Positions 1 to 64,000 of a stretch of 64,000 bases of DNA are shown here, piece after piece. The position numbers and the translations under genes were made by a program. The DNA lies in NCBI GenBank assembly GCA_963702005.1, contig OY969696.1:448001-512000 (forward strand). The letters run 5' to 3'. How positions within the stretch are numbered: the stretch's first letter is position 1; each line of letters opens with the position of its first letter. The notes under the pieces were generated by a model. It made no database searches. It had not been told where the DNA came from and worked only from the letters and a program-made list of their open reading frames with translations. The DNA comes from Candidatus Aminicenantes bacterium (GTDB lineage Bacteria > Acidobacteriota > Aminicenantia > Aminicenantales > JAFGBC01).

Positions 1-227
1 CCGAGTTGATCCATCTCGCGCTGGCTCAGGAAATAATCGTCGGCGATGTTGAGGGCGGCCAGCACGGCCACCTTGAGCATGTCCGACGATTTCGACTTGA
101 CGGCGATCTCGTGCATCTTCTGATCAACGTAGGCGGTCAACTGACCGATATATCGTTCATCCTCTTCTCCTTTGACGCGAATCTTGTATTTCTGCCCATA
201 GATCTCGATCTCCACGACGCGGTCCAT
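1..227 (-). CDS. zapA: Cell division protein ZapA (3' end outside window)
   Basis: Not in the ORF track. Manual translation from ATG at 227 gives MDRVVEIEIYGQKYKIRVKGEEDERYIGQLTAYVDQKMHEIA...KVAVLAALNIADDYF, with the ZapA signature. It overlaps the upstream stop (TGATG) and sits in the usual position after pheT. Confidence 0.9.
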   Translation of the reverse strand, partial: MDRVVEIEIYGQKYKIRVKGEEDERYIGQLTAYVDQKMHEIAVKSKSSDMLKVAVLAALNIADDYFLSQREMDQL

Positions 228-487
228 CATAGTCCGAGCTGGTCGATTTGGCTTATGAGCGCTTCAATCTTGCTGCGGAGGACCTCCCGTTCCCCCTCAT
301 AGCGCTTGATCTCCTCATCCATTTTCCCGTATTTCTTGAGCTGGTCCTCGCACTCCTTCTTCTCGCCCTTGAGCTCCTTGACGGCCTGTTTGAGCTTGTC
401 GTTTTCGGCCGTGAGCTTCTGGATGAACTCGAGGACCTGGGAAACTTTAGCTTCGAGTATTTTAATTCTTTCGAGCTCGGTTGTCAA
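227..487 (-). CDS. ZapB-like coiled-coil cell division protein
   Basis: 86-aa heptad coiled coil (LEAKVSQVLEFIQKLTAENDKLK) between pheT and zapA. TTG start with AGGAGG upstream. Confidence 0.75.
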   Translation of the reverse strand: MTTELERIKILEAKVSQVLEFIQKLTAENDKLKQAVKELKGEKKECEDQLKKYGKMDEEIKRYEGEREVLRSKIEALISQIDQLGL

Positions 488-2537
488 TTTTCCCTCCTGA
501 GCGCGGCTCGACCCGGAAGGCCGACTGGAGATGGAGGAGGAGCTTCTGCTCCATCTTGTCTACCTCGTCGGCGAGCAAAGTCCGTTGCGTATGACGGAAG
601 ACGAAGCGCAGCGACAGGCTGACCTTGCCCGGCGGGACGGATTCTCCGTCGTAACGGTCGACCAGGTCGAAGCTCTCCAGCGCGGCCAGGCCGAGCTTTT
701 CGACGGCCTTACGGATGTCCTGGTAAGGGAGGGCGCGGTCCGCCAGAAATGAAATATCCCGGACGGCGCTCGGGAAGCGTCCGACCGGGACGGACTGGAA
801 GGCCGGGGGCGTCTTGGCCAAGAGTCCGGAGAGGTTGATCTCGGCGATCCAAATGGGATCTTTGAGATCCCAAGCCTCGGCGATGTTCCTGAGGCAGAGC
901 CCGAGGCTCCCGGCTTTTTCTCCCCGGTAAAGAAGGTCCAGGGACAGATCCGTCTCCAGCCAGGGACAGGAACCGGCCGCGAAATCGAAGGGCGCCAGGC
1001 GAAGCTGGGCCATCAAAGCCTCGCAAGTTCCCTTGAGATGGAAGAAATCGGCCTCTTCCCGGCCGCCCTGCCAGTGAGGAGGGTCGAGCGGACCCAGGCC
1101 GGCCAGGCCCAGGGTCAGCTGTTCGACCGGCTGCTCGCCCGACCGGAAGTAAGCGTTCCCGATCTCGAAGACATGGATGCTCTCCATCTCCCGGTTCCGA
1201 TTATGGGCCAGCGTTTCGAGAAGGCTTCCCGCCAGGGTGGTCCTCAGGATCGAAGCCCGGGTCGAGATAGGATTTCGCAGGACGATCGGCTCCCGGCCCG
1301 TCCCGAAACGGGCATCCCGGTCCGGATCGGCGAAGCTGAAGTTAAGGACCTCGTTGTAACCGTGGTGGAGGAGCAGCTGCCGGATCTTTTCAATCCGCTC
1401 CCGCGTCCGGTTGACGACGGGCTCAAGGACCTTGAAGGGGGTCACAACCGAGGGGATCCGGTCGTAGCCGTAAAAACGGGCAATTTCCTCGATGACGTCC
1501 GCCTCCCGCTCGATGTCGATTCGGAAGGAGGGGACTTCGACCTTCCAAAGGCCGATCCCTTGGGGTTCGCAGCCGAACCCGATCGAGGCCAAAATCCGCT
1601 CGACCTCGACGGCCTCGACCGCGACGCCCAGGAAGTCCTGGGTCCTTTGGTGGCGGAGCATTACGATCCTGTTCTTGCGGGGATGGGGATAGATGTCCAA
1701 GACGCCCCGCGTGGCCTGTCCGCCCATCTGGGTCAGGAGCGAAGCCGCCATCAGGGCGGCTCGGGGCGGGAAGCCGATGTCCGCCCCCCGCTCGAATCGG
1801 TAGGAGGCATCGGTCTGGATTCCCAGCGCCTTGGCGGTCTTCCGGACAGAGACCGGATCGAAGCAGGCGCTTTCGATGAAGACGTCCCGGGTCGTCGCAG
1901 AAACGGCCGAGTCCTCGCCGCCGATGACGCCGGCCAGCGCGACCGGGCGGCCGTCGTCGGCGATGACCAGGAAGTCCGGCGCCAGGGCGACCTCTCGGCC
2001 TTCCAGGGTCCTAAGGCTCTCGCCCTTTTTGGCCCGGCGGATGACGATCGTCCCTCCGCCGATCTTGGCCCAGTCGAAAGCGTGGATGGGATGGGCCGTT
2101 TCATAGAGAACGTAGTTGGTCACATCGACGATATTGTTGACGGAATTCAGCCCCATGGCCTCGATCCGCCGCCGGAGCCAATCCGGGGACGGCCCGACCT
2201 TGAGGTCCTTGACGAGGATGCCGCAGTACCGGGGACAGAGATCCTCGTCCAGGATCTGGATGGCGGCCGATTTAACCGTCTCCTCAGAGGATTCGACGAG
2301 CGGCCAGCGCCTCTCCTCCAGGGGCAATCCGAACGCGGCGGCAACCTCGCGGGCGACGCCGAGATGGCCCAACGTGTCGGGCCGGTTGGCATAGGTCTCG
2401 AGGTCGAGAACGGTATCGCCGTCTTTCTCCTCCCGGGTCTCGGCGACGAGGCCGATCATGGTCAGACGGTCGAGGAGCCGGGGGAGAGGGACGTCGACCT
2501 TGACGAGATCCTTGAGCCACTCCAGGCTGATTTTCAT
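462..2537 (-). CDS. pheT: Phenylalanine--tRNA ligase beta subunit (short form lacking the B2 OB-fold)
   Basis: MKISLEWL, NRPD..GHLGVARE, TDASYRFERG, PSFRIDIEREADVIEEIAR motifs and a C-terminal FDX-ACB domain. Confidence 0.97.
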   Translation of the reverse strand: MKISLEWLKDLVKVDVPLPRLLDRLTMIGLVAETREEKDGDTVLDLETYANRPDTLGHLGVAREVAAAFGLPLEERRWPLVESSEETVKSAAIQILDEDLCPRYCGILVKDLKVGPSPDWLRRRIEAMGLNSVNNIVDVTNYVLYETAHPIHAFDWAKIGGGTIVIRRAKKGESLRTLEGREVALAPDFLVIADDGRPVALAGVIGGEDSAVSATTRDVFIESACFDPVSVRKTAKALGIQTDASYRFERGADIGFPPRAALMAASLLTQMGGQATRGVLDIYPHPRKNRIVMLRHQRTQDFLGVAVEAVEVERILASIGFGCEPQGIGLWKVEVPSFRIDIEREADVIEEIARFYGYDRIPSVVTPFKVLEPVVNRTRERIEKIRQLLLHHGYNEVLNFSFADPDRDARFGTGREPIVLRNPISTRASILRTTLAGSLLETLAHNRNREMESIHVFEIGNAYFRSGEQPVEQLTLGLAGLGPLDPPHWQGGREEADFFHLKGTCEALMAQLRLAPFDFAAGSCPWLETDLSLDLLYRGEKAGSLGLCLRNIAEAWDLKDPIWIAEINLSGLLAKTPPAFQSVPVGRFPSAVRDISFLADRALPYQDIRKAVEKLGLAALESFDLVDRYDGESVPPGKVSLSLRFVFRHTQRTLLADEVDKMEQKLLLHLQSAFRVEPRSGGKIDNRARKN

Positions 2538-2538
2538 T

Positions 2539-3573
2539 TTATTTGACCATGAACTGCCGGATGAACCTCAGGTCGTTTTCGTAGAAGCTTTTCATCTCCG
2601 GAAGCTGGTGGACGATCATGGCCGCCCGCTCGACGCCCAGCCCGAAGGCCCAGCCCGTATACCGCTCCGGGTCGATGTTGACGTTCTTGAAGACCTGGGG
2701 ATCGACCATGCCCGCCCCCAGGATTTCCTTCCAGCCGGTTCCGCCGCAGACGCGGCACTGGGCGTCCTTGCCGCCGCAGACAAGACACTCGATGTCGACC
2801 TCGGCGGACGGCTCCGTGAAGGGGAAGAAGCTCGGCCGGAAACGGACCTTGACCTTCTCGCCGAAGAAGGCCTTCAGAAAATACTCGAGGGTCCCCTTGA
2901 GGTTGGCGAAGGTGATCCCCTCGTCGACGACCAGCCCCTCGACCTGGTAGAACATGGGAAGATGGGTCGCGTCGGGCGTCTCGTGCCGGAAGACGCGGCC
3001 GGGGCAGATGATCCGGATCGGAGGCTTGCGCCGCTCCATAACCCTGATCTGGACGGGCGAGGTATGGGTCCGGAGCAGCAGGTTGTCCACGGTATAGAGC
3101 GTGTCCCAGTCGTCTCGGGCGGGATGTTGGGGCGGAAAGTTGAGGGCTTCGAAGTTGTAGTAATCAGTTTCGATCTCGGGTCCCTCCTCGATGGCGAACC
3201 CCATCGACAGAAAGATGGCCTCGATCTCTTGAGTGACGAGCATCAGCGGATGGGGAGCTCCCCGGGAGCGCGTCCGGCCGGGCAGGCTGAGGTCGATCCC
3301 GGGGGGTGCCGCCGCGGTCGCGGTCAGGGTCCGCTCCGCCTCGTCGAGCCTGCCCTGGACATAGTCCTTGAGGGCGTTGATTTGTCCACCGGCCCCCGGC
3401 CGCTCGGGGGCGGGGAGGGACTTAAGCTCATCGAGGAGCCGGGCCAGATATCCGCGCTTCCGGCTCAGGTACTGGTTGCGGAGGTCCTGGAGGACTTTGA
3501 GGTCGGCGATCCCCCGGCAGGCCTCGTCGAAGGTCCGCCTCAGGACGCCGATTCTCTGGGTGAGGGACTCCAT
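2539..3573 (-). CDS. pheS: Phenylalanine--tRNA ligase alpha subunit
   Basis: HPARD, LLRTHTSPVQ, FRPSFFPFTEPS and GWAFGLGVER motifs. Start placed at the ATG just after the rplT stop. Confidence 0.97.
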   Translation of the reverse strand: MESLTQRIGVLRRTFDEACRGIADLKVLQDLRNQYLSRKRGYLARLLDELKSLPAPERPGAGGQINALKDYVQGRLDEAERTLTATAAAPPGIDLSLPGRTRSRGAPHPLMLVTQEIEAIFLSMGFAIEEGPEIETDYYNFEALNFPPQHPARDDWDTLYTVDNLLLRTHTSPVQIRVMERRKPPIRIICPGRVFRHETPDATHLPMFYQVEGLVVDEGITFANLKGTLEYFLKAFFGEKVKVRFRPSFFPFTEPSAEVDIECLVCGGKDAQCRVCGGTGWKEILGAGMVDPQVFKNVNIDPERYTGWAFGLGVERAAMIVHQLPEMKSFYENDLRFIRQFMVK

Positions 3574-3574
3574 C

Positions 3575-3931
3575 TCAAGCGACCGCGCTCTTCGCCTTCT
3601 CGGCAAGCCGGGCGAACGCCCGGGGACTGGCGACGGCCAGGTCGGCCAGGACCTTCCGGTCGAGCTCGATCCGGAGCGCCTTCAGGGCGTGGATGAACTT
3701 GCTGTAGGAAATGCCGTTGGCTTCGGCGGCCGCCTTGATCCGGATGATCCATAGGCCGCGGAACTCCCGCTTCCGGGCTTTCCGGTCCCGGTAGGCGTAG
3801 AGCAGCGATTTCTCGACGGCCTCCTTGGCCGTCCGATAATTGCGGCCCTTGGCTCCCCAGTAGCCCTTGGCGAGCTTGAGGACCTTGGACCGCCGGTCTT
3901 TTCTTTTCGTTCCTCTCTTGACTCTCGGCAT
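3575..3931 (-). CDS. rplT: 50S ribosomal protein L20
   Basis: MPRVKRG...LAKGYWG...[21 protein letters not shown]. Confidence 0.98.
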
Positions 3932-3949
3932 CGTTGACTCCTTGGTAAG

Positions 3950-3969
3950 GACTCCGCTTTCGCGGGGTC
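3950..3969 (-). other. Short GAAA-tetraloop hairpin between rpmI and rplT
   Basis: Minus strand reads GACCCCGC-GAAA-GCGGAGTC. There is no U-tract, so it is not a clear terminator. Confidence 0.35.
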
Positions 3970-4168
3970 AGAATTCGTAGGGGAGCATGGGCTTGATGGC
4001 GGCCCGGTCGGCCGGGCTGACCTTCGCCCTCTTTCCCAAGGCCCGTTTCCGCTTGGCCGCTTTTTTGGTCAGGATGTGGCTTTTAAACGCCTTCGACCGG
4101 AGTATCTTTTTTTTCGCCGTTACCTTGAACCTCTTGCGGGCTCCCTTGTGGGTTTTTAGCTTTGGCAT
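3968..4168 (-). CDS. rpmI: 50S ribosomal protein L35
   Basis: [17 protein letters not shown]...HILTKK, with AGGAGG upstream. Confidence 0.98.
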
Positions 4169-4730
4169 CACGTCCTCCTGTCTTGGTGGGTATGATCAAC
4201 GCGGATACGGCCCAGTCTTGCCTTCGCACGTCGCCGTCCTGGCGGCCGAAATCTTTGACCGTCTCCTTGACCCGCTCCAGGACCTGGATCCCCAAGTCGG
4301 GCCGGGACTTCTCGCGGCCACGGAGCATGACGGTGACCTTGACCTTGTTTCCCTCCTCGAGAAAGCGCAGGATGTGCTTCGTCTTAAAATTATAATCGTG
4401 GATGCTGATCTTGGGCCTCAGCTTGATCTCCTTGACCAGGACCTGCTTCTGGTGTTTCTTGGCCTCGTGCTCTTTCTTGTGGAGCTCGTAGAGGAACTTC
4501 CCGTAGTCCATGACCCGGCAGACGGGCGGCGCCGCCGTGGGTGCGATCTCGACGAGGTCGAGCCCCCGTTCCCGGGCCACGGCCAGGGCTTCGGGAACGC
4601 TCAGGATCCCGATCAGCTTCTTTTCGTCATCGATGACGCGGATCTCCTTGGCCCGGATCATATCGTTGATCCGGTGGGGCCGCTGTTTTTCGGCTCGAGG
4701 ATAAAAGGGAAAAGGCCTGGGTGGTCTAAT
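4083..4730 (-). CDS. infC: Translation initiation factor IF-3, non-canonical ATT start
   Basis: [22 protein letters not shown] and KEIKLRPKI motifs. An in-frame ATT at 4730-4728 lies 6 nt after AGGAGG, which itself follows the thrS stop. This start restores the conserved RIN..IRA N-terminus. Confidence 0.93.
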
Positions 4731-4742
4731 GGGGAACCTCCT

Positions 4743-6680
<1,938 letters not shown>

Positions 6681-6761
6681 TTCGGTTGTAGGGTATTCAA
6701 CAGGGCGGGCAGGAATGTCTTGCTGCTCAATCTATCCTTTGAATACACGCTCATAAGGATG

Positions 6762-6836
6762 TGGTAGGCGCGGAGGGGATTGAACCCACGGCCTCTTCCG
6801 CGTCAAGGAAGCGCTCTCCCACTGAGCTACGCGCCT
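6762..6836 (-). tRNA. tRNA-Val(GAC)
   Basis: Reverse complement AGGCGCGTAGCTCAGTGGGAGAGCGCTTCCTTGACGCGGAAGAGGCCGTGGGTTCAATCCCCTCCGCGCCTACCA folds as a cloverleaf with GAC anticodon, TTC loop and encoded CCA. Confidence 0.96.
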
Positions 6837-6859
6837 ATCCGCCTCAAATGAGCCTTAAT

Positions 6860-6888
6860 ATATTAAGAAATACCCTGTCCAGTGTCAA
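6860..6888 (-). promoter_or_regulatory. Sigma70 promoter for tRNA-Val/thrS operon
   Basis: TTGACA-17 nt-TAATAT on the minus strand just upstream of the tRNA. Confidence 0.75.
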
Positions 6889-6984
6889 TAGCGCCAACAT
6901 CAGGGGTAAGCATCTTGTTTTATGGGATCAGATCCGCTTTCAAAACCCTCGTCCGAAAACTCCATAAATGACGCGGCTCCCGGC

Positions 6985-7476
6985 CTAGACCAGTCTGGTT
7001 TTTAGCCTCCGAAACATCGGAAGGAAGGTCGCTAAGAAAACAACTACGATGTCGATGTCCGCGAACAGCAGGAACAACGACGGCTTAAGGGCGCCGGTTT
7101 CTACTAAAAAGGGGGCGGTCGTCAACATGATCTTGGCGAGAATTGTGAAGAGGGCAATGAGGACGAGCAGGATGATCCTGACCTGGAAAAGCGTTAGTAC
7201 GGGCTTGGACCAGTACGACAATGAAACCAAGAGAAATAGGATGATCAGGCCGATCGCCAGGGCAGGAATATGGATCCCGCTCAGCGTCCCGGGCCTGGGG
7301 ACGGCATAGGACCAGAAGACGTCTTTAAAGGCGACGCTGCCGGATCCAAGGGCTTTCAACCTCATGTAGAAGGCAATCAGGCCGGTTGCTAAGCAGCACA
7401 ACGGGATATACGCGACAAGAAGAATCCATTGGGCTTTCGATTTTGCAGCCGGGGCCGTCTTTTCGTGCAAATTCAT
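6985..7476 (-). CDS. Hypothetical membrane protein (about 4 TM helices)
   Basis: ATG at 7476 preceded by GAGGAGG. Four hydrophobic segments, and lower GC than the flanking genes. Confidence 0.7.
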   Translation of the reverse strand: MNLHEKTAPAAKSKAQWILLVAYIPLCCLATGLIAFYMRLKALGSGSVAFKDVFWSYAVPRPGTLSGIHIPALAIGLIILFLLVSLSYWSKPVLTLFQVRIILLVLIALFTILAKIMLTTAPFLVETGALKPSLFLLFADIDIVVVFLATFLPMFRRLKTRLV

Positions 7477-7591
7477 CTTAACCTCCTCTTCCGGACGCCC
7501 GGTTTTTCTAAGCCAATCGGTTGTGACCCCATCAATTTCGTTCTCGAGGCCGGCTCCCGGAAAAATATAATAAAACGGTCCGGCGATTGGT

Positions 7592-7812
7592 GTCAACCCT
7601 TCGACACCCATACTAAGCCGTTTCCGGCTTAGTATGAGTACCGCAAGGCTGGGCTTGCTCAGGGTTAACCCTGAGCCTACTCAGCCCCATTCCTCCTAAA
7701 AGGGCTGAGTACAAAAGTGTCGCTTCTCGTCCCTGCCTTTCAGGGCGGCACACACGAACCGTTCCCGGTTCGTGAGTACTGCAAGGCTGGGTAGCGTCGG
7801 CGAACGGGTCAA
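7592..7812 (+). repeat. Modular palindromic element, copy A
   Basis: GTCAACCCTTCGAC...GCTCAGGGTTAACCCTGAGC...AGCGTCGGCGAACGGGTCAA. Shares long blocks with 27780-27933 (inverted) and 39730-39988. Confidence 0.9.
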
Positions 7813-7882
7813 GAAAACCGACGGGCATTCTCTTTGAAACAACTCGTTCCCTATGCTACTCTGTCGCCGAGGTGTTTCCCCG

Positions 7883-8365
7883 TTGATCGGCATCTTATCC
7901 GATAGCCACGACAACCTGCCCATGCTGGAACGGGCCGTCCGGCTTTTCAACGACGCCGGCTGCAGCCTGGTCATCCACGCCGGGGACTTTGTGGCCCCTT
8001 TCGCGGCCCGAACCCTGGCCGGCCTCCGCGCTCCCCTCAAGGCCGTCTTCGGGAACTGCGACGGCGAGAAGGTGGGCCTCGCGGCTGCCGTCGCTCCCAT
8101 TGGGGAGATCCGGAAGGCTCCCTTCCAATTTGAGCACGGCGGCATCGCGTTTCTGCTCGTCCATTCAAACGTCGGCCTGGCCGCAATGGTCGCTTCGGCA
8201 GTTCCCGATGTCGCCGTATTCGGCCATACCCACAAGTCCGCGGTCGCCCGGAGGGGGAAAACCCTCCTCATCAACCCGGGCGAAGCGGGAGGCTGGGTCC
8301 ACGGCAAAAGCACGGCCGCCCTCCTCGACCCCGCCAGCCTGACCGTGGAACTTATTCCTTTATAA
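7883..8365 (+). CDS. YfcE/MJ0936-family metallophosphoesterase
   Basis: SDSHDN, HAGD, GNCD, FGHTH and NPGE motifs. TTG start after GAGGTG. Confidence 0.9.
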   Translation: MIGILSDSHDNLPMLERAVRLFNDAGCSLVIHAGDFVAPFAARTLAGLRAPLKAVFGNCDGEKVGLAAAVAPIGEIRKAPFQFEHGGIAFLLVHSNVGLAAMVASAVPDVAVFGHTHKSAVARRGKTLLINPGEAGGWVHGKSTAALLDPASLTVELIPL

Positions 8366-8553
8366 TAAGATAGGGAGGCAGATCGGACATGGCCCATTCC
8401 GTCCCCAGGCGGCAGAAACCGGGTTGGCGGATCGCGCGGCGCCCCCTGCCGCCCCCCAGGCCCCAGGGGCCGGCCGGCGTCCGGTTCCCAAAAAAGGGCT
8501 CATCCCGGATCAAGCCCGGCTCCGGCCGCTGATCCCGGACGAACCCCGGCCTC

Positions 8554-8582
8554 TTGCAAACCTGCCCCATATGCTTTATACT
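8554..8582 (+). promoter_or_regulatory. Sigma70 promoter for the arc operon
   Basis: TTGCAA-17 nt-TATACT about 70 nt upstream of ATG 8653. Confidence 0.55.
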
Positions 8583-8652
8583 TGACCTTTCTTTTTCTGC
8601 TTTTTTTCCTGTATTTTATGAAACGGAGACCTGCGAAAAAGGAGCGGACGGA

Positions 8653-9960
8653 ATGAGAAATGTCATCATCATGGGCGCGGCCGGACGGGATTTTCACAAT
8701 TTCAACGTCTACTACCGGACGAACCAAAACTACAGGGTTGTCGCTTTCACTGCCACTCAGATCCCGGATATCGCGGGCCGGAAGTACCCGGCCGAGCTGG
8801 CCGGCCCTCTCTACCCCGAGGGCATCCCGATCTACGCCGAAACCGAGCTTCCCGAACTTATCAAAACCCTCGGCGCCCAGGACGTCGTCTTCGCCTACAG
8901 CGACGTTCGCCATGAATACGTCATGCACCAGGCCTCCCTGGTCCATGCCTGCGGGGCGAGCTTCGTCCTGCTCGGCCCGGACGACACCATGATCAAGAGC
9001 CGGAAGCCGGTCATCTCCGTCTGCGCCGTCCGGACCGGGTCCGGCAAGAGCCAGACCAGCCGTAAAATCACCCTCCTTCTCAAAGAGGCCGGGAAGAAAG
9101 TCGCCGTCATCCGCCACCCGATGCCCTACGGCGACCTCGTCAAGCAGAAAGTCCAGCGCTTCGCGACCTACGAGGACATGGACCGTTACGAGTGCACGAT
9201 CGAAGAGCGCGAGGAATACGAGCCCCATATCCGGAACGGAATCATCGTCTTCGCCGGCGTCGACTACCAGGCCATCCTGGACGAGGCCGAGAAAGAGGCC
9301 GACGTTATCCTCTGGGACGGCGGAAACAACGACTTCCCGTTCTACAAGGCCGACCTCGAGATCGTGGTCGCCGACCCCCATCGGGCCGGCCACGAAATGC
9401 TCTACCACCCCGGCGAGACCAACCTGCGCCGAGCCCACGTCATCGTCGTCAACAAAATCGACACGGCCGATAAAGACAAGATCAAAATCGTTTTAGACAA
9501 CATCAAGAAGGTCAACCCCAAGGCCGTCATCATCAAGGCCAAATCCCCGATCTTCGTCAGCGACGGCAAGGCCATTCGGGGCAAGACGGTTCTCGTCATC
9601 GAGGACGGGCCGACCCTGACCCACGGCGAGATGCGCTACGGAGCCGGCATCGTGGCCGCCAAGAAATACGGCGCCCGCCGGATCGTCGACCCCCGCCCCT
9701 ACGCGGTCGGGACCATTAAAAAGACCTTCCAGAAGTACAGTCACCTCGACAAGGTCCTTCCGGCCATGGGCTACGGCGACGTCCAAATCGCCGAGCTGGC
9801 CAAGACGATCGACCGCGTTCCCTGCGACCTCGTCATCAGCGCGACCCCGATCGACCTCAGCCGGGTCCTGACGACCAAGAAGCGTCTCCTCCCCGTCCGC
9901 TACGAGCTGGCCGAGTCCGGCCCGATCACCCTCAAGAAGGTCCTCCAGAAATTCTTATGA
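8653..9960 (+). CDS. arcE: P-loop NTPase of the cDPGS-like family, probable arginine synthetase (ArcE-type)
   Basis: N-terminal MGAAGRDFHNFN, Walker A RTGSGKS, EEREEYEPH, WDGGNND and EDGPTLTHG motifs. Coupled (ATGA) to carbamate kinase and followed by OTC. Confidence 0.75.
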   Translation: MRNVIIMGAAGRDFHNFNVYYRTNQNYRVVAFTATQIPDIAGRKYPAELAGPLYPEGIPIYAETELPELIKTLGAQDVVFAYSDVRHEYVMHQASLVHACGASFVLLGPDDTMIKSRKPVISVCAVRTGSGKSQTSRKITLLLKEAGKKVAVIRHPMPYGDLVKQKVQRFATYEDMDRYECTIEEREEYEPHIRNGIIVFAGVDYQAILDEAEKEADVILWDGGNNDFPFYKADLEIVVADPHRAGHEMLYHPGETNLRRAHVIVVNKIDTADKDKIKIVLDNIKKVNPKAVIIKAKSPIFVSDGKAIRGKTVLVIEDGPTLTHGEMRYGAGIVAAKKYGARRIVDPRPYAVGTIKKTFQKYSHLDKVLPAMGYGDVQIAELAKTIDRVPCDLVISATPIDLSRVLTTKKRLLPVRYELAESGPITLKKVLQKFL

Positions 9961-10907
9961 AGAGACGCCTGGCCCTGATCGCCTTCGGCGGCAACGCCCT
10001 CCTCCCCGAGAGCCAACGCGGGCTCCAGGAGGAGCAGATGAGGAACGCCCAGACGGCGGCCCAGCTCATGGTCCATATCGTTAAGAAGGGCTATGAGCTC
10101 ATCATCGTCCACGGGAACGGCCCCCAGGTCGGGAACATCCTCATCCAGATGGAGGAGGCGGTCACCAAGATTCCGCCCTTCTCACTCGAGACCTGCGACG
10201 CCATGACCGAAGGAAGCATGGGCTACATGCTCGAGAAAGCCATCATCAACGAACTCCGCAGGAATTCGATCGACAAGGAAGTCGCGACCTTGATCAGCCA
10301 GGTCGTCGTCGACCCCAACGACGCGGCCTTTCAGAATCCGACCAAGCCGGTCGGACCCTTCTACACCAAATACCGGGCCCAAATGCTGGTCCGGGAGAAG
10401 AAGTGGACCATGGTCGAGGACGCCGGCCGGGGCTACCGAAAGGTCGTCCCCTCGCCCAAGCCGATCGACGTCGTCCCCAAGTGGATCATCCGCGACCTCG
10501 TCCGGGACGGGAAGATCGTCATCGCCGCCGGCGGGGGCGGGATTCCCGTCATCATCACCAGCCGCGGATTGTTTCAGGGCGTCGAGGCCGTCATCGACAA
10601 GGATTACGCGGCCAGCCTGTTGGCCCGCGAGGTCGGGGTCGACCTTTTCATCATCCTGACCGGGACCGACCGGGTCTACCTCAACTTCGGCAAGCCCGAC
10701 CAGAAGGAGTGCCCCGTCTTGACCGTCGACGAGGCCGAGCAGCATCTTAAGCAGGGCCAGTTCCCGGCTGGCTCGATGGGGCCCAAGATCCGGGCGGCCA
10801 TCGAATACATCCGGAACGGCGGCCGGGAGGTTCTGATCACGAGCGCCGCCAACCTCAAAGCGGCCCTTCTCAACCGCTCCGGGACAAAAATCGTCGCGTC
10901 GACCTGA
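9957..10907 (+). CDS. arcC: Carbamate kinase
   Basis: GGNAL, HGNGPQVG, PTKPVGPFY, GGGGIPV, EAVIDKD and GSMGPK motifs. Confidence 0.97.
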   Translation: MKRRLALIAFGGNALLPESQRGLQEEQMRNAQTAAQLMVHIVKKGYELIIVHGNGPQVGNILIQMEEAVTKIPPFSLETCDAMTEGSMGYMLEKAIINELRRNSIDKEVATLISQVVVDPNDAAFQNPTKPVGPFYTKYRAQMLVREKKWTMVEDAGRGYRKVVPSPKPIDVVPKWIIRDLVRDGKIVIAAGGGGIPVIITSRGLFQGVEAVIDKDYAASLLAREVGVDLFIILTGTDRVYLNFGKPDQKECPVLTVDEAEQHLKQGQFPAGSMGPKIRAAIEYIRNGGREVLITSAANLKAALLNRSGTKIVAST

Positions 10908-10924
10908 GACCGGAGAAAAGGATT

Positions 10925-11860
10925 ATGCGGAAAGACTTCATATCGATCCACGACCTGAGCCTCTACGAGTTCACCAAGCTTATGGACCTGGCCAAGGAAG
11001 TCAAAGCCAAGCCGGACCGTTTCCACAAGAAACTCAAAGGCAAGATCCTGGCCATGATTTTCCAGAAGCCCTCCCTGCGGACGCGGATGACCTTCGAGGT
11101 CGGCATGCTTCAGCTGGGCGGCGAAGCCATCTACCTGGCCCCCTCGGACATCCAGCTCGGGAGCCGGGAAAGCGTCTACGACGTCGGCAAGAACCTCGAA
11201 CGCTGGGTCGACGGAATCATGATTCGGGCCTTCGCCCACCAGAATGTCATCGACTTGGCCGCGAGCTGCCGGATTCCGGTCATCAACGGACTGACCGACC
11301 TTCTCCACCCCTGCCAGGCCTTGGCCGACTTCCAGACCCTCTATGAAAATAACCGGAACCTGAAGTCTTTCAAGCTGACATACGTCGGGGACGGGAACAA
11401 CGTCTGCCACAGCCTCATGTTCGCGGCGGCCAAAGCCGGGGCCACGATGGCGGTCGCCACCCCCCCCGGCTATGAGCCCAACCCGGAGATCGTCAAGCTG
11501 GCCGCCGAAGACGGCCGCGAGACGGGCTACGCCTTGACCTTGACCCACGATCCGGCCGAGGCCGTGTCCGGCGCCGACGCCGTCTACACGGACGTCTGGG
11601 CTTCGATGGGCCAGGAGGCCGAGAAGGAGAAACGGGCGAAGCTCTTCGCACCCTTGCAGGTCAACGCCCGCTTGATGGCCCGGGCCAAACCCGAGGCCTT
11701 CTTCATGCACTGCCTCCCCGCCCACCGGGAGGAGGAGGTCAGCGGCGAAGTCCTCGATTCGCCGCGTTCGATCGTCTATGACCAGGCCGAAAACCGCCTT
11801 CATGCCCAGAAGGCCATTATGTTAACATTGATGGGAGATAGCAAAGATCACGATGAGTAG
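10925..11860 (+). CDS. arcB: Ornithine carbamoyltransferase (likely catabolic, from context)
   Basis: PSLRT, HPCQ, DVWASMG, HCLP and QAENR motifs. Confidence 0.93.
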   Translation: MRKDFISIHDLSLYEFTKLMDLAKEVKAKPDRFHKKLKGKILAMIFQKPSLRTRMTFEVGMLQLGGEAIYLAPSDIQLGSRESVYDVGKNLERWVDGIMIRAFAHQNVIDLAASCRIPVINGLTDLLHPCQALADFQTLYENNRNLKSFKLTYVGDGNNVCHSLMFAAAKAGATMAVATPPGYEPNPEIVKLAAEDGRETGYALTLTHDPAEAVSGADAVYTDVWASMGQEAEKEKRAKLFAPLQVNARLMARAKPEAFFMHCLPAHREEEVSGEVLDSPRSIVYDQAENRLHAQKAIMLTLMGDSKDHDE

Positions 11861-13955
11861 CGAAGACAGGACGACGGCCGTCGACGAACAGGACCTCGCC
11901 TTCATCGAGGGCCTGTTCGCCCGGACCTCCCGCCCGCTTGCGGCCCGCGAGCTGGCTCAGAAGCTCGCCTTCGAAAAGACGGCCAGCCAACGGACCCAGG
12001 ATGTCAAGGTCTATGATTCGGCCTGCGTCTATGAGGTCGGCGACCAGGTCTACAAGGAATACGACGAAGCCCTGATGGTCTCGAGCAAGGTCGTCGAGCA
12101 CTTCAAGGGCGCCATCGTCCTTCGCGTCATCGCCAAGACTTTCTTCAAGGCCTACAGCTGCGAGATGATCGAAGTCGACTACGCCGGGGGCGGCCTCTTC
12201 CGGAAGTACATCGACTACATGAAGAAGACCAAGACCCAGGTTCTGCTCCCCGCCAACACGAGCGGCCAGGGCCAGTCCGCGCCGTTCATGGCCAAGGATA
12301 ACGACCCCCGGCTGACCGAACTCCCGATGACGGACCGGGATCTTAGAGCCTTGGAGAAAAACCTCCGGACAGCGTTGGCCAAATCCTCCAAGTTCTTCAG
12401 CTGGAACGACACCTGGCAGCTGGCTACGGCCAGGATCGAAATCCCCGAGGACAAGATCAAGGCCATGGAGAACGCCCTGCGCGAGAAACGGGCGTCGGCG
12501 GCAACCGAGGAGCTCGTCCGCGAGGTGTTCGGGATCGAAACATCGAATGACCAGTTCGACCTCTACTGCTTGAGCCTCAACCACGCCCTGGGCAAAAAGT
12601 ACAAGAAGGAATTTCTCTATGTCTCCCCGCTCGGCTGGGGCAAGTGGCTCATCAAGAGCGTCATCGCCTCCCTCCCCAAGGGCCTGTCCCTGGCGGCCCC
12701 CCTGGCGCCCCTCCCCGAGATCAACGAGACGGCCCTTCCCCCGGCGCCGCCGGCTTCTTTCCCGCTCAAGATCTACCTGGGCTGGCGCGAGATACTTTCG
12801 GGCGGCATCAAGATTCCCCGGAGCCTCAACAAGGAGTTGTCCCACGCCCAGGAATATCTCTTCACCGTCGCCGAGGAAAATAAAACCTACACCGTCTACT
12901 ATTACCCCGGGGAAGGATACTTCCTGGGGCTCAAGGATTACTTCCTCGAGAACAACGTCCCCCAGGGAACCTGCCTGACCCTCGAACGAAAAAGCCCGAT
13001 CCAATTCCACTTCTGGCTTAAGAAAGAGAAGAAGAAGCTCGAGGTCGTCCGGTTGAGCTACGACGCCGACCAGGACCGTTTCAAGGACGAAGGCGAGGTT
13101 GTCTTCACCTATTTTCTTCCCAACAAAAGCATCTACCTGGACAGGGAAAACCTGACCAAGCTTCTCGCTCTCTATCCCCAGCGAGAGGGCCTCGACCTCA
13201 AGGCCCTGCTCATTCTCGTTTTCAAAGCGCTCGGCCAGGAAGGCGGGACCTACTCTCTTCATTACCTGAGGGCTTACCATCTCAGCGATGTCCTCAAGCA
13301 CACGACCCAGGAGGACGTCGAACGGGTCCTGTCCGCTTCTCCGGAATTTACCATGTCGGACAAGAAGAAGGGGATCTTCTTCTACTACGAGGCCCGGCCC
13401 GCCCTCGAGGCGGCCGCCGTCGAGGCATCCCCGGCGCCGGCGTCCGAATATCCCTCCGAGGCCCTCGAGATCGGGCTCGGCCCCGAATCGTTCCCGGATG
13501 AAGAGGCCGCCGGACTCGAGATCGGCATCGCCGGCGAAGAAGAGGAGCTCATCCCCCTGGCGCCTCCTCCGGCTCCGGCTCCGGTCGCGGCCCCGCTCGA
13601 AAAGCCGAAGGCCGAACCTCGGCCCGAGTCCAAGAAAGAGAAGGCCGCCAAGAAAAAGAAGGTCAAGCCCGAGGGCGACAAGGCTCCGCGCCTTCGCAAG
13701 AGCGAGCGGAAGGTCATCGAGGAGCGGATCGAGATCGAGGAGTCCGCCCAGGAAGCCTTGACCGCCAGGAAAGCGGTCGAGGACGAGGAGGGCGCGGTTC
13801 CCGCGACCCTTGCCGCCAAGAAGGACAAAGAAGACCTCAAGATCGCCGAGACGCCCGCCGAAAAGCCCGCCTTCGGGTTCTTCGCCGAAAAACTCAAATC
13901 GGCCCTGTCCAAGAAAAAAGACGAGCCGAAGGAAGAGGACAAGAAAGGGACCTGA
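11853..13955 (+). CDS. Hypothetical 700-aa protein with predicted winged-helix repeats, a B3-like segment and an acidic/Lys-rich disordered tail
   Basis: Long ORF with genome-typical codon usage that overlaps the arcB stop. No family recognised with confidence. Confidence 0.8.
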   Translation: MSSEDRTTAVDEQDLAFIEGLFARTSRPLAARELAQKLAFEKTASQRTQDVKVYDSACVYEVGDQVYKEYDEALMVSSKVVEHFKGAIVLRVIAKTFFKAYSCEMIEVDYAGGGLFRKYIDYMKKTKTQVLLPANTSGQGQSAPFMAKDNDPRLTELPMTDRDLRALEKNLRTALAKSSKFFSWNDTWQLATARIEIPEDKIKAMENALREKRASAATEELVREVFGIETSNDQFDLYCLSLNHALGKKYKKEFLYVSPLGWGKWLIKSVIASLPKGLSLAAPLAPLPEINETALPPAPPASFPLKIYLGWREILSGGIKIPRSLNKELSHAQEYLFTVAEENKTYTVYYYPGEGYFLGLKDYFLENNVPQGTCLTLERKSPIQFHFWLKKEKKKLEVVRLSYDADQDRFKDEGEVVFTYFLPNKSIYLDRENLTKLLALYPQREGLDLKALLILVFKALGQEGGTYSLHYLRAYHLSDVLKHTTQEDVERVLSASPEFTMSDKKKGIFFYYEARPALEAAAVEASPAPASEYPSEALEIGLGPESFPDEEAAGLEIGIAGEEEELIPLAPPPAPAPVAAPLEKPKAEPRPESKKEKAAKKKKVKPEGDKAPRLRKSERKVIEERIEIEESAQEALTARKAVEDEEGAVPATLAAKKDKEDLKIAETPAEKPAFGFFAEKLKSALSKKKDEPKEEDKKGT

Positions 13956-13979
13956 TCCCTTCGATCCGGCCCGGAGATC

Positions 13980-15065
13980 TCAGAGGATTTCGCGGACGGG
14001 TCCCTTGCGCCTGGTGACGCCCATCCCGTCCAGAAGCTCGAGAAGGGGAATCGCGTACTTCCTGGTCAGCCCCGTCATCCGCTTGAAATCGCCCACGGAT
14101 AGCTCCCGCTTCTTGGATCGCTTGAGCTTGTCGACGATGTCCTCCAGCCAGCGCGAATGGAGGTAGAATCCATCCTGGCCTTGGACGATGCGCTTCCGTT
14201 CGACCAGGATGTCGAGGAGTTTCTGGAGCTTGGCCGGCGTCAGCCGGAAGCGGGCCCTGATTTCATCGAGAGAAACGGAATAGAACTCGCCCTTGAGGCA
14301 CATGGCCTCGAGCTCGGCCAGGATCGTTTCCTCTTGGGTCGATACGGGAGGACGGAACGCCGCGAGGCGGTACAAGCCCTGCTCCTCGACGACATCCCCC
14401 GATTTCTGCAGGGCCTTGAGCGTCAGGACAAGGACCTTGTCCGGGATCCGGAACCGTTTCCGCAAGGACGGAGTGCCGATCCCGCCCAGGTCGGGATGCT
14501 TCTCATGGTTCTTAGCCAGCACGCCCAGGATCTTTCGGCCGAGCAGGTCGAGGCTATCCCGCGCGACGAGGACCAGCGGAGAGAAGGACAGAATCTTGAC
14601 CTTGCCCTGGGCTTCGAGCTCGGGACTCAGCCGTTCGAGGCGCCCGGGCTTGAGGCCGGCCAACTCGCTGAGCTCGTCTTCCCGGATCCCCTGGACGCCC
14701 CTCTCCAAAGCGAACGCCTGGACCATGTCCCCCTCGCCGCCGAGGAGCTTTTCGAGGAGGCCGCTCCGGCGGGCCATCCGGACCTGACCCAGCTTCGGGG
14801 CCTGCGGATGGAGGATTCGGCCGCGGCCGATCGAGCCCCCGCCGCGCTGGGCGGCGAGTTCGAACCCGTCCTTCCAACGGACATCGGCCGGGACGGAGAG
14901 CTCGGCCCGGGCCAGGACGGGACCGCTCGGACTCCCCTTGCTCGGGGGATAATAGACGAGCCGGGCCTGGACCCTGGTCGCGCCGGCGGCGAGGATGACT
15001 TCTTGGGGAAGCGTTTTAAGTTCAGCGGCGAACTCGAGGGCGACATCCATGCGATTCGACATCAT
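13980..15065 (-). CDS. SelB C-terminal-like protein (domain III plus winged-helix domain IV), no GTPase domain
   Basis: C-terminal FKRMTGLTRKYAIPLLELLDGMGVTRR matches SelB WH4. The N-terminus resembles domain III (..IGRGRILHP). ATGA overlap with the rnr stop and AGGAGG upstream. No P-loop. Confidence 0.8.
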   Translation of the reverse strand: MMSNRMDVALEFAAELKTLPQEVILAAGATRVQARLVYYPPSKGSPSGPVLARAELSVPADVRWKDGFELAAQRGGGSIGRGRILHPQAPKLGQVRMARRSGLLEKLLGGEGDMVQAFALERGVQGIREDELSELAGLKPGRLERLSPELEAQGKVKILSFSPLVLVARDSLDLLGRKILGVLAKNHEKHPDLGGIGTPSLRKRFRIPDKVLVLTLKALQKSGDVVEEQGLYRLAAFRPPVSTQEETILAELEAMCLKGEFYSVSLDEIRARFRLTPAKLQKLLDILVERKRIVQGQDGFYLHSRWLEDIVDKLKRSKKRELSVGDFKRMTGLTRKYAIPLLELLDGMGVTRRKGPVREIL

Positions 15066-17158
15066 CGGGGGAGGCCCTCCTTGGCCTTCAGGACGAGCTG
15101 AATTCTCCTCAGGACGGAATCGACGGCGACGACGAGGACCCGGACTCTGTCGCCGAGCCGGAAGACGCGCCGGTTCCTCTTCCCCACCAGCCGTGTCTCG
15201 GACTGGCGGATATAATAATCCCCGTCCAGGTCGGGGTAGGCCACCAGACCTTCCACGAAATAATCGGTCAAGGCCACGACGAGCCCGGCCTTGTTCATGT
15301 CGACGATCAGCCCCTCCGTCTCCTCCCCGAGCTTGCCCTTGAGGAAGCGAAAGATGCGCCATTCGACGAGGTCCCGCTCGGCCTCGTCGGCCCGCCGCTC
15401 CCGGTCTGAGCAGTGGACGGCCAGACCGGCCAGGTCGGCCGCTTTTCGCTTCTCGCCGGCCAGGACCCGGCGCAGGACCCGGTGGACGACGAGGTCCGGA
15501 TAGCGCCGGATGGGCGATGTAAAATGCGCATAGTTCGTCTTGGCCAGGCCGAAGTGCCCGCTGTTGGCGGCGCTGTAAACGGCCAGCTTCAGGGCGCGCA
15601 GGACGAGAAAGTGAATGACCTTGGCTTCGGGCCGCCGTTCGGCCTCCCGCAGGACCTTCTGGATGTCCTTGACGACCACCTTGGCGGGCGGGGGAAGTTC
15701 CAGCCCGAACGACTGGAGGATCTCGCGGAGCTTCTCGAGGTCGGCCCGGGCCGGCGGCGGATGGACGCGGTAGAGCGATGGAGCGCCCTGGCCCGAAACG
15801 AAAGCGGCGACGGCTTCGTTGGCGGCGACCATAAGGTCTTCGATGAGCTCATGGGCCTCATTGCGCTCCGCGGAGGCGACGGCGGCGAGCTTTCCTTCGC
15901 TGTAGATGAGCTCGGGCTCGAGCAGGTCGAAGTCCAAACTCCCTTCGTCGAGGCGCCGCTTCCTGATCGCTTGAGCGGCCTCCCGGAGGCGGAAGAGATG
16001 GGGGACGAGAGGACTATAGCGGCGACGTTCGTCGCCGTCGCCCTCGAGAATCCGGAATACCGACGTGTAGGTCATCCGGGCCTCGGTCCGGATGAAGGAC
16101 GGCTTGAAGTCGGCGCGCCGGACCTCCCCCCGGCCGTCCAATTCGAGCAGAACCGAGAAGGCGAGCCGGGGACGATTCGGCCTCAGGCTGCAGATGTCGT
16201 TGGACAGCCTCTCGGGAAGCATGGGCAGGGTCCGTCCCGGAAGGTAGACGCTCGTCGCCCGCTCGCGCGCAACCCGGTCGAGCGCGGTCCCGGGCCGGAC
16301 GTAGTGGCCCACGTCGGCGATGTGGACCCCGACGAGAAGGCGGCCGTTCCCCAGCTCCTTGGCCGAAACGGCGTCGTCGAAATCCTGGGCGGTCTCTCCG
16401 TCGATGGTTACCGTCGGCCAGGTCGTGAAATCCTCCCGGCCCAGCGTGTCCTCGGGAACGCGGACGTCGGAAACGGCGGCGGCTTCCTCGACGGCGTCGC
16501 CGGGGAACTCGGACGGAAGGTCGTATTTACGGAGGACGGTTTCGATGTCCACCCCGGGAGCCTCGGGGTCGCCCAGAACTCGGGCAAGGCTCATCCGGTC
16601 CCGGTCGACTTCAACGATCATGCCCGGCGCCGGGGCCAGCCCTTCCCGGGAGGTGATGGGCAAGTCGTCCTGGGAGGGCTCGTCGAAGGGCTGGAAGAAG
16701 GGTTGTCCCAAGCGCTCTTTGTAAACGCCGATCCGGCGGCTCCCGGCCTTGCGCAGGATCCGGACGATCCGTCCCTTGGGTTTACCTTTCCTCCCCTTTT
16801 CGGTCGACAGCACCTCGACCGTATCCCCCCGCAGGGCCCCGGCCCGGAAACGGGCCGGGATGAAGACATCCTCGACGTTCGGGGCCGGGGTGACGTCTTC
16901 ATCCCGGCCCCGAACGTCGAGGACGACGAAGCCGTAGCCGCCGGCGGCCGGGACGAAAACTCCCGCTTCGACCTGAGAGCGGGGCGGCGTCGCGTAGCCG
17001 TCCTTAATACGTTGAACAAGGCCCTCGGCCTCGAGCTCCTTGAGGGCCTTGGCCAGCCGCGTCCTGTCCGCCGCCCGGAGGCCGAGCTCGCGGGCGAGCT
17101 TGGGCAGGCTCATCCGCTCTTTTTTATCGGCCAGGAGTTTCAGGATTCGGTCTTTCAT
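15062..17158 (-). CDS. rnr: Ribonuclease R
   Basis: N-terminal HTH/CSD, TIDGETAQDFDDA, LPMLPERLS, HFTSPIRRYPDL and C-terminal S1. Confidence 0.96.
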   Translation of the reverse strand: MKDRILKLLADKKERMSLPKLARELGLRAADRTRLAKALKELEAEGLVQRIKDGYATPPRSQVEAGVFVPAAGGYGFVVLDVRGRDEDVTPAPNVEDVFIPARFRAGALRGDTVEVLSTEKGRKGKPKGRIVRILRKAGSRRIGVYKERLGQPFFQPFDEPSQDDLPITSREGLAPAPGMIVEVDRDRMSLARVLGDPEAPGVDIETVLRKYDLPSEFPGDAVEEAAAVSDVRVPEDTLGREDFTTWPTVTIDGETAQDFDDAVSAKELGNGRLLVGVHIADVGHYVRPGTALDRVARERATSVYLPGRTLPMLPERLSNDICSLRPNRPRLAFSVLLELDGRGEVRRADFKPSFIRTEARMTYTSVFRILEGDGDERRRYSPLVPHLFRLREAAQAIRKRRLDEGSLDFDLLEPELIYSEGKLAAVASAERNEAHELIEDLMVAANEAVAAFVSGQGAPSLYRVHPPPARADLEKLREILQSFGLELPPPAKVVVKDIQKVLREAERRPEAKVIHFLVLRALKLAVYSAANSGHFGLAKTNYAHFTSPIRRYPDLVVHRVLRRVLAGEKRKAADLAGLAVHCSDRERRADEAERDLVEWRIFRFLKGKLGEETEGLIVDMNKAGLVVALTDYFVEGLVAYPDLDGDYYIRQSETRLVGKRNRRVFRLGDRVRVLVVAVDSVLRRIQLVLKAKEGLPR

Positions 17159-17173
17159 GGAGAAGGAGGGTCG

Positions 17174-17815
17174 TCAATAATAATAAAAGGAGAAATAGGG
17201 GATCTTGTACTTCTCCCGGAGATGCTTGATGAGTTTGATGTGAAAGATGCGGAGGATTTCCTCCGGACCTCGGCCCGGATAGTCCTTGGCGGCCGCCTCG
17301 CGCAGGGAGATCTTATCGTCCTGGCTGCAGTGGCGGAGAAGAAGCTCATCCACCCTCTCGTCGAGCTCTTCAAACAGGACATCCCCGGTCTCGCGGTTTG
17401 CGAGCAGCTCCTGAGCGCGGCGGTAAATCCCCTCCAGGTAGGGGACGGCGGGCGGAAGGGCGTCCAGGAAATGCGTGACCTCGGCGTAGACCCGATCCCT
17501 CGGGTCTTCGCGGAGCGCGGCTTTCCGGGTCCGGCTCTTGCCGACCCGGCGCTCCCGACAAAGCTCGAAGCTCTTTTTGACCGAGGAGTTGCAGGCGTTT
17601 AAGGTCTGGATCTTCTTGCGGACCTGGCCCCGACCCGGTTCGAAGGCCTTCTCGATGCCCTCCAAAACAACCGGAAGGGGAATCCGAAGCCGCTCCCAAT
17701 CGGCGATGAGGGCGAGATCCTGGGGCGATAGAAAGAAGGGGGCGCCCCGTCTGGCCAGGAATGCCCGCGCGATGCCCCTGTAGTATCCGCTCCGCCCGCT
17801 CTGTTCGCCGTCCAT
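17174..17815 (-). CDS. Hypothetical protein, N-terminus resembles a DnaD/DnaB_2-like helical domain
   Basis: ATG at 17815 after a G-rich SD. LSPQDLALIADW...IPLPVVLEGIEKAF pattern. Confidence 0.65.
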   Translation of the reverse strand: MDGEQSGRSGYYRGIARAFLARRGAPFFLSPQDLALIADWERLRIPLPVVLEGIEKAFEPGRGQVRKKIQTLNACNSSVKKSFELCRERRVGKSRTRKAALREDPRDRVYAEVTHFLDALPPAVPYLEGIYRRAQELLANRETGDVLFEELDERVDELLLRHCSQDDKISLREAAAKDYPGRGPEEILRIFHIKLIKHLREKYKIPYFSFYYY

Positions 17816-17825
17816 CTCTCCCCCC

Positions 17826-18599
17826 TCAGGACCGGTTCCTGTCATGGATGATCCGGAGCCCTTCCAGGACGAGGTCCGGCTCCAGGGCATCGATCGCCGG
17901 GAGCTCGGGCGCGATCTGGGCCGCGAATCCGCCCGTGGCGACGACCTTGACATTCGGCTCGTCGCCGAGCTCCCGCTTGATTTCCGAAATGATGTTGCCG
18001 ACAAGGCCGACATAGCCGAAATAGAGGCCGGATTGCATGCTGGCGACGGTCGTCTTTCCGATCGCGCGGGCCGGCTTGCGGATTTCGATCCGGGGGAGCC
18101 TGGCCGTTTTCAGATACAAAGCCTCGGCCGAGATCTGGATCCCGGGCGCGATCGCCCCGCCCAAATATTCTCCGCGGGCCGAAACGGCGTCGAATGTCGT
18201 GGCGGTACCGAAATCGACGACGATGCACGGCCCGCCGTATTTTTCAAAGGCCGCCACGGAAGCAACGACCCGGTCTGCTCCCACTTCGAGCGGATTCTCA
18301 TAGAGGATGGGCATGCTCGTCTTGAGCCCGGGCCCGACGACGAGGGCCCGGGTCTGGAACAGGTCTTGGCTCAAGGATTGGAAGACCGGCGTCAAGGGTG
18401 GAACGACCGAGGAGACGATGACGGCCGTCACGGCCGTGGACTCGAACTCGGCGAAGCGGAGGGCGTTCCGGATATCGAGGCTGTACTCATCGCAGGTCTT
18501 TTCCCGCTCGGTCCGAAACCGCCAAGTCCGGCGCAGGATTTTCCCCTCGAAGAGACCGACGGCTACGGTCGTGTTGCCGATATCAATGGCCAGCAGCAT
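17826..18599 (-). CDS. coaX: Type III pantothenate kinase
   Basis: LLAIDIGNT, SSVVP, VGADR, VDFGTATT and GGAIAPG motifs. Confidence 0.96.
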   Translation of the reverse strand: MLLAIDIGNTTVAVGLFEGKILRRTWRFRTEREKTCDEYSLDIRNALRFAEFESTAVTAVIVSSVVPPLTPVFQSLSQDLFQTRALVVGPGLKTSMPILYENPLEVGADRVVASVAAFEKYGGPCIVVDFGTATTFDAVSARGEYLGGAIAPGIQISAEALYLKTARLPRIEIRKPARAIGKTTVASMQSGLYFGYVGLVGNIISEIKRELGDEPNVKVVATGGFAAQIAPELPAIDALEPDLVLEGLRIIHDRNRS

Positions 18600-18618
18600 G
18601 GATTCCTCCGTTATAGCT

Positions 18619-19371
18619 TCAGCCGGCGTCCTCCAGGGAAACCGTATCCGCCGAGAAGAACACCGCCCGGCCCTCCGGGAGGTCGAGGACGAGACCGCCC
18701 CGATCGTCGAAACCGGCCCAGCGTCCCCGGACCACGCCGCCGTCATTGCGGCGCAGGGTCAAAACGGCCGCCGGAGCGAAGGATGCCGCGTCCCGGTAAG
18801 CGTCGAGGATGTCGCGGACCCGGCTCTCCCGAAAAGCGCCGTACCAGCGCTCGAGGCCGTCATACAGCCGGGAGAGAAGTCGTTGCTCATTCCCATCCCA
18901 ACCGCCCGCCATATGTAAGGATGCCGCTGTGGCGCGAAAGTCCTCGGGAAAATCCCGCTCTTCATGGGTCAGGTTGAGGCCGACTCCCAGGACGGCGAAC
19001 CGATTCGGGCCGTCTCCGCCGCGGGCTTCGCACAAAATCCCTCCGAGTTTTCGCTTGTTCCAGATGAGGTCGTTGGGCCACTTCAGGGCGACCGGCACGG
19101 CGGAGGCTTCGATGATCCCCTCCCGGACGCCGAGCCCGGCGGCCAACGGTAAAAGGGAAAGGTCCGCCGAGAGCGGCCTGAGGATGACGGATAAGTACAA
19201 ACCCATGTCCGCCGGCGAATGCCAGCTCCGGCCCTTGGTGCCGCGGCCCCGGGTCTGGGTCCGGGCGGTCACGACCGTCCCCTCCTCCACGCCGGACAAC
19301 GCCAAATCCTTGGCCAGATCGTTGGTGGACCCGCAGGATTGATGCGCGTGCACTTTGGCCCCGATCCTCAT
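18619..19371 (-). CDS. birA: Biotin--[acetyl-CoA-carboxylase] ligase (no HTH)
   Basis: STND, QTRGRG, KWPND and KLGGIL motifs. Confidence 0.94.
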   Translation of the reverse strand: MRIGAKVHAHQSCGSTNDLAKDLALSGVEEGTVVTARTQTRGRGTKGRSWHSPADMGLYLSVILRPLSADLSLLPLAAGLGVREGIIEASAVPVALKWPNDLIWNKRKLGGILCEARGGDGPNRFAVLGVGLNLTHEERDFPEDFRATAASLHMAGGWDGNEQRLLSRLYDGLERWYGAFRESRVRDILDAYRDAASFAPAAVLTLRRNDGGVVRGRWAGFDDRGGLVLDLPEGRAVFFSADTVSLEDAG

Positions 19372-19393
19372 TCTTACCCTCGGCGCCGGACGC

Positions 19394-19990
19394 TCAGGAC
19401 CGGCGCCCGTCCCCCTGCGGCTTCTCCATCCACTCTTTAACCACGGCCAGGATCCGGGTCCTGATCCGCTTTTCCAGCTCCCGTTCGACGGCCAGGATCT
19501 CCTCCCGAACGGCCGCCCTCATGACTTCGGGCAGGACCCGCCCGGTCCCGGAAGGGGGCTTGGGTTTCTCGACGACGATCTCCTCCAAGGTCGCCTCCTC
19601 GGGGAAGGACAAGGGGCCCTTTTTTCTGTCCACGGCGTCCTTGACCGCCCGGACTAGGCTCTCCGAATCGAAGGGTTTGACGACGAGCCCGTCGAAACGG
19701 ATGCCGCCAAGCCGATCCTCATTCAAGGGCTCGAAAACCCCCCTGATCAGGAACAAGGCCATCTGCCCGAACTCGTCCTGGCCCGACAAGGCCCGGCCAA
19801 TGTCGTAGCCGCAGCCCCCAGGCAGGGACAGGCTGAGCAGGAGAGCGTCCGGCCGCTCCCTGCCCAGAAGCTCTTGGAGGTCCCGCCCGTCCGACACGGA
19901 GCTGAGCTCGAACTCGGCGGGGGGAAAAGCCAGCTGGACGGCCTTCTGGATGGAAGGCGAGCCGTCGGCAAGAACCAGCTTGTAGGCCAT
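19394..19990 (-). CDS. RomR-like response regulator with degenerate receiver domain
   Basis: Receiver fold (LVLADGS, RPDALLLS..LPG, GVFEP, KPFDS) with Ser at the phospho-acceptor position, followed by a linker and a C-terminal amphipathic helix. Confidence 0.75.
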   Translation of the reverse strand: MAYKLVLADGSPSIQKAVQLAFPPAEFELSSVSDGRDLQELLGRERPDALLLSLSLPGGCGYDIGRALSGQDEFGQMALFLIRGVFEPLNEDRLGGIRFDGLVVKPFDSESLVRAVKDAVDRKKGPLSFPEEATLEEIVVEKPKPPSGTGRVLPEVMRAAVREEILAVERELEKRIRTRILAVVKEWMEKPQGDGRRS

Positions 19991-20081
19991 AGAAACGACC
20001 GGAACCTCCGGAATGTCAAATCTTCCTTAGCATTTTTGCGCGGCCGATGTCAAGGCGTGCGAGGGGTCCGAGGGGAGAGAA

Positions 20082-23000
20082 TCAAGCGTAGTCGATGACG
20101 ACCGAGTTCTCGCCCAGGAGATCTTCCACCAGGCGGACGAGCTCGTCGGAGGGGGAGACGGACTGAACCTCGACCGAGCGGACGACGATTTTATAAGCGC
20201 GGGGTATCTCGAGCTCGAAATAGACCGGGCAGCCGCCCGGGTGGGCGTTCAGGAGCCCGTGAAGCTCGCGGACCAAGGATTCCTCCAGGCCGGGCAGGAA
20301 GACCTTGAGGACGAGCCGCTTGGCCTGTTTGAGGAAGGCGTCCTCGAGCAGCATGATCTGGGATAAAATGATTTTGCGGTTCTCCCCGTCGACCTGGAAG
20401 CGGCCCTTGATCCAGACCAGGGCGCCTTCGCGGAGGAGTTCGAAGTAGCGTTTGTAGGCGTCCGGGAAAGCGACGACGTCGAGCCGGCCGGTCAGGTCCT
20501 CAAGAGACAGGACGGCCATCCGCTCGTCCTTCTTGGTCTTAGTCGGCTTGACGGCGGCAACGATCCCGGCAACCTTGACCTCGGTGTTGGAGTCCCTCTC
20601 GTCATCCAGGTCGCTCAGGAAATGGGAGATGAGGCGCTTGATCCGCTTCTCGTACTGGGTCAGCGGATGGCCGGTGATGTAGAAACCCAGGACGTCCTTC
20701 TCGTAGGACAGGAAGTGGGGCTCGTCCCATTCGCTCATGCCCCGGACCTCCTCGGGGACGTCGGGCCCGTTTTTCTCCCCGGCGCCGAACAAGAGAGACT
20801 GCCGGGTCGCCAGGACTTTCTGGAGGCCGTGGGCGTAGTCGATCATCTCATCGAGGAGATGGAAGAGCTGAGACCGCTTCCAGCCCAGCGAATCAAAAGC
20901 GCCGGCCTTGATCAGGCTCTCGACGACCTTGCGGTTGAGGACTTGGGGCTCGGTCTCCTCGAAGATCTCGAACGGGGTCCGGAAGCGTCCCTTCTTGTCG
21001 CGGGCCCGCAGGATGGCCAGGACGGCCGCCTCGCCCACGTTTTTGAGGGCGCCGAGTCCGAAGCGGATCGCCCCGCGCGAAACCGTGAAGCTCAGGCCGC
21101 TTTCATTGATGTCAGGCGGCAGGACCTTGATCCCCATCGCCTGGCACTCGTTGATGTACTTCCAGAGCTGCTGGGTGTCGCCCCGCTCGGCTTCCGACGT
21201 CAGGAGAGCGGCCAGGAAATGGACGGGGTAGTGGGCCTTGAGGTAGGCCGTCTGGTAGGCAAGGTAGGCGTAGGCGGCGCTGTGGGATTTATTGAATCCG
21301 TACTCGGCGAAGTGGCGGATCTGGTCGAAGATCTTGCTCGCCCGGCCCTTGGTCAGGCCCTTCTTCTGGGCGCCCTGGATGAAGCGCAGCTTCTGCTCCT
21401 CCATGATCTCGGCGACCTTCTTGCCCATGGCCTTGCGGAGGAGGTCGGCCTCGGCCAGGCTGAACCCGGCCAGCTCGGTCGCGATCTTCATGACCTGTTC
21501 CTGGTAGACGATGATTCCGCGCGTTTCCTTGAGGAGGGGTTCGAACTCGGGGAACTCGACGGTCGCCTGCTCGGGGTGGCGCTTGCGCTTGATGAACTGG
21601 TCGGTCATCCCGCTCTTGAGCGGGCCGGGCCGGTAGAGGGCGTTCATGGCGATCAGGTCGCGGAAGGTCTCCGGCCCGTAAGAGCGCAGCAGGTCCTTCA
21701 TGCCGTGGCTTTCAAACTGGAAGACGCCGTCCGTGTTCCCCGTCTGGAAAAGCCGGAAGGTCTCCGGGTCGTCGGGGGGAATGGCTTCGAGGTCGATCCG
21801 CTCGCCCGTCTCCTTCTCGACGAGCTCGATCGTGTCCCGGATCACCGTCAAGTTCCGAAGGCCGAGGAGGTCCATCTTGAGGAGCCCGATGGCTTCGATG
21901 TCGCCCATCGGAAACTGGGTCGTGATTTCGCCCTTGACGGACTGGTAGAGGGGCATGTACTCGACCAGGGGCTTGGGGGTGATGACGATCCCGGCGGCGT
22001 GGATGGAGGGATGGCGGACCTGGCCCTCGAGCTTCTCGGCGATGGTCAGGAGTTGGGCGATCTTGGCGTTTCCGGTCCGGAGCTCGCGCAGGGCGGGGAT
22101 GTTCTTGAGGGCTTCGGCGATCGTCGAATCCGGGCCGAACGGGATCATCTTGGCGATCCGGTCGACTTCGGGGAGCGGGACCTCGAGCGCCCGGCCCACG
22201 TCCCGGATGGCGCCGCGGGCGGCCATCGTCCCGAAGGTGATGATCTGGCAGACGTTTTCCTGGCCGTACTTCTGGGTCACGTAGGACAGGACCTCGCCCC
22301 GCCTCCGGCCGCAGAAGTCGATGTCGATGTCGGGGAGGCTGATCCGCTCCGGGTTCAGGAAGCGTTCGAAAAGGAGGTCGAACTCGATGGGGTCGATCTC
22401 GGTGATGCCCAAGCTCCAGGAGACGATGCTCCCAGCCGCCGAGCCGCGGCCCGGCCCGACCGGGATCCCTTTCTCGCGGGCGGCCCGGATGAGGTCCCAG
22501 ACGATGAGGAAGTAGCCCTCGAACTTCATGGACTGGATGAGCTTGATCTCGCGCTCGAGCCGCTGCTCGTACTCCTCAAGGGAATGGCCGGCCTCGCCCT
22601 TGCGCCGCCGCTCTTCAACCCCGGACATCCGCTCGGCGAAACCCTGCCGGGCGATTTGGGCGAAGTAGTCCGAGAGGTCCGCGCCGTCGGGCGGCTTGAA
22701 GTGGGGGAGGAAGTAGCCCGAGGACGGGAAGCGGAACTCGCACTGGGCGGCGATATGGAGCGTGTTGTGGAGGGCGTCGGGGACGTCGCCAAACAGGGTC
22801 TCCATCTCTTCGCCGGACTTAAAATAGAACTCGGTCGAACCGAACCGGATCCGGTCCTGGTCGGTGACCTTCTTGTTCGTCTGGATGCAGAGAAGGACGT
22901 CGTGGCTCTCGGCATCCTCCTTGCGGAGGTAGTGGACGTCGTTGGTAGCGACCAGCGGGAGGCCGCTCTTGCCCGCCAGGCGGACCAGGCCAGCGTTGAC

Positions 23001-23561
23001 GGTCTTCTGGAGAGGCAGCCCGTGATCCTGGAGCTCGAGATAAAAATCGTCCTTGGCGAAGATGTCCGCGTACTCATGGGCGACCCGCTCGGCGTCCGCC
23101 TCGAGCCCCTTGCCGATGAGGTAGCTGACCTCGCCCTTGAGGCAGCTCGACAGGCCGATCAAGCCGCGGCTGTGGCGGACCAGGATCTCCTTATCGATCC
23201 GGGGCCGGTAATAAAATCCCTCGATATAGCTCTGGGTGATGAGCCGGCACAGGTTCCGGTAGCCCTCCTCGTTTTTGACGAGGAGGATGAGGTGAAAGTG
23301 GTGGACCTCGCCGTCAACGCTCCCCTTTTCGAGGCGGCTGCGGGGGGCGACGTAGGCTTCACAACCGAGGATGGGCTTAATGTCCTGTTTCTTGGCCTGC
23401 TTGAAGAAATCGACGGCGCCGAAAACATTCCCGTGGTCGGTCAGGGCGACGGCCGGCATACGGAGGGCGCGGGCCGTTGCGAGCATGTCCCCGACCTTGA
23501 GCGCGCCGTCGAGGACGCTGTACTCCGAATGGGTGTGGAGATGGATGAAGGGATCGCTCAT
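20082..23561 (-). CDS. dnaE: DNA polymerase III alpha subunit
   Basis: HLHTHSEYS, TDHG, GPGRGSAAGS, PDIDIDF and YGFNKSHS motifs. Confidence 0.98.
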   Translation of the reverse strand: MSDPFIHLHTHSEYSVLDGALKVGDMLATARALRMPAVALTDHGNVFGAVDFFKQAKKQDIKPILGCEAYVAPRSRLEKGSVDGEVHHFHLILLVKNEEGYRNLCRLITQSYIEGFYYRPRIDKEILVRHSRGLIGLSSCLKGEVSYLIGKGLEADAERVAHEYADIFAKDDFYLELQDHGLPLQKTVNAGLVRLAGKSGLPLVATNDVHYLRKEDAESHDVLLCIQTNKKVTDQDRIRFGSTEFYFKSGEEMETLFGDVPDALHNTLHIAAQCEFRFPSSGYFLPHFKPPDGADLSDYFAQIARQGFAERMSGVEERRRKGEAGHSLEEYEQRLEREIKLIQSMKFEGYFLIVWDLIRAAREKGIPVGPGRGSAAGSIVSWSLGITEIDPIEFDLLFERFLNPERISLPDIDIDFCGRRRGEVLSYVTQKYGQENVCQIITFGTMAARGAIRDVGRALEVPLPEVDRIAKMIPFGPDSTIAEALKNIPALRELRTGNAKIAQLLTIAEKLEGQVRHPSIHAAGIVITPKPLVEYMPLYQSVKGEITTQFPMGDIEAIGLLKMDLLGLRNLTVIRDTIELVEKETGERIDLEAIPPDDPETFRLFQTGNTDGVFQFESHGMKDLLRSYGPETFRDLIAMNALYRPGPLKSGMTDQFIKRKRHPEQATVEFPEFEPLLKETRGIIVYQEQVMKIATELAGFSLAEADLLRKAMGKKVAEIMEEQKLRFIQGAQKKGLTKGRASKIFDQIRHFAEYGFNKSHSAAYAYLAYQTAYLKAHYPVHFLAALLTSEAERGDTQQLWKYINECQAMGIKVLPPDINESGLSFTVSRGAIRFGLGALKNVGEAAVLAILRARDKKGRFRTPFEIFEETEPQVLNRKVVESLIKAGAFDSLGWKRSQLFHLLDEMIDYAHGLQKVLATRQSLLFGAGEKNGPDVPEEVRGMSEWDEPHFLSYEKDVLGFYITGHPLTQYEKRIKRLISHFLSDLDDERDSNTEVKVAGIVAAVKPTKTKKDERMAVLSLEDLTGRLDVVAFPDAYKRYFELLREGALVWIKGRFQVDGENRKIILSQIMLLEDAFLKQAKRLVLKVFLPGLEESLVRELHGLLNAHPGGCPVYFELEIPRAYKIVVRSVEVQSVSPSDELVRLVEDLLGENSVVIDYA

Positions 23562-23580
23562 GCTGGCCGCCTCCGCCCGG

Positions 23581-25116
23581 CTACTCCCACTCGATCGTCG
23601 CGGGCGGCTTGGTGGTGACGTCGAAGACGACGCGGTTGACGCCTTCGACTTCGTTGACGATCCGGGTTGAAATCCGGGCCAGAAGCCGGGACGAGGCCGG
23701 GTACCAGTGGGCGGTCATTCCATCGACGCTTTCGACCAGCCGGGCGACCACGACGCGCTGGTAGGTCCGGCGGTCGCCCATGACGCCGACCGAGCGGACC
23801 GGAAGCAGGACGGCGAAGGCCTGCCAGAGGCGGCGGTAGATCCCGGCCTTGCGGACCTCGTCGAGGAGGACGGCGTCGGCGTCCTGGAGGGTCCGGATCC
23901 GCTCGTCGGTGACCTCGCCCACGATCCGGACGGCCAGCCCGGGACCCGGGAAAGGATGCTGCTCGATGAATTCCCGTTCGATGCCCAGCTCGACGCCCAG
24001 GGCGCGGACTTCGTCCTTGAAAAGCTCTCGGAGCGGCTCGATCAGCTTGAAGCGAAGGCCGGGCGGCAGGCCGCCCACGTTGTGGTGGGACTTGATGGTC
24101 GAGGACGGGCCCTTGACCGGGGCGCTCTCGATGACGTCGGGATAGATCGTGCCCTGGGCCAGGAAAACGGCCCCGCCGATCTTGCGGGCTTCCCGTTCGA
24201 AGACGCGGATGAAGGCCTCGCCGATGATCTTCCTCTTGCGCTCGGGCGAGACGACGCCCCGCAGGCGGTCCAGGAAGAAGCGGGAGGCGTCGACGCCGAC
24301 GACCTTGAGGTCGAGACGATCTTCGAACTTGGCCATAAGCTCCGCGAACTGGTTTTTGCGGAGGAGACCGTTGTCGACGAAGATGCAGACCAGACGCCGG
24401 CCGACGGCCCGCCGGACGAGAAGCGCCGTGACCAGGCTGTCGACGCCGCCGCTCAGGCCGCAGATGACTCTGCGCCGGGGGCCGACCAGGGCGCGGATCT
24501 CCCTGACCTTGCGCTCGATGAACGAGCTTATGCTCCAGTCGGGCGCCAGCCCGGCGGCCCGGAACAGGAAATTCGCCAATATTTTCTTGCCCTGATGGGT
24601 GTGGATGACCTCGGGATGGAACTGGACGCCGTAGAAGCGGTGGACGGGATCTTCCATGGCGGCGATCTTCGTATTCGAAGTGCGGGCGGTGACGGCGAAG
24701 CCGGGCGGGACCCGCTCGGCTTTATCGCCGTGGCTCATCCAAACCTGGCTTCGGTCGCCGACGCCGGCGAGGAGACCGCGCCGACTCCGGGGCCGGAGCG
24801 AGGCGAAACCGTACTCGCGCCGGGCCGAGGGGACAACCTTGCCGCCCAGGAGATGGGTCATGAGCTGAAGTCCGTAGCAGACGCCGAGGACGGGAATCCC
24901 CAGGTCGAAAAGTTTCCGGTCGATCGACGGAGCCCCTTTCTCGTAAACGCTCTGCGGGCCGCCGGACAAGATGATGGCGTCGAAGGCGGCCTTGCGGATG
25001 CGGGCGAGTGGAGTCGAGAAGGGCTGGATCTCGGAGTAAACGCCAAGCTCGCGGACCTTGCGGGCGATGAGCTGGGTGTACTGGGACCCGAAATCGAGGA
25101 CGAGGACCTTATCCAT
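23581..25116 (-). CDS. guaA: GMP synthase (glutamine-hydrolysing)
   Basis: LDFGSQY, GVCYG, QFHPE, SGGVDS, IKSHHNVGG and KPPATIEWE motifs. Confidence 0.98.
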   Translation of the reverse strand: MDKVLVLDFGSQYTQLIARKVRELGVYSEIQPFSTPLARIRKAAFDAIILSGGPQSVYEKGAPSIDRKLFDLGIPVLGVCYGLQLMTHLLGGKVVPSARREYGFASLRPRSRRGLLAGVGDRSQVWMSHGDKAERVPPGFAVTARTSNTKIAAMEDPVHRFYGVQFHPEVIHTHQGKKILANFLFRAAGLAPDWSISSFIERKVREIRALVGPRRRVICGLSGGVDSLVTALLVRRAVGRRLVCIFVDNGLLRKNQFAELMAKFEDRLDLKVVGVDASRFFLDRLRGVVSPERKRKIIGEAFIRVFEREARKIGGAVFLAQGTIYPDVIESAPVKGPSSTIKSHHNVGGLPPGLRFKLIEPLRELFKDEVRALGVELGIEREFIEQHPFPGPGLAVRIVGEVTDERIRTLQDADAVLLDEVRKAGIYRRLWQAFAVLLPVRSVGVMGDRRTYQRVVVARLVESVDGMTAHWYPASSRLLARISTRIVNEVEGVNRVVFDVTTKPPATIEWE

Positions 25117-25122
25117 GGACAG

Positions 25123-25151
25123 ATTTTATCAGAGCGTTCCGGAGATGTAAA
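25123..25151 (-). promoter_or_regulatory. Sigma70 promoter for guaA, probably leaderless
   Basis: TTTACA-17 nt-TAAAAT with TG extension, ending 6 nt before the ATG. No SD. Confidence 0.65.
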
Positions 25152-25265
25152 CTCGAGCCGGCCCGGACGGCGATTGAAGAAATCTATTGAAATACGTCGG
25201 AGAAACCGCTATAAGAATGAGTTCGGGCCGTCGGAGCCGGCGCTCCCGGCGGCCGGGGAAACACC

Positions 25266-27764
25266 ATGAACCGGGATCGCAAACACGACCTGAGGCAACT
25301 TCTCGTCCTCGATACGGGAGACCGTCCTTTCCTCGTCCTGGCCGAGCTCGTCCCCGGCCCGGGCCATGACCTGGGGCCTATCACTGCGTTCCTGGATGCT
25401 TATGAGCGGGACCGAAGCGTCCTTCCCGGCGAACTGCCGCTGGCCGGCATCGCCCTGCCCCAGAGTCCGGGCGGCATCGCGGCGCTGAACCCAGCCGATG
25501 TTTACGCGGCCGTCCACAAAGAGCGGGGCTGGGCCGACCTTGACGTCGTCGCCCACGTCTCGGCCAAGGACCACAACGCGGAAGCCCTGCGCGCCGCCCT
25601 GGCCGGGCTGGAAAGGCTGGGCATCGGCTCCGTGCTGGCCGTCACCGGCGACAAGCCCGCCTCGGGGCAGGGAGTATTTGAGGTCGATTCGATCGGGCTC
25701 ATCGAGCTCATCCAGGACCTGAACGCCGACTCTTTCCAGCGGGCCGGGCCCGGCGAGTACGATGCCGTCCATCAGTTCCTCGTCTTGACGGCGGTTTCGC
25801 CCTTCAAGTATTCCGAAGCCTCGGTCCGTCAGCAGTACTTCAAGATGGGAAAGAAAATACGGGCCGGGGCCAAGGCCCTGATCACGCAGCTGGGCTGGGA
25901 CTGGCGCAAGAGCCGCGAGCTGTTCCGCGTCCTCCGGGACGAGGGTCTCGAGATCCCCGTATTCGGCAACGTCTATGTTCTGTCGACGGCGACGAACGCC
26001 CCCCGCCTCATGGCCGAGGGAAAGCTCCCGGGCTGCACCGTCACCCCGGAGCTCTTCGCCAAGGTCGTCCACGAGAAGCTTTCCGATCACTTGGAGCGGG
26101 CCGCCCAGCAGGTCGCCATGTACCGCGATTTGGGCGCGGCCGGGGTCGACATCGGAGGCCTGTGGGGATTCGACCCGCTCGTCGCGATCCTCCGCCGTGC
26201 CCGGGAGATCGGTCCCGGCTGGGTCGACTATCGGGACAATCTCGACTTCGCGCCCCGCACGCTCCCCGGCGGTCAACCGGTCTTCTACCTCCATGACGAT
26301 AACGGCGTCCGGAAAGAGCCTTCGCGGCCCCGGGCGAATATTCATAAAAGGACCTTCGACCTCCTCCACGCGACCTTTCTCACGCCCGGCCGCGGCTTGA
26401 ATCCCGCGGTCAAAGGCATCCTTCAAGGCAGCCGATCCCTCCGCCAGGGCCGGGGAAGTCTCTACAAGGCCGTCCTGGCCGGCGAAAAAGCCCTGAAGAC
26501 TTTACTCTACGACTGCGAGGAGTGCGGCGACTGTTTCCTGGTCGAGAATTTCAGCCGCTGCACCAGGGGAGAGTGCGAGAAAGGGCTGGCCAACCCGCCC
26601 TGCGGCGACGCCCGGCCCGACGGGACCTGCGGACACAACCCGGACCGGACCTGCGTCGGCGAGCTCATCTATGAAGCCGCCGCGAGCGAAGGCCCCGGAG
26701 GCTTGCGCAGGTTGTCCTCGACCGTCCTCCCCGGCCGAGATTCCTCTCTCCAAGGAACGTCCTCGATCCTCAATTATTTGTTCGACAAAGACCACGCCGG
26801 CGCGGCCCGCTTGATCCAGATCGGCGAGGTCATCCACGCCAGCATCCCCAAGACCGCGGCGGCCATGCAGGAGATCCTTTCGCTCGGCCCGGGAGCGATG
26901 GAGCAGCCGAGCGGGGCCCTCCGCTATATCATATCCTTAATCGAGGCCCAGGTCCGGCACGGCGCGGCCTACATCGACGTCAACGTGGACGCCTTCGGCG
27001 ACAACGACCTCGCCTTCCGGATGGGGATGATGGGCGACTACGTCCGGCTCATCCGCAAACACGGCCGCGGAGTCCCGGTCAGCGTCGACAGCGGCTCGGA
27101 GGACGTCCTGCGGGCCGGGCTCGAGGCCTGGTACAAGGGCGGGCCGGCCGGACTCGCCCCGCCCCTCCTGAATTCGATCAAGACCTATACGATGGACAAG
27201 CTCCTGCCCTTGCGGAGCCGCCTCCCCTTCAAGTTCATCGGGCTGCTGGTCGACGACAAGTCCGGGGGGCGGGAGGGCGTCTACAGCGTCGAGGAGCTTC
27301 ACGGGCTGGCTCGAACCCTATTTAGGGCGGCGACCGAGCGATACGGCTTCGTGCCGTCCGACCTCTTCTTCGACTCGACCGTGTTCCCGTTGTCCATCGA
27401 CATGCCGATGAACCCGGGCCAGCAGGGCTATACCTACCGGACCTTCGAAACGATCCGGGCCATCAAACGGGACCCGGCTTTCCAGGGCGTCCACCTCTCG
27501 CTGGGCATCAGCAACGCCGCCCGCGACCTCCCGGGCCGGAAGATCGGCGTCTGCCGCGCCTACCTGGCCAAGGCCCATGAGTACGGGCTGGACGCGGCCA
27601 TCGTCAACGTCCTCCACGACTACGGGAAGAAGCCCCCGGCGCCCGATCTTCTCGAATTTGTCTCCGCGTTCGCCGCGCAAGACGGCTCCCCGGCCGCCGG
27701 CGAGCGGGCCATCAAGCGGATGCTCCGCTTCTGCGAGGCCAACCGTAAAATCAAGGCCCGCTAG
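25266..27764 (+). CDS. Fusion of methylene-THF reductase (MetF-like), Cys-rich MetV/MTHFR_C domain and pterin-binding methyltransferase (AcsE/MetH-like)
   Basis: HVSAKDHN, LAVTGD, KKIRAGAKALITQLGWD; then CEECGDC..C...CEKGLANPPCG..GTC..TC; then IGEVIH, YIDVNVD, SVDS, LLNS, FFD, GISN and GLDAAIVN. Confidence 0.82.
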   Translation: MNRDRKHDLRQLLVLDTGDRPFLVLAELVPGPGHDLGPITAFLDAYERDRSVLPGELPLAGIALPQSPGGIAALNPADVYAAVHKERGWADLDVVAHVSAKDHNAEALRAALAGLERLGIGSVLAVTGDKPASGQGVFEVDSIGLIELIQDLNADSFQRAGPGEYDAVHQFLVLTAVSPFKYSEASVRQQYFKMGKKIRAGAKALITQLGWDWRKSRELFRVLRDEGLEIPVFGNVYVLSTATNAPRLMAEGKLPGCTVTPELFAKVVHEKLSDHLERAAQQVAMYRDLGAAGVDIGGLWGFDPLVAILRRAREIGPGWVDYRDNLDFAPRTLPGGQPVFYLHDDNGVRKEPSRPRANIHKRTFDLLHATFLTPGRGLNPAVKGILQGSRSLRQGRGSLYKAVLAGEKALKTLLYDCEECGDCFLVENFSRCTRGECEKGLANPPCGDARPDGTCGHNPDRTCVGELIYEAAASEGPGGLRRLSSTVLPGRDSSLQGTSSILNYLFDKDHAGAARLIQIGEVIHASIPKTAAAMQEILSLGPGAMEQPSGALRYIISLIEAQVRHGAAYIDVNVDAFGDNDLAFRMGMMGDYVRLIRKHGRGVPVSVDSGSEDVLRAGLEAWYKGGPAGLAPPLLNSIKTYTMDKLLPLRSRLPFKFIGLLVDDKSGGREGVYSVEELHGLARTLFRAATERYGFVPSDLFFDSTVFPLSIDMPMNPGQQGYTYRTFETIRAIKRDPAFQGVHLSLGISNAARDLPGRKIGVCRAYLAKAHEYGLDAAIVNVLHDYGKKPPAPDLLEFVSAFAAQDGSPAAGERAIKRMLRFCEANRKIKAR

Positions 27765-27779
27765 CGGATTCTTAAAAAA

Positions 27780-27933
27780 TTGACCCGTTCGCCGACGCTA
27801 AGCCCAGCCTTGCAGTACTCACGAACCGGGAACGGTTCGCGTGTGCCGCCTTTCAAGGCGGGGATGGGAAGCGCGGCTCAGGGTTAACCCTGACCAAGCC
27901 CCGGCATTCATGCCGGGGAGTCGAGGGTTTGAC
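27780..27933 (-). repeat. Modular palindromic element, copy B
   Basis: TTGACCCGTTCGCCGACGCT...GCTCAGGGTTAACCCTGA...GTCGAGGGTTTGAC, inverted relative to copies A and C. Confidence 0.9.
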
Positions 27934-27966
27934 TTAGCTATTTCGTTCCCTTATATTAAAGCCGCC

Positions 27967-29190
27967 ATGGATTGGGAAACGCTCGCCAAGGAGCTTGCCG
28001 TCGTCAACGACGCCAAGATCGTCCTCCTCGTCCTGGACGGGATGGGCGGCCTCCCCGTCGCCGGCAAAACCGAACTCGAAGCGGCCCGCGCGCCGAACCT
28101 GGACGCCCTGGCCGCCCGCAGCGCCTGCGGCCTGACGATCCCCGTCTTGCCCGGCATCACGCCCGGAAGCGGCCCGGCCCACTTGTCCCTGTTCGGCTAC
28201 GACCCGCTCCGCTACCAGCTCGGCCGGGGCATTCTCGAGGCCCTCGGCTCGGGCGTCGAAGTCGGCCCCAAGGACCTGGTCGCCCGCGGCAATTTCGCGA
28301 CTTTAAAGGCCGGCCTCGTCACGGACCGCCGCGCCGGCCGGCTGGCGACCGAAATCAACGCCAGGATTTGTCAGGGGATCAACGCCGCCTTCTCGTCCTC
28401 GAAGGGCGCTTTCGCGCCCTTCGAGGACGTCGAGGTCCGGCTCTTCCCCGGCAAGGAACACAGGTTCGTGGCCCGCTTCAGCGGCGAAGGGCTCGACGAC
28501 CGCTTGAGCGACGCCGACCCCCAGAAGGAGGGCAAGCCCCGCATTCCGGCCAAACCCCTTGCCCCTGAAGCGGAGAGGGCGGCCGCCGTCGTCGACCGCT
28601 ATTTGGACTGGGTGACGGACCTGCTCAAGGACGAGCCGGTCGCCAGCACGATCCTGGTCCGAGGCTTCTCCAAGTTCCCCTCCATCCCCGCGATGGCCGA
28701 CCTCTACGGAATCCGGCCCGCCGCCATCGCCAACTACCCCATGTACAAGGGCCTGGCCCGCCTCCTGGGCATGTCCGTCCTCGACGCGGGCGCGGAGACG
28801 ACGTCGCTCTTCGACGCTCTGGAGAAGCACATCAAGGACTTCGACTTTTTCTATATCCACTACAAGAAAGCGGACTCGGCCGGCGAGGACGGAAATTTCG
28901 CGGCCAAGGTCGCGGCCATCGAGGAGATCGACGCCCTTCTTCCCCGCCTGACGGCCCTCGAGCCCGACGTCCTCGCCGTCACCTCCGACCATTCGACCCC
29001 CGCCCTCCTCAAGGGCCACTCCTGGCACCCGAACCCCTTCTGCCTCGTCTCCAAATACGCGCTCCCCGACGCGGTGACTCGCTTCAGCGAGCGGGACTGC
29101 GGGCGGGGGATCCTGGGCTGCATCCCTTCGCTCCAGGTCATGCCCCTCATGCTGGCCCATGCCCTGAAGCTCAAAAAGTACGGCGCTTGA
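27967..29190 (+). CDS. apgM: 2,3-bisphosphoglycerate-independent phosphoglycerate mutase (ApgM type)
   Basis: VLDGMG, PGSGPAHLSLFGYDP, TDRRAGR, TSDHSTP and HSWHP motifs. Confidence 0.93.
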   Translation: MDWETLAKELAVVNDAKIVLLVLDGMGGLPVAGKTELEAARAPNLDALAARSACGLTIPVLPGITPGSGPAHLSLFGYDPLRYQLGRGILEALGSGVEVGPKDLVARGNFATLKAGLVTDRRAGRLATEINARICQGINAAFSSSKGAFAPFEDVEVRLFPGKEHRFVARFSGEGLDDRLSDADPQKEGKPRIPAKPLAPEAERAAAVVDRYLDWVTDLLKDEPVASTILVRGFSKFPSIPAMADLYGIRPAAIANYPMYKGLARLLGMSVLDAGAETTSLFDALEKHIKDFDFFYIHYKKADSAGEDGNFAAKVAAIEEIDALLPRLTALEPDVLAVTSDHSTPALLKGHSWHPNPFCLVSKYALPDAVTRFSERDCGRGILGCIPSLQVMPLMLAHALKLKKYGA

Positions 29191-29227
29191 CGATCCGACG
29201 ACGCAAGAAAGGACGAAGACGAAGAGC

Positions 29228-30502
29228 GTGTCCGTGAGCCGAGCCGCCCGCCTCGCTCTATTAGGAGCTGCCCTCGTTCTGCCCCTCGCTTCCGGCCAGG
29301 ACGCCGGGGTCGAGATCTACAACCTCCGCCGCCATGTCCATGCCAACTTCACCCGGATCGTCATCGACATCGGCAGGCTCCGGGAGTACACGGCGAGCGA
29401 GCTGCGCGGCCCGGACCGGGTCGTCGTCGACATCCTCGAGGCCAAGCTCAACCCGATCCTGCACGGCCAGGATATCTCGGTCAAGGCCGACTACATCAGC
29501 TCGATCCGGATCGCCCAGAAGTCGTCCGGGACTGTGCGGCTGGCCGTCGACGTCGACTTCAAGAAGATCGAGAGCTACCGGGTCTACCACCTGTTCGACC
29601 CGTTCCGGATCGTCATCGACATCTATCCCAAGACGGCCGCGGCCACGACCTCGGCCGGCCCCGAGACCCAGAGTCCCGAGAGCGCCGCGGCCAAGCTCCC
29701 GGCCGAAGCCAAGGATCGCGCCCAAGCTCAGCCTCCGCCCGAAGCCGGGACCAAGCCGCCGGCCTCGATCCAGCCGGCCCAGCCGACCGCGTCCGGCTAC
29801 AGCCTGGCCCGCCAGCTCGGCCTCGGGGCCAGGACCATCGTCATCGATCCCGGCCACGGCGGCCAGGACCCGGGCTGCATCGGGAAGGCGGGTCTCAAGG
29901 AAAAAGACGTCGCCCTCGACCTCGCCCTCCGGCTCAAGAAGCTTCTCGAGCAGAAGGCCGGTCTCAATATCATCCTGACCCGCGAATCGGACATCTTTAT
30001 CGAGCTCACCGACCGGACCGTCATCGCCAATCAAAGCAGGGCGGACTTGTTCGTCTCCATCCACCTCAACGCCAACCGGAACCGGAAGAAAACGGGCGTG
30101 GAGACGTTCTTCCTCAACGTCAACCCCGACCCGACCGTCATGGAGATCGCGGCCCGCGAGAACGCGACATCGACCAAGACCATGAGCCACATGGTCGAGA
30201 TCAGCAAACAAATATTCCTCCATACCAAGGTTATCGAGTCGCGGGAGCTGGCCGGCCGGGTTCAGGCGAGCCTGATCAAGGCGCTGGGCCGGTCGTTCAA
30301 TGGGATCACGAGCCTGGGCGCCAAGGGCGGTCCGTTCTGGGTCCTGATCGGCGGCGAGATGCCGTCCATCCTGGTCGAAACGACCCACCTCAGCAACACC
30401 AACGACGAGTCGCGCCTTAAGACGGACGCCTATCGCCAGGCCGTTGCCCAGGGAATTTTTGAGGGTATAATGGACTATATTCATTCCCTCGGAAAAGGAT
30501 GA
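29228..30502 (+). CDS. amiC: N-acetylmuramoyl-L-alanine amidase with AMIN domains
   Basis: Signal peptide, AMIN repeats (RIVID), IDPGHGG, FVSIHLNA, ARENA and PSILVE motifs. Confidence 0.9.
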   Translation: MSVSRAARLALLGAALVLPLASGQDAGVEIYNLRRHVHANFTRIVIDIGRLREYTASELRGPDRVVVDILEAKLNPILHGQDISVKADYISSIRIAQKSSGTVRLAVDVDFKKIESYRVYHLFDPFRIVIDIYPKTAAATTSAGPETQSPESAAAKLPAEAKDRAQAQPPPEAGTKPPASIQPAQPTASGYSLARQLGLGARTIVIDPGHGGQDPGCIGKAGLKEKDVALDLALRLKKLLEQKAGLNIILTRESDIFIELTDRTVIANQSRADLFVSIHLNANRNRKKTGVETFFLNVNPDPTVMEIAARENATSTKTMSHMVEISKQIFLHTKVIESRELAGRVQASLIKALGRSFNGITSLGAKGGPFWVLIGGEMPSILVETTHLSNTNDESRLKTDAYRQAVAQGIFEGIMDYIHSLGKG

Positions 30503-30508
30503 GCCGAG

Positions 30509-31420
30509 ATGAAAAGACGTGACGCCCTGAAGGATATCGCGCTCGGAGGCCTCGCCCTCAAGTTCGGTCCGGAGCTCGTCGGCGGCCCGCGCCCAGCGGC
30601 CTCGTTCCAAGCCAAGGCCGGGCCCGACCTGGCCGCGATCACGGCCGAATCGCCCGCCGCCGCCACCCGGGCCGCCGTCGAGGCCCTGGGCGGCATGAAG
30701 GCCTTCATCGGGCGCGGGGACAAGGTCATCCTCAAGCCCAACATCGGCTGGGACCGGACGCCCGAGATGGCGGCCTGCACGAACCCCGAGGTCATCGCGA
30801 CACTGACCGCCCTCGCCCTCGAAGCGGGGGCCAAGGCCGTCGTCGTCATGGACAACACGACGAACCAGGCCAAACGCTGCTATGTCCGGTCCGGGATCGC
30901 CGAGGCCGCCAAGCAGGCCGGCGCCAAGGTCCTGTTCACGGACGAATACCGGCTCAAGAAAACGGACCTCAAGGGCGCCTGGCTCAAGGAGTGGGAGGTC
31001 TTCGCCGACTTCCTGGAGGCCGACAAGATCATCAACGTCCCGATCGCCAAGGTCCACAGCCTGTCCCGGCTGTCGATGGGGATGAAGAACTGGCTGGGCG
31101 CGATCGGCGGCGCCCGCAACCAGCTCCACCAGAAGCTCGACGAGGCCATCGTCGACCTGGCCGCCTTCTTCAAGCCGGCCCTGACCGTCCTCGACGCCTA
31201 CCGAATTCTGGTCGCTAACGGCCCCCAGGGCGGGCGGCTCTCGGACACGAAGCTGGTCAAGACCGTCGTCGCCGGCCGCGACCCGGTCGCCGTGGACGCG
31301 ATGGGCGCGACCTTCTTCGAGATCCAGCCCCAGGAGCTCCTCTATCTCAGGATCGCGCGGGAGCGGGGATTGGGGACCCATGAGCTGGAGAAACTGACCG
31401 TTGAAAAAAGAACCATCTAA
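30509..31420 (+). CDS. DUF362-family protein with Tat signal
   Basis: MKRRDALK twin-Arg signal; LKPNIG, INVPIAKVH, MGMKN, NGP.GG and DPVAVD motifs. Confidence 0.85.
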   Translation: MKRRDALKDIALGGLALKFGPELVGGPRPAASFQAKAGPDLAAITAESPAAATRAAVEALGGMKAFIGRGDKVILKPNIGWDRTPEMAACTNPEVIATLTALALEAGAKAVVVMDNTTNQAKRCYVRSGIAEAAKQAGAKVLFTDEYRLKKTDLKGAWLKEWEVFADFLEADKIINVPIAKVHSLSRLSMGMKNWLGAIGGARNQLHQKLDEAIVDLAAFFKPALTVLDAYRILVANGPQGGRLSDTKLVKTVVAGRDPVAVDAMGATFFEIQPQELLYLRIARERGLGTHELEKLTVEKRTI

Positions 31421-33014
31421 GAAGTATAGGCTCATCCGGACCCTGCGGATTCTGAGCCAGGCCGCCTTCCTGGGGCTGTTTGTCTATCTCCTCCTCGTCT
31501 CCCACTATACGGGCGAGGATTACATCAAAAAGCCCGTCGACGTCTTCTTCCATTTCGACCCGCTCATCGCCTTGGTGACCATCGTCGCCGGCCGGGTTTT
31601 TTTCGCCGAGCTCCTGCTGGCGGCGGTCACCTTGGCGTTAACCGTCCTCCTGGGCCGCGTCGTCTGCGGCTGGGCTTGTCCCTTGGGCTCGCTCCATCAA
31701 GCCTTCTCCTTTATCTTTAAGAAGGCCCGGCTCCTCAAGCCCAAACGGGAAGAGACCGCGTCGACCGGGTGGAAGTATCTGGTTCTGGCAATCGTCGTCA
31801 TCGGGTCGGCCTTCGCGCTCAACCTGGCCGGCTTCCTCGACCCGCTGTCCTTTCTGGTCCGCTCTTTCACGACGGCCGTCCTTCCGGCCAAGGCCCTCGT
31901 GCTTTCGGCCGTCGTCCGGCTCCTCTACGGAATCCATCTCCCCTCGCTGGCCCAGCCTCTGTCCCAATTCCTTGACAACCTGTCCGTCAACGCGATCTTT
32001 CTGCAGGGATTCGCGATCGGACTCCTCTTCATCGGGGCGGTCCTCCTCAACCTCTGGAAGGAACGGTTCTGGTGCCGCTATCTCTGCCCGGCCGGGGCGC
32101 TCCTCGGCCTGGCCTCGCGCTGGAACGTCCTCAAGCTCCGGATCGACGAGGACGCCTGCATCAAGTGCGGGCTGTGCACGCAGCACTGCCAGACCCAGGC
32201 CGAACCCTACCCGAACCCGAAATGGCGGAGCTCGGAATGCGTTTACTGCGCCACCTGCGCCGCCATCTGCCCCACGGCTGCGATCGGGTTTCCGGGGTCG
32301 GCCAAGCCCGAGAGCCTCAAGGCCGTGGACGTCCGCAAGCGCCGCTTCGTGCTCGCTTCGCTCGTCGGGCTGGCCGCCGTTCCTCTGTTTAGGATAACGG
32401 CGGCCCGCAAACGCGCCCACCTCAAGCTCATCCGTCCGCCCGGCGCCCTGCCCGAAAACAAATTCCTCGCCCGCTGCGTCAAGTGCGGGGAGTGTATGAA
32501 GGCCTGCCCGACCAACGGCCTTCAGCCCGCGCTCTACGAGGCCGGGCCCGAGGGAATCTGGACGCCGATGCTCGTGCCCAAGATCGGCTATTGCGAATAT
32601 TATTGCTCGCTCTGCACGCAAGTCTGTCCGACGGACGCCATCCGGAAGCTCACCGTCGAGGACAAGACCAAGGTCAAGATCGGCTCGTCCTGGATCAACA
32701 AGAGCCGCTGCATCCCTTACGTCTTGGGTAAGCCTTGCCTCGTCTGCGAGGAGCATTGTCCGACCTCGCCCAAGGCCATCAAGTTCGTCATGGTCCAGAC
32801 CCAGCTCCCGAACGGGACGGTCGCGACCCAGAAGGCCCCCGTTATCGACCAGAACCTCTGCATCGGCTGCGGCATCTGCGAGAACAAATGCCCGGTCGTT
32901 GACGACCCGGCCATTTTCGTGACGAGCATCGGCGAGCACCGCTCCGAGACGAACCAGCTGCTTCTTCCGGTCGTCGGCGAGGGCGGCGACGCCCCGCTGA
33001 ATCTCCCTAAATAA
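31401..33014 (+). CDS. Membrane polyferredoxin (NapH/MauN-like fused to NapG/MauM-like)
   Basis: TM helices, two CxxxCP motifs, several CxxCxxCxxxCP motifs and IRPPGA. Confidence 0.88.
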   Translation: MKKEPSKKYRLIRTLRILSQAAFLGLFVYLLLVSHYTGEDYIKKPVDVFFHFDPLIALVTIVAGRVFFAELLLAAVTLALTVLLGRVVCGWACPLGSLHQAFSFIFKKARLLKPKREETASTGWKYLVLAIVVIGSAFALNLAGFLDPLSFLVRSFTTAVLPAKALVLSAVVRLLYGIHLPSLAQPLSQFLDNLSVNAIFLQGFAIGLLFIGAVLLNLWKERFWCRYLCPAGALLGLASRWNVLKLRIDEDACIKCGLCTQHCQTQAEPYPNPKWRSSECVYCATCAAICPTAAIGFPGSAKPESLKAVDVRKRRFVLASLVGLAAVPLFRITAARKRAHLKLIRPPGALPENKFLARCVKCGECMKACPTNGLQPALYEAGPEGIWTPMLVPKIGYCEYYCSLCTQVCPTDAIRKLTVEDKTKVKIGSSWINKSRCIPYVLGKPCLVCEEHCPTSPKAIKFVMVQTQLPNGTVATQKAPVIDQNLCIGCGICENKCPVVDDPAIFVTSIGEHRSETNQLLLPVVGEGGDAPLNLPK

Positions 33015-33065
33015 TTCTGGGGACACACGACTTAATTCGGAATTAAGTCGTGTGTCCCCAGAATT
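33013..33065. repeat. Perfect 26-bp-arm palindrome (GGGGACAC...GTGTCCCC)
   Basis: AATTCTGGGGACACACGACTTAATTC-G-GAATTAAGTCGTGTGTCCCCAGAATT. Confidence 0.9.
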
Positions 33066-33102
33066 GGAATTAGCGATATTCGAGGAGTCTCGGGAGGTCA
33101 CG

Positions 33103-33735
33103 ATGTCCGACTCGGCGCTCATCAAAAAACTCCAAATCAAGCCTGGGATGCGGATGGCCATAATTAATTCGCCCCAAGCCTACCTCGGTCGGCTGGCCGA
33201 ACTCCCCGCCGGGGCGGCGATTGTCAAGGGCCGAGAAGCCGATCTCGAATTCGTCCAGGTCTTCGCCCGGAACCGGGCGGAGCTCGAAAGCCTCCTCCAG
33301 GGCGCGCTGGCCCGGCTCAAGCCCGACGGCTTGTTCTGGGTCTGTTATCCCAAGTTGACGGCCAAGGAAGCATCGGACCTTTCGAGGAAGATTCTCTGGG
33401 AGGCGGTTTCCAAGCACGGAATTAGGCCGGTCGCCCAGGTTGCGATCGACGACGTCTGGTCGGCCATGCGCTTCCGCCCGGCTGGGAAGGTCCTAAGCAC
33501 GAGCCCGGGGCCGGCCGCGAAGGGCTTGGCGACGAAAGACAGAACCATCATAGTCCCAGCGGATCTCAAGAAGGCCTTGGCAAAGAATAAAACGGCCCGG
33601 GAGCGATTCGTAAAATTATCCTACACCCACCGCAAAGAATACGTCCGTTGGATCGAGGATGCCAGGAAGCCCGAGACGCGCTTGCGCCGCATCATGAAAA
33701 CAATCGAAAGGCTCGCCTCCGGCGGCTCGCGCTGA
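33103..33735 (+). CDS. YdeI/OmdA-family protein
   Basis: [22 protein letters not shown]; C-terminal PADLKKAL...[26 protein letters not shown]. Confidence 0.85.
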
Positions 33736-33747
33736 AAAGACTCAAGA

Positions 33748-34725
33748 TCACTCGGCAAAGATTTTTTTGAGCTCGTCCTTCAAGGGCGGAATGACCTCGA
33801 ACAGATCGCCCACGATCCCGAAATCCGCGACCTTGAGGATGGGCGCCTCGGGATCTTTGTTAACGGCGACGATGACTTTCGATCCCGACATTCCAGCCAA
33901 GTGCTGGATGGCGCCGGAAACGCCGAAGGCCATATAGAGGTTCGGGGATACGGTCTTACCGGTCTGGCCGACCTGATGCTGGTGATCGATCCAGCCCGAG
34001 TCGACGGCCGAGCGCGAGGCGCCGACCGCGGCCCGGGGCAGGATGGCGGCCAGCTCGCGCAGGAGTCCGAAGTTCTCGGCCGCCTTGAGGCCGCGTCCTC
34101 CAGAAACGATAATCTCGGCCTCGGTCACGTCGAGAGCCTCGCCCTGCTCCTTGATGATCTCCTCGACGCGGGCCTTGACGCCGTCCTCGGCCACGGCCGC
34201 CGTCTTCTGGACGACCTCGCCTCGGCCGGGCTTCGCTTCGCCGAGCGCGAAGACGTTCGGCCGTAGCGTCGCCAGGGCGGGCTCGCCTTTGAGCGCGACC
34301 GTCATCAGGGCCTTTCCGGCGAAGATGGGACGCGTGAACTCGAACCGGCCGTTCGCGACGGCGACCTTGGTGCAGTCGGAGGCCAAGCCGACCTTGAGCT
34401 TGGCGGCCAAGCGCGGGGCCAGGTCTTTCCCCATGGCCGAGGCGGCCATCCAGACGGCCTTGGGCTTGACTTCGGCCGCGAGCCCGGCCAGGGCCTGGGC
34501 GAATCCCTGCGAGGAATACCGGTTGAGGGCAGGGCTTTCCAGATGAAAGAGAGTCCGGGCGCCGAGAGCGAAGACTTCAACCGCGAGCGCCTCGTCGAAC
34601 GGCCCGACGGCCGCGGCGGCCACGGTCTCGCTCATCTCGCCGGCGCGCCGCGCCGCCTCGCTCAGAACTTCGAGAGAGCTCTTCTTGATCTTGCCGTCGC
34701 GGGTTTCCAGGAATACGAGTATCAT
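33748..34725 (-). CDS. etfA: Electron transfer flavoprotein alpha subunit
   Basis: VSGGRG, GASR, QVGQTGK and [10 protein letters not shown] motifs. Confidence 0.96.
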
Positions 34726-34739
34726 GGCCGGCTCTCCTC

Positions 34740-35522
34740 TCAGATGACCTTGGCGTCCCTATGTAGGAACTCGACGAGCCGGCGGGCGGCTTCGGCGGCG
34801 GGGGCGGTCACGATTTGGCCCGCCTTGCGCGCCGAGGGAGCCTCGATCCGCAGGACCTCGACCCGGGCGGCCGTCTCCTCCGGCGCCAATCCCAGCTCGC
34901 CGAGCGCCACGACGGGAATCGTCTTCTTCTTGGCGGCCATGATTCCGCGCAGGGTCTCGTAGCGCGGCTCGTTGAGCCCTTTCTGAGCGCTGACGACGGC
35001 GGGAAGCGAGAAGGCGACTTTCTCGCGGGCGCCCTCGATCTCGCGCTGGGCCGTCCCCGCTCCGCCCTCGATCTCGAGCTTGGTGACGACGTTGACCTGG
35101 GGCAGCCCCAGGAGCTCGGCGACCATCGAGGGAACCTGGGCGTTGTCGGCGCCCACGGATTGTTTCCCGAACAGGAGGAGGTCGCATGGAAGCGCCTTCA
35201 CGGCTACGTACTTGGCCAGGATGACCGCCGTCCTCAATCCGTCGTAGCTCTCGGGGCCGGCGTCTTTGATAAGGACGGCCTCGTCGACTCCCATGGCCAG
35301 GCACTTGCGGAGGATGACCTGCGCCTCGTCCGGCCCAAGCGCGATGGCCGCGACCGTCCCTCCCTTGGCCTCCCTGAGACGGAGGGCCTCTTCGACGGCG
35401 TATTCGTCGTAGGGGCTGAGGACGAAATTCAGCCCGTCCTCGGCGACGGCCTTGCCGCCCTCCTGGATGCGGATCCGGGACTCCGTGTCGGGAACCCGCT
35501 TGACGAAAACGTAAATGTTCAT
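34740..35522 (-). CDS. etfB: Electron transfer flavoprotein beta subunit
   Basis: KRVPD, PYDEYAVEEA, GKQSVG and NEPRY motifs. Confidence 0.95.
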   Translation of the reverse strand: MNIYVFVKRVPDTESRIRIQEGGKAVAEDGLNFVLSPYDEYAVEEALRLREAKGGTVAAIALGPDEAQVILRKCLAMGVDEAVLIKDAGPESYDGLRTAVILAKYVAVKALPCDLLLFGKQSVGADNAQVPSMVAELLGLPQVNVVTKLEIEGGAGTAQREIEGAREKVAFSLPAVVSAQKGLNEPRYETLRGIMAAKKKTIPVVALGELGLAPEETAARVEVLRIEAPSARKAGQIVTAPAAEAARRLVEFLHRDAKVI

Positions 35523-35606
35523 CCCTGTCTCCTTATTCGCGTCCCTGTCAATCCGTCCGGTCCGATCGGCAGCGGGCGCTCCCTATCAGGCCCTTTTCCT
35601 CGGCCC

Positions 35607-36881
35607 CTACTCCTCGAAGCGCTTGAGCAGAAGGGAGCCGTTCGTGCCGCCGAAACCGAAGGAATTGCTGAGCCCGTAGCGGATCTCGGCAGGCCGGGCT
35701 TTGTTGGGGACGTAGTCGAGGTCGCACTCGGGGTCGGGCACCTCGTAGTTCATGGTCGGGGTCATGACCTGGTGCTTGAGGCAGAGAGCCGTGATCCCGG
35801 CCTCGACCCCGCCAGTCGCGCCGAGCAGGTGCCCGGTCATGGACTTGGTCGAGCTGATCCCGATCTTGGCCGCGTGGGCGCCGAAGACGCGCTTGATGGC
35901 GGCCGTCTCGATCTTGTCGTTGTAGGGGGTCGAGGTCCCGTGGGCATTGATGTAGCCGACCTCGGACGGGTCGATCCCGGCGTCGGCGATGGCCCGCTTC
36001 ATGACCCTGACGGCGCCGTCGCCGTCCGGGGCCGGGGCCGACGTGTGGTAAGCGTCGCCCGTCATCCCGTAGCCGACGACCTCGGCGTAGATCTTGGCGC
36101 CCCGATCGAGGGCTAAGCCGAGCTCTTCGAGCAGGAGGATCCCGGATCCTTCGCCCATGACGAACCCGTCGCGCTTGGCGTCGAAGGGCCGCGAGGCGCG
36201 GGCGGGGTCGTCGTTGCGGGTCGACAAGGCCTTCATCGAGCAGAACCCGGCTATCCCCAGGGGCGAGATGGCCGCTTCCGCACCTCCGGCGAGCATGATA
36301 TCGGCATCCCCGCGGGCGATCATCCGGAAGGAGTCGCCTACCGCATGGCAGCCGGTCGAGCAGGCCGTGGCCAGGGCCGAGTTGGGACCCTTGGCGCCGA
36401 AGCGGATCGAGATCTGGCCCGAGGCCTCGTTGATGATGGTTGCGATCAGGAAGTAGGGGGAGACCCGGTCCGGACCTTTTTCGAGGAGGATCCGGTGCTG
36501 CTCCTCGATCGTGGCGATCCCGCCGATCCCGGACCCGACGTAGACGCCGCAACGGTCGCCCTGGAGACGGGCGGGCGCGATCTCCGCGTCATCGACGGCC
36601 AGCTGCGCCGCCACGACCGCGTACTGAATGAAGAGGTCCATCTTGCGGACCTCCTTCCGGTCGATGAAGGCGAGCGGGTCGAGGTCCTTGACCTCGGCGG
36701 CGATCCGCGTCGAGAGCCGCGTAGCGTCGAAGCGGGTGATCGGACCGACCCCGTTTTCGCCCTTGAGCAGGGCCTCCCACGTCCGGGCCAGCCCGACGCC
36801 CAAGGGCGACACGAGACCGATCCCCGTGACGACGACCCGCCTCGGCGGGCATAGTTTTGGCCCGGCTGAAGATACCGTCAT
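35607..36881 (-). CDS. fabF: 3-oxoacyl-ACP synthase II
   Basis: RRVVVTGIG, TACSTG, NAHGTST, GHLLGA and NSFGFGG motifs. Confidence 0.97.
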   Translation of the reverse strand: MTVSSAGPKLCPPRRVVVTGIGLVSPLGVGLARTWEALLKGENGVGPITRFDATRLSTRIAAEVKDLDPLAFIDRKEVRKMDLFIQYAVVAAQLAVDDAEIAPARLQGDRCGVYVGSGIGGIATIEEQHRILLEKGPDRVSPYFLIATIINEASGQISIRFGAKGPNSALATACSTGCHAVGDSFRMIARGDADIMLAGGAEAAISPLGIAGFCSMKALSTRNDDPARASRPFDAKRDGFVMGEGSGILLLEELGLALDRGAKIYAEVVGYGMTGDAYHTSAPAPDGDGAVRVMKRAIADAGIDPSEVGYINAHGTSTPYNDKIETAAIKRVFGAHAAKIGISSTKSMTGHLLGATGGVEAGITALCLKHQVMTPTMNYEVPDPECDLDYVPNKARPAEIRYGLSNSFGFGGTNGSLLLKRFEE

Positions 36882-36900
36882 CGATGAATAGACGCGGGTC

Positions 36901-37143
36901 TCAGGAAACCTTGGACAGGATGTAATCCATGGCCTTGCCGACGGTCGTCAGCTTCTCGGCGTCCTCGTCGGGGATGTCGAGCCCGAACTCGTCCTCCAAG
37001 GCCATGACCAGTTCCACGGTGTCGAGGGAATCCGCCCCCAGATCGTCGATGAACGAAGCCTGTTCGGTGATCTGCTCCTCGCCGATGCTCAGCTTGTCGG
37101 CCACGATGCTCTTGACCTTCTTCAGGAGTTCTTCTCTTTGCAT
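36901..37143 (-). CDS. acpP: Acyl carrier protein
   Basis: [14 protein letters not shown] motif. Confidence 0.97.
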
Positions 37144-37202
37144 TGTCCACTCCTCCTAAAATCAAATTTCCGGGACTCCGGTTTGGAGAACCCCGTGGGA
37201 CT

Positions 37203-37952
37203 TCACACCATGTACATGCCGCCGTTGAGGTGGATGACCTGGCCGGTGATGTAGGACGCCCCGTCCGAAAGCAGGAAGCGGACGGCGGCGGCCACGTCTT
37301 CGGGCCGGCCGAAACGATGGAGGGGAATGGCCTCCAGAAACGCCTTCTGGACGGCCTCGGGAAGCTTGGCGGTCATGGCCGTCTCGATGTAGCCGGGGGC
37401 GACGCAGTTGACGGTGATTCCCCGCGAGGCGATCTCGCGGGCCAGAGACTTCGAGAAGGCGATGACCCCGGCCTTGGAGGCCGCGTAATTGGCCTGGCCG
37501 GCGTTCCCCGTGGCGCCGACCACCGAAGCGATGTTGACAATCCGCCCCGACCTCTGGTTGAGCATGGTCCGGACGACGGCCCGGCAGAAGTTGAAGGTCC
37601 CTTTGAGGTTGACGGCCAGGACGGCGTCCCATTCCTCCTCCTTCATCCGGAGAAGGAGATTGTCGCGGGTGATGCCCGCGTTGTTGACCAGAAAGTCGAT
37701 CCGGCCGTGGCGGGCCAGGATATCCTCGACGACGCGGCCGACCTGGTCCGATTTGGAGACGTCGGCCGCGTGGACCGAAGCCTCCGGGCCCAGCTCCCGG
37801 ATCCTGGCGGCGACGGCCTGGAGCTTTTCCTCCTGGACGTCGACCAGGGCCGGTTGGGCCCCCGCTTCGGCCAGGTCGAAGGCGATGGCCTCACCGATTC
37901 CCTGAGAGGCCCCGGTCACAATCGCGACCTTGTCGTGGAAAATGCCGGCCAT
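37203..37952 (-). CDS. fabG: 3-oxoacyl-ACP reductase
   Basis: TGASQGIG, NNAGITRD and YAASK motifs, in a fab context. Confidence 0.95.
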   Translation of the reverse strand: MAGIFHDKVAIVTGASQGIGEAIAFDLAEAGAQPALVDVQEEKLQAVAARIRELGPEASVHAADVSKSDQVGRVVEDILARHGRIDFLVNNAGITRDNLLLRMKEEEWDAVLAVNLKGTFNFCRAVVRTMLNQRSGRIVNIASVVGATGNAGQANYAASKAGVIAFSKSLAREIASRGITVNCVAPGYIETAMTAKLPEAVQKAFLEAIPLHRFGRPEDVAAAVRFLLSDGASYITGQVIHLNGGMYMV

Positions 37953-37953
37953 C

Positions 37954-38961
37954 TCAAAACCCTCCCGTCGCCTTGTGGGCGCGGCCGATCTCGGTCCGGA
38001 TCCGGTCCTGGACACGGTTGGCGACGAAGTCCCGGGCCAGCCGGACGGCGTTCCGGACGGCGTTCGGGTTCGAGCGCCCGTGCCCGACGATGCAGACGCC
38101 CTTGAGGCCGAGGAGCAAAGCTCCGCCGTATTCGGAGTAGTCGAGCTTCCGGTAGATCTTTTTGAGGTTTCTTTTCATCAAGAAGAACCCGACCTTGGCC
38201 AGGAGGTTCTTCATGACCTCGTGGCGGCCCATCGACAGGAGCGTCTCGACGACGCCCTCGCTGACCTTGAGGGCGACGTTCCCGGTGAAGCCGTCGCTGA
38301 CGATGACGTCGGCCTTCCCGCTGAACAGGTCCTTGCCCTCGATGTTGCCGATGAAGCGAACCGGCGCCGACTCGAGGAGGCGGAAGGCCTCCTTGGTCAG
38401 GTCGTTCCCTTTCGTATTCTCCTCGCCGATGCTCATCAAGCCGACCCGCGGATCGGCCAGGCCGAGGGCGCTCTCCATGAAGGCCCGGCCCATGACAGCG
38501 AACTGCTCGAGGTCCTGGGGCCTGCAGTTGGCGTTGGCCCCGACGTCGATGAGGAGGGTCAAGCCTTGGAGCGATGAGACGAGGAGGGCCAGGGCGGGCT
38601 TGTCGACGCCTTCCAGAACGCCCAGGACCCGCCGGGAGATGTAAACCACTGCGGCCGTGTTGCCGGTCGAGACGAAGCCGTCGGCCGCGCCCTCCTTGAG
38701 GAGCTGGGCTCCGACCCGGATCGAGGAGCGGGCCTTCCTACGGAAGGAAAAGATCCCTTCGCCCATGCCGATGGCCTCGGGCGCGTCGACGATGGTGACG
38801 CGGGCGCGCGGCCGAGGGCTCCGGTCAAACTCCTTTTTAATGAGCTCTTCGACGCCGACCAGCAGGACTTCGACCCGGAAATCCTCGGCGGCCCGGAGGG
38901 CGCCGGCCACGGTCACCCGCGGGCCGAAATCTCCCCCCATCGCGTCAACGGCGATCCTCAT
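37954..38961 (-). CDS. plsX: Phosphate acyltransferase
   Basis: IAVDAMGGD, GNT, DVGAN, GNIEG, DGFTGN and HGRS motifs. Confidence 0.96.
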   Translation of the reverse strand: MRIAVDAMGGDFGPRVTVAGALRAAEDFRVEVLLVGVEELIKKEFDRSPRPRARVTIVDAPEAIGMGEGIFSFRRKARSSIRVGAQLLKEGAADGFVSTGNTAAVVYISRRVLGVLEGVDKPALALLVSSLQGLTLLIDVGANANCRPQDLEQFAVMGRAFMESALGLADPRVGLMSIGEENTKGNDLTKEAFRLLESAPVRFIGNIEGKDLFSGKADVIVSDGFTGNVALKVSEGVVETLLSMGRHEVMKNLLAKVGFFLMKRNLKKIYRKLDYSEYGGALLLGLKGVCIVGHGRSNPNAVRNAVRLARDFVANRVQDRIRTEIGRAHKATGGF

Positions 38962-38978
38962 CGGAATTCCTGGTCGCG

Positions 38979-39161
38979 TTACTTCTCGGTCCCCTCGATG
39001 ACCTGGCGGCCGCGGTAAAATCCGCATTGGGGGCAGGCCCGGTGAGGCAGCTTGGGCGTCCCACAGTTGGAACAGACGGAAAAGGACGGGATGGTCAGCC
39101 CGTCGTGGGCCCGGCGTTTACCCTTGCGGGATGGGGAATGGCGTCTTTTGGGATTCGGCAT
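38979..39161 (-). CDS. rpmF: 50S ribosomal protein L32 (Zn-ribbon form)
   Basis: PKRRHS, CSNC and [10 protein letters not shown] motifs. Confidence 0.96.
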
Positions 39162-39680
39162 TTACTTCTTGTCCTTCATCAGGGATTTGAGCGACTGAAA
39201 GCGGAAATCGGCGCCGGGAACCGCGCAGGAGCAGGCCCCGTCGCGGATGACGGCCCCGCAGACCGGGCAGATGCCCGGGCAGTCCTCCGAACAGAGCGGC
39301 CGGAGGGGGAAGGTCAGGTTGAGCTGCTCCAGGACGACCTCCCGCAGATCGAGCTGGGGGGCCGCGTAGTAGAGCGCGTTGACGTCCTCCTCCTCGAGTT
39401 CTTCCTTCATCTCTTCAAGCTCCTCGGGAAGGTAGATGAGGTCGAACCGCGAATCGACCGGGTACTCGAACGGCGTCAGGCAGCGGCTGCAGGCGAAGCG
39501 GAGCAAGGTCGTGATCCGGCCCTTGATCCGGATCTGCTCGTCGATCTTCGTGACGGTCAGCTCGACGTGGACCGGCCGCAGGAAGACGGCGTCCTCCTCG
39601 ACGAGCTCGACGCTCGGGTACTCGAAGTCCCGATTGACGGTCAAGCCTTCCTTAGGAAGTTTATCAATATCAATAAGCAT
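39162..39680 (-). CDS. yceD: DUF177/YceD family protein
   Basis: CSRCL and LCSEDCPGICPVCG motifs, upstream of rpmF. Confidence 0.92.
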   Translation of the reverse strand: MLIDIDKLPKEGLTVNRDFEYPSVELVEEDAVFLRPVHVELTVTKIDEQIRIKGRITTLLRFACSRCLTPFEYPVDSRFDLIYLPEELEEMKEELEEEDVNALYYAAPQLDLREVVLEQLNLTFPLRPLCSEDCPGICPVCGAVIRDGACSCAVPGADFRFQSLKSLMKDKK

Positions 39681-39706
39681 GTGGGTTCCTCGGCAAGAAT
39701 CGCCTT

Positions 39707-39734
39707 ATTATACCAACTCGGCCCCGTTTGTCAA
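39707..39734 (-). promoter_or_regulatory. Consensus sigma70 promoter for yceD-rpmF-plsX-fab operon
   Basis: TTGACA-16 nt-TATAAT with TG extension. The -35 coincides with the end of repeat copy C. Confidence 0.75.
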
Positions 39735-39988
39735 ACCCTAAGCAAGCCCCAATCCAAGGGCTTGTAAGGAGCGGAAGCTTCTCAGAATCATTCTCATTGT
39801 AGGCGTTTGAGCGCCCGTACTCATGAGACGTTTCCGGCTCATGAGTATTGACCCTGAGCCCACTCAGCCCCATTCCTTCTAAAAGGGCTGAGTACAAAAG
39901 TGTCGCTTCTCATCCCCGGCTTGAAAGGCGGCACTCATGGAAGCCATGGGTACTGCAAGGCGGCGCCTAGCGTCGGCGAACGGGTCAA
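39730..39988 (+). repeat. Modular palindromic element, copy C
   Basis: GTCAAACCCT...ACCCTGAGCCCACTCAGCCCCATTCCTTCTAAAAGGGCTGAGTACAAAAGTGTCGCTTCTC...AGCGTCGGCGAACGGGTCAA, largely shared with copy A. Confidence 0.88.
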
Positions 39989-40065
39989 CCGCTCCGGATT
40001 CGCCTTGCAATTGCCGCCGCAAGTCGGCTAAAATAAGAGTCCGCTGAGGACAAGGGAGCGAAAAC

Positions 40066-40359
40066 GTGTTCGGTTTCAACACGAAGCTTGACTACAAAGG
40101 CGCCGACGTTCACGTCCAGACCCAGGACATGGGACCGGCCGCCCAGTATATCGAGTCCCTCATCTACGTCTCGGGGAAGCTCGCCTCCTCGCGAAAAACC
40201 TTTTACACCCATGTTCTGGGAACCCCCCAGTTCAGAGTGGTCGTCCAGCGGATCATGGAAGAGCAGCACGGGACCATCCTCCGGGAGATCTCCGAGGGAA
40301 AGCTCGATCATCTCCTGGCCCCGGACGGCAAGCCGCCCGGCCAAGGGTCGGAGGATTAG
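40066..40359 (+). CDS. Small hypothetical protein (GFNT...HVQT.D.G...IESLIY pattern)
   Basis: GTG start after AGGGAG, typical codon usage, directly upstream of polA. Confidence 0.7.
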   Translation: MFGFNTKLDYKGADVHVQTQDMGPAAQYIESLIYVSGKLASSRKTFYTHVLGTPQFRVVVQRIMEEQHGTILREISEGKLDHLLAPDGKPPGQGSED

Positions 40360-40401
40360 GGCCATTCCCGGTCTCAAGCCGGCGGCTCCGGCTTTGCTGC
40401 C

Positions 40402-43077
40402 ATGAGCCAAGATCGGCTTGTCCTCATCGACGGGAATTCCCTTCTTTATCGCTCGTTCTACGCCATCCAGCGGCTCTCGACCTCGGACGGCTTCCCGACA
40501 AACGCCATCTACGGGTTCCTGATGACTCTCCGCAAGATCATCGGGGAGGAGAGCCCCCGCTTCCTGGGAGTCGTTTTCGACACCAAGGGGCCGACCGTCC
40601 GCCATGAAGTCTACAAGGACTACAAGGCCCATCGAAAGCCCATGCCCGACGACCTCGTCCGCCAGATCCCCAAGCTCAAGGAGGTCCTGGCGGCGATGCG
40701 GATTCCGGTCCGCGAGTCCGAGGGATTCGAGGCGGACGACGTCCTGGGGACGCTGGCCGTCCAGGCCGCCCGGAAGAAGATCCCCACCGTCATCGTCTCG
40801 ACCGATAAAGACCTCCTCCAACTCGTCGGGCCTTCGGTCTCCGTCTACAACCCGTCCAAGGATGTCCGCCTCGACGAGAAGGGCGTCCGCGAGTTCTTCG
40901 GCGTCCCGCCCTCCAAGGTCGTGGACGTCCTCTCCCTCTGGGGGGATTCCTCGGACAACGTGCCCGGCGTTCCGGGGATCGGCGAGAAGACGGCCAAGCG
41001 GCTCATCGAGGAACACGGGTCGCTCGACGGACTCCTCAAGGACCTGGACAAGCTCCGGAACCTCCGCCTCAAGGACAAAATCAAGGAAAGCCTGGATCTC
41101 CTCGCAATGAGCCGCGAGCTGGTGACCCTCCGGATCGATCTCGACATTCCCCTCGACCTCGATCAATTCGCCGTCTCCGAGCCGGACGCCCGAGAGCTGT
41201 TGCGTCTATTCCGCGAGCTCGAATTCACGTCTCTGGCCTCCGAATACGGCAAGGACCTCGAGAAGCGCGAAGCGCGCTACACGACCATCCTGGACAGGAA
41301 AGAGCTCGAGAGGCTCGTCGCTCGGATCAGAAAAACGGAGACGGTCTCGATCGACACCGAGACCGACAGTCCCGTCCCCACCCAGGCTAAGCTCGTCGGG
41401 ATCTCGTTCGCGCTCGAGCCGGACGAAGCCTTCTATCTCCCGCTCGGACACGACTACGCGGGCGCCCCCGCCCAAATCGCCAAGCCGGCCGCCCTCGCCG
41501 CCCTGCGCGGCGTCCTCGAGGACCCGGCCGTCCGGAAGATCGGCCAGAACATCAAGTACGACGCCATCGTGCTGGCCGGAGACGGGGTCGAACTTGAAGG
41601 GATCGAAGGCGATACGATGGTCCTCTCCTATCTCCTGGAGCCCAACTGGGGCAAGCACAACTTGGAACGGCTCGCCGCCCATTATCTCCAGGAGCGAAAA
41701 ACGCGCTATCAAGAAGTCGCCGGCAAGGGGAAATCCGCGACGACGCTGGATAAAGTCCCGGTCGAGGCCGTCACGGCTTATTCCTGCCAGGACGCGGACA
41801 TCGCCCTCCGCTTGAGGGACGTCCTCTGGCCCCGGATCGAGGCCAAGAAGCTCGACCGGCTCTACAACGATATCGAAAAGCCCTTGATCCGGATCCTGGC
41901 CGACATGGAGTTGGCCGGCGTCAAGGTCGACGGCCGCGCCTTGAAGGCGCTCTCCAAGGAGCTCGGCAAGGATCTGGACCGGCTGACGGCCCGGATCCAC
42001 GAGCTGGCCGGCGTCGTCTTCAACATCAACTCGCCCCGGCAGCTGGGCGAGATCCTTTTCAGCAAGCTCGCCTTGCCCCCCTCGCGGAAGACCAAGGCGA
42101 CCAAGAGCTTCTCGACGTCCCTGGAGACGCTCCAGGAGCTCGCCCCCCTCCATCCGCTCGTCGGACAGGTCCTCGAGTACCGGCAGCTCGCCAAGCTCAA
42201 ATCGACCTATGCCGACGCCCTGACCGAACTCGTCAACCCCCGGACGGGGCGGATCCACACCTCCTACAACCAGACCGTCACGGCCACCGGCCGGCTGTCG
42301 TCGAGCGATCCCAACCTCCAGAACATTCCGATTCGGGGCGAGATGGGGCGGCGCTTCCGCCAAGCCTTCATCGCCGAGAAGGGGCATCTCCTTCTCGCCG
42401 CCGACTATTCCCAGATCGAGCTCCGGGTGCTCGCGCATCTCTCCCGGGACCCGGCCCTGGTCGAGATCTTCCTCAAGGACCGCGACATCCACGCGGAAAC
42501 GGCCAAACGGGTGTTCGGAGACGAGGCCTCCCTCTTCTCCGACGACATGCGGCGCCGGGCCAAAGTCATCAACTTCAGCATCATCTACGGCGCGGGAGCG
42601 TTCTCGATGGCCCGCGAGCTGGGGACCACCCCCGCCGAAGCCCAAAAATTCATAGACCGCTACTTCGAGGAATATCCCGGCGTCCGGGATTTTCTGGAGA
42701 CCATGGTCCGCGAGGCCGAAGAACGCGGCTATTCCGAGACCCTCTTCGGACGGCAGCGCCAGATTCCGGAGCTGCGTCAGGACAACAAGATCGCCCAGCA
42801 GGCCGGCCGCCGGATCGCCCTCAACACTCCCATCCAGGGGACGGCCGCCGACCTCATGAAAAAGGCCATGGTCGAAATCTGGCGCGCCCTCCGCAAGAAA
42901 AAACTCCGGTCACGGATGATCCTTCAGGTCCACGACGAGCTCGTCTTCGAGGTCCCCGAGGAGGAGCGGACGGCTATCGAGTCTTTGGTGCGGGAGCGGA
43001 TGGAAAACGTCCTCCCTCTCGCCGTCCCCCTCAAGGTCCACCTCGGCTGGGGCTCTCACTGGGACGAAGCTAAGTAG
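40402..43077 (+). CDS. polA: DNA polymerase I
   Basis: LIDGNS, EADD, DTET, DYSQIELR, AKVINFSIIYG and QVHDEL motifs. Confidence 0.98.
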   Translation: MSQDRLVLIDGNSLLYRSFYAIQRLSTSDGFPTNAIYGFLMTLRKIIGEESPRFLGVVFDTKGPTVRHEVYKDYKAHRKPMPDDLVRQIPKLKEVLAAMRIPVRESEGFEADDVLGTLAVQAARKKIPTVIVSTDKDLLQLVGPSVSVYNPSKDVRLDEKGVREFFGVPPSKVVDVLSLWGDSSDNVPGVPGIGEKTAKRLIEEHGSLDGLLKDLDKLRNLRLKDKIKESLDLLAMSRELVTLRIDLDIPLDLDQFAVSEPDARELLRLFRELEFTSLASEYGKDLEKREARYTTILDRKELERLVARIRKTETVSIDTETDSPVPTQAKLVGISFALEPDEAFYLPLGHDYAGAPAQIAKPAALAALRGVLEDPAVRKIGQNIKYDAIVLAGDGVELEGIEGDTMVLSYLLEPNWGKHNLERLAAHYLQERKTRYQEVAGKGKSATTLDKVPVEAVTAYSCQDADIALRLRDVLWPRIEAKKLDRLYNDIEKPLIRILADMELAGVKVDGRALKALSKELGKDLDRLTARIHELAGVVFNINSPRQLGEILFSKLALPPSRKTKATKSFSTSLETLQELAPLHPLVGQVLEYRQLAKLKSTYADALTELVNPRTGRIHTSYNQTVTATGRLSSSDPNLQNIPIRGEMGRRFRQAFIAEKGHLLLAADYSQIELRVLAHLSRDPALVEIFLKDRDIHAETAKRVFGDEASLFSDDMRRRAKVINFSIIYGAGAFSMARELGTTPAEAQKFIDRYFEEYPGVRDFLETMVREAEERGYSETLFGRQRQIPELRQDNKIAQQAGRRIALNTPIQGTAADLMKKAMVEIWRALRKKKLRSRMILQVHDELVFEVPEEERTAIESLVRERMENVLPLAVPLKVHLGWGSHWDEAK

Positions 43078-43093
43078 CGGCCGGACTCGAGTC

Positions 43094-44218
43094 TCAGAGG
43101 GATTTCTGGAAGACCCGGTATTTTTTGTAGACCTGCCCGCCCATACGTTCCATCTCGGCCCGGACCTTGACGTTGGTTTCCATCTCGTGATGCGTGTCCA
43201 TGATCTCGAAGCCCGCTTCCTGGGCCGACTGGATCATCTTGACCCCCATCATGACATCCAAGCCGCGGCCCCGGTATTTTTCCCGGATGGCACCCAGCAG
43301 GAGGTCAAGCTGTTTGGTCGTCTTGGCGGACCGGAGGATCTTGAGGAACCCGAACGGGAAGAGGCGGCCCCGCGCCCTCTGGATTCCCTCAGACATGTCG
43401 GGGATGCCGATGACGAAGGAGACCAGCTCGCCGTCCTTGAGGACGACCTTGATGAAATGGGGATTGATGACGGGCATGTAGCGTTTGGCCAGCTCGTCCA
43501 TTTCCTTCTCGCTGAGGGGGGCGTAGCCGTAGATGTTCCCGGCCGCGTAGACCTCGTTCATGAGGCTTAGGATGGGCCGGACCCAGCGTTTCAGCTCCTT
43601 TTTGGACCGGAATTCGACAACCTCGAATTGCCCCTTGCGCTTGGCCCGTTCGAAAATCTTGGTGTAGAACTCGGGCATCACCTTGGGAACGTCGAGCTTG
43701 TAAACATAATAATCGATGTCCTTGGTGTAGCCTTCCCGTTCGATCATCCCCGGCATCCACTCGAAGTTGAAGTAGGTCGCGATCGTCGCCCGGTTTTCGA
43801 ACCCCTGGATCATGAAGCCCTCGGGGTCCTGGTCCGAGAATCCATAGGGGCCGACGATCCGGGTCATGCCCTTCGCGCGGGACCAGTCCTCGACGCGGGC
43901 CAGCAGGGCATGGACGACGGCCTGGTCTTCGGGCGTCTCGAGATACCCGAAGCGGGCCGTCCGCTCCTCCCGGTGCTCATTGTAGCGGGGGTTGATGATC
44001 CCCATGGCCCGGCCGACCGGGCGACCGTCCCGCTCGGCCAGGAGGCGGATGGTATCGCAATAGGAGAAGGACTCGTTCTTCCCGGGATCGAAGTACTTCC
44101 ACTCGTCCATATAGATGGGGTGGACCCAGTTCGCGTGCCCCCGGTGGAGGCGCTCCGGGAGGTTGATGAAGGCCTTGAGGTCCTTTTTCGTCGCGACATC
44201 CCTAACCGTTATGCTCAT
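43094..44218 (-). CDS. GNAT-like acyltransferase (YghO-like)
   Basis: LKAFINLP..L, GRA..IIN..YNE, ARFGYLE, YRGRGLD and ETN motifs. GGAGG SD. Confidence 0.72.
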   Translation of the reverse strand: MSITVRDVATKKDLKAFINLPERLHRGHANWVHPIYMDEWKYFDPGKNESFSYCDTIRLLAERDGRPVGRAMGIINPRYNEHREERTARFGYLETPEDQAVVHALLARVEDWSRAKGMTRIVGPYGFSDQDPEGFMIQGFENRATIATYFNFEWMPGMIEREGYTKDIDYYVYKLDVPKVMPEFYTKIFERAKRKGQFEVVEFRSKKELKRWVRPILSLMNEVYAAGNIYGYAPLSEKEMDELAKRYMPVINPHFIKVVLKDGELVSFVIGIPDMSEGIQRARGRLFPFGFLKILRSAKTTKQLDLLLGAIREKYRGRGLDVMMGVKMIQSAQEAGFEIMDTHHEMETNVKVRAEMERMGGQVYKKYRVFQKSL

Positions 44219-44318
44219 GGTTGCCGCCTCCCTCATTCCTGATCGTCCGTTCATTTCTTTATCCTATATTGCGGGGAAAAAATCAACCGAAAAAAGGGCC
44301 GGAACGGTGGCGTTTAAT

Positions 44319-44347
44319 TTGACTTTTGGGGGGGGCGTCAATATACT
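44319..44347 (+). promoter_or_regulatory. Sigma70 promoter for the hydrogenase operon
   Basis: TTGACT-17 nt-TATACT, 10 nt before ATG 44358. The spacer contains a G8 tract. Confidence 0.7.
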
Positions 44348-44357
44348 TTATCCTCCC

Positions 44358-45788
44358 ATGAGCCAAGAAACCATAACCCTCCTCACGATTTTCGTCCCCA
44401 TCATCGGGTCTTTCACGATCCCCGCAGCCAGCCTCATCTCCAAGCCCTTTCGCTCCCTGTGGTCGGTCCTGCTCGGCGCCGCGACGGCGCTCCTGCCGCT
44501 GATGCTCATACCTTTCGCCCTGACGGGCGGCGAGCTCGTCATCCGCAAGGACCTCTTCCTGGGCCTCGACTTCGTCCTCGTCGTCGATCCCCTGTCCGTG
44601 TTCATGGCCATCGTCTCCTCGACGGTCGGCTGCCTCATCGTCATTTACTCGATCGGCTATATTCATCACGACGAGAACCAGAACGAGTACTACCTCATGG
44701 TCCTCCTCTTCATCGGGTCGATGATGGGTCTCGTCTTTTCCGGCAATCTCATTTTCATGTACCTATTCTGGGAGATCATCGCCATCTGCTGCTGGCGGCT
44801 TATCGGTTTCTACCGGCTCCGGGAATTCGTCCGCAAGGCCGACAAGGCGTTCCTGGTGACCTTTTTCGGGGCCGTCGTCATGCTCCTCGGCTTCATTCAG
44901 ATCTACAACCAGACCCATTCCTTCGACTTGACTCAGATGCGGGGGACTCTGATCCCCGGGAGCGCCGTCCTCCTGATCCTGTTCGGCATGTTCTCGAAGT
45001 CGGCCACCGTCCCTCTCCACACCTGGCTCCCCGACGCCGGCGTCGCGCCGACGACGGTTACGGCCCTCCTTCACGCGGCCGTCCTGGTCAAGATCGGCGT
45101 CTACGCCTACGCCCGGCTGTTCCTGGCGACCTTCCAGATCCCGCCCGTCTGGCAGCAGATCATCCCGATCTTGGCCGTCGTCTCCAGCCTGGTCGCCGCC
45201 GGGGCGGCCGCCGTCGAGAACGACTTCAAACGCCTGCTGGCCTATTCGACGATCAGCCAGATCGGATACATTTTCCTCGGCTTCAGCGTCGCCAACCAGG
45301 CGGGGATCTCCGGGTCCCTGCTCTTCATTCTTATGCACGGCCTGGCCAAGGCCGGGCTCTTCCTCTGCGCCGGGATCGTCATCCACGCCACCCACACCAA
45401 AGACATCCGCGAAATGGGCGGCCTGATCAAGACTATGCCCCTGACGGCCATGGCCTTCCTGTTTTGCGCTTTCTCGGTCATCGGCATCCCGCCCTTCGGC
45501 GGATTCTTCTCCAAGTTCCTGGTCATTATGGGCACGGTTAAGGCCGGCCAGGTCTGGCTGGCGGCCGTCGCCCTGTTCACGGCGGTCCTGACGATGTACT
45601 ACCTCCTCAAGGCCTTCAGCCTCGTCTTCCTGGGAGAAGCCAAGAGGCCGGCCCCGGAGAAAACGTTTTCAATGGTCGCGGTCGTCACGGTCCTGGCCGT
45701 CGCCTCGATCCTGGCAGGGATCTTCGTGTCCTATCCCATGAAATTCGTCAATATCGCCACATCCCAAATCAGCTGGTGGTACCGATGA
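44358..45788 (+). CDS. Antiporter-like membrane subunit 1 (NuoL/MrpA-like) of a group 4 hydrogenase
   Basis: FWE, KSATVPLHTWLPDA..APT, LHAA, LLAYSTISQIG and GFFSK motifs. Confidence 0.9.
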   Translation: MSQETITLLTIFVPIIGSFTIPAASLISKPFRSLWSVLLGAATALLPLMLIPFALTGGELVIRKDLFLGLDFVLVVDPLSVFMAIVSSTVGCLIVIYSIGYIHHDENQNEYYLMVLLFIGSMMGLVFSGNLIFMYLFWEIIAICCWRLIGFYRLREFVRKADKAFLVTFFGAVVMLLGFIQIYNQTHSFDLTQMRGTLIPGSAVLLILFGMFSKSATVPLHTWLPDAGVAPTTVTALLHAAVLVKIGVYAYARLFLATFQIPPVWQQIIPILAVVSSLVAAGAAAVENDFKRLLAYSTISQIGYIFLGFSVANQAGISGSLLFILMHGLAKAGLFLCAGIVIHATHTKDIREMGGLIKTMPLTAMAFLFCAFSVIGIPPFGGFFSKFLVIMGTVKAGQVWLAAVALFTAVLTMYYLLKAFSLVFLGEAKRPAPEKTFSMVAVVTVLAVASILAGIFVSYPMKFVNIATSQISWWYR

Positions 45789-47650
45789 GCCCCAACATGC
45801 TTCTGGTCCCCATCCTCGTTCCGGCGGGGCTGGCCGCCCTGTTATTCCTGCTGCCGAAGCGCATCCGCCTCGTCCGGGAAGTCCTGAGTGTCGCGGGTTC
45901 CCTGGCCCTCCTCTATCTCGCCTTCGTCCTGTTCGGCGTCAAGACGCTGGAGCTGAAGCTCGCCTGGCTCGGGATGGGCATCGACTTCGACCTCCGGCTC
46001 TTCCATTTTTCGAGCTTTATCCTGCTCGGCCTGGCCGGATTCCTGTTCCTGATCAGCCTCTACTCGACGGTCAAGATGAAGGACACCCCCCGGGTCCGGG
46101 AATACTACGCCTACGTCTTTCTGTCGGCGGCCCTGGCCAACGGCGCCGTCCTTTCCAATAACTTCGTCCCTCTCGTTTTCTTCTGGGAGGGCCTCCTGTT
46201 AACCCTCTACGGGCTCATCAGCCTCGGGGGCAAGGAGGCCAACCGGACGGCCGTCAAAGCCTTCATTATCAGCGGGTTCTGCGACTTCGCCATGATCCTG
46301 GGGATCGGACTGCTCTGGTCGATCACGGGGACGCTGACCCTGTCCGAGATCTCGGTCAAGCCCGAGGGCTTGGCCGCCGCGAGCTTCATCCTGATGATGA
46401 TCGGCGCCATCGGCAAAGCGGGGGCCATGCCCTTCCACACCTGGATCCCCGATGCGGCCATCGACGCGCCGGTGAGCTTCATGGCCTTCATGCCGGCCGC
46501 CTTCGAGAAGCTCCTGGGGATCTACCTCCTGGCCCGGATCACCCTGGACCTCTTCCGGCTCGAAGCGCGGACGACGATGTCGATCGTCCTGATGACCATC
46601 GGCGCCCTGACCATCGTCCTGGCCGTCCTAATGGCCCTCATCCAGAAGGATTTAAAAAAGCTCCTCTCCTTCCACGCCGTATCTCAGGTCGGTTACATGA
46701 TCCTGGGAATCGGGACCGGGATTCCGGTCGGCATCGCCGGCGGGATCTTCCATATGATCAACCACGCCATGTACAAGTGCGGCCTGTTCCTGAGCGCGGG
46801 CTCGGTCGAACACCGGGCCGGCACGACCGAGCTCAAGAAATTGGGCGGCCTGGCCCGCGAGATGCCGCTGACGGCGGCCGGGTTCACCGTCTGCGCCCTG
46901 GCCATCTCCGGGGTCTGGCCCCTCAACGGGTTCGTCTCTAAAGAGATGGTCTTTCACGGCGCCCTGGAAACGGGTTATAAAGTTTTCGCGGTCGCGGCCT
47001 GGGTCGGGGCCATCTTCACCTTCGCCTCCTTCCTCAAGGCCGGCCATTCCGTCTTCTTCGGGGACCGTTCCCAAGACGTCCCCAAGGTCAAGGAGAGCCC
47101 GAGTCCCATCGTCATCCCCATCCTCATCCTGGCCCTGCTGTGCATCACGTTCGGCGTTTATAACAAACTCCCGCTGACCCAGTTCATCCAACCCATTCTG
47201 ACCGGCCACGCCGAGGCCGGCGCCCACCTCGATTTCACGGCCCACGCCCTGAGCTTGCTGAACCCCGTCGCGGGAATTTCCATCCTCTGCCTGATCATCG
47301 CCCTCGGGCTCCATCTTTACGGGTGGAACCGGGCCGGAAAGAAGGCCTATCTGGCTTCGGAGCCCGTCCATACCCTGCCGGTCCTCCACCGCCTCTACGA
47401 CTTGTCTGAAGCGCGCTTCTTCGACCTCTACGAGCAGGGGGTGAAATTCCTGAAAGGCCTGTCCCGGCTCCTGGTCCGGGCCGTCGATCGGCCCATTGAC
47501 TTCTTCTTCGAGAAGATCGTGACCGCCGTGGGCATCCGGTTGACGAGCCTCTTCCAGAAAGCCCACAACGGTCAATACGCGAACTACCTGGCCTGGTGCC
47601 TGGCCGGGCTCCTGGCGATCGTGGGGATCGTCAGCCTGGTCGTCAAATAG
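45785..47650 (+). CDS. Antiporter-like membrane subunit 2 (NuoL/MrpA/D-like, long C-terminus)
   Basis: FWE, KAGAMPFHTWIPDA, SQVGY and NGFVSKE motifs. Confidence 0.9.
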   Translation: MSPNMLLVPILVPAGLAALLFLLPKRIRLVREVLSVAGSLALLYLAFVLFGVKTLELKLAWLGMGIDFDLRLFHFSSFILLGLAGFLFLISLYSTVKMKDTPRVREYYAYVFLSAALANGAVLSNNFVPLVFFWEGLLLTLYGLISLGGKEANRTAVKAFIISGFCDFAMILGIGLLWSITGTLTLSEISVKPEGLAAASFILMMIGAIGKAGAMPFHTWIPDAAIDAPVSFMAFMPAAFEKLLGIYLLARITLDLFRLEARTTMSIVLMTIGALTIVLAVLMALIQKDLKKLLSFHAVSQVGYMILGIGTGIPVGIAGGIFHMINHAMYKCGLFLSAGSVEHRAGTTELKKLGGLAREMPLTAAGFTVCALAISGVWPLNGFVSKEMVFHGALETGYKVFAVAAWVGAIFTFASFLKAGHSVFFGDRSQDVPKVKESPSPIVIPILILALLCITFGVYNKLPLTQFIQPILTGHAEAGAHLDFTAHALSLLNPVAGISILCLIIALGLHLYGWNRAGKKAYLASEPVHTLPVLHRLYDLSEARFFDLYEQGVKFLKGLSRLLVRAVDRPIDFFFEKIVTAVGIRLTSLFQKAHNGQYANYLAWCLAGLLAIVGIVSLVVK

Positions 47651-47661
47651 AGGAGGCCCCT

Positions 47662-49140
47662 TTGCTATTTTTGTTCGTCGCCGTCCCGCTCGCCGTCGCC
47701 GGGGTGCTGCCGCTGCTGGGGAAGCTCTCCAAGCGGGTTCTCCCCGACATCCTTTCCAACCTGACCTTTCTCTTCCTGCTCGTCTACGCCGTCACGGCCG
47801 GACGGCAGATCATCGCCGGCGGCCCGGTCAGCCAACAGGTTCTCTGGTTCGGCGAGCCCGTAAACATTCAGATGGGGCTCGACGGGTTCGCCCTGTTCAT
47901 GCTGATGGCCATCGCCCTGGTCAGTCTCTGCGCGGGGATCTTTTCGATCGACTACATGGAGCACCACGGCGCCAAGGCCAACTTCTACGCTTTGTTCCTG
48001 ATCATGGTCGCCGGGATGAACGGCCTCGTCCTGTCCACGGACTTGTTCCAGGTCTACCTGTTCCTCGAGGTCGCGGCCGTCGCTTCCTACGCCTTGGTCG
48101 CCTACGGCCTGGGCTACGACGAACTCGAGGCGTCCTTCAAGTACCTCCTCCTTTCCGTCGTCGCCTCCGCCTTTGTCCTGATCGGCGTCACGGTCCTGTT
48201 CGGGCTGACCGGCAGCCTGGGCTTCGAGGCCGTCGGCCGCGGACTCCAGGCCCTTCAGGCCGGCCCGACGGTCGCGCTCTGCGCGGCCTTGTTCATCGCC
48301 GGGTTCGGCCTCAAGGCGGCGCTCATCCCCTTCCACGCCTGGCTTCCCGACGCCCACCCCTCGGCCCCGGCTCCGATCTCGGCCATGCTGTCCGGCCTCT
48401 TGATCAAGGTCTCCGGGATCTACGCAATGACCCGGATCTTCTTCTCCGTATTCGGCATGACCCCGCTCCTGTCCCGACTCCTGATGGGCCTGGGCGTCAT
48501 CTCTATCGTCGTCGCCGCCCTCCTGGCCTTGGGGCAGAAGGACATCAAGCGGATGCTGGCCTATTCCTCGATCAGCCAGGTCGGCTACATCATCCTGGGC
48601 ATCGGATTGGGAACCCCGCTCGGGATCCTGGGCGGCCTTTTCCACCTCTTCAACCATGCCCTGGCCAAGGGGCTCCTGTTCTTGACCTCCGGCTCCGTCC
48701 AGATGGCGACCGGCACGCGGAACCTCGACGAGATGGGCGGCCTGGCCAAGCGGATGCCGTTGACCGCCGCCACGAACCTGGTCGGATCGCTGTCGATCGC
48801 GGGCGTTCCGCCCTTGGGGGGGTTCTGGAGCAAGCTCATCATCATCATGGCCCTCGTCCAGGCCGGCCGCTGGTCCTTGGCCGTCGTCGCCGTCTTGGCC
48901 AGCGTCCTGACCCTCTGGTATTACCTCCTCATCCAGCGCAAGGCCTTCTTCGGAAAGCTCGAAGAGCGCTGGAAGGATATCCGCGAAGCGCCGCTGTGGA
49001 TGTCGGCCGCGACCGTCGTCCTGGCCCTCCTCTGCATCGGCGTCGGCATCTTCTTTGCCGCCGTCCTCAAGTTCTGGATTCAGCCGGCCGCGAACGTCCT
49101 GGCCCAGGGCGTTTCCGCCATGCTCTCGTGGGGAAGGTAA
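47662..49140 (+). CDS. Antiporter-like membrane subunit 3 (MrpD/NuoN-like)
   Basis: EASFKY, PFHAWLPDAHPSAP, KRMLAYSS and GFWSK motifs. TTG start after AGGAGG. Confidence 0.9.
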   Translation: MLFLFVAVPLAVAGVLPLLGKLSKRVLPDILSNLTFLFLLVYAVTAGRQIIAGGPVSQQVLWFGEPVNIQMGLDGFALFMLMAIALVSLCAGIFSIDYMEHHGAKANFYALFLIMVAGMNGLVLSTDLFQVYLFLEVAAVASYALVAYGLGYDELEASFKYLLLSVVASAFVLIGVTVLFGLTGSLGFEAVGRGLQALQAGPTVALCAALFIAGFGLKAALIPFHAWLPDAHPSAPAPISAMLSGLLIKVSGIYAMTRIFFSVFGMTPLLSRLLMGLGVISIVVAALLALGQKDIKRMLAYSSISQVGYIILGIGLGTPLGILGGLFHLFNHALAKGLLFLTSGSVQMATGTRNLDEMGGLAKRMPLTAATNLVGSLSIAGVPPLGGFWSKLIIIMALVQAGRWSLAVVAVLASVLTLWYYLLIQRKAFFGKLEERWKDIREAPLWMSAATVVLALLCIGVGIFFAAVLKFWIQPAANVLAQGVSAMLSWGR

Positions 49141-49143
49141 GAC

Positions 49144-49632
49144 ATGACCGTCCAAATCCTGCTGCTCATCGGCTTGGTCCTGTTCGCCGTCGCGGCCGTC
49201 CTTGTCAAGGACCTCATCAAAGCCGCCATCTGCCTGGCCGCGGCCAGCCTCCTGCTCGGAATCCTTTTCTTCCGGCTGGGCGCTCCTTACGCCGGCGCCT
49301 TTGAGATTTCGGTCGTGGCCGGCTTGATCACGGTCTTGTTCATGCTGACGATCGCTCTAACCAAGACGGGCGGCGACGTCACCGAGTCGAAGCTGGCGAC
49401 GGTGGCCTTCCCGCTTTTCTTCGTCCTCTTCCTGGCCGTGGACGTCCTGGTCACCAGGAGCCTGGTCCGGAAGATCGTGGCGCTTCCGGCGGCGCCCGAG
49501 GCCGGCGCCTTCGGCGAAGTTCTCTGGAAGCAGAGGACCCTGGACCTGGTCGGTCAGGTCTGCATCATCTTCGCCGGCGTCCTGGCCGTCCTGGCCCTGT
49601 TTCGCAAGAGGAGCAAAGACAACGATGACTAG
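49144..49632 (+). CDS. NuoJ-like membrane subunit
   Basis: Five hydrophobic segments, LGAP....FEISV.AGL and FGEVLW..R..DL patterns, operon position. Confidence 0.75.
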   Translation: MTVQILLLIGLVLFAVAAVLVKDLIKAAICLAAASLLLGILFFRLGAPYAGAFEISVVAGLITVLFMLTIALTKTGGDVTESKLATVAFPLFFVLFLAVDVLVTRSLVRKIVALPAAPEAGAFGEVLWKQRTLDLVGQVCIIFAGVLAVLALFRKRSKDNDD

Positions 49633-49933
49633 CACCTGGACCCCCTATCTGTTCGTCGCCGCCGGCCTGCTGTTCATCGGAATCTATTGCCTTCTGGCGA
49701 TGCGGAACCTCATCAAGCTCTTCATCGGCGTCGAGATCATCAGCAAGGCCGTCAGCCTCATCATCGTCGCCACCGGCTTCGCCAAAAAGAACATCCTGAT
49801 CGCCCAGAGCCTGGTCGTGACCTTCATCGTCGTCGAGGTCAGCCTGGTCGCGACGGCCCTGGCCATCATCGTCAACCTCTACCGCCACACAAAAAGCCTG
49901 GACATCCGGAAGCTCTCCAGATTGAAAGGGTAA
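49625..49933 (+). CDS. NuoK/MrpC-like membrane subunit
   Basis: IGIYCLL..RNLIKL.IGVEI and SLDI..L..LKG patterns. Confidence 0.85.
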   Translation: MTSTWTPYLFVAAGLLFIGIYCLLAMRNLIKLFIGVEIISKAVSLIIVATGFAKKNILIAQSLVVTFIVVEVSLVATALAIIVNLYRHTKSLDIRKLSRLKG

Positions 49934-49936
49934 GCC

Positions 49937-50269
49937 ATGAATCCGATCGACGTCCTGCTCTCCCCGCCGATCGCGTTCCTCGTCTTCCTGGCCGTCGCCT
50001 TCCTCCTCTACGGACTGGGCCGGGGGCTGGCCCCCCGGGTCCGGAAGGTCGGGGGGAAGCTGGCCACCTACGCCTGCGGCGAAGACATCCCCGGCGCCAA
50101 GGTTCAATTCGGCTACCGGCTGTTCTTTTTCGTCGCCTTGTTCTTTACGATTATGCACGTCGCGGTCCTGGTCATCGCGACCGTCCCCTCCGGCCGGATC
50201 GCCCTGTTCGCCCTCCTCTACCTGGCGATGATCTTCCTGTCCATCCTGGCCCTGATCACGAGGAGCTAA
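49937..50269 (+). CDS. NuoA-like membrane subunit
   Basis: Three TM segments with a K..TYACGE loop. Confidence 0.8.
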   Translation: MNPIDVLLSPPIAFLVFLAVAFLLYGLGRGLAPRVRKVGGKLATYACGEDIPGAKVQFGYRLFFFVALFFTIMHVAVLVIATVPSGRIALFALLYLAMIFLSILALITRS

Positions 50270-50270
50270 C

Positions 50271-50690
50271 ATGCTGAAACGTCTCGTCCGCTGGTCGAGG
50301 ATCAAGTCGCCCTGGATCCTCCACCTCAACTCCGGCGCCTGCAACGCCTGCGATATCGAGATCGTCGCCGCCCTGACGCCGCGCTTCGACGTCGAGCGGC
50401 TGGGGGTCCTGCTCAAGGCGACCCCGCGTCACGCCGACGTCCTCGTCTGCTCGGGTCCGGTCACCCGGCAGATGAAGGACCGGATCATCCGCCTTTACGA
50501 GCAGACGCCGGATCCCAAGTTCGTCGTCGCCATCGGGGCCTGCGCCATGTCCGGCTGCGTTTACCGGGGAGCCTACAACATCATGGGCGGGATCGATCAG
50601 GTCATCCCGGTCAACGTCTACGTGCCCGGCTGCCCGGCCCGGCCCGACGCTATCCTCGACGGCGTCGTCAAGCTCCTGGGCCAACTCTGA
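50271..50690 (+). CDS. [NiFe]-hydrogenase small subunit (NuoB/MbhJ-like)
   Basis: CNACDIE, PRHAD, GACA and PGCP.RP motifs. Confidence 0.92.
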   Translation: MLKRLVRWSRIKSPWILHLNSGACNACDIEIVAALTPRFDVERLGVLLKATPRHADVLVCSGPVTRQMKDRIIRLYEQTPDPKFVVAIGACAMSGCVYRGAYNIMGGIDQVIPVNVYVPGCPARPDAILDGVVKLLGQL

Positions 50691-50704
50691 GGAGCGAGGC
50701 AACC

Positions 50705-51178
50705 ATGAACGACATCGAGCGCACAGAACGGATCAAGGCCGCCCTGGGCGAACGGGCCGTCGAGATTACAAACCCCGCTCCGCAGCGGATCTTCGTGACC
50801 GTGGCCGCCCGGGACCTCCTGCCGGCCCTGGAACGGTTGAAGACCGACCTGGGCTATCGGCACCTGTCAACGATCTCGGGCGTCGACCTGGGCGACGTCT
50901 TCGAGGTCCTCTACCACATCGGCTACGAGGGCGGAAACCTCAACGTCCGGACCCAAATCCCCAAGGCCGATCCCAGGCTTCCCAGCATCTGCTCGGTCAT
51001 CCCGGGCGCCATCCTCTACGAGCGGGAGCTCCAGGATATGTTCGGCATCGTGGTCGAGGCCATCCCCGACGGCCGGAGGCTCGTCCTCCCCGACGATTGG
51101 CCGGACGGAAACTATCCTCTCCGCAAAGACTGGAAACACGTCCGGGCCGAGGAAAAGATCCCCGGAGGAAAGTCATGA
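50705..51178 (+). CDS. NuoC/MbhK-like subunit
   Basis: HLSTISGVD, YERE..DMFG and YPLRKD motifs. Confidence 0.9.
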   Translation: MNDIERTERIKAALGERAVEITNPAPQRIFVTVAARDLLPALERLKTDLGYRHLSTISGVDLGDVFEVLYHIGYEGGNLNVRTQIPKADPRLPSICSVIPGAILYERELQDMFGIVVEAIPDGRRLVLPDDWPDGNYPLRKDWKHVRAEEKIPGGKS

Positions 51179-52377
51179 AGTTCCAAATTCCGATAGGCCC
51201 CCAGCACCCGGCCCTCAAGGAACCCATCAGCCTCCGGATGACGGTCGAGGGCGAGGTCATTCGCGACGCCGACCTTCGCCTCGGTTACAACCACCGGGGC
51301 GTGGAAAAGCTCGCCGAGGAGAGGACCTACCTGCAGAACATCTACCTGACCGAGCGCATCTGCGGGATTTGCTCCCACTCCCACACGACCTGCTTCGTCC
51401 AGGGCGCCGAGAAGCTCCTGGGGGTCGAGCCGCCCCGGCGCGGCCTCTATCTGCGCTACCTTGTCGCCGAGCTGGAACGGGTCCACAGCCACCTTCTCTG
51501 GCTGGGCGTCGCCGGCCACGAGGCCGGTTTCGACTCCTTCTTCATGTACACCTGGCGGGATCGCGAAATCGTCATGGACATCCTTGAAATGATCTCCGGC
51601 AACCGCGTCCACTACGCCATCAACACCCTGGGCGGCGTACGCCGGGATATCGACGAGGCCCTCCGTCAGAAGATCCTCGATTCCCTGGGCCTGCTCCGAA
51701 CCCGGACCGAATACTACTTCAAGCTCGGGGCCAACGAACCGTCCTTCGTGGGCCGGCTGGCCGGCGTCGGCCGCCTGTCCAAGGAGGACGCCATCGCCCT
51801 CTGCGCCGTGGGCCCGACGGCCCGGGCCTCGGGCGTCGCCTTCGATGTCCGGAAGGACGATCCCTACGGCATCTACGGCGAGGTCCCCTTCGAAGTCTGC
51901 ACGGCCGACAGCTGCGACGTCCTGGGCCGGACCGTCGTCCGCATCAAGGAGCTTCTCCAGAGCTACAATATCATCGAATATCTTCTCCGGAACCTCCCGG
52001 ACGGCCCGGTTGCCGTCAAGGCTCCGCGCCGGGCCAAGCCGGGCGAGGTCGTCAGCCGTTACGAAGCGCCCCGGGGCGAGAACATCCATTACATCAAGGC
52101 CAACGGCAGCGACAAGCCCGAGCGGCTCAAGGTCCGGGCTCCCACCCTGGGGAACTACGCGGCGACCCTGGTCATGCTCAAGAACGGCTACATCGCCGAC
52201 ATCCCCCTCATCTTCGCCGCCATCGACCCCTGCATCTGCTGCGCCGAGCGGACGGTTGAGCTCGTCGACCGCCGCAGCGGCCGCCCCTCGGTCGTCACTT
52301 GGAGCGAACTCCGCCGGCGGGCCGCCCGCCGCGCCGGCCAAGCATCAAAAAAGAGGAACCTGGAATGGCCGCTCTGA
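51175..52377 (+). CDS. Group 4 [NiFe]-hydrogenase large subunit
   Basis: GPQHP, HRGVEK, L1 ERICGICSHSH, EAPRGE and L2 DPCICCAER, followed by a C-terminal extension. Confidence 0.93.
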   Translation: MKFQIPIGPQHPALKEPISLRMTVEGEVIRDADLRLGYNHRGVEKLAEERTYLQNIYLTERICGICSHSHTTCFVQGAEKLLGVEPPRRGLYLRYLVAELERVHSHLLWLGVAGHEAGFDSFFMYTWRDREIVMDILEMISGNRVHYAINTLGGVRRDIDEALRQKILDSLGLLRTRTEYYFKLGANEPSFVGRLAGVGRLSKEDAIALCAVGPTARASGVAFDVRKDDPYGIYGEVPFEVCTADSCDVLGRTVVRIKELLQSYNIIEYLLRNLPDGPVAVKAPRRAKPGEVVSRYEAPRGENIHYIKANGSDKPERLKVRAPTLGNYAATLVMLKNGYIADIPLIFAAIDPCICCAERTVELVDRRSGRPSVVTWSELRRRAARRAGQASKKRNLEWPL

Positions 52378-53336
52378 AAACCCTGCTCTACATCTTCGTC
52401 TATCCCGGGCTCGTTTTTCTGTTCGTCTACGCGACCTTCTGCGAGTGGTTCGACCGCAAGGTCTACGCCCGCCTTCAGAACCGGATGGGGCCGACCCACA
52501 CCGGTCGCTGGGGCCTTCTCCAGCCCGTGGCCGATTTCGTCAAGCTGCTGGCCAAGGAAGACATCGTCCCCGAGAAGGCGGACAAGACGCTCTTCTCGCT
52601 TCTCCCCGTCTTAGGCCTGGCCATCGTCGCTACGGCCATGCTCCTCCTTCCCGTCTGGCATTATAATCCCGCCGTCGGCGGCTTCACTTCTTTCTCGGGC
52701 GACATCATCATCCTGCTCTACCTCCTGAGCCTGCCGACCCTCATTTTCTTCCTGGCCGGCTGGTCCTCGACGAACGTATTCTCGACGGTGGGCGGAACCC
52801 GCGTCTTGACCATGCTTTTCGGCTACGAGGTTCCCCTGTTCCTGACCGTCCTGAGCCCGGCCCTCCTGGCCGGGTCCTGGCGGCTGGCCGAGATCGCCCG
52901 GTTCTTCCAAGCCAGGCCCGTCCTTCTTCTCGTCAACCTGCCGGGGTTCATCCTCGCCGTCATCTGCGTCCAAGCCAAGCTCGAACGGACGCCCTTCGAC
53001 ATCCCCCACGCCGAGACCGAGATCGTCGGCGGGACCTTCACCGAGTACTCGGGCAAGAAGCTGGCCTTCTTCCGTCTCATGACCGACGTCGAAATGGTCG
53101 TATCGAGCGGCCTGCTGGCGACCGTCTTCCTGGGAGGCTTTCCGGGCGGGTTCGTCCTCGGGCTTGCTCAGTTCATCGTCAAGACGCTGTTCGTGATCTT
53201 CCTCCTCTCCCTGCTTCGCGCGGCCACCTCCCGGATCCGGGTCGACCAGGTCGTGTCCTTCGCTTGGGGCTACCTCGCGCCGCTCGCGGTCGCCCAGCTC
53301 TTCTTCGTCATTCTTCTCAAGGGGTTCCTGCTATGA
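52365..53336 (+). CDS. NuoH/MbhM-like membrane subunit
   Basis: DRKVYARLQNRMGP, QPVADFVKL..KE and PFDIPHAETEIVGG..TEYSG motifs. Confidence 0.92.
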   Translation: MAALKTLLYIFVYPGLVFLFVYATFCEWFDRKVYARLQNRMGPTHTGRWGLLQPVADFVKLLAKEDIVPEKADKTLFSLLPVLGLAIVATAMLLLPVWHYNPAVGGFTSFSGDIIILLYLLSLPTLIFFLAGWSSTNVFSTVGGTRVLTMLFGYEVPLFLTVLSPALLAGSWRLAEIARFFQARPVLLLVNLPGFILAVICVQAKLERTPFDIPHAETEIVGGTFTEYSGKKLAFFRLMTDVEMVVSSGLLATVFLGGFPGGFVLGLAQFIVKTLFVIFLLSLLRAATSRIRVDQVVSFAWGYLAPLAVAQLFFVILLKGFLL

Positions 53337-53788
53337 GAATCGCCGCGTTCGTCCCCGAGCTCCTCCGGCATCTTTTCAAGAAGCCGGCCACGGTCGACTA
53401 CCCGTTTCGGAAGCTCGCCGTCCCCAGGGACTTCCGGGGAACGCCCTTCCTCCATGCCGAGACCTGCATCGTCTGCCGGGCCTGCGAACGGGACTGCCCG
53501 GCCGAGGCCATCGAGATCGTCGAAGTCAACGCCGCCGAGAAGCGCTTCAAAATGACCATCCACAACGACCGCTGCGTCCACTGCGCGCAATGCGTCGATT
53601 CCTGCCCGACGGACGCCATGAAGATGGACGACAAGTTCGAGATCTCGGCCCTCAGCCGTTGGGATCTGAAGGCGGAATGGGAATATGTCCGGGCCGTCGT
53701 TAAGCCCAAGGCCGCGGCGCCGGGAGCGGCGCCCGCCGCGCCTCCGGTCGCGCCGCCCCCGGTTAAGCCCTCGGGGTCGGAGGCTTAA
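53333..53788 (+). CDS. NuoI/MbhN-like 2x[4Fe-4S] subunit
   Basis: PAT..YP, FRG, CIVCRACERDCP and CVHCAQCVDSCP motifs. Confidence 0.92.
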   Translation: MRIAAFVPELLRHLFKKPATVDYPFRKLAVPRDFRGTPFLHAETCIVCRACERDCPAEAIEIVEVNAAEKRFKMTIHNDRCVHCAQCVDSCPTDAMKMDDKFEISALSRWDLKAEWEYVRAVVKPKAAAPGAAPAAPPVAPPPVKPSGSEA

Positions 53789-53842
53789 CGTACTTGACGT
53801 GCCGGTTGAATTCCCCCGCCCTTCATAAATAGCTTGTCGGAA

Positions 53843-54445
53843 ATGAGCCCCGGTTGGAAGTCCGCTTTACGCCGGGAGGTCGCCGCCGCCCGGCGGCTCG
53901 TCGTCCTCGGTGTCGGCGCCCGGGAGAAGGGGGACGACGCGGCCGGTGTCCTCTGCGCCGAGCAGCTTCGGTTTGCGCTTCGCGGCGTCCGCCCCCGCCG
54001 CATCAAAGTCATCGTTGCGGCTGACGTGCCCGAGAGCGCGACCGGCCCGATCCGCCGCTTCCGGCCCGCGCTGATTCTTATTATAGACGCGGCCCTCTCG
54101 AGGCGGCGGGCCGGCTCGGTCTTTTTCGTCGACCCCAAGGATTTAGCCGACCGGCCCTTGACGACACACGCGATGTCCCTCAAGCTCCTGTCTGCTTATC
54201 TGGAAGAAACGATCGGCGGCCGGGTTCTGCTCCTGGGGATACAGCCGAAAGTCGTGGCCTGGGGCGCCCCCCCCAGCGCCTCGGTTCTGGCGGCCGCCCG
54301 GGCCGTCTCGAAGGAAATTATCGCCGGATTGCGCGGGACGCTCGGCGGCGTCCCCCTCAGATCTTCATCGGCATCAGGACGTAGAGATATTTCATACCCT
54401 CCCCGGATTCGGGCCGGAGCAGGGCGGCGCTGTTCTCGTCCTTGA
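53843..54445 (+). CDS. Hydrogenase maturation protease (HycI-like)
   Basis: VLGVG...GDDAAG, VPE, IIDAA, TTH.M.L and LLGIQP motifs. Confidence 0.85.
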   Translation: MSPGWKSALRREVAAARRLVVLGVGAREKGDDAAGVLCAEQLRFALRGVRPRRIKVIVAADVPESATGPIRRFRPALILIIDAALSRRRAGSVFFVDPKDLADRPLTTHAMSLKLLSAYLEETIGGRVLLLGIQPKVVAWGAPPSASVLAAARAVSKEIIAGLRGTLGGVPLRSSSASGRRDISYPPRIRAGAGRRCSRP

Positions 54446-55457
54446 GCTCGAAGCGGACTTTTTCGGCGGTCACCGTCATCAGAAAATCGAGAAGATACTG
54501 AGCGTTGAAACCGACCTCCAGATCCTGTCCCCGGTAATCCACGTCGATCTCGTCCTTGGCCTCTCCCATCTCCGGGTTTGAGGAGAACAGTCTCAGCTTG
54601 TTTTTCGTGATCGAAAACTTGATTCCCCGGGAACGCTCGGCCGAAAGCAGCGAAACGCGCCGGATGGCGTCCGCGATTTCGCCCCTGGAAACGACCAGGG
54701 CCTGAGGGTTGTCCTTGGGGAGAACCGCCTCGTAATTGGGGAATTTGCTTTCGATGATCCTCGAGATCAACGTCCGGTTCTTGACCTTGAAAAAGAGGTT
54801 ACTCTCGTCCAGGTCGAACTCGACGACCTCGCTCGAGAGCTTCCGGAGCTCTCCTAGGGTCTTCTTGGCGATGATGACCGAAATGGTGTTGGCCGGCCGC
54901 AAGTTATCCAGGGTCGTGGCCGTATACGCAAGTCGGTGGCCGTCCGTGCTGACCAGCTCGATTTGCTTGTTTTTGAGGGTCATCTGGGCCCCGTTCAGGT
55001 AGTAGCGCTGTTCCTGGGTGATCGCGTAGTAAACGCCGTCGATCATCTCCTGGACCTTGTCCAGGGGGAGGACGATATTCTTCTCGAATTTCGGCTCGGG
55101 AACCTGGGGATAATCCTCGCGGGGAAGACAGTGAACCTTAAATTCGCTCTGACCGGAGGCGATCCGGAGCGTCTGCTCCCGTCCGGTCTCAAAGGTCACG
55201 TTTTCGCCGTCCCGGAGCGATTTGACGATCTCGAAGACCTTTTTCCCCGGAATCGTGATCGACCCCGGCTTGTCGGTCGGAGTCTCGATCCGGGCCTTGA
55301 GCCCGACCTCGAGATCGGTCCCGGTCAGTTCGATGTCGTTGACGTCAACTTCCATCAGGATGTTGGCCAGGATCGGCATCGTATTCCGTTTCTCGACAAT
55401 CCCTTGCAGGAGTTGAAGCTCTTCGAGAATGTTCTCTTTGAGGATTGAGAATTTCAT
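54357..55457 (-). CDS. dnaN: DNA polymerase III beta clamp
   Basis: PILANIL, TDLE, STDGHRL, FNAQYL and LMPM motifs. Confidence 0.97.
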   Translation of the reverse strand: MKFSILKENILEELQLLQGIVEKRNTMPILANILMEVDVNDIELTGTDLEVGLKARIETPTDKPGSITIPGKKVFEIVKSLRDGENVTFETGREQTLRIASGQSEFKVHCLPREDYPQVPEPKFEKNIVLPLDKVQEMIDGVYYAITQEQRYYLNGAQMTLKNKQIELVSTDGHRLAYTATTLDNLRPANTISVIIAKKTLGELRKLSSEVVEFDLDESNLFFKVKNRTLISRIIESKFPNYEAVLPKDNPQALVVSRGEIADAIRRVSLLSAERSRGIKFSITKNKLRLFSSNPEMGEAKDEIDVDYRGQDLEVGFNAQYLLDFLMTVTAEKVRFELKDENSAALLRPESGEGMKYLYVLMPMKI

Positions 55458-55571
55458 TTTTCCACCTTTCCTGGGGGCCTCTTTAATCTTCTTTAATATA
55501 TATATTATCTAAGTAAGAAAGAAAAGAAAGAAGGAGAATATGTGGACAACGGTCGTAACTCCCTGATTTCA
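55458..55571. other. oriC, dnaA-dnaN intergenic part (AT-rich unwinding element plus DnaA box)
   Basis: Very AT-rich tract (TTTAATATATATATTATCTAAGTAAGAAAG...) next to TGTGGACAA at 55541-55549 (TTGTCCACA on the minus strand). Confidence 0.75.
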
Positions 55572-56903
55572 TCACTGGATCTGGTTCATTAGATTGTGGA
55601 TTTCTTTGTTGAATTCCGGGTCGTCATTTCTCATTTTCTCGATTTTACGGACGCTGTGCAGGACGGTCGTATGGTGTTTTCCACCGAATTTTTTCCCGAT
55701 CTCGGGCAGGGACGCGTTGGTCATTTCCTTGGATAGGTACATACCGACCTGGCGGGGGAAGGCGACCTTGGGGGAGTTGTTCTTGGCCTTGAGCTGGGTC
55801 AGCTTGATCTTGTACTGATGGCAGATAAACTTCTGGATGTTTTCGACGGTCACGGCGTGGGCGCTCGAGTCAAGAAGGCTCTTGAGGGCCTCCTTGGTCA
55901 GGTCCAGGTCGACGGCCTCGCCCTTGAGGGACGAGTAAGCCAGGACACGACGCAGATAGCCCTCGAGCTCCCGGATGTTGGAGTGGACCTTGTCGGCGAT
56001 GAACAGGGCGACGCTTTCGGGAATCGGAACGCCCTCGACCTCGGCCTTTTTCTTGAGGATGGCGATCCGAGTTTCGATGTCGGGCGGCTTCAGGTCGGCG
56101 ATCAGGCCCCATTCGAACCGGGAGCGGAAGCGCTCCTCGAGGTTCGGAATCTCCTTGGGCGCACAGTCGCTGGAGATGACGATCTGCTTCTGGCTGTCGT
56201 AAAGGTGGTTGAAGGTGTGGAAGAATTCCTCTTTGGTCCGCTCGCGGCCGGCCAGGTAATGGATGTCGTCGATGAGCAGGACGTCGACACTCCGGTATTT
56301 CTGACGGAAATCCAAAATTTTGCCGTATTGGAGGTGGTTGATAAGGTCGTTCATGAACTTCTCGGTCGTCACGTACAGGACGCGGAGGCGCTGGTTGGTT
56401 TTGAGGATGAAATGGCCGATGGCGTTCATGAGGTGGGTCTTGCCCAGCCCGGCATCTCCGTAGACGTAGAGAGGGTTGTAAGACTTGGCCGGGTTTTTGG
56501 CGACGGCGGTCGCCGCGGCGTGGGCGAACTGGTTGCAGGAGCCGACGACGAACTGCTCGAAGACGTAGTTCGGATTCAGGTTGGGGTTGAGGAGGGCGAC
56601 CCGGGCGGTTTTCCGGTCCTGGGCGGGCCCCCGCTTGAACGAGGAGGGCGTTTCGTCGTGGATATAGCGGATCTCGAGAGCCTTCCCGAACAGATTCAGG
56701 GAGGCCTCGTTGATGAGGCCGACGTAGTGGAAAGAGAGCCAATCCTTGAAGTAGGCGTTGGGAACTTTGATGTAGAGGGAGTCCCGCTCCTGCCCGATGA
56801 AGGCGGTCGGCTCGAACCAGGTCTCGAAGCTGCCCCGGTCGATCTTCTTTTGGATCTCTTGGGTGATCTGGGCCCAAGGATCGAGCTTCTCTTTCGGTTC
56901 CAT
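55572..56903 (-). CDS. dnaA: Chromosomal replication initiator
   Basis: YNPLYVYG..GLGKTHL, LLIDDI, FFHTFN, SRFEWG, NIRELEG and HTTVLHS motifs. Confidence 0.98.
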   Translation of the reverse strand: MEPKEKLDPWAQITQEIQKKIDRGSFETWFEPTAFIGQERDSLYIKVPNAYFKDWLSFHYVGLINEASLNLFGKALEIRYIHDETPSSFKRGPAQDRKTARVALLNPNLNPNYVFEQFVVGSCNQFAHAAATAVAKNPAKSYNPLYVYGDAGLGKTHLMNAIGHFILKTNQRLRVLYVTTEKFMNDLINHLQYGKILDFRQKYRSVDVLLIDDIHYLAGRERTKEEFFHTFNHLYDSQKQIVISSDCAPKEIPNLEERFRSRFEWGLIADLKPPDIETRIAILKKKAEVEGVPIPESVALFIADKVHSNIRELEGYLRRVLAYSSLKGEAVDLDLTKEALKSLLDSSAHAVTVENIQKFICHQYKIKLTQLKAKNNSPKVAFPRQVGMYLSKEMTNASLPEIGKKFGGKHHTTVLHSVRKIEKMRNDDPEFNKEIHNLMNQIQ

Positions 56904-56916
56904 CCTGGCGCGTTAG

Positions 56917-56948
56917 ATTTCCACAGAATTTTCCACAATTGTGGAAAA
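56917..56948. promoter_or_regulatory. DnaA-box cluster upstream of dnaA
   Basis: ATTTCCACA (56917), TTTTCCACA (56929) and TGTGGAAAA (56940). The last two form a 20-bp palindrome. Confidence 0.85.
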
Positions 56949-57030
56949 CCTTCGGGGGTTGCTGTCAGCCCGAAAAGGCTCCGCAATCATAGCATTTCGG
57001 AATCCGAAATACAAGGCTTTTTTAGCTCGG

Positions 57031-59976
57031 TCAGAAGTCGTAGCCGATCCAGAACCGCAGGAGGAAACCGCCCTGCGATTTGATGTCGAACGGGCGGCCG
57101 ACCGTGGGGAGATAGAGGCGCTTGACCCAGTCGAAATGGAGCGGGAGCCCCAAGAAAAAGACCTCGAGCCCATACCCATACGAGCCGACGGCGTCGTAGG
57201 CCGCCGACGGGATCCCGAAGGGGTTGTTGTAGACGAAAAACTTGGCGGGATAGCCCGAGAGCTTGGCGCGCGAAAAGTCGAAGAAGACCAGCCCCCGAAC
57301 CGGGCCGATGGTCCCCAGCACGGTCGCGGCGGCGTTGATGAGGGGCATCCGGAACTCGGCGTTGGCGTACCAGCCCTCGCTGGCGACGATGTTCATGTAA
57401 TCGACGGAGCGAACCTGGTTATTCCCGCCGAAATAGAAGATGTACGGGTCCCGGCCCCGGCTGGCGAACCCACGGAAGCGGAGGGCGAACAAGCTGTCCA
57501 TCCCGACGTACAGATACCGGCGGAGGTCGACCTCAAGGTTCGTGTTCCGGAAGAAATTCCGGGCGACCGGGATGGATTGGGAGATCGAAACATGGAAGGT
57601 GGAACCGGCCGCGGGCCCGTAAGGGTAACGGAAGCGGGTCGTTTCGCCGGTTAGGGAGAAGCCGGCCGAGAGGACGTTCCCGTTCCAGAAATACTGGTAG
57701 CTGCCGGCCGGGGCGACGGACGGATCCAAGAACTCCTCGGCGTAACGGAAGAACCCGATGTTCGCTTCGGCCCGGTAGTATTTATTGAACGGATAGAAGG
57801 CCGCGGCCGTCGCCCCGGTGATCGTCCGGGTGGCCAGGGCGTCCGCGTAGGTCATGGTGGAATAAGGGGTCGGGTTGAAATAAGCATAGGGCGGGTAGTA
57901 GTAACGCGTGTACTTGAAGGCGCTGGCCATGAACTGGAGGCGCCGCCCCTGATTCAGGTAAGCCGCCGCATAGGACCGGAAGCCCCGGACTTGCGAGGCT
58001 TCGACATAGAGGGAGTGGTTGGCGAGGAGGTCGCTGAACAGGAGAGCCGACCCGCCGTAGAAGGAGCCGTCGGTGGCCAGGAAGGTGTCGAGGGGAGGGC
58101 GGTTGGCCAGGAACAGCTTTCCGATGCCCCGGTAGGGCGCGATCTTGTCCTTCTTGATCTCCAGGGTGACGAGGGGCTCGAAAGCCTTGGGGGCCGTGTC
58201 TTCGGGAAGCTCCGCGAAGGTCGAGGTCCCCTCGGGCGTTCCTTCCAGGCGGTCCTTGAAGATCTGGAAGGCGCCCTTATGAAAAGAGGAGAAGACGATC
58301 TCGCCGGGACGGCCGGGGAGCGGCGTCGGAAAATAGTTGCCGGTCCGGACGTCGCCGTAGCGCTTGATCTGTCCGGTCCCAAGATCGAGCGAATAGATGT
58401 TGAAAGCGCCCCGCAGATCGCCCGAGAAGAACAGGGTTTGGCCGTCGGCCGAGAAACAGGGGGAGATGGTGTTCCCTTCGCCGAATGTCAGTTGCGTTTT
58501 TTTCTTGAGGTTGTCGAGCGGGGAGACGAAGATTTTATCGAAGCCCCGGAGGTGGATCGTATAGGCCAGCGTTTTTCCGTCGGGCGACACGGCCGGGGCT
58601 TTTTCGTAGAGCGCGTCTCGGGTCAGGTTGTCGACGGCCCCCGAGGCGAGGTCGAGGCGATAGATGTCGTGGAGCCCGTTCCGGAAGGCCGTAAACAGCA
58701 GCGCCCCGCCGCCCGGAAGGAAGCAGGGCGCGTGAGGCTGGTCGAGAAGAATCCGCCTCTTCTGAATCAGGGCTCCGCTGAGCGGTCGGACGACGTACAG
58801 GGAATACTTGTCCCCGTCGCGGCCGAAGAAGGCGAGCCGGTCGCCGTCGGGGGACCAGTCGATGTTCCTGCCCCGGGAGGCGTCGACTTCGTACTTGATG
58901 TATTCCCAGCGCCGGGTGAATCCCCGGGTGATGTTCTTGAGGATCCGGCCGTCGTCGGTCGCGATCAGGATGACGTCGACCTCCTGGTCCTTGAGATTAT
59001 AGGAAAGACCGGCCAGGAGGTCTCCCGAGGGCGAGACGGCGTGCGACAGGTCGAAATAGTACGGATTGGCGGGGAAGCTCGGCCCGAGCGGGTTGCTGTA
59101 GTCCTCGGGCGAATCCCGCAGCAGGAATTCCTTGTTCTTTTCCCGGAGGTATTTCTTGAACTCGAAATTGAAGTCGCGGACCTTGATGGCGAAGGCCCGC
59201 TGGAGGGGATCGCGCTTACCGATCAGCGGCGAGTTCTGCAGGCTCTGCCAGAATTCGCGAGTCGCCGTCTCCCCGTATTTATGGTTGATGAACTCGTAGA
59301 TGGCGTGGCCGAAGTCGTAGGCCGGATCCCGGGGGAGGAACGCCGGGGAAACAAGCTCCCCGCCCTCGCTGATCTCCGGGATGCGGTCGGTCAGGACGGC
59401 GTCCCGGACGATGAGGGAGGACCAGGGCGACCAAGTTTCCGTGGCGAATTCGGAGAATCCCTCGAACACCCAAGCCGGCGGCTGGCTCACGGCATAGAGG
59501 CCGGCGCCGGGCTTCCCCCACAGGATATCGAACTCGAAGACGTGGGCCAGCTCGTGCTCGACCAGGGCCTGGAGTTCGTCAAGGGGCATGTCGCCGTAGA
59601 TGCCGATCCGGTACAGGGCCGGTTCGGAAACGCCCAGGATTCCTTCCGAGACGGGAAAGAGGTTGGTCTGCTCGAAATCCGTATAGGTCGTGTAATAAAG
59701 GATGGGGACGGGAACCGACATTTCATGCTTGAGGAAACGGCTGATCTTTTGGTAGGCGCTTTCGGCCAGCTCGGCGACGCTCTTGAGGAGGTCGAGGTCC
59801 TCGTTGTAGAAGTAGATCTGAAAATGTTCGGTCGAATAGCTTTTCCAGGCGAAGCGGCCGTACTGGACCTTGTTCTTTCCGTAATAGGGTTGTTCGTATA
59901 AGCCCTGGGCGGAGGCGAGGGCGGCCCAGCCCAGGATTATACCGATGAGGAGGAGCCGTTTCCGCGAAGATCTCAT
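57031..59976 (-). CDS. Omp85/BamA-TamA-family protein with N-terminal zincin-like domain and PD40/TolB-like propeller
   Basis: Signal peptide, GKNKVQY, HELAH...W..EG.SE, repeated SPDG/WSPDG units, barrel motifs (FGGNNQVR, NAEFRMP) and C-terminal IGYDF. Confidence 0.85.
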   Translation of the reverse strand: MRSSRKRLLLIGIILGWAALASAQGLYEQPYYGKNKVQYGRFAWKSYSTEHFQIYFYNEDLDLLKSVAELAESAYQKISRFLKHEMSVPVPILYYTTYTDFEQTNLFPVSEGILGVSEPALYRIGIYGDMPLDELQALVEHELAHVFEFDILWGKPGAGLYAVSQPPAWVFEGFSEFATETWSPWSSLIVRDAVLTDRIPEISEGGELVSPAFLPRDPAYDFGHAIYEFINHKYGETATREFWQSLQNSPLIGKRDPLQRAFAIKVRDFNFEFKKYLREKNKEFLLRDSPEDYSNPLGPSFPANPYYFDLSHAVSPSGDLLAGLSYNLKDQEVDVILIATDDGRILKNITRGFTRRWEYIKYEVDASRGRNIDWSPDGDRLAFFGRDGDKYSLYVVRPLSGALIQKRRILLDQPHAPCFLPGGGALLFTAFRNGLHDIYRLDLASGAVDNLTRDALYEKAPAVSPDGKTLAYTIHLRGFDKIFVSPLDNLKKKTQLTFGEGNTISPCFSADGQTLFFSGDLRGAFNIYSLDLGTGQIKRYGDVRTGNYFPTPLPGRPGEIVFSSFHKGAFQIFKDRLEGTPEGTSTFAELPEDTAPKAFEPLVTLEIKKDKIAPYRGIGKLFLANRPPLDTFLATDGSFYGGSALLFSDLLANHSLYVEASQVRGFRSYAAAYLNQGRRLQFMASAFKYTRYYYPPYAYFNPTPYSTMTYADALATRTITGATAAAFYPFNKYYRAEANIGFFRYAEEFLDPSVAPAGSYQYFWNGNVLSAGFSLTGETTRFRYPYGPAAGSTFHVSISQSIPVARNFFRNTNLEVDLRRYLYVGMDSLFALRFRGFASRGRDPYIFYFGGNNQVRSVDYMNIVASEGWYANAEFRMPLINAAATVLGTIGPVRGLVFFDFSRAKLSGYPAKFFVYNNPFGIPSAAYDAVGSYGYGLEVFFLGLPLHFDWVKRLYLPTVGRPFDIKSQGGFLLRFWIGYDF

Positions 59977-59988
59977 GGCGACACCCTC

Positions 59989-60657
59989 CTAGTCCGTGAT
60001 GAGAAACCGTTCCTGGGCGCGGGCTTCCCCCAGGACGGCCCGGAAGAACTTTTGTTTGACCTTCTGGAGAAGCTCGAAGAAGGCGAAAGAAGCCGGCTGC
60101 CTGATGTTCTCGTAGCTCTTGGTCTCCTTGAAATCTTTCTTGAAAAGAATGTCCCCGGTCTCGCCCCCGAGGAGAAACAAGGAAATCTCCAGGGTTACGA
60201 CCTTGCGCTCGAGGAGCTTCTTCTCCGGCTCGAAGGGGCCGTCCAATTCCTTCAGGGCTTCATCGGAAAGAGCCTTGCGCGTCTCCTGGCTCAGCTGGGC
60301 CTTGCCGGTCAGGAGGAGCGATCCCTTGGCGTCGGACGAAAGCCGGAGCCGGAAAGCGGGGTCGTCCAAGGCGGGCTCGGCGTCGAAGGGGGTCTCGATC
60401 AGGACGGCGCTTTTATCGAAGCGCCGTTCGGTCTCCGCCCGCCAGTAAGTCCTCAGCTCCCGGTTCAAATCGAGGTCGGGAATGGTCTTGGCGACCCAGA
60501 AATCGGTCACGATGATTTTATTGTAGGCGTCCAACGAGACGAGCCTCGGCGCCGGGATCTCGACATGGATCTTTTTATAGGGCCCGGAGGACGAGCAGGC
60601 CCAGCCGCAGAGAAAGGACAGGAGCAGGCCGATGGGACGGAGCCTATTTCTTTTCAT
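59989..60657 (-). CDS. Hypothetical lipoprotein
   Basis: Basic N-terminus, hydrophobic stretch and GWAC lipobox-like motif. Coupled to its neighbours. Confidence 0.7.
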   Translation of the reverse strand: MKRNRLRPIGLLLSFLCGWACSSSGPYKKIHVEIPAPRLVSLDAYNKIIVTDFWVAKTIPDLDLNRELRTYWRAETERRFDKSAVLIETPFDAEPALDDPAFRLRLSSDAKGSLLLTGKAQLSQETRKALSDEALKELDGPFEPEKKLLERKVVTLEISLFLLGGETGDILFKKDFKETKSYENIRQPASFAFFELLQKVKQKFFRAVLGEARAQERFLITD

Positions 60658-61036
60658 CGGTGCCCTTCTCTTTTTTATCTTTATCTTTATCCGGCGGCTC
60701 CAGGTTCTCCTTGAATTTTTGATAGTTCATCTTGATCTGGGCGTTCTCGGGCTCGAGCTTCACGGCCATCTCATACTCCTTACGGGCCTCTTCCCATTGT
60801 CCGTTCTTCTCCAAGGCGACGGCCAGATTGTTGTGGGCCGCGGCGGACCGGGGCCGGACCTCGACTTCCTTTTTCCAGCGGAAAAGGGCTTCTCCCCAGA
60901 GATTGTTTTCGGCGGCCCAGATCCCCAGCTGGAGCTGGTTTTCCGGGACGCTCCGTGAGCAACGCGCCGCGACGAGGCTCGCCGCAAGACATAAAAGGAC
61001 GACCGCCGAAGAGGGATATTTGTTCATAGACGGCAT
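60644..61036 (-). CDS. TPR-repeat protein, probably exported
   Basis: AAAHNNLAVALEKNGQWEEARKEYEMAVKLEPEN TPR and a signal-like N-terminus with Cys. Confidence 0.85.
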   Translation of the reverse strand: MPSMNKYPSSAVVLLCLAASLVAARCSRSVPENQLQLGIWAAENNLWGEALFRWKKEVEVRPRSAAAHNNLAVALEKNGQWEEARKEYEMAVKLEPENAQIKMNYQKFKENLEPPDKDKDKKEKGTDEKK

Positions 61037-61233
61037 GGGCCTCTGATTATTTTATAGCAAGTTTTGTACCAGTTGACCAGAACGGGCGAGAAATTAATTC
61101 GGCCCGCGGCGAGCGCAAGGCGGGGACTTCTGCCGCTACCCGAGACAAGTTCCTTTACATTCCCCTTTTTCCGGAAGCGGGTTGCCAGGCCCCGGCTTTT
61201 ATGGTATAAGAGAGAGCTTCAGAGAGAGTACCC

Positions 61234-61425
61234 ATGCCAAAAGTGTGTGAAATCTGCGGAAAAGGTCCGATGTTCGGACAGAGCGTCAGCCATTCCCACA
61301 AGGCGACCAAGAAAAAATGGAAGCCGAACCTGCAGCAGGTCAAAGCCCAGACGGCCTCCGGCGTCAAACGGGTCTGGGTCTGCACCAAATGCCTTCGGGC
61401 CGGGAAAGTGGCCAAGGCCCGCTAA
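61234..61425 (+). CDS. rpmB: 50S ribosomal protein L28 (Zn form)
   Basis: CEICGKGP..G..VSHS....K..W.PNLQ and CTKC motifs. Confidence 0.96.
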   Translation: MPKVCEICGKGPMFGQSVSHSHKATKKKWKPNLQQVKAQTASGVKRVWVCTKCLRAGKVAKAR

Positions 61426-61430
61426 ACCGT

Positions 61431-63581
61431 TCACGACCGCTCAACCGCGCCGACCTCGTTGAAGCCGGCGATCCGATGTGACATGGCCTCGAGTTGACCG
61501 ATATCGCGAACCTCGAGCTCGATGTTAATCTGCCCCTTCCCATCCGCGAAGGTTTCGACCTCGGCCCGGACGATGTTTCCCCCCAGCTCGGAGATGACGG
61601 CCGCGACCTTGGCCAGGACTCCGGGCGAATCGGCCGCTTTGATTTGAAGCCCGGCCCGGAAGGTTCGGACCAGGGCCGGATCCCAGGCGACCTCGATCGT
61701 GCGGCGGCCGTCCAGCCGTTCCTTGACCACGTAGGGACAGCGCTGGGCGTGGACCGTAACGCCCTTCCCCGCCGTCATATAGCCGACGATCGGCTCTCCC
61801 TTGATGGGAACGCAGCAGCGGGCGAGCCGGAGGAGGGGATCGTTCCCGTCTTTGACGACGAGTCCCCGGTCCGGCCGGGACGCGACTCGGGTCACGACCT
61901 TGCGCAGGAAGCTCTCTTTCCGCGGCGCGATGCCCCCCTCGCCGGACAAGCCCTCGAGCAAGGGCTTAACCAGGAGCTTTCCGGTCCCGACCAAGGCATA
62001 GAGGTCCTCGAGAGACCGCACCCGGAATCCGCCGATGTCCTCAATCCGGGGCAGCAGTCGCGCTTCCTCTCCGAGGCCGGCCGGAAGGCCGTGCCGGGCG
62101 ACCTCCCTCTCCCAAAGCCTCTTTCCCAGGGCCGCCGATCGGCTTCGCTCCCTGGAGTTGATCCAATGCTTGATCTGGTGCCTGGCGTCTGAGGTCGTCA
62201 CCAGGGTCAGCCAGCTCCGGGTGGGCATCCTATCGGGAGCGGTCGCGATCTCGACGATATCCCCGGTCTTCAAATGCATTTTCAAGGCCGCGCTCTGGCC
62301 GTTGATCCGGCAGCCGGAGGCGTGGAGTCCGATCTCGGAATGGATCTTGAAAGCGAAGTCGAGGGCCGTCGCCCCCCGGGGGAGACTGATAACTTTGCCC
62401 TTGGGCGTGAAGACGTAGACCTCTTCGGGGACGAGGTCCGTTTTCAGGCTTCGCAGGAACTCGCGCGGGCTTTTCTGCTCCTTGTAGAATTCGACCATCC
62501 GGCGCAGCCAGACCAGGCGCTTGTCCTCTTTGACGATGTGCTCACGGTCTTTTTCTTTGTACTTCCAGTGGGCGGCGATGCCGTTCTCGGCCAGCTCGTT
62601 CATGGACTCGGTCCGGATCTGGACTTCAAACGTCTGGCGGTCCTCGGTCAAAATCGTGGTGTGGAGGGCCTGGTACAGGTTCGGCTTGGGCATGGCCACG
62701 TAATCCCGGAAGCGCTGGGGAAGGTGCGACCAGCGCTGGTGGATGATGCCGAGCGCCGCGTAGCAGTTCTTGACGCTGTCCGTGATGATCCGGAGAGCGA
62801 GCAGGTCGTAGACCTGGCTGAACTCGACGCCCTGACGCCGCATCTTCTGATGGATGCTGTAGGGCCGTTTGATCCGGGAGGAGACGCGGGCCGGAATGGC
62901 GTTGTCTTTGAGGAGCGCTTCCAGGCTCCGCTGGAGCCGGCGCAAGTCCTTGTCGGCCTTCTTGCGGATCGGGTCGACCAAGCCGATGACCCGGAAATAA
63001 TCCTCGGGCGCGACGTAGCGGAACGAGAGGTCCTCGAGCTCGGCCCGGATCCGGCCCATGCCGAGCCGGTTGGCGATCGGGGCGTAGATCTCGATCGTCT
63101 CGCGGGCGATCTGCCGCTGCTTGTCCTCGTCGAGGTGTTGGAGGGTTTGGAGGTTGTGGATGCGGTCGGCGAGCTTGATGAAGATGACCCGGAGGTCGTC
63201 GGTCATGGCCAGGATGATCTTGCGCAGCGTCTCGGCTTGGCTCGTCTCGGGCGGGGCGCCCTGGACGCGGCCGATCTTCGTGACGCCCTCGACCAGGGCG
63301 GCCACGTCCTTTCCGAAGGCCTCCTTGATCTCGGCCGCGGTCACGTCCGTGTCCTCCAGGACGTCGTGGAGAAGGCCGGCGGCCAGGGCCGTCCGATCCA
63401 GTCCCATGTCGGCCAGGATGTTCGCGACCTCGAGGGGATGGCCGAGGTAGGGCTCGCCCGAGCGCCGGATCTGTCCCTTGTGGGCTCGGGCGGCGAAGAT
63501 GTAGGCTTTCTGGAGGAAGGCGACGTCCTTCTCGCCGAAGCGCGGCGTGACCTTGTCGAGGATGTCGTCGAACCTGATCAC
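61431..63581 (-). CDS. relA: Bifunctional (p)ppGpp synthetase/hydrolase
   Basis: R.SGEPY..HP, LHDVLED, KLADRIHN, PKPNLYQALHT, AAHWKYK, TGS, CC and ACT domains. GTG start inferred. Confidence 0.95.
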   Translation of the reverse strand: MIRFDDILDKVTPRFGEKDVAFLQKAYIFAARAHKGQIRRSGEPYLGHPLEVANILADMGLDRTALAAGLLHDVLEDTDVTAAEIKEAFGKDVAALVEGVTKIGRVQGAPPETSQAETLRKIILAMTDDLRVIFIKLADRIHNLQTLQHLDEDKQRQIARETIEIYAPIANRLGMGRIRAELEDLSFRYVAPEDYFRVIGLVDPIRKKADKDLRRLQRSLEALLKDNAIPARVSSRIKRPYSIHQKMRRQGVEFSQVYDLLALRIITDSVKNCYAALGIIHQRWSHLPQRFRDYVAMPKPNLYQALHTTILTEDRQTFEVQIRTESMNELAENGIAAHWKYKEKDREHIVKEDKRLVWLRRMVEFYKEQKSPREFLRSLKTDLVPEEVYVFTPKGKVISLPRGATALDFAFKIHSEIGLHASGCRINGQSAALKMHLKTGDIVEIATAPDRMPTRSWLTLVTTSDARHQIKHWINSRERSRSAALGKRLWEREVARHGLPAGLGEEARLLPRIEDIGGFRVRSLEDLYALVGTGKLLVKPLLEGLSGEGGIAPRKESFLRKVVTRVASRPDRGLVVKDGNDPLLRLARCCVPIKGEPIVGYMTAGKGVTVHAQRCPYVVKERLDGRRTIEVAWDPALVRTFRAGLQIKAADSPGVLAKVAAVISELGGNIVRAEVETFADGKGQINIELEVRDIGQLEAMSHRIAGFNEVGAVERS

Positions 63582-63606
63582 GGCGGTCTCCGGGCCGTCC
63601 CTCCGG

Positions 63607-64000
63607 CTACGGCTTGCGTCCGGAGGTCCTTCCCTTTTCCCGGGCGAGGATCCAGCGGACGGCGGCCAGAATGTCGGGGGCGATGAAGGCGGGGCCGTCC
63701 GGCCTCGTCCGGAAGTCATCGAGGGCCCGGCTTCCAAAGCCGGTCAGGACGAGGATGGATGTCGCGCCGGCGGCCCGGCCGAATTCGATGTCCTCAACCT
63801 TGTCGCCGATCATGTAGGAGCCCTCGAGGTCCAGGCCGAAATCCCGGGCGGCCTGGAGGGCCATGCCCGGACGCGGCTTCCGGCATCCGCAGTCCTTCCG
63901 GAAAGCCTCCAGCGCGGAGTCCTCATAGTGCGGGCAATAATACCATCCGTCGATCCGTGCCTTTTGGGCGGCCAGGGCCTCGCTCATCCTGGCCTGAATC
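63607..64000 (-). CDS. gmhB: D-glycero-D-manno-heptose-1,7-bisphosphate phosphatase, HAD-IIIA (5' end outside window)
   Basis: YYCPH, CGCRKP.PGM, SYMIGDK..D and LVLTG.G motifs. Confidence 0.85.
   Translation of the reverse strand, partial: IQARMSEALAAQKARIDGWYYCPHYEDSALEAFRKDCGCRKPRPGMALQAARDFGLDLEGSYMIGDKVEDIEFGRAAGATSILVLTGFGSRALDDFRTRPDGPAFIAPDILAAVRWILAREKGRTSGRKP

Follow-up and report, generated by a model that had tools for sequence, protein, structure and literature searches.

Three repeats in the window analyzed here, a 64,000-nucleotide stretch of a single-contig, 4.31-Mb genome of Candidatus Aminicenantes bacterium, are copies of a small gene-less mobile element that is present in over a hundred copies in this bacterium. 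The element inserts after TTGAC and itself ends in TTGAC; therefore, about half of its copies rebuild a predicted sigma70 -35 box. It is probably a PATE-like derivative of the IS200/IS605 family that is targeted to the TTGAC motif, with its excess at promoters arising by selection rather than by homing. Below, G000 denotes this genome, G001, G002, G005, G012, G013, and G025 denote relatives, and L numbers denote individual loci.

Three copies in the window abut predicted promoters

Copies A (7592-7812) and C (39730-39988) carry GTCAA at both termini on the plus strand, and copy B (27780-27933) carries TTGAC at both termini. On the TTGAC-bearing strand, the copies follow a common plan, from which the right end of copy C has diverged: TTGAC, CCGTTCGCCGACGC, a series of hairpin modules, and GTCGA(A/G)GG(G/T) followed by the terminal TTGAC, which is joined to a unique spacer and -10 box. 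A preliminary description had reported that all three copies start and end in the same 5-mer in direct orientation, and the coordinates agree on rereading. It had also placed the terminal TTGAC of each copy as the -35 of an outward-facing promoter-like site with unique spacer and -10, and the predicted layouts are as it gave them. The features are as follows (promoters are predictions read from the sequence).

7592 to 7807, minus strand: element copy A, 216 nt, with left end CCGTTCGCCGACGC, nested hairpin modules, and its own terminal TTGAC (7596-7592)
7808 to 7812, minus strand: probable host target TTGAC of copy A, with insertion 3' of the target, as judged from the variant-pentamer and empty-site results
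7567 to 7596, minus strand: predicted promoter A, TTGACA (7596-7591)-18-TATTAT (7572-7567), facing a 163-aa ORF (6985-7476)
7834 to 7862, plus strand: predicted divergent promoter, TTGAAA-17-TACTCT, beyond the left end of A and facing a metallophosphoesterase gene (7883-8365)
27780 to 27784, plus strand: host target TTGAC of copy B; a single TTGACT in the G001 and G002 orthologues
27785 to 27933, plus strand: element copy B, 149 nt, with terminal TTGAC at 27929-27933
27929 to 27957, plus strand: predicted promoter B, TTGACT (27929-27934)-17-TATATT (27952-27957), 9 nt before the ATG (27967) of an apgM-like gene
39730 to 39983, minus strand: element copy C, 254 nt, mosaic in build and diverged at its right end; G001 also has an insertion at the same site
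39984 to 39988, minus strand: host target TTGAC of copy C; a single TTGACA in the G005, G025, and G013 orthologues
39707 to 39734, minus strand: predicted promoter C, TTGACA (39734-39729)-16-TATAAT (39712-39707), with a TG extended -10 and facing yceD-rpmF
40005 to 40034, plus strand: predicted divergent promoter, TTGCAA-18-TAAAAT, beyond the left end of C and facing an ORF (40066-40359)

The ORF downstream of A is without a Pfam family, the gene downstream of B is a phosphoglycerate mutase (PF10143), and the genes downstream of C encode YceD and then L32p; A and C are each flanked by divergent promoter-like sites. In the left part of copy B, the guide TAAG (27799-27802) precedes a hairpin that is broken by a nested module, and in its right part the guide CAAG (27895-27898) precedes an intact hairpin (27899-27918) with AG at the hairpin foot. 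The start codon of the apgM-like gene lies 9 nt past the predicted -10 (window 27952-27969), likewise in G001 and G002, which predicts a near-leaderless transcript. The junctions of B and C are covered by contigs from four other public DNA sequencing runs, and among the matches listed from these runs no contig joint skips either copy. Thus, B and C are not assembly artefacts.

Copies are numerous and about half adjoin a -10 box

A genome-wide blastn search with the element returned 145 clusters, some of which are stand-alone modules. Right ends were defined blind to the downstream sequence; 128 were terminal, 116 of them in exact TTGAC, and there were 6 tandem junctions, at which adjacent copies have one TTGAC in common. 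The latter arrangement is compatible with a single-stranded circle intermediate but is not proof of one. No single fixed sequence describes the copies, which are instead mosaics built from shared modules. They have no coding capacity and no terminal inverted repeat, have strong predicted folding, and carry TTGAC in direct orientation at both ends in 78 of the 105 parsed cases.

The sequence TANNNT at a spacer of 16 to 18 nt was present at 60/116 of the TTGAC right ends, versus a mean of 6.5 and a maximum of 14 in 1,000 flank shuffles; the same test on free TTGAC sites in G000 was positive at 563/9,301. The offsets of the -10 boxes peak sharply at 18 and 19 (30 and 26 sites). The enrichment that the preliminary description had proposed to look for, by searching the ends genome-wide against shuffled controls, is therefore present. 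Its statement that every copy sits on a -35 box is true of A, B, and C, whereas genome-wide it applies to about half of the copies.

The element was present in 7 of 40 relatives, with G012 among these being a marginal match. A pattern scan across genomes yielded at least 108 stretches, 89 of which were paired and 76 of which were kept (right end TTGAC plus 40 nt of flank); the 19 unpaired stretches, several of them chance matches in other phyla, were set aside. Among the matches listed, a -10 box was found at 30/76 of these pattern-selected copies, versus a shuffle mean of 3.1, and nearly all records with the same left end were titled Candidatus Aminicenantes. One 67-nt copy on a promoter-like site (L082) is in a record titled Eubacteriales, reflecting either transfer or mis-binning. 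The left-end pattern had 0 matches in viral contigs. In Rfam, the element matched no family at the gathering score, with HgcC hit only below that score (E values of 0.52 and 2.6). No published description of this mini-element was found in the literature searched, with most subscription papers and supplements lying outside the reach of that search.

The left TTGAC is the host target and the right TTGAC is the element's own end

Variant left pentamers ending in AC were found at 29 of 119 parsed left ends. None of these pentamers was copied on the right (0/29), and 23 of the 29 copies had TTGAC there. For 79 elements of relatives, the empty site was rebuilt by keeping the left pentamer and was searched in G000; 10/79 had a G000 orthologue spanning the junction, and 8 of these 10 were gap-free at the junction. 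At L032, for example, CTTAC is on the left and in the G000 empty site, and TTGAC is at the right end of the element. In the window, site B is empty in G001 and G002, each with one TTGAC (TTGACT-17-TATATT/TATAGT), and site C is empty in G005, G025, and G013, again with one TTGAC (TTGACA-16-TATAAT). G002 at site C also has TTAGGG(G)TTTGAC, which may be a remnant, and was therefore left out of the empty sites. Because no variant pentamer was copied and the empty orthologues have a single TTGAC, the left TTGAC is the host target and the right TTGAC is the element's own end, without target duplication. Target-site duplication is ruled out by the same variant pentamers together with the gap-free empty sites.

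These results bear on several earlier claims. The single-TTGAC empty alleles that had been suggested as a check exist for B and C, and they support the description of a non-autonomous mobile element that targets TTGAC and keeps the -35, spacer, and -10. Of the suggestion that the element duplicates or regenerates TTGAC, regeneration stands, by way of the element's end, and duplication does not. Nor is everything upstream replaced, as had been supposed, since the empty sites show upstream DNA displaced rather than deleted. The insertion point lies between positions 5 and 6 of the -35 hexamer, and the predicted promoters at B and C are older than the insertions, with their upstream DNA moved away but retained.

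Among five relatives, no empty allele of A was found. At this site, G001 has TTGAC-CCGTTCGCC fused to a spacer and TATCAT, which is probably a deletion remnant. The 163-aa ORF downstream of A is present in G001 and absent from G002, G005, G013, and G025. In these four genomes, a predicted TTGACA promoter directly faces the tRNA (6765-6836 in the window), and at this predicted tRNA-facing promoter G013 has another kind of hairpin repeat, whose end is GGGGTTGAC.

Hairpins and guides resemble those of IS200/IS605 elements

Among the 105 parsed copies, simple hairpin ends were recognized at 38 right ends and 48 left ends, the rest consisting of nested modules or a single hairpin. At the simple right ends, the hairpin foot is 15 nt from the end in 38/38, CAAG is directly 5' of the hairpin in 30/38, and AG is directly 3' in 34/38. 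Applied to these ends, the guide rule of IS608, in which a fourth guide base also pairs with the cleavage site, maps CAAG onto TGAC as its predicted partner. In IS608, the cleavage site is recognized by base pairing with guides located 5' of the hairpin (G-35:C-3 and A-34:T-4), A-10 and G-9 form triplets, and the hairpins lie 19 and 10 nt from the ends (PMC3201880).

At left ends with an NAAG guide, the hairpin foot is at 18 nt, and the first guide position covaries with the target. With G at this position, the target is TCAC in 5/8 cases, versus 3/95 otherwise (P = 3e-5), and two further G/TCAC cases lie outside the filter (L018 and position 596436); the C of TCAC is present in the empty host orthologues of L018 and L081. 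Guide C is paired with target TGAC in 25/26 cases. With T at the first guide position, the target base is G in 57/69, not the Watson-Crick A. At 25/48 simple left ends, the hairpin lies at 16 nt and no NAAG guide is present, yet these ends mostly follow TTGAC. Single-hairpin forms of 53 to 78 nt recur at unrelated sites, and the 53-nt forms are core-deleted; such forms could arise via deletion of the core between repeated AAGCCCCG, by analogy with elements described in PMC3119063.

Copies are oriented with respect to replication. The TTGAC strand is leading-strand sequence in 98/116 copies (84%), versus 1,803/3,345 genes (54%) and 176/368 free promoters (48%) (P = 4e-12). The same bias, toward the lagging-strand template, is known from IS200/IS605 elements (PMC5027513). 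The best half-genome split from the elements alone (460 kb/2,615 kb) roughly agrees with the GC-skew extremes (503 kb/2,759 kb).

The modules also host other insertions. A 1.3-kb element whose ORF starts with MYFIGVDHHKQ, which we take to be IS110-like, was inserted four times at ATGA|GT inside mini-element hairpin modules (G000 contig C1, positions 2354003(+), 3156011(+), 4077640(-), and 3585037(-)) and also at L108; a diverged copy lies in another hairpin repeat at 989025(-). Other insertion sequences replace the terminal TTGAC at the mini-element right end (2816655(-) and 4082283(-) on the same contig, and L091), two of which, starting in TGT, are presumably IS481-like. An inverted repeat, GGGGTCAAACCTAC, flanks one RAYT-like gene and often has the mini-element or an IS200 in its loop (mini-element loci L036, L093, and L101; IS200 flanks at 1259993, 2614818, and 3781633).

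Related IS200 elements follow the same guide rule

The genome G000 carries three RAYT-like genes and an IS200-type tnpA in 11 near-identical copies. Mini-element ends were found around none of them, and the three RAYT-like genes are flanked by other repeats. The search for a Y1/RAYT or recombinase gene flanked by the same ends, suggested in the preliminary description, likewise had a negative outcome: an autonomous TnpA element with mini-element ends was found neither in G000, nor among 151 genomes of the order, from which 30 loci were read, nor in at least 108 genome matches, nor in 80 metagenome loci. One of nine Y1 loci in relatives (L055) has a truncated left end nearby. RAYT-like Y1 genes are present in G000, G001, G005, G013, and G025; among these, an IS200-type TnpA was found only in G000 and G001.

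The resident 11-copy IS200 differs in its hairpin sequences and has the target (T)GCAC, the end TTTAC, and a right spacing of 8 nt versus 15 nt in the mini-element. With ends that differ in this way, it was rejected as a proven parent; its TnpA is a candidate for acting in trans on the mini-element. In the IS200 clade related to this TnpA (loci compared: L194, L200, L219, L240, and the resident IS200), the hairpins are 20 nt and start in CCCCG, with left spacings of 17 to 19 nt and right spacings of 8 to 9 nt. The guide rule holds at 70/74 left ends, and T follows the cut in 62/67. This clade thus shares with the mini-element the 20-nt hairpins, left spacing, guide rule, and T after the cut, and differs in hairpin and end sequences and in right spacing. 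Only some of its members target TTGAC, and a strict -10 box was found at 0/13 of the autonomous right ends in TTGAC. Four autonomous IS200 loci of 603 to 607 nt have TTGAC at both ends (TnpA of L219, 85% identical). Therefore, a target equal to the end, TTGAC, occurs naturally in IS200 elements here.

Across loci L191 to L291, the clade forms a natural retargeting series, in which the guides CATG, AATG, TATG, GCTG, GTTG, AATC, AATA, GATA, and AGTT match, in the same order, the targets TGAC, TTAC, TAAC, GCAC, ACAC, TTAG, TTAT, TCAT, and CTAA. The rule is broken at 13 right ends that pair GATG, GACG, or AATG with TTGAC. Directly after the IS200 right ends at L185, L193, L209, L220, L228, L270, and L274 is a sequence starting in GTGTG or GTGCG, which we take to resemble group II introns at their 5' end; this suggests group II introns homing to IS200 end hairpins.

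Two other candidate parents were set aside. The right end of the mini-element presumably resembles omega-RNA starts. An IscB/TnpB parent was tentatively rejected on finding no RRXRR or TnpB domain in G000, two weak TnpB zinc finger matches among 151 genomes, and no Rfam family at the gathering score; the RRXRR search matched 0/41 genomes, with an uninformative control that likewise matched nowhere. Long unpaired ends in G000, also considered as a parent, are IS110-like and other insertions inside the element.

Homing to promoters or survival at promoters

Occupancy was counted for copies with left pentamer TTGAC over all TTGAC[A/T] sites in G000, using promoter predictions and gene classes from a hexamer-based gene caller (3,345 genes, 84% coding, RNA genes ignored). 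Copies occupy 47/404 promoter-like sites (~12%), 23/448 gene-facing sites without a strict -10, 4/76 convergent sites, 1/133 antisense sites, and 0/901 sites in called genes. When sites are stratified by strand and by following base, occupancy favors promoters 3.5-fold over other intergenic sites (P = 2.5e-6) and 2.8-fold over convergent regions (P = 0.12), and the odds ratio over gene-facing sites without a -10 is 2.8. Among free gene-facing intergenic TTGAC sites, 368/835 (44%) have a -10 box. Promoter occupancy is higher at TTGACT (16/85) than at the consensus TTGACA (31/319; P = 0.034). The promoter-like share is 4/17 among near-identical copies, 9/22 among intermediate copies, and 39/66 among divergent or unique copies (4/17 versus 39/66, P = 0.013), similarity being an age proxy that mixes age with mosaicism. 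The target motif combined with purifying selection is the likeliest cause of the promoter association, and the empty coding sites and almost empty antisense sites also speak for selection. The dedicated safe-harbor strategy put forward in the preliminary description is not borne out. Much of the association is explained by motif and survival: the 44% of free gene-facing sites with a -10, the preference for T over A, and the few near-identical copies at promoters. A residual enrichment at promoters remains beyond motif and survival.

This residue is where the same IS200/IS605-type element might be biased to promoters in its insertion itself, by forks pausing at co-directional promoter-bound RNA polymerase or by contact between transposase and holoenzyme, a reading we consider unlikely. 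It would account for the odds ratios of 3.5 and 2.8 over other intergenic and gene-facing sites, although the comparison with convergent regions is not significant. TTGACA, the less preferred hexamer, is occupied at 31/319 promoters versus 9/399 other intergenic sites and 0/42 convergent sites (P = 0.036 against convergent sites), whereas TTGACT, at 16/85 promoters versus 4/34 convergent sites, shows no such difference (P = 0.43). Occupied promoters number 41/232 on the leading versus 6/172 on the lagging strand, and protein road-blocks of replication forks attract IS608 (PMC5027513), but copies off promoters show just as strong a strand bias (43 leading to 9) as copies at promoters (47 to 8). 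The -10 boxes beside copies elsewhere (30/76, among the matches listed) also fit such a bias, as does the finding that only 1/17 near-identical copies lies in a called gene; selection would therefore have to be fast. Against it, these near-identical copies are mostly off promoters, and -10 strength is alike at occupied and free promoters. Upstream A+T is lower at occupied promoters (0.38 versus 0.45; P = 0.003), a pattern that would fit either the sparing of UP-dependent promoters or decay of the displaced flank. We infer that selection, not homing, underlies the residual promoter excess.

The recurrence of single-hairpin forms at unrelated sites, the mosaic, modular build of the copies, and the wider distribution of RAYT-like genes than of IS200-type TnpA among the five genomes could also point to REP/BIME-like repeats spread by a resident RAYT-type Y1 enzyme, with a single hairpin and guide directing both cleavages. 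We regard this as quite improbable, given that other repeats surround the three RAYT-like genes of G000 and that the ends of the element are fixed and distinct, its empty sites precise, and its target 5 nt long; core deletion between repeated AAGCCCCG could also yield the single-hairpin forms. Least probable of all, and very improbable in our view, is a classical MITE that duplicates a 5-bp target site, or else a regulatory RNA or DNA element that is conserved and supplies new promoters. Although the direct TTGAC at both ends and the strong predicted folding would be expected of these, the idea is largely refuted by the variant-pentamer and empty-site results, with predicted promoters pre-existing in the empty orthologues of B and C. 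Moreover, the termini are not inverted repeats, no Rfam family was matched at the gathering score, and a -10 is present at only 5/27 variant-target copies, so promoter creation is at most rare.

Proposed mechanism and known systems

As a motif-targeted IS200/IS605 derivative, the element would rely on a Y1 (HUH) TnpA supplied in trans and would move by single-strand "peel and paste." In its core form of ~107 to 108 nt, the left and right ends would be fused, each having a 20-nt hairpin immediately preceded on its 5' side by an NAAG guide. By pairing with the cleavage site, this guide would direct insertion 3' of (T)TGAC, with T or A favored as the next base and the lagging-strand template used in most cases. 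Since the right cleavage site would also be TTGAC, each insertion would place a regenerated TTGAC next to the old downstream DNA. At a sigma70 -35, the promoter core would thereby be rebuilt, putatively with its activity, and the old upstream DNA moved 50 to 350 nt away. Insertions within genes, and those on the antisense side of 5' regions, would be purged.

The mini-element works like a PATE of the IS200/IS605 family, a mechanism class that is already known, and shows most of the defining features, with a mixed picture for the left guide; the assignment is made because of the hairpin-and-guide anatomy, the covariation of guide and target, and the 84% leading-strand bias. The PATEs of Haloquadratum walsbyi include core-deleted short forms and nested small elements (PMC3119063), and PATE-type elements insert at specific targets without duplication (PMC4810608). 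Like PATEs, the mini-element is gene-less, has subterminal palindromes, makes no target duplication, exceeds a hundred copies, and has core-deleted forms (~52 to 53 nt) and other small elements nested in its palindromes; unlike them, it has a bacterial host, uses TTGAC as both left target and right end, rebuilds a predicted sigma70 -35 in about half of its copies, and has no parent with the same ends among the sequences searched (PMC3119063). With IS608 and ISDra2 it shares a cleavage site that is predicted to pair with a guide 5' of the hairpin, purines at the 3' foot (PMC3201880), and the lagging-strand-template orientation (PMC5027513), with a left spacing of 18 versus 19 nt. It differs from them in having no tnpA or tnpB, a right spacing of 15 versus 10 nt, many left ends without a canonical guide, and identical left and right cleavage sites versus TTAC and TCAA in IS608 (PMC3201880).

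Oriented insertion at sigma-A promoters with the core spared is also a feature of TnGBS/ISLre2 (p-MULT 3) and the ISKra4 group, which have DDE Mutator-like enzymes and inverted repeats and insert 15 to 17 bp upstream of the -35 region (PMC3942029). In contrast, the mini-element follows a DNA motif and inserts within the -35 hexamer, a difference that the preliminary description had also drawn. A TnGBS/ISLre2-type element was accordingly rejected, the insertion lying between hexamer positions 5 and 6. Fusion (hybrid) promoters from IS ends likewise combine a -35 from the element with a -10 from target DNA; these are new promoters, whereas the mini-element swaps an existing -35 for the same pentamer (PMC9330008).

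Biological significance

A bolder reading, which we hold to be rather unlikely, is that guide evolution has made both cleavage sites identical to the sigma70 -35 core, with insertion additionally directed to promoters, for instance through fork pausing at promoter-bound RNA polymerase, making a promoter-homing, self-repairing element. If homing were true, upstream regions would have been rewritten at about one in five co-directional TTGAC[A/T] promoters (41/232), differently in each related species, and the element would be a lineage-wide agent of regulatory rewiring. Under the favored reading of motif targeting and selection, restoring the -35 that it cuts would be a simple route to near-neutral spread, a transcriptional analogue of a self-splicing insertion, by which the element has reached ~12% of the TTGAC[A/T] promoter-like sites, including a ribosome-related operon. 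Sister species differ in their insertions and so offer dozens of natural filled/empty promoter pairs for the effect of upstream displacement on expression. The guide/target series of the mini-element and the related IS200 clade provides an in vivo check of the IS608 retargeting rule.

Follow-up and report, generated by a model that had tools for sequence, protein, structure and literature searches.

A GTPase-less SelB paralogue, usually encoded beside RNase R, in the class Aminicenantia

A protein of 361 aa that corresponds to the C-terminal part of the selenocysteine (Sec)-specific elongation factor SelB, without the GTPase, was found to be encoded directly downstream of the RNase R gene rnr in a Candidatus Aminicenantes genome and to be kept throughout its class, with or without selenocysteine use. 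This GTPase-less SelB paralogue, for which "SelBC" is used as a working name in this report, is best explained from its sequence, predicted structure, and gene order as a stand-alone, Sec-independent binder of RNA stem-loops that is usually co-expressed with RNase R, a reading to which a probability of about 0.5 is given. The winged-helix module of SelB is a textbook case of a protein reading an mRNA hairpin on the ribosome and, to our knowledge, has so far been discussed only within the Sec machinery. Here, the module survives as an independent protein that is strongly constrained class-wide and encoded in hundreds of species genomes, most of them lacking a Sec system, and its maintenance apart from the Sec system implies a second use for SECIS-type hairpin recognition. 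A literature search covering largely the main texts of openly available journals returned no paper describing a protein of the SelBC type, and a term search of a 2026 selenoproteome review (PMC13188914) matched no passage on truncated SelB.

Locus and domain architecture of SelBC

The window, i.e., the whole stretch of 64,000 nucleotides that was analysed (contig OY969696.1, positions 448,001 to 512,000), contains the following features.

13980..15065, minus strand: SelBC gene, GTPase-less SelB paralogue of 361 aa, stop codon included (ORF, Pfam, hhalign)
15062..15065, minus strand: ATGA, start codon of SelBC on the stop codon of rnr (sequence)
15076..15082, minus strand: AAGGAGG, Shine-Dalgarno-like, within the rnr coding sequence and 10 nt upstream of the SelBC ATG
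14808..15059, minus strand: beta-barrel of the EF-Tu/SelB domain III type, residues 3-86 (AF2, Foldseek, hhalign)
14364..14777, minus strand: winged helices WH1 and WH2, residues 97-234 (AF2, 1lva profile match, SelB-wing_2)
13986..14339, minus strand: WH3 and WH4, which in SelB form the SECIS-hairpin-binding module, residues 243-360, motif TGLTRKYAIPLLELLDGMGVTRRKG (SelB-wing_3, Foldseek to 1wsu)
15062..17158, minus strand: rnr, RNase R of 698 aa without a C-terminal basic tail, directly upstream of SelBC (TIGR02063, Pfam)
17174..18013, minus strand: conserved gene flanked by coaX and rnr, without a Pfam or NCBIfam match, syntenic in most of 80 loci

The 361 aa frame with its own Shine-Dalgarno sequence and an ATGA overlap on the rnr stop, as described in the original prediction made from the DNA letters, was read directly in the sequence. 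The SelBC ATG at 15065-15063 shares its TG with the rnr TGA at 15064-15062, and the upstream space is filled, as had also been claimed, by rnr, which ends at the SelBC start. On its other side, SelBC is separated from a convergent downstream gene by 24 nt.

Both SelB-wing families of Pfam matched SelBC above their gathering thresholds, with SelB-wing_3 (PF09107) at residues 318-358 (55.5 bits, cut-off 23.2) and SelB-wing_2 (PF09106) at residues 182-233 (30.4 bits, cut-off 22.3). The selB equivalog model TIGR00475 scored 33 bits (cut-off 242.25) and, since this match was confined to model positions 514-575, SelBC contains neither a G domain nor domain II. Alignment by hhalign against 12 full-length SelB proteins of the order placed SelBC residues 1-357 onto SelB 265-628 (probability 99.5, E 7.6e-23), a region that comprises domain III (D3), a spacer, and WH1-4, so that the SelBC breakpoint falls at a natural domain boundary. 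The absence of both N-terminal domains, as originally read, is thus also reflected in an alignment that starts at SelB residue 265. The single barrel of SelBC aligned to D3, and domain II, which forms the aminoacyl pocket with D1, is not present. With the SelBC family profile, residues 113-358 also aligned to 1lva, a fragment of M. thermoacetica SelB (E 3e-30).

The AF2 model of SelBC, built with 27 family members (mean pLDDT 87.3), comprises a barrel of six strands (E3-12 to E78-86) followed by predicted winged helices at residues 97-168, 169-234, 243-303, and 304-360. The top Foldseek match of this model was SelB (5lzb_z, E 4.5e-16, 367 columns), followed by 1lva and 4zu9. Matches also included isolated SelB C-terminal fragments solved with SECIS RNA (1wsu, 2ply, 2uwm, and 2pjp), and WH3-4 aligned on 1wsu, the SelB C-terminal domain with SECIS RNA, with a TMt of 0.82-0.83 and an rmsd of 2.5-2.6 Å over 120-121 columns. 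The barrel matched domain 3 of eIF2-gamma (8phd_B, TMt 0.66) and of EF-Tu. Domain III had been called degenerate in the original prediction; this holds for its sequence, which is divergent and without a Pfam match in this region, but not for its fold, given the six-strand beta domain modelled at residues 3-86 and its Foldseek matches. The WH4 motif that had been described as intact, GLTRKYAIPLLELLDGMGVTRR, was found in SelBC.

[quoted passage not shown] SelBC retains all the RNA-facing parts of SelB and no part for GTP or the aminoacyl end.

Distribution in the class and gene order with rnr

SelBC is not a local truncation. It was identified in 41/41 genomes of the order, spanning nine families and 23 genera, and full-length selB at the same place, which the original prediction had named as the finding that would speak for a lineage-specific truncation, was not what these relatives carried. 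The protein search with SelBC gave 442 matches among 7999 scored candidates, and the best 120 of the 442 spanned 297-379 aa, all but two of them being 356-370 aa; they covered 82-100% of the query at 40-86% identity. A SelBC relative was encoded in 567 stretches of species-representative genomes, from which 80 loci were kept that belong to Aminicenantes, Aminicenantia, or Saccharicenans records and to Acidobacteria-labelled or placeholder-named MAGs; among the kept loci with enough flanking sequence, the gene order recurs. Among 301 sampled Acidobacteriota genomes, including three unpublished ones (G192, G064, and G089) on which no individual claim is based, nearly all matches listed from outside the class lay in frames of 613-1308 aa that represent full-length SelB, and six were listed in frames of <310 aa.

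Relatives of SelBC are named "SelB C-terminal domain-containing protein" or "hypothetical protein" by NCBI (under Aminicenantes, Aminicenantales, and Acidobacteriota) and "selenocysteine-specific elongation factor" by JGI. The family therefore already stands in databases under a generic name, and the JGI label is a mislabel as an elongation factor through which Sec users are miscounted, making SelBC a caution for annotators who count them.

Several variants were identified within the class. Short forms of ~255-335 aa without the barrel occur in families f3 and f9 and genus g20, and a K/R-rich tail takes the place of the barrel in three of the five f3 proteins read, a feature that would be compatible with nucleic-acid binding. 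In family f10, SelBC is 467-470 aa long with an additional N-terminal region of ~195-210 aa that is predicted to be all-beta (pLDDT 28-63 over residues 1-140, four sequences). A reading of this form as a D2+D3 intermediate gained no support, as a single-sequence hhalign comparison of the extra region to SelB D2/D3 gave no alignment and the model was of low confidence. Family f12 encodes a divergent form, of 347 aa in the two genomes read.

The rnr product of the window matched TIGR02063 with 640.9 bits (cut-off 597.85) and contains the Pfam domains RNB, CSD2, OB_RNB, and S1; the S1 match reaches as far as residue 689 of the 698, which leaves no C-terminal tail. The gene lies in the same-strand run birA-coaX-orf-rnr-SelBC. 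Conservation of the rnr/SelBC pair, proposed as a check in the original prediction, was observed in 40 of the 41 order genomes, with rnr directly upstream on the same strand (coordinates compared by eye), and rnr was likewise located directly upstream on the same strand in 79/79 loci having upstream DNA (locus L059 has none). The two genes overlap by 4 nt in 38 of these 79 loci and are separated by 0-30 nt in 19, by 31-400 nt in 16, and by >400 nt in six, of which three contain an inserted gene and three a frameshifted rnr. The adjacency could be inertia, since the whole block of ~9 kb, in which birA-coaX-orf-rnr-SelBC faces orf700-argF-arcC, is syntenic across the class. For the convergent orf700, ESM Atlas matches were to unnamed clusters only. 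In deeper families, the order is rnr-pgi-SelBC, read directly in L091/G173 and in G149 (one locus each for f10 and f13), while in G067, G083, and G291 (families including f11 and f15) pgi is assumed from a gap of ~1.3-1.4 kb only; the intervening gene, named from its sequence motifs, is presumably pgi (glucose-6-phosphate isomerase).

This gene order could indicate that SelBC is an obligate RNase R cofactor that binds the enzyme and recruits or blocks it at hairpin RNAs or ribosomes. The position of rnr directly upstream in nearly all order genomes, the ATGA-type overlaps that suggest translational coupling in almost half of the loci, and the persistence of the association in the deeper families sampled are in accordance with such a role. 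E. coli RNase R needs help in reaching stalled ribosomes, provided by a K-rich tail and by tmRNA-SmpB, and a K-rich tail is missing from the RNase R of the window. However, basic-tail loss showed no relation to the presence of SelBC among 17 RNase R genes of the class and phylum, tails being present or absent regardless, and the notion of SelBC as a replacement for the lost tail was rejected for this reason. Nor did the loss of the barrel in f3 and f9 go with a difference in RNase R, whose model coverage stayed the same. In genome G007, rnr has been cleanly lost from between orf279 and SelBC, giving the order coaX-orf279-SelBC, and the assembly, which is 92% complete, contains no RNB domain, yet its SelBC is intact and typical (E 3.9e-140; branch 0.41). 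In the sister family f12, RNase R was detected at E<=1e-100 in 0/9 genomes and an RNB domain was absent from four of the five tested, yet 9/9 genomes keep a frame of 347-402 aa whose C-terminal end matches WH3-4 or WH4 of the SelB type. The f12 protein has a very long branch (2.26) in the WH1-4 tree and a different gene context, being flanked, in the one locus read, by a likely glycosyltransferase gene and, on the other side, by a pair of likely peptidase genes (all identified by eye), and this divergence in the family without RNase R counts in favor of a cofactor. Finally, a GTPase-less SelB of 374-376 aa from an unrelated low-GC lineage follows purM-glyQ-glyS instead of rnr. The link between rnr and SelBC is real as gene order and is not obligate; an obligate cofactor is considered unlikely, although it retains an appreciable chance.

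Signals in the DNA and a predicted complex were also analysed. No RNA target of SelBC emerged near the gene, which is followed by only 24 nt of intergenic DNA, and this counts against the preferred reading. Windows of 90 nt at the rnr/SelBC junction of 39 loci were no more stable as hairpins than internal rnr windows (mean z +0.31), and Rfam at E<=1 over 9000-22000 gave only a chance match to a miRNA family within rnr. A scan of 13500-19800 yielded zero promoter-like and eight terminator-like signals compared to 6.2 +/- 2.4 expected for the latter. When a complex of SelBC residues 95-361 and the 698-aa RNase R was predicted from alignments of both, the score was 0.00 twice, which carries no weight either way.

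Selection on the winged helices and the selenocysteine system

The original prediction held that SelBC is not a decayed pseudogene, and this is upheld by its class-wide conservation and by a dN/dS of 0.134 against the closest relative (87% identical), which indicates purifying selection near that of rnr (0.141). Constraint differed between the three parts of the protein and was weakest in the barrel (dN/dS 0.27), followed by WH1-2 (residues 95-238; 0.12) and WH3-4 (residues 239-361; 0.072). The WH4 motif RKYAIPLLE.LD..GVTRR is nearly invariant across 27 and 21 SelBC family members, and the invariant columns within WH3-4 lie mostly in WH4. WH1 is also strongly conserved, with the consensus LEAEGKVRILSFSPLFL and the invariant residues L150, E151, I158, L159, F161, and P163.

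The conserved WH1 segment could be a protein interface, and the tandem winged helices, an arrangement also found in proteins that bind DNA or ribosomes, gave weaker Foldseek matches to UFL1, Pol III subunits (C34-type), and TFIIIC (E 1e-4 to 1e-3), as might be expected if SelBC were a winged-helix DNA-binding regulator or a protein- or ribosome-binding scaffold in which RNA-hairpin recognition had been lost. Such a role is improbable, as the best-conserved segment of SelBC is the RNA-contact motif of SelB WH4 and SelB structures rank ahead of all other fold matches by at least 10 orders of magnitude.

The WH4 motif of SelBC is that of M. thermoacetica SelB and of SelB from other Acidobacteriota. 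Full-length SelB of the Aminicenantales reads SRKYA[CQ]A[IVL]LEY.D, with Pro replaced by Ala in 13/13 sequences. When the WH1-4 region was analysed by maximum likelihood (40 rows), SelBC formed one group (support 89/89, stem 0.29) beside the SelB of other Acidobacteriota, and SelB of the same order had a long stem of 1.72 (support 100/100). The deeper branching is poorly supported (45/72) and rooting was at the midpoint only, so the tree leaves the direction of SelBC/SelB events undecided. SelBC branches were shorter than those of the SelB C-terminal half in 3/3 sister-genome pairs. Based on motif and tree, SelBC and the SelB of the order may have divided hairpin space between them; alternatively, the divergent SelB of the order could derive from replacement of selB by transfer.

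The genome of the window encodes a complete Sec cluster, including selA (C1:765451-766824), a Cys-type selD, full-length selB (768099-769995), and tRNA-Sec (770011-770106), which answers the search for selA, selB, selC, and selD suggested with the original prediction. The cluster lies ~300 kb from SelBC, and its selB encodes its own D3 and WH1-4. The selB of the assembly contains a 1-nt frameshift just past the G1 motif, which may be an assembly error or strain variant as one 126-letter contig of run X1 is without the extra base and restores the frame; this contig has three other differences and is thus not necessarily from the same strain, and read cover at the site is thin and mixed with GTPases of other organisms. 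An orphan gene for the SelB G domain (D1-D2) was not found in the genome, where the other N-terminal matches to TIGR00475 lay in frames of 409-1129 aa that we take, by their length, to be general translation GTPases. Across the order, selB was above the cut-off in 17/41 genomes and selA in 18/41, while neither was found in 23/41, and SelBC was kept in all. Whole families were Sec-negative, i.e., f6 (0/6), f9 (0/6), and f8 (0/1). Since the order assemblies are 69-97% complete, single absences of selA or selB are weak evidence, which does not apply to concordant family-wide absences.

A competitor or regulator of UGA recoding had been offered in the original prediction, and SelBC as a SECIS competitor could tune selenoprotein synthesis or sel gene expression. 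The canonical SECIS-binding motif is retained in SelBC, the genome of the window uses Sec, and the altered WH4 of the resident SelB could reflect a partition of hairpin targets. Moreover, Sec insertion in E. coli is inhibited by an excess of SelB domain IV, and a SECIS-like hairpin mediates the autoregulation of selAB by SelB. However, regulation of UGA recoding cannot be the main role of SelBC since the 23 relatives without selA and selB keep the gene, including the wholly Sec-negative families, and together with the distance from the sel cluster this makes a SECIS competitor very improbable. The remaining proposal, that SelBC is one part of a split SelB or a remnant of a decaying selB, could appeal to the frameshift in the assembled selB. 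It is refuted for a class-wide gene under purifying selection that is also kept without selA/selB, in a genome where the D3 and WH1-4 regions are encoded by full-length selB itself, the X1 contig restores the frame, and no orphan D1-D2 gene was found.

Putative function and related proteins

The preferred reading of SelBC as a Sec-independent stem-loop binder places it outside selenoprotein synthesis. Since the gene is kept throughout Aminicenantes with or without selenocysteine use, SelBC probably has a different RNA-related job from SelB. It would have arisen when the C-terminal part of SelB, comprising domain III, the spacer, and WH1-4, was duplicated. By analogy to the solved SelB-SECIS complexes, WH3-WH4 would grip an RNA hairpin at its apical part, and WH1-WH2 along with the barrel, or the basic tail in its place, may add contacts to RNA or the ribosome. 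This putative binding would be the whole activity of SelBC because, without D1 and D2, neither GTP binding nor tRNA delivery is available. Speculatively, SelBC might mark, hold, or shield particular structured RNAs, or hairpins situated where the mRNA enters the ribosome, and thereby act in RNA turnover or quality control. This setting appears the most likely because SelBC and RNase R are probably made from one transcript in most cases. RNase R could then be the usual, although not obligate, collaborator of SelBC. The original prediction had included a repurposed RNA-hairpin binder working with RNase R; its hairpin-binding part is well supported by homology and motif conservation, whereas its RNase R part is based on gene order and is weakened by genomes that keep SelBC without RNase R.

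A more specific model, to which a fairly small chance is given, casts SelBC as a cofactor of an exoribonuclease or of ribosome quality control that would clamp hairpins located at the ribosomal mRNA entrance or 3' of it and either stop RNase R or hand the RNA over to it. In this model, the mRNA entrance would be the place where SelB holds the SECIS and RNase R would arrive from the 3' side. The SelB of Aminicenantales would have re-tuned its WH4 after the duplication, such that with the change of Pro to Ala SelBC and SelB might no longer compete for the same hairpins. Considered more broadly as a stem-loop binder, SelBC is a concrete candidate for a partner or modulator of RNase R, and the family is tractable in that the protein is small, predicted with high confidence, and amenable to synthetic genes.

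SelBC shares with bacterial SelB the homology to SelB 265-628, the four winged helices, and the WH4 motif of the solved SECIS complexes. It differs in the lack of D1/D2, and hence of GTP binding, Sec-tRNA binding, and delivery, and in being encoded apart, beside rnr, including in genomes where selA/selB were not found. In eukaryotes, SECIS binding resides on SBP2, a protein with an L7Ae-type fold that is separate from the elongation factor and required for Sec insertion. SBP2 and SelBC are alike in that binding of a SECIS-type hairpin, for SelBC by homology, is placed apart from the elongation factor, but the folds are unrelated and SelBC exists without a Sec system, whereas SBP2 is needed for Sec insertion. 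Archaeal aSelBL proteins are described in parts of two studies as SelB-family paralogues in organisms without Sec use (PMC3037878, PMC4329189). According to these parts, aSelBL resembles SelBC in being kept without Sec use and is its reverse in architecture, with the GTPase core kept and the winged helices absent.

In a library of representatives at 50% identity, most matches of 360-440 aa beyond the SelBC family were fragments of SelB proteins of 636-649 aa. The cluster of P0193/P0277 (374-376 aa, "SelB C-terminal domain-containing protein") is a genuine GTPase-less SelB form that, like SelBC, consists of a D3-like region and WH1-4. These are the low-GC proteins mentioned above for their purM-glyQ-glyS context without rnr; they are distant from SelBC (E 6e-37 to the family profile) and are encoded on contigs of up to 637 kb, with a convergent Lon-type protease gene downstream.

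Full-length SelB of the Aminicenantales

The genome of the window (G000) also encoded a full-length SelB on its contig C1, at a site outside the window:
G000:C1:768099-769995 (L008:1477-3094), full-length selB, with a break near L008:1592

The gene was split over two frames, with the part carrying the G1 motif (MAGLDKDHVIFGTAGHIDHGKS...) in one and the remainder in the +1 frame, pointing to one surplus base in the GAAGAAGAAG run. A single 126-letter contig from sequencing run X1 had one base fewer at the break and restored the frame; it differed from G000 at three other positions, so that it did not necessarily derive from the same strain. The frame break may stem from misassembly or from strain variation.

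The fourth winged helix (WH4) motif was altered in the canonical SelB of the order, reading SRKYA[CQ]A[IVL]LEY.D (L138-L149 and the G000 selB), and alanine replaced the usual proline in 13/13 full-length proteins. The maximum-likelihood tree of the WH1-4 region placed the full-length SelB of the order on a long stem. SECIS recognition by these proteins may differ from the textbook case.

SelBC variants within and outside the class

Longer versions of the GTPase-less SelB paralogue (SelBC), of 467-470 aa, occurred in family f10 of the class Aminicenantia:
L131:605-2014, - strand, f10 SelBC
L130:1387-2790, + strand, f10 SelBC
L132:180-1580, - strand, f10 SelBC

This version, in the gene order rnr-pgi-SelBC, carried an additional N-terminal region of ~195-210 aa that was modeled as all-beta at low pLDDT and may represent an intermediate with SelB domain II retained. 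The short forms of family f3 (L111, L154, and L158) had a lysine/arginine/alanine-rich N-terminal tail, such as MPAPVKKKKLRATKRAARP..., in place of the domain III-type barrel. A GTPase-less SelB was also present in an unrelated, low-GC lineage:
L159:5001-6131, + strand, GTPase-less SelB of 374-376 aa

It lay directly downstream of purM-glyQ-glyS and was followed by a convergent gene for a Lon-type protease.

Neighboring genes, RNase R absence, and a dispersed repeat

Two conserved genes of the SelBC neighborhood had no match in Pfam or NCBIfam:
11853-13955, + strand, 700-aa gene convergent with SelBC, conserved class-wide
17174-18013, - strand, conserved gene between coaX and rnr, family unassigned

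The 700-aa product comprised an N-terminal domain of ~510 aa followed by a K/E-rich tail and matched only unnamed clusters in the ESM Atlas (score 0.95). The second gene showed 34-46% identity across the class and 90% in the nearest relative (L023), and still adjoined SelBC in G007, which has lost rnr. RNase R was found neither in G007 (L105), where the RNB domain was absent throughout the assembly, nor in the genomes of family f12, which keeps a SelBC-type frame and lacked the domain in four of the five tested; such an absence is unusual for bacteria at the 92-97% completeness of these assemblies.

A ~100-nt dispersed repeat with two predicted hairpins occurred twice in the window:
7665-7754, repeat copy
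39848-39937, repeat copy

The copies of this REP/MITE-like element shared 89% identity, and blastn against the genome returned 64 HSPs, 18 of them at least 80 nt long.
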